Position numbers and translations under genes: made by a program | Assembly: GCA_028282585.1 (NCBI GenBank) | Contig: JANQHR010000131.1 | Span: forward strand, 1-10,572 | Source of the DNA: Bacteroidales bacterium | GTDB taxonomy: Bacteria; Bacteroidota; Bacteroidia; Bacteroidales; UBA12077 | DNA: 10,572 bases | Direction: 5' to 3' | Shown: in pieces, positions 1-10,572 of the stretch | Layout: each line of letters opens with the position of its first letter | How positions within the stretch are numbered: position 1 is the stretch's first letter | The notes under the pieces: generated by a model | Databases searched by the model: none | Told to the model about the DNA's origin: nothing | The model's input: the letters and a program-made list of their open reading frames with translations, nothing else

Positions 1-574
1 GAACTTTCCAGCCTTTATAATCTGCAGGTCGCGTGTATACGGGTGGCGCTAATAAATTATCCTGAAATGAATCTGTCAATGCTGACGTTTCATCTGAAAT
101 TACGCCCGGAACCAGCCTAACAACACTATCAACAACAATAGCCGCCGCCAATTCCCCACCGGTTAAAACATAATCTCCGATTGATATTTCTTTGGTAATA
201 AAATGATCACGTATTCTTTGGTCAATTCCTTTATAGTGGCCACAAAGTATCATGATATTCTCGTATGTAGCTAATTTATTAGCTTCTTGTTGATTATATT
301 TTATACCATCCGGTGATGTATAAATTATTTCATCATAATCCCTTTTTGATTTTAAGGATGATATTGCCCGGTCTATTGGCTCAATCATCATAACCATGCC
401 TGCCTCTCCTCCAAAAGGATAATCATCTATGCTTTTATGTTTATTACTAGCATAATCTCGCAAGTTGTGTATATAAATCTCGGTATGTCCCTTTTCCTGA
501 GCTCTCTTAATTATACTATGTTCAAGCGGGCTTCTCAATAATTCTGGCAATACGGTTATAATATCAATTCTCAT
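1..574 (-). CDS. trmD: tRNA (guanine-N1)-methyltransferase TrmD, 5' part (191 codons; continues past the left edge)
   Basis: Manual translation from the ATG at 574 (CAT at 572-574): [29 protein letters not shown]...HNLRDY...[14 protein letters not shown]...YTSPDG...[13 protein letters not shown]...[16 protein letters not shown]...VVRLVPGVI...[24 protein letters not shown]. These are the hallmark TrmD/SPOUT motifs, and the frame is open to position 2. Confidence 0.98.
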
Positions 575-592
575 CTGTTACATCTTTTTTTA

Positions 593-600
593 CAAAATTA
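593..600 (-). promoter_or_regulatory. Putative Bacteroidota primary-sigma -7 promoter element for trmD
   Basis: The minus strand reads TAATTTTG, an exact match to TAnnTTTG, 18 nt upstream of the trmD ATG. No clean -33 TTTG was found at the expected spacing. Confidence 0.5.
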
Positions 601-690
601 AAAATCGTGCCATAAAATTTTAGAGATTTTTGATTTTCTTAAATTAAATTATCACTTTTTAGTCATTTTGTCATGGTTTAATCTATTTTT

Positions 691-707
691 AATGCCATAA
701 TGGCATT
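691..707. promoter_or_regulatory. Palindromic operator-like site upstream of hsp20
   Basis: Perfect inverted repeat AATGCCA-taa-TGGCATT, flanked by related TGYCA/TGRCA boxes at 608, 669 and 733. Confidence 0.45.
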
Positions 708-839
708 TTATTTGTTCGTTTTTAACTAAAAATGGCACAATACTGCATTGGTATGGGATTTGAAAATAAGCTTATCAGACAAACAAAAATTAATTTAAAC
801 CAAATTAAAATAGTATTAAAAATTTAAAACAATAAAATT

Positions 840-1286
840 ATGACACTAGTAAGAATGAACAGACCGGTATCCTATATGCACAGAAATGGATACAGAACAT
901 TTTCAGATTTAGTAAATGAAATGTTTAATGAAGAAAAAATTAGTACGAATCAATTCATCGTAATTCCACCCGCAAATATTGTAGAATCTAAATTCGACTT
1001 TAGAATTGAAATTGCTGCTCCCGGATTCGAAAAATCTGATTTCAAAGTTGATCTGGACAAAAACCTTTTAACTATTTCACTGGATAAATCAGTTGACGAA
1101 AATGAAGAAGAAAAGTACAATTCGAAAGAATTTAACTTTAACTCTTTTAAAAGGTCATTTCGAGTTTCTGATAAGATCGATTCTGAAAAAATCAATGCGA
1201 TTTACAAAAACGGATTATTACAGGTTGTTCTTCCTAAAAAAGAAGAGGCGATTGAAAAACCAGCAAGAGAAATAAAAATTTCATAA
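840..1286 (+). CDS. Small heat-shock protein, Hsp20/alpha-crystallin family
   Basis: 148 aa with PPANIVE, IEIAAPGFEKSDFKV, FKRSFRV, the AxYxNGLLxV motif (INAIYKNGLLQVVLPK) and a C-terminal IxI motif (REIKIS). Confidence 0.95.
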   Translation: MTLVRMNRPVSYMHRNGYRTFSDLVNEMFNEEKISTNQFIVIPPANIVESKFDFRIEIAAPGFEKSDFKVDLDKNLLTISLDKSVDENEEEKYNSKEFNFNSFKRSFRVSDKIDSEKINAIYKNGLLQVVLPKKEEAIEKPAREIKIS

Positions 1287-1316
1287 CAACTCAAATATAT
1301 ATAGTCCTTTAAACAG

Positions 1317-1349
1317 AAATCCCCAAAGATTAGATTCTTTGGGGATTTT
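1317..1349. terminator. Intrinsic terminator, probably bidirectional, between hsp20 and the convergent fibre operon
   Basis: 13-bp perfect stem AAATCCCCAAAGA (1317-1329) / TCTTTGGGGATTT (1336-1348) with a 6-nt loop. It lies between the convergent stops at 1286 and 1370 and has short T runs on both strands. Confidence 0.85.
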
Positions 1350-1369
1350 ACTTTCTACCTGTCTAAATT

Positions 1370-3355
1370 TTATCGCTTATCTAACAATTCTATAATTTCA
1401 TTTAGTTTTTGCTTTAATTCCTCATTTTCTGCTTTTAGCTCCTCTATTTGCGCCTGTTGTTCATTAACTGCATCTATCAATATTGGGGTAAACTTAACAT
1501 AATCAACAGCCTTATAACCTTTTGTATTTGTATGGACTAACTCTGGTAAAGTTTTTTCAACATCTTGTGCAATTATACCTACTTGTTGCCGATCTTTAAA
1601 ACCCAGCTCATTTTTTGCGTATTCATTCCATTTAAAATAATACGCACTAATACCGGACAACAATTTTAATCCGGATTGTATTTTTACAAATTCTTTCTTT
1701 AAGCTTATATCTGAAGGCAATGCAGAAACACTTGCATATAAGGTACCTGTGATGGTTACCTCTTCTTCTGAGAAATCTCCATAGATTAATGTAGAACTGG
1801 AATTATTTGCTATAAAAAGCTGGTTATCTCCCGTTGAACCGGCACCAGCATTATAACCAATACAAACATTTCCGCTTCCCAATCTATTTAAATGGCCGCC
1901 CCCTCCGGCATATGCCCCAACAAACACATTATAATTACCCGTTGATGAACCTCCAGCACTAAAACCAGCCCCATTTCCTACAATAGTATTTTCATTTCCC
2001 CTTAAATTTCTTCCTGCATCAATTCCAACTATTGTGGTTGCATAAAATTCATTATCCGTTACATATTGGTTGTACCCAGTTCTATCACCAATACATATAT
2101 TATCATCTCCGCTAACATTTTTACCGGCCTCATTTCCAATAAATGTGCTATGCGTAGCTCCTACAGATCTTTCACCAGCCAGGTTGCCAATAAAGATATT
2201 ATCGTAACCACCGGTCATATCATAACCTGTTCTAATTCCAATAAATACATTATTATTTCCACTTTTGTTAGAATAACCAGCCCGGTGTCCTAAAAATAAA
2301 TTACTTGATGCACCGAGCGCGTTATTTCCTGCTTCATAACCAAACATACTATTAAATTTTCCAGTAGTGAGTCGTGAACCTGCGTTATGACCAATTAAAT
2401 AATTTTGCTTTGTCAAATTCAATAAACTTTCCGATACTCCACTTTCAATATTTGCAATACCAAACCCGGCTGTTGAATCTTTAACAAAAATTCTTGTGCT
2501 ATCCGGCAGGACCTGCAAATAATTATTAGTTAATCCTTTGGAAGGATTTCGTCCGCTAACTGCAAAACCTCCAACTTTACCTTTTGTTAATGGTTCTTCA
2601 TTAACATAAACTCTGGTACTGTCCGCCGTAACAAAGAATAATTCTGCATTAGTTCCTTTACTAGGATTACGCCCACTTACGGCAAATCCTCCAACTTTAC
2701 CCTTTGCATTAATCGTGTCACTTACATAAATTCTTGTGCTATCCGGCGTTACAGTAAATATTGTTACATCCGATGATTTTGAAGGATTTCTACCACTTAC
2801 CGCAAAACCACCTACTTTTCCTTTTGAAGATTCGTTCACGATAACTTCCGCTCCGTCCGGAAATACGGCAAATACAACATTACCATCATGATCTTTAACA
2901 ACAAATAAAGTATCTGTTGTTGTGGAGTATACTGCATTAGAACCCAGATTTTCCGCATTAAGCGCTTTCTCAGAATATAGAGCGTATGGAACTGATAAAA
3001 GTTGCACGGTACCCATATCCACATATCCACTTCCAGCATCAACCTCAATACCTAAATATTTGTCATTTTCTCCCCAGTTTATTTGAGAAAAGGTGCCTGA
3101 TTCAACTGTTCCATCTCCTATTACCAGGTTTACAACTCCGTATGAATTAGTGGTTTTGGTATGTATTTCCTGATAAAGTATTGATCCTGTTGGCTCATTA
3201 TCTATTATTGATATTCGGATATCTACGCTTTGATCCGTGATCAATTCACCTGAATTGTTTCGAAGAACTGCCTGATAATTGAAATTACCGGGAACTTGTG
3301 CTATCAAATCAAAAGAAAGTAGCACCATTAAAACCAAATAGAATAGTTTTTTCAT
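1370..3355 (-). CDS. Secreted tail-fibre-like protein with C-terminal S74 intramolecular chaperone (paralog A, 661 aa)
   Basis: Signal peptide (..LSFDLIA|QVPG); conserved N-domain NYQAVLR...LLSVPYA; 3 x 40-aa KGKVGGFAVSGRNPSK repeats; 11 NxxxGxxAG repeats; SDISLK...YYFKW...QVGIIAQDVEKTLPELV...GYKAVDY; terminal coiled coil. Confidence 0.88.
   Translation of the reverse strand: MKKLFYLVLMVLLSFDLIAQVPGNFNYQAVLRNNSGELITDQSVDIRISIIDNEPTGSILYQEIHTKTTNSYGVVNLVIGDGTVESGTFSQINWGENDKYLGIEVDAGSGYVDMGTVQLLSVPYALYSEKALNAENLGSNAVYSTTTDTLFVVKDHDGNVVFAVFPDGAEVIVNESSKGKVGGFAVSGRNPSKSSDVTIFTVTPDSTRIYVSDTINAKGKVGGFAVSGRNPSKGTNAELFFVTADSTRVYVNEEPLTKGKVGGFAVSGRNPSKGLTNNYLQVLPDSTRIFVKDSTAGFGIANIESGVSESLLNLTKQNYLIGHNAGSRLTTGKFNSMFGYEAGNNALGASSNLFLGHRAGYSNKSGNNNVFIGIRTGYDMTGGYDNIFIGNLAGERSVGATHSTFIGNEAGKNVSGDDNICIGDRTGYNQYVTDNEFYATTIVGIDAGRNLRGNENTIVGNGAGFSAGGSSTGNYNVFVGAYAGGGGHLNRLGSGNVCIGYNAGAGSTGDNQLFIANNSSSTLIYGDFSEEEVTITGTLYASVSALPSDISLKKEFVKIQSGLKLLSGISAYYFKWNEYAKNELGFKDRQQVGIIAQDVEKTLPELVHTNTKGYKAVDYVKFTPILIDAVNEQQAQIEELKAENEELKQKLNEIIELLDKR
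1830..2407 (-). repeat. Gly/Asn-rich intragenic repeats (11 copies, mostly 16-17 aa), probable beta-solenoid
   Basis: NYLIGHNAG, NSMFGYEAG, NLFLGHRAG, NVFIGIRTG, NIFIGNLAG, STFIGNEAG, NICIGDRTG, TTIVGIDAG, NTIVGNGAG, NVFVGAYAG, NVCIGYNAG. Lower boundary approximate. Confidence 0.85.
2476..2824 (-). repeat. Three ~120-nt coding repeats (40-aa unit) in paralog A
   Basis: KGKVGGFAVSGRNPSK-x10-DSTR(I/V)(Y/F)V occurs three times; the DNA copies are offset by 120 nt (near 2541, 2661 and 2781). Confidence 0.93.
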
Positions 3356-3379
3356 GATATCATAGTTTATAATTATTAG

Positions 3380-5683
3380 CTATTTTAATAGAAGTTCTTC
3401 TAGCTTTTTAAGCCTTTCTTCAAGTTCTGTATTCTTCCGTTCTAAATCTTCTATAATTGATTGCTGCTCTTTAATTGCTTCAACTAAAACAGGTGTTACT
3501 TTACCGTAATCAATTGCTTTATAACCTTCATGATCCGCCTTAACTAATTCCGGTATTATTTCTTCCATTTCCTGGGCAATGAATCCAACCTGATCCCGAC
3601 CCGAAAATCTCTGTTGTTTAAATTCATCAACTCTCCAATTAAAAGTAACCCCCCTCATTTTCATTATTTTATCTAAAGCATTCTCATAAGTTTTTATATT
3701 ATTCTTGAATCTAGCATCGGACCCACCCCAAGAACCTCCAGAACAATAAGCTTCTCCATAAACCAATAAAGTATAGATTCCAGTCTGTCCATCAGGCACA
3801 TCTACAATTAAACCATAATTGTTATATGCCTGGTAATTAATCCCCACATTACCATTTATCCGTAGATGGTTTTGGTCAAATTCACCATAAAACAATGCTT
3901 CAGTTGAATCAACATTTTCATTTTCTATTATTAGCCTATTATTTATACCATCCGCATAATATCCAGCTTCATTACCAATAAAAACATTTCCTGAACCTTC
4001 ACGAATATTATATCCGGCATAATAACCTAAAAATGTATTATTTGAACCTTCATAATTAAGGTAACCAGCCCTATAACCTAACATCGTATTGTAGCTCCCT
4101 GTAGTAGTAAAAGAGCCAACCGCCTGTCCAATATATGTATTCCGTGTTCCTGTGTTGGAACTTATACTATACCCGGCACCATTACCAACAAAAGTATTAT
4201 TGCCACCAGTCGCACTTCGCCCTGCAGAAGTACCAATAAAAGTGTTATTGCTCCCTGCTGCATTTTCTCCCGCCAAAGAGCCATATACTGAATTACTGGC
4301 AGTAGTTAATGAATATCCACTTCGGTAACCCACAAAGGTATTCTGAAATGTATTTTGAGTAGAATAACCACTTTCTGTTCCTACATAAACATTATTACCT
4401 CCGCCCAAATTAGAATAACCACTTTGGTAACCTAAAAATAAGTTATTACTACCAGCTGTATTTGCATAGCCAGCTTGGTAGCCAATCATGCTATTGTAGG
4501 CTCCTGTTGTATTTTCACCAGTTTGATGGCCAATTCGATAATTTTGTTTATTTAAATTTAAGAAGCTTTCTGCGGTACCGCTTTCTATATTGGCAATACT
4601 AAAACCTGCTACAGAATCTTTTACAAAAATCCTTGTACTATCAGGCGATACCTGCATATAACTTGTTAATGTACCTTTTGAAGGGTTTCTTCCGCTAACA
4701 GCAAATCCTCCAACTTTACCTTTAGTTCCCGAATCCGTTATATAAACTCTGGTACTATCTTTTGTTACCTGCAAATAGTCATTTACTGTTCCTTTTGAAG
4801 GGTTTCTTCCACTCACCGCAAAACCTCCTACCTTGCCTTTTCCTGTTTGATCATCATTTACATATATTCTGGTACTATCTGCAGTAATAAATAACAATTC
4901 CGTATTAGTATTCTTAGACGGATTTCTTCCACTTACAGCAAATCCTCCAACTTTACCTTTACTTGAAACAGTATCATTAACATAAATTCTTGTACTATCC
5001 GGAGTAACTTTAAGAATATTCACATCGGTCGCTTTTGAAGGATTACGTCCGCTAACTGCGAAACCACCTACTTTTCCCTTTGCAGTTTCGTTAACTATAA
5101 CCTCTGCACCATCAGGAAATACTGCAAAAACAACATTACCATCATGATCCTTAACCACAAATAAAGTATCAACTGAAGGTGAGTAAATAGCATCCGATCC
5201 TAACACTTTTGCCATATTAGCTTCGTCTGCATAAAGTGCACTATTAGCAGAGTTTGCAGTATGGGCTACTACCGAAACTCTTGACGAATCAGATATATTT
5301 GAATAATTAGCATATGGAACGGATAAAAATTTTATCACCCCCAAATCAACATAACCATTACCATCATCAACTTCAATTCCCAAATATTTGTCATTTTCAC
5401 CCCAGTTTATTTGAGAAAAGGTGCCGGATTCAATTGTTCCATCTCCTATTACCAAATTTACAACTCCATAAGAATTAGTAGTTTTGGTATGTGTTTCCTG
5501 ATAAAGTGCAGATCCTGTCGGCTCATTATCTATTATTGATATTCGGATATCTACACTTTGATCTGTAATTAGTTCTCCGGCATCATCCCGTAGAACAGCC
5601 TGATAGTTAAAATTACCAGGAACCTGTGCCAATAGATCAAATGATAACAGCAGAACACAAAACATTAAGTAAAACTTTTTCAT
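3380..5683 (-). CDS. Secreted tail-fibre-like protein with C-terminal S74 intramolecular chaperone (paralog B, 767 aa)
   Basis: Signal peptide (..LSFDLLA|QVPG); same N-domain; 4 x 39-40-aa repeats; 12 Gly/Asn repeats; SDARFKNNI...RGVTFNW...QVGFIAQEMEEIIPELV...GYKAIDYGKVTPVLVEAIKEQQ; coiled coil. Its stop is 24 nt before the start of paralog A. Confidence 0.9.
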   Translation of the reverse strand: MKKFYLMFCVLLLSFDLLAQVPGNFNYQAVLRDDAGELITDQSVDIRISIIDNEPTGSALYQETHTKTTNSYGVVNLVIGDGTIESGTFSQINWGENDKYLGIEVDDGNGYVDLGVIKFLSVPYANYSNISDSSRVSVVAHTANSANSALYADEANMAKVLGSDAIYSPSVDTLFVVKDHDGNVVFAVFPDGAEVIVNETAKGKVGGFAVSGRNPSKATDVNILKVTPDSTRIYVNDTVSSKGKVGGFAVSGRNPSKNTNTELLFITADSTRIYVNDDQTGKGKVGGFAVSGRNPSKGTVNDYLQVTKDSTRVYITDSGTKGKVGGFAVSGRNPSKGTLTSYMQVSPDSTRIFVKDSVAGFSIANIESGTAESFLNLNKQNYRIGHQTGENTTGAYNSMIGYQAGYANTAGSNNLFLGYQSGYSNLGGGNNVYVGTESGYSTQNTFQNTFVGYRSGYSLTTASNSVYGSLAGENAAGSNNTFIGTSAGRSATGGNNTFVGNGAGYSISSNTGTRNTYIGQAVGSFTTTGSYNTMLGYRAGYLNYEGSNNTFLGYYAGYNIREGSGNVFIGNEAGYYADGINNRLIIENENVDSTEALFYGEFDQNHLRINGNVGINYQAYNNYGLIVDVPDGQTGIYTLLVYGEAYCSGGSWGGSDARFKNNIKTYENALDKIMKMRGVTFNWRVDEFKQQRFSGRDQVGFIAQEMEEIIPELVKADHEGYKAIDYGKVTPVLVEAIKEQQSIIEDLERKNTELEERLKKLEELLLK
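3950..4546 (-). repeat. Gly/Asn-rich intragenic repeats (12 copies, 16-19 aa)
   Basis: Examples: NNLFLGYQSG, NNVYVGTESG, QNTFVGYRSG, NNTFIGTSAG, NNTFVGNGAG, YNTMLGYRAG, NNTFLGYYAG, GNVFIGNEAG. Lower boundary approximate. Confidence 0.85.
4614..5081 (-). repeat. Four ~120-nt coding repeats (39-40-aa unit) in paralog B
   Basis: Four exact KGKVGGFAVSGRNPSK peptides, each followed by DSTR(I/V)(Y/F). Confidence 0.93.
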
Positions 5684-5725
5684 AGTTTCGTTTATTTAAT
5701 TCAACATCATACTTTTAGTAACAAA

Positions 5726-7810
5726 CTACTTAAGAATAAGTTCCTCAAGTCTTTTTAGTCTGTTTTTTAGCTCCTTATTTTCAGCTTTTAAATCTTCAAT
5801 TTGAGTTTGTTGTTCCTTAACGGATTCAATTAAAATCGGAGTAATTTTCGAATAATCTATCACCTTGTAACCTTCCTTATTCTCTGATACAAGTTCTGGT
5901 AAAATTTTTTCTACTTCCTGGGCAATAAGACCAATCTGCTTTCTTTCCGAAGGTTTATAATCAATAAAAGAATTTTTATTCCAATAATAATAAACTGGCG
6001 AAAAATTACTTATTATACCTAATGCATTAACAATAGGAGTAATATTCATTTTATATCTTAAATCTGAACAGGCTCCTAATGATCCTGTATAACATAGGTC
6101 ACCATTAATTTGTACTAATTCGCTACCGTCATCAAAATCTCCATATATTAAAGGTGAAGAAGTTGAAGAATTATCAATATATAATTTATCATCAACATCG
6201 GCTCCGTAGCCAGCAAAATATCCAACAAAAACATTTCCCGAACCTTCATAACAGCGCTGACCTGCATAATAACCTAAAAATGTATTATTGCTCCCCTCTC
6301 TGCAAAGCTCTCCGGCTTTTACTCCTAAAAACACATTATTATCTCCTTTACTTTGATTACCAGCCTGATTGCCTATATAGGTATTAAATTCTCCGGTAAT
6401 ACCACTTGCACAGGTTGCATATCCTACATAAGTATTATATCTACCCCTTGTAACTCCTTCGCCTGAGTTATAACCAATGTAAACATTATAACTTCCTTCT
6501 GTGCTTTCCATGGCAGATGAATCAATATGTGCATTACTGTACCCTGCACGGTTACCAATAAAAATATTTCCAAAGCCCGTAGAATTGTTATAACCTGCAT
6601 TTGGGCCCATAAACACATTACTTCCACCGGAATTATTCCATCGACCACTTTCATAGCCTAAAAATAAATTATTGGAACCCGATGTATTATTTACACCACT
6701 CTGATGTCCAATAAAGTAGTTTCGAAACGAAAGTTGTAAGTAGCTTTGATCACTTCCCGAACTATTATCACGCACTCCGAATCCTCCTTCAGAATCCTTT
6801 GTAAAAATCCTTGTACTATCAGCCGTGGCTATAAACATGGGTTGATTTATACCTTTACTGGGGTTACGCCCGCTTACAGCAAAACTACCAACTTTGCCTT
6901 TTCCTGTAGGATCATCATTTACAAAAATATGAGTACTATCTGCAGTTATAATTAGTATATCTGATTGATTTGTTTTTGATGGATTCCTGCCACTTACAGC
7001 AAATCCTCCAACTTTTCCTTTTGCTGTAACCGTGTCGTTAATATAAATTCTGGTACTATCAGGGGTAACTTTTAAAATAATTACATCGGTCGCTTTTGAT
7101 GGATTACGTCCGCTAACTGCAAAACCACCTACTTTTCCTTTAGCGGTTTCGTTAACTATAACCTCTGCACCATCAGGAAATACTGCAAAAACAACATTAC
7201 CATCATGATCTTTAACGACAAATAAAGTATCAACTGAAGGTGAGTAAATAGCGTCTGATCCTAACACTTTTGCCATGTTAGCTTCATTTGCATATAGCGC
7301 ATTATTAGCAGAGTTTGCAGTATGAGCTACTGCCGACACCCCCGATGAATCTGCATATATTGCACTGTTAGCAGAATTTGCACTATAAGCTACTCCTGAA
7401 ACTCTTGACGAATCGGATATATTTGAATAATTAGCATATGGAACGGATAATAATTTTACCGCTCCCAAATCAATATAACCATTACCATCATCCACTTCTA
7501 TTCCAAGATATTTATCATTTTCACTCCAATTTATTTGTGAAAAACTTCCGGACTCCACAGTTCCTTCTCCAATCGGTAAATTTACAATGCCGTAAGCATT
7601 AGTTGTATCCATGTGCACCTCAGAATATAAAACCGTTCCTGTTGGCAGATTATTAATTATTGATACTCGAACATCAATTGATTGATCTGTTAAAAGCTCT
7701 CCCGCATTATCTCTTAGAACAGCTTGATAGTTAAAACTATTTGGCACTTGTGCAGCAATTTGCTGAACTATAAGCAAAAGAAAAAAAGTAAAACAAATAT
7801 TCTTTTTCAT
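5726..7810 (-). CDS. Secreted tail-fibre-like protein with C-terminal S74 intramolecular chaperone (paralog C, 694 aa; first gene of the probable operon)
   Basis: Signal peptide (..VQQIAA|QVPN); N-domain; duplicated 21-aa Ala-rich linker; 3 x 40-aa repeats; 10 Gly/Asn repeats; SDLRYKMNI...PVYYYW...QIGLIAQEVEKILPELV...GYKVIDYSKITPILIESVKEQQ; coiled coil. Its stop is 42 nt before the start of paralog B. Confidence 0.9.
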   Translation of the reverse strand: MKKNICFTFFLLLIVQQIAAQVPNSFNYQAVLRDNAGELLTDQSIDVRVSIINNLPTGTVLYSEVHMDTTNAYGIVNLPIGEGTVESGSFSQINWSENDKYLGIEVDDGNGYIDLGAVKLLSVPYANYSNISDSSRVSGVAYSANSANSAIYADSSGVSAVAHTANSANNALYANEANMAKVLGSDAIYSPSVDTLFVVKDHDGNVVFAVFPDGAEVIVNETAKGKVGGFAVSGRNPSKATDVIILKVTPDSTRIYINDTVTAKGKVGGFAVSGRNPSKTNQSDILIITADSTHIFVNDDPTGKGKVGSFAVSGRNPSKGINQPMFIATADSTRIFTKDSEGGFGVRDNSSGSDQSYLQLSFRNYFIGHQSGVNNTSGSNNLFLGYESGRWNNSGGSNVFMGPNAGYNNSTGFGNIFIGNRAGYSNAHIDSSAMESTEGSYNVYIGYNSGEGVTRGRYNTYVGYATCASGITGEFNTYIGNQAGNQSKGDNNVFLGVKAGELCREGSNNTFLGYYAGQRCYEGSGNVFVGYFAGYGADVDDKLYIDNSSTSSPLIYGDFDDGSELVQINGDLCYTGSLGACSDLRYKMNITPIVNALGIISNFSPVYYYWNKNSFIDYKPSERKQIGLIAQEVEKILPELVSENKEGYKVIDYSKITPILIESVKEQQTQIEDLKAENKELKNRLKRLEELILK
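6200..6724 (-). repeat. Gly/Asn-rich intragenic repeats (10 copies)
   Basis: NYFIGHQSG, NLFLGYESG, NVFMGPNAG, NIFIGNRAG, NVYIGYNSG, NTYVGYATC, NTYIGNQAG, NVFLGVKAG, NTFLGYYAG, NVFVGYFAG. Lower boundary approximate. Confidence 0.85.
6790..7141 (-). repeat. Three ~120-nt coding repeats (40-aa unit) in paralog C
   Basis: Two exact KGKVGGFAVSGRNPSK peptides plus one KGKVGSFAVSGRNPSK, each followed by DST(R/H)I. Confidence 0.93.
7289..7414 (-). repeat. Tandem 63-nt duplication (2 x 21 aa Ala-rich linker) in paralog C
   Basis: DSSRVSGVAYSANSANSAIYA followed by DSSGVSAVAHTANSANNALYA. Paralog B has a single copy at 5228-5290. Confidence 0.85.
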
Positions 7811-8104
7811 GGCTCGTAATTTAAGTTTGTAATTTCTTTTGATTTTTATACATTCTAATTAGGAAGCTTCAAGTTAAGTAAAATGACATTAGCTTTCAAC
7901 TAATTAAGACTATTATTTATTTATAATTTTTCTCAATAATTATAAAAAGCAATACTATCGGTATATAGCACAACCCCACCTGACGTTATGGAAATAAATA
8001 TTTTAAATCGTTAATACAATTTAATCATGTATTAAAAAAAATTTATAACTTGAAGATAATTAAAGTTTAAGCTAATTAACTATTAACCCAAAATCCAACT
8101 TATT

Positions 8105-10465
8105 ATGAAATTTAAACCTAATAATTTTATAAGTAAGATTGCAATTTTACTTATTTTCCAATTTCTTTTTGCGTTTAACGGTAAAACGCAAATGATAAGC
8201 CAGAATCCTTCCGATTATCCTGCCGGAACAACATTCTCCAATTGTCCTGGTGGTAGTTGTGTTATTTCATTACCAGCGGCAAGATTTAACCAGGATTATG
8301 ACATAACAATTCCTGTAACAGTTCCTATAACCACACACGTTTTTACACCATCAAACAGCTCAGGGAGTTGTACAGAAATAACTGATAATCACACACTGAC
8401 AAATAGTGCCAATTTGGTTGAGTTTAAAGTTACACAAAGATGCCCAACTGGTACGGCTAACTCTTTTAGCTTTACATTAAACGTAGATGATGGAGTAAAT
8501 CCACCGGAACATCAAGATTTTTTTATTCCAATAATTAGAGACACGGTTAAACTTGTTCTGGTACTGGATATTTCGGGAAGCATGTCTCTTCCGGTACAGG
8601 GAACAACAGACGCAAGAATTGATGCATTAAAAACAGCAGTATACGGGCTTGTTCCAAAGCTTGAAGAATTACAGCAAGGATTAGGAGACTCATTATCTTT
8701 AACATACTTTTCTTCATCGGTAATTGATCCCAACCTATCGGTTTTTAATGATTTTGTTGTTATAGACAATACAGATGCAAGTCCGGCAAATTGGTCTTTT
8801 TCAAAAGTATTTGCAGATCTTGACCCTAGAACGCCTCAACAAATGACAGCGATGGGTGAAGGATTACTGGATGCTAAAAATAAGCTAAAACTTGACTCTT
8901 CACCTAATTTAAAACGTTTGGTGTTTTTATTTACGGATGGATTGCAAAATTATGGAAACCAGTTAAAACCAGACGGAATGAGTTTTTATGATACAAATGA
9001 TTCGTTAAATAACCATTCAGCAAATCCTAAAGATAGCATTCAATACTTCCCTGTTGCAACATGGGGTGCAGGTGCACAGCCGGTAATTTTACAAGAAATT
9101 GCAAATAATAGTGACGGTGAAGTATTATTCGTAACTCCCGCAACTGATTTAACAGACTGGTTTAACACTCAATTATCAAATATGCTCGACCAGGGAAGTC
9201 CACAGATTGTACTTAATAAATCAATGAATAGTTTATCCGGAGAAACGACTATTCCTTTTAAATTAAACGAACATGTCAATACATTACTTATACAATTAAA
9301 TAGTAAAGATACGGTTGATCTTGCGGTGTTTAAAGAAAGTAATAATTTGAACTCTAAAGCAAGGGTTCGTAATGGTAATGGTTTTACAATCGTAAGCTAC
9401 AAATTTCCAATCATGGGAGACCCGGCAACTCATTCGGGTGGTGATTGGGAAATTAAATTAAACGGGAACACTGATAATCCAATAAACGTATCAGTAATAG
9501 CTGATGATCATTATTTAGATTATAATTGCGCAACAGATAAAGAATTATATACGGTAGGTGATGTAATTCATTTAAGAACTTCTATTAGCCATAATGGTAA
9601 TCCTGTAACAACTTCCGGAAATACTGTAACGGCAATTGTGCTTAAACCCGGTGATGATTTGGGAGATATGCTTTCAAATTATGAAACACCGGATTTTGAT
9701 GATTCTTTAATAGATATTGAATCAGGTGCGGCACAAAAATTTAATGAATTAATGATGAATGATTCATCATTCTTTAATGCTTTACTGCCAGAAGAGCAAG
9801 TTATAAATTTAACCGATGACGGCAATGGCAATTTTACCGGTCAGTTTTCTTCCACAGAATTAGCTGGTTTTTATAACATTATATACTTATTGGAAGGTGA
9901 AATAGCAAACTTCGGGAACTTTAAAAGAAGAAAAACAAAATCAATTGTTTTTGAATTTGGGCAGGTTGAAGAAGAAAAACCTGAGGAAGTTAAAGATGCG
10001 CCGCCTGCATCATCGGGAAGCAATAAAAACTTCACAGTGCTAAAAATACGACCACGAAATAAATATGGAAAATTCATGGGGCCAGGCTTTAAATCAAAAA
10101 TTAGCCTAAAAATAAATCCAAAAAATGTTACAGCTCATAAAACAGCTATGACACAAGAAAGTAATGAAATAAGAGCGCCTTATTTAAGTGAAATGAAGGA
10201 TAATCTTGATGGAAGTTATTATCTGTATATTGCAAACATAACAGATATGGATAAGTGGGATTTTAGTGTTATGGTTGGTGATGAAGTTTTATATGATTAC
10301 TCCGGTTCAATTCCATGGTGGGTTTATTTAGTAGCATTTCTACTATTATTGTTAATTTACCTGGTAAAAAAATCAAAAGCCGCTAAAGTGTTCTTTTGGA
10401 TTCTATTAATTATTTGGTTAGTAGTTATAATATTACATTATCTAGGCTACATAAGCTTCCTTTAA
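8105..10465 (+). CDS. Exported von Willebrand factor A (vWA) domain protein with C-terminal membrane anchor (786 aa)
   Basis: N-terminal signal-like segment; complete MIDAS set: VLVLDISGSMS (DxSxS from 8567), MTAMGEGL and VFLFTDG. Beta-rich domains follow, then two C-terminal hydrophobic helices (PWWVYLVAFLLLLLIYLV-KKSK-AAKVFFWILLIIWLVVIILHYL). Confidence 0.88.
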   Translation: MKFKPNNFISKIAILLIFQFLFAFNGKTQMISQNPSDYPAGTTFSNCPGGSCVISLPAARFNQDYDITIPVTVPITTHVFTPSNSSGSCTEITDNHTLTNSANLVEFKVTQRCPTGTANSFSFTLNVDDGVNPPEHQDFFIPIIRDTVKLVLVLDISGSMSLPVQGTTDARIDALKTAVYGLVPKLEELQQGLGDSLSLTYFSSSVIDPNLSVFNDFVVIDNTDASPANWSFSKVFADLDPRTPQQMTAMGEGLLDAKNKLKLDSSPNLKRLVFLFTDGLQNYGNQLKPDGMSFYDTNDSLNNHSANPKDSIQYFPVATWGAGAQPVILQEIANNSDGEVLFVTPATDLTDWFNTQLSNMLDQGSPQIVLNKSMNSLSGETTIPFKLNEHVNTLLIQLNSKDTVDLAVFKESNNLNSKARVRNGNGFTIVSYKFPIMGDPATHSGGDWEIKLNGNTDNPINVSVIADDHYLDYNCATDKELYTVGDVIHLRTSISHNGNPVTTSGNTVTAIVLKPGDDLGDMLSNYETPDFDDSLIDIESGAAQKFNELMMNDSSFFNALLPEEQVINLTDDGNGNFTGQFSSTELAGFYNIIYLLEGEIANFGNFKRRKTKSIVFEFGQVEEEKPEEVKDAPPASSGSNKNFTVLKIRPRNKYGKFMGPGFKSKISLKINPKNVTAHKTAMTQESNEIRAPYLSEMKDNLDGSYYLYIANITDMDKWDFSVMVGDEVLYDYSGSIPWWVYLVAFLLLLLIYLVKKSKAAKVFFWILLIIWLVVIILHYLGYISFL

Positions 10466-10492
10466 GTAAATAAAAGGGGGTGTCCAAAAAGT

Positions 10493-10572
10493 CTTAGTGT
10501 TCTTTGTGCCTGCTTTGTGAAACTTTGTGGTATAATTATAAAAGGCTGTTACACAGAGAACCACAAAGAAGA
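10493..10572. repeat. Short-period CTTTGTG direct/inverted repeat cluster (REP-like), truncated by the window edge
   Basis: CTTAGTG at 10493 and CTTTGTG at 10502, 10513 and 10523, followed by inverted copies CACAGAG at 10552 and CACAAAG at 10562. Confidence 0.7.

Follow-up and report, generated by a model that had tools for sequence, protein, structure and literature searches.

Three tandem genes of an uncultured Bacteroidales bacterium probably encode MAT-type chimeric fibres with a bacterial base and a phage-like, self-cleaving tip

Three tandem genes of an uncultured Bacteroidales bacterium, referred to here as A, B and C, probably encode fibres belonging to the cell itself, of the mosaic adhesive trimer (MAT) type, in which a bacterial base is combined with a phage-like, self-cleaving tip. 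The window (the whole stretch of DNA analysed) corresponds to an entire 10.6-kb contig, and all three genes were identified on its minus strand: A at 5726-7810 (694 aa; signal peptide 1-20, mature fibre 21-581, predicted released chaperone 582-694), B at 3380-5683 (767 aa; 1-19, 20-654 and 655-767, respectively) and C at 1370-3355 (661 aa; 1-19, 20-547 and 548-661, respectively). In agreement with a preliminary description of the locus, the open reading frame listing places these paralogs in a common orientation, separated by 42 and 24 nt, and all three share one architecture comprising a signal peptide, an N-terminal domain (N-domain), 40-aa repeats, Gly/Asn repeats, an SDxxxK chaperone and a C-terminal helix. 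Profile searches also returned the neighbours previously named, namely the housekeeping gene trmD (2-574, minus strand; 256 bits against a cut-off of 220, its 5' part being lost at the contig end), hsp20 (840-1286, plus strand), a conserved flank of the array that is convergent to gene C, and a vWA/MIDAS protein gene (8105-10465, plus strand). Remaining open reading frames of at least 60 aa are all nested within the three fibre genes, trmD, hsp20 and the vWA gene.

The C-terminal module of each protein was matched by the Peptidase_S74 model (PF13884) with 52.6 (A), 66.5 (B) and 42.3 (C) bits against a cut-off of 22, bearing out the chaperone assignment made earlier. Together with a long C-terminal helix, it spans 5729-6067 in A, 3383-3721 in B and 1373-1714 in C (minus strand), and the SDxxxK motif begins at residue 582 of A, 655 of B and 548 of C, defining the dyads S582/K587, S655/K660 and S548/K553. 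In an alignment of 61 sequences, consisting of B, its two paralogs and 58 near-full-coverage homologues chosen from the 120 matches listed, Ser655 and Lys660 (B numbering) were invariant throughout (61/61), and the motif suggests that the chaperone undergoes autoproteolysis at the Ser-Lys dyad. Foldseek matched a model of the C-terminal region (pLDDT 77.8) best to 7dc3 (E 3e-4, probability 1.00), with 3gw6, 3gud and 4uw8 next in order, and sequence matches of the chaperone region in the PDB were 6f45 and 7dc3. The last of these is the ICA domain of MyRF, which is thus both the best structural match to the chaperone module and a sequence match, although MyRF itself is a eukaryotic membrane-bound transcription factor with no fibre function. 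The S74 fibres and spikes of phages, including K1F endosialidase (3gw6), the T5 L-shaped tail fibre pb1 (4uw8) and a long tail fibre distal subunit (6f45), similarly carry a C-terminal Ser-Lys chaperone after repetitive beta-structure. These phage proteins lack a signal peptide and have N-termini that dock on the virion, whereas the N-terminal half of A, B and C is cellular.

The extent of the relationship to phages was delimited through searches with B. The whole protein matches 1137 phage records, none of which covers at least 80% of its length, and the best 25 of these 1137 matches all begin at residue 322 or later; residues 1-357 gave no match among 50,697 phage records at E-values up to 0.1. 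The locus had been interpreted as encoding a domesticated phage fibre, which these results uphold for the C-terminal half of the protein and contradict for the N-terminal 357 residues, whose lack of phage matches suggests that the protein is a chimera. It is very improbable that the three proteins are instead tail fibres, or remnants of them, from a phage, tailocin or eCIS encoded elsewhere in the genome. Numerous tail-fibre and tail-spike families of phages do match the C-terminal halves, and databases name the relatives 'tail fiber domain-containing protein', as had been anticipated, but signal peptides and an invariant Gln at position +1 occur family-wide, and the phage-free N-terminal region described above is difficult to reconcile with such an origin. 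In the window, profile searches matched neither structural families of phages nor integrases (capsid, baseplate and integrase genes having been reported as absent), and the sheath family PF04984, the one family searched, gave no match in the genome to which the contig belongs, itself 98% complete, consistent with the absence of a prophage or contractile-injection context. Also arguing against a phage, tailocin or eCIS origin, the genes are flanked by housekeeping genes at a fixed chromosomal site, which in relatives holds 3 to 13 such fibre genes. In a closed same-genus genome (G008) this site reads trmD-hsp20-[7 fibre genes]-...-ndk-recF, with flank names taken from N-terminal sequences, so that the trmD flank is present there as well; syntenic arrays in G008 and G003 both sit between housekeeping genes. 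The position of hsp20 is the same in G008 and L017, and an hsp20-like gene adjoins the array on another contig of the same genome (C62); synteny with L017 and G008 suggests that contig C73 runs on into C62.

The preliminary description knew of no functional account of such proteins; one is in fact provided by the MAT fibres of the predator Bdellovibrio bacteriovorus, which show this architecture (Caulton 2024, PMC10769870). According to the available text of that report, MATs are found on the surface of Bdellovibrio cells, Bd3182 cuts itself at the serine of its S74 domain, and glycan binding was shown for one tip, the solved structures being those of tip fragments. Members of the S74 subgroup, such as Bd3182, are described there as sharing the order of signal peptide, beta-rich N-domain, long trimeric fibre and C-terminal S74 domain with SDxxxK, and as belonging to a multigene family whose base is conserved and whose tips vary, and of which some members lack S74. 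The N-domain of the MAT superfamily is given in the same text as about 130 aa directly following the signal peptide, as is found in A, B and C. Furthermore, the NCBIfam model NF053851 (Bdello_MAT_N) matches A, B and C with E-values of 8e-13, 1e-10 and 2e-13 (48.4, 41.7 and 50.7 bits), scores which fall under the curated cut-off of 60 bits and thus place the three proteins outside the Bdellovibrio subfamily and within the wider kind, the tie to Bdellovibrio being remote. The match in A spans profile positions 2-147 of 162, and the model also matches 57 of the 61 aligned sequences and seven places in the same genome, none of the latter above the cut-off. The Bacteroidales proteins differ in being shorter (661-767 aa against about 1000) and in being known from genes and models alone, whereas Bdellovibrio MATs have been studied experimentally. 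The present host is also no known predator, and its fibre genes form tandem arrays whose site is fixed and which a vWA gene often accompanies. Compared against Pfam, the fibre shaft comprises a 40-aa repeat that no family matches over its cut-off.

Export of the fibres by the Sec pathway is indicated by the N-termini of A, B and C, each of which consists of a single hydrophobic segment preceded by a KK n-region, with predicted cleavage at ...A|QVP. Identified by a sequence heuristic instead of SignalP, these segments correspond to the signal peptides that the locus had been said to encode and are of Bacteroidota type. The Gln immediately after the cleavage site is invariant in 61/61 aligned sequences, and likewise in 40/40 of a second alignment, a residue to which the Bacteroidetes Q-rule would apply, as set out in the available text of two reports (PMC5837995, PMC10653852). 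Profile and signal analysis identified no T9SS C-terminal domain (Por_Secre_tail), no lipobox and no autotransporter barrel in the three proteins, and the same search readily found Por_Secre_tail in three other proteins of the genome; two other S74 proteins of the genome do bear a T9SS domain. Surface display of the fibres, and a route for them across the outer membrane, are suggested by analogy with the Bdellovibrio proteins.

An unlikely alternative is that A, B and C are exported, self-cleaving trimers but not anchored adhesins, being either periplasmic or released into the medium or vesicles as matrix fibres, glycan-degrading spikes or bacteriocin-like agents. They carry no recognised outer-membrane targeting or anchoring signal, and since other S74 proteins of the genome use the T9SS domain, the lack of one in A, B and C may be significant. 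Enzymes such as endosialidases also occur among the S74 proteins of phages, represented by 3gw6 among the fold matches, but profile searches of the mature part of A, B and C detected no catalytic family. Bdellovibrio MATs have been found in a deposited vesicle, and Bdellovibrio relatives have been detected on the cell surface, both according to the available text of PMC10769870. A conserved base with variable tips, and the many lectin- or adhesin-like tips found on the N-domain, suit display better than release. It is extremely improbable that the proteins are conventional surface adhesins, either type Vc trimeric autotransporters or T9SS cargo. Like the trimeric autotransporter adhesins YadA, BpaC and AtaA, they are predicted to form trimeric surface fibres with solenoid head repeats and coiled-coil necks, the Gly/Asn repeats show weak fold similarity to YadA-like heads (E 0.3-3), and some relatives are called 'trimeric autotransporter adhesin' by JGI. 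However, their C-terminus consists of the S74 chaperone and helix, with neither a YadA barrel anchor nor a match to Por_Secre_tail, a domain readily detected elsewhere in the genome; the base is N-terminal, giving the opposite polarity, and trimerisation would be driven by a removable chaperone.

The N-domain is conserved among A, B and C at about residues 20-125, encoded at 7433-7750 (A), 5309-5626 (B, residues 20-125) and 2981-3298 (C) on the minus strand, and in B was modelled by AF2 as a beta-sandwich with pLDDT >90. Fold searches returned generic Ig-like matches alone, the best (Z 7.7) corresponding to Ig-like domains of GH2 enzymes; this was rejected as a specific structural relative, the score falling within the range that the search tool regards as common. 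A Protein Atlas search with the N-domain returned unnamed Bacteroidota clusters alone. We presume the N-domain to be the base or anchor of the fibre, an anchoring role being a guess given that its fold matches are generic; the same role is left open for Bdellovibrio MATs in the available text of PMC10769870. In B, the N-domain is followed by a neck (5105-5308, minus strand; about residues 126-193), helical in the monomer model; through a 22-aa SANSA-type repeat, the neck gains length in A and loses it in C. Repeat analysis then identified 40-aa shaft repeats (KGKVGGFAVSGRNPSK...DSTRIYV) in three copies in A (6806-7165), four in B (4628-5104) and three in C (2489-2848), all on the minus strand, corresponding at the DNA level to 10 copies with a spacing of 117-120 nt. 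The repeat matched no Pfam family over the cut-off and nothing among the phage records. Gly/Asn repeats, which are also found in phage tail fibres, constitute the variable distal shaft and tip (6131-6733 in A, 3884-4543 in B and 1796-2410 in C, minus strand) and have a period of about 17 residues, consistent with a beta-solenoid in which strands are modelled every ~16-17 residues at a pLDDT around 90.

A trimeric state, as previously proposed, is favoured by structure prediction, with a homotrimer model that passes its controls. Three copies of B residues 20-320 gave a median ipSAE of 0.76, a measure of the model's own confidence, against 0.00 for the best control, with at least 89% contact agreement among runs and a partner pLDDT of at least 76; modelled as a monomer, the region had a pLDDT <60. 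In calibration, the mark used for trimers was reached by 20/30 solved homomers and 1/23 single chains, which is a rough guide here since our own alignment and three copies were used. The tightest predicted interface lies in the helical neck (model residues 100-143), and every 40-aa repeat contributes to the interface, so that the shaft repeat newly described here is predicted to be trimer-forming. No comparable complex of the N-terminal half is known to us. Since the register of the chains is probably fixed by the S74 domains, and those of the paralogs are only 36-48% identical, heterotrimers of A, B and C are unlikely. Taken together, the flanks, the fixed site, the phage-free N-terminal half and the trimer model support the original proposal of host-encoded, Sec-exported trimeric fibres, and each of its stated refuting conditions that was checked (S74 match, signal peptides, prophage or injection-system context, trimer modelling) gave a result in its favour.

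From these features, a sequence of events can be proposed for the assembly of each fibre. Each precursor would be exported by Sec and, as predicted from its sequence, cut by signal peptidase I after Ala19/20 to expose Gln, which under the Q-rule would cyclise to pyroglutamate. By analogy with the folding order of phage S74 proteins, the S74 chaperone and helix would put three identical chains in register, allowing the solenoid, the 40-aa-repeat shaft and the neck to fold as a homotrimer. The Ser-Lys dyad, given the presence of its motif, would then remove the last 113-114 residues and bare the tip. As may be extrapolated from Bdellovibrio MATs, the N-terminal beta-sandwich would keep the fibre base on the envelope with the variable end outward, where the tip could bind to glycans or to other features on the surfaces of cells, hosts or particles. 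The three paralogs would thereby present three different tips upon a nearly identical base, within a family whose genes, arrayed in tandem at one constant position on the chromosome, appear to evolve via duplication and gene conversion.

When the paralogs were compared, identity was 73-96% in the base, whereas the Gly/Asn part reached 41-53% and the S74 domain 36-48%. At the DNA level, A and B are 93-98% identical over B residues 120-219, and the identity of B with C amounts to 91% over residues 60-90; A, B and C appear to be gene-conversion mosaics, a property newly described here. Independent contigs of sequencing run X1 tile the window with an identity of 100%, span the C-B, B-A and A-vWA junctions, and break within the near-identical N-terminal parts of B (5114-5525) and A (7175-7421), so that the base-to-body join of each paralog rests on the assembler, and assembly could account for some of the mosaic pattern. 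Runs X2, X5 and X6 contain parts of the window at 90-99% identity, derived from related strains, and no RNA run was listed as containing it.

Beyond this locus, relatives of the fibre proteins were identified in 28 of 31 related genomes, and cultured Bacteroidota are among the carriers of homologues, with a full-architecture homologue in Williamwhitmania taraxaci and N-domain proteins in Flavobacterium dankookense DSM 25687 and Taibaiella koreensis. The genome itself contains seven open reading frames with an N-domain, including one with a Fib_succ_major tip. Among 1021 scored candidates, 959 contained the N-domain at E-values up to 1e-3, and the domain was found to precede many other tips, among them YadA-head (PF05658), collagen, Fib_succ_major, DUF1566 and fn3. 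Of 600 candidate stretches taken from genomes across Bacteroidota, 592 contain it. The same N-domain thus bears many other tip types across Bacteroidota, which is also newly described here. MAT-type fibres have so far been studied in Bdellovibrio alone, where they are read as prey-recognition gear, and the 'mosaic adhesive' literature that we found concerns Bdellovibrio-type predators and predation; among the titles listed, none on MAT-like fibres in Bacteroidota was found, and the supplementary tables of PMC10769870 may already name Bacteroidota. The occurrence of the same design in Bacteroidota as a large, fast-evolving family, with arrays of up to 13 genes per site, suggests that it is a general bacterial way of displaying phage-type receptor-binding tips and not a predator speciality. 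For the passage of such fibres across the outer membrane and their attachment to it, a matter common to both groups, the N-domain and the vWA companion provide concrete handles.

The vWA/MIDAS protein (786 aa) begins with a signal peptide, carries the MIDAS motif DISGS at residue 155 and is hydrophobic at its C-terminus (732-786). It had been listed simply as a neighbour, and its recurrence beside such arrays, newly described here, shows that it is no unrelated flank: in all nine same-genus genomes that have a homologue, this lies inside or beside fibre arrays, and homologues were found at 4 of 13 related loci examined. None was found in G003 or G008, complete same-genus genomes with large arrays. 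This membrane-anchored protein is a frequent but dispensable companion, for which a role as co-adhesin or assembly helper is speculative. Extending this, we tentatively raise a broader proposal, which we hold to be doubtful: the ~105-residue N-domain could be a Bacteroidota-wide display handle for an undescribed surface route or anchorage, independent of T9SS and of lipoproteins and serving hundreds of tips (S74, collagen, YadA-head, Fib_succ_major and lectin-like), with the trmD-hsp20 arrays acting as a recombining cassette store that resets adhesion and the vWA/MIDAS protein forming part of the assembly or anchoring machinery.

Fibre gene A and the vWA gene are separated by a divergent, AT-rich intergenic region of 294 nt (7811-8104), in which the promoters of both presumably lie. 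A promoter consensus scan of the window gave fewer promoter-like sites than in shuffled sequences, and the Bacteroidetes -7 box TAnnTTTG occurred 18 times against 16.8 expected; neither the two short gaps nor the minus strand ahead of gene A contained a match, and no promoter was identified. An invertible promoter was considered and rejected, just short AT-rich inverted repeats being present within 7780-8130, and an Rfam search of the window found no family reaching its gathering score. At the other end of the array, a consensus terminator scan listed nothing at 1318-1347, where reading and folding of the sequence identified, as earlier reported, a terminator-like hairpin 3' of gene C at which the fibre array ends (minus strand; 12-bp GC-rich stem, -24.9 kcal/mol, z -4.45), none of 200 shuffles folding as well. 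Followed by CUGUUU, the hairpin separates the stop of gene C from that of the convergent hsp20 and is common to both.

The window, which is a whole contig (10,572 nt) from a draft genome of 4.9 Mb (98% complete), is filled by six large ORFs, and the closest relatives of their products are named by the source databases as uncultured Bacteroidales. Three fibre paralogs on the minus strand, A (5726-7810, 694 aa), B (3380-5683, 767 aa) and C (1370-3355, 661 aa), are separated by gaps of 42 and 24 nt and are flanked by trmD (2-574, minus) and hsp20 (840-1286, plus) on one side, and by a divergently oriented vWA gene (8105-10465, plus) on the other. Gene C is followed by a hairpin with a GC-rich stem of 12 bp (1318-1347; -24.9 kcal/mol, z -4.45, with none of 200 shuffles folding equally well), in keeping with the co-oriented unit closed by a terminator that had been proposed; this hairpin was not picked up by a consensus terminator scan of the window, and promoter-motif and inverted-repeat scans identified no promoter there. 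The last ~100 nt (10472-10572) showed a summed contig depth of 248 versus ~16 elsewhere in the contig. Since many different sequences run on from this segment in sequencing run X1, it is a multi-copy repeat, which probably broke the assembly at this point.

All three paralogs follow the common plan recognized in the preliminary description: a signal peptide, with cleavage predicted between A and QVP; a conserved N-domain (~105 residues); a helical neck that differs in length between the paralogs; a 40-aa repeat (KGKVGGFAVSGRNPSK...DSTRIYV) present 3, 4 and 3 times in A, B and C, respectively, which gives 10 copies at a spacing of 117-120 nt in the DNA; a stretch of Gly/Asn-rich repeats; a Peptidase_S74 intramolecular chaperone at the C-terminus (S74; 52.6, 66.5 and 42.3 bits, cut-off 22); and a long terminal helix. 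Predicted cleavage behind the signal peptide and at the SDxxxK sites (A582, B655, C548) would yield mature fibres of 561, 635 and 528 residues, releasing chaperones of 113-114 residues. From the 120 homologous matches listed for B, 58 were picked for near-full coverage and aligned with the three paralogs (n = 61). The first mature residue, Gln, as well as the catalytic Ser and Lys of SDxxxK, were invariant in 61/61 sequences; a Gln directly after the cleavage site corresponds to the Bacteroidetes ‘Q-rule’ as described in PMC5837995 and PMC10653852.

The N-termini of A, B and C were matched by Bdello_MAT_N (NF053851, ‘mosaic adhesive trimer family chimeric fiber protein’) with E-values of 8e-13, 1e-10 and 2e-13 but at 42-51 bits, below the curated 60-bit cut-off, and we therefore consider them likely to combine the design of the mosaic adhesive trimer (MAT) fibres of Bdellovibrio with a remotely related N-domain, their membership in the Bdellovibrio subfamily as delimited by NCBI being ruled out by the scores. 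The model also matched 57 of the 61 aligned sequences and seven places in the same genome (none above cut-off), and was found in none of 14 control genomes. As reported by Caulton et al. (2024; PMC10769870), the MAT definition includes a signal peptide and a trimeric fibre, 13 of 21 Bdellovibrio members carry a C-terminal S74 domain with SDxxxK, and Bd3182 cleaves itself at its own serine; surface display, glycan binding by one tip, and the presence of such proteins in other strains, ‘predatory and otherwise’, are likewise described. Judged by sequence, A, B and C thus belong to a kind of fibre described in 2024, whereas the author of the preliminary description had known of no functional account.

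Structure predictions were examined for B. In the monomer model the N-domain forms a beta-sandwich (pLDDT >90), and the neck and 40-aa repeats fall below a pLDDT of 60. A fold search with the N-domain returned generic Ig-like domains only (best Z 7.7), in agreement with the remark in PMC10769870 that the MAT N-domain is without a structural homologue in the PDB. A homotrimer model of residues 20-320 gave a median ipSAE of 0.76 versus 0.00 for the best control, a value expressing the confidence of the model itself rather than a measurement, and for which the calibration (mark reached by 20/30 solved homomers and 1/23 single chains) is only roughly valid. With contact agreement of at least 89% and pLDDT of 77-80, the modelled interface comprises the neck helices and every 40-aa repeat, the N-domains making little contact; the prediction is consistent with the trimeric fibre suggested earlier. 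For the C-terminal 418 residues (pLDDT 77.8) the model shows a solenoid in which strands recur every ~16-17 residues; the chaperone comes next, and a helix of 40 residues ends the chain. In Foldseek the top match was the MyRF ICA domain (7dc3, E 3e-4); after it came the chaperone of K1F endosialidase (3gw6), 3gud and the L-shaped fibre of T5 (4uw8), and likeness to YadA-like heads was weak. Sequence comparison with the PDB gave 7dc3 as well as the distal subunit of a phage long tail fibre (6f45, E 5e-8).

Whole B matched 1137 phage records, none covering at least 80% of its length; the 25 matches listed all begin at residue 322 or beyond, and PHROG matches, to tail-fibre and tail-spike families, fall nearly all on the C-terminal part. 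Residues 1-357 found no match among 50,697 phage records at E <=0.1, the sheath family PF04984 was not found in this genome (98% complete), and the neighbours are trmD, hsp20 and the vWA gene. The fibre genes are cellular rather than phage genes and, together with the signal peptides, S74 domains and trimer model, these flanks support the earlier interpretation of host-encoded, exported trimeric fibres.

Identity among the paralogs is 73-96% at the base (the N-domain side), falling to 41-53% in the Gly/Asn part and 36-48% in S74. At the DNA level, A and B are 93-98% identical across B residues 120-219, and B and C 91% across residues 60-90. This pattern points to gene conversion, subject to the caveat that exactly these regions are left unbridged by independent contigs. 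Of 1021 candidates scored in a search with the N-domain (residues 20-130), 959 reached E <=1e-3, with S74, YadA-head, collagen, Fib_succ_major, DUF1566, fn3, SusD-like, fasciclin and other families behind it. The domain was present in 592 of 600 candidate stretches of Bacteroidota genomes, some of them from cultured Flavobacterium and Taibaiella. The best 80 of these loci contain 94 N-domain ORFs: 18 with S74 (9 also with the 40-aa repeat), 8 with the repeat but not S74, and 68 with neither, as counted by HMMs built from A, B and C alone, which diverged copies may escape. By these sequence matches, the N-domain is a general module. A non-S74 member in the same genome (G000:C80:3502-5019, 505 aa) joins it to a Fib_succ_major tip; the gene immediately before this one codes for a small protein that bears a T9SS sorting domain.

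Relatives of B were identified in 28 of 31 related genomes, this one included. In G008, a closed genome of the same genus, the order at the syntenic site is trmD-hsp20-[7 fibre genes and one subtilase-like gene]-319-aa gene-...-ndk-recF (flanking names read off N-terminal sequences, not a family search), and a second site holds six further fibre genes. G003 carries 13 fibre genes in one ~40-kb run, sharing the ndk-side flank. In the present genome, contig C62 holds this edge and two more fibre genes, and C16 one fibre gene at the second site. Just upstream of the latter, an isolated S74 match in a 49-aa open frame (G000:C16:38470-38586) probably represents what is left of a lost paralog; six fibre genes stand at the syntenic site in G008. 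The second site is also flanked by a protein of 1082 aa (G000:C16:32571-35819) that combines Reg_prop, Y_Y_Y and SpoIIE phosphatase domains, and a gene of similar size takes this position in G008. The hsp20 gene recurs at array edges (G008:C1:2001081-2001533; L017:14022-14471), as does an hsp20-like gene on C62 (28830-29297), which may reflect mere synteny or a chaperone link.

The vWA protein, listed in the preliminary description among the neighbours of the fibre genes, has a DISGS MIDAS motif between a signal peptide and a hydrophobic stretch at its C-terminus. Of 13 related loci examined, four (L017, at 69% identity, L046, L016 and L048) have a homologue within a fibre array or next to one, and all nine vWA-bearing genomes among 18 same-genus genomes searched have a copy within ~2 kb of a listed fibre match. 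The protein is no bystander, and since the array-bearing G003 and G008 contain no homologue, it is dispensable. The separate MIDAS adhesins of Bdellovibrio are lipoproteins of different architecture, as reported in PMC11003981 and PMC12428579, so that the parallel would at most be functional. Embedded in the arrays of G008 (C1:2007757-2010216, 819 aa) and G003 (C10:45765-48362, 865 aa), in the place held elsewhere by the vWA gene, is a gene without an obvious signal peptide in either copy; the G008 copy, alone scanned, matched Peptidase_S8 (E 1e-9).

The interest of these fibres lies in the size that their family reaches in Bacteroidota, the dynamics of its arrays, the 40-aa trimer shaft and the vWA companion, and further in the step of outer-membrane export and anchoring, family searches and sequence inspection having found no T9SS domain, lipobox or barrel in A, B or C. 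Two other secreted proteins of this genome, both without the N-domain (G000:C58:2244-3209, 321 aa; G000:C161:31131-32846, 571 aa), have a T9SS C-terminal sorting domain behind Peptidase_S74, an unusual arrangement that would put a self-cleaving chaperone ahead of the secretion tag.
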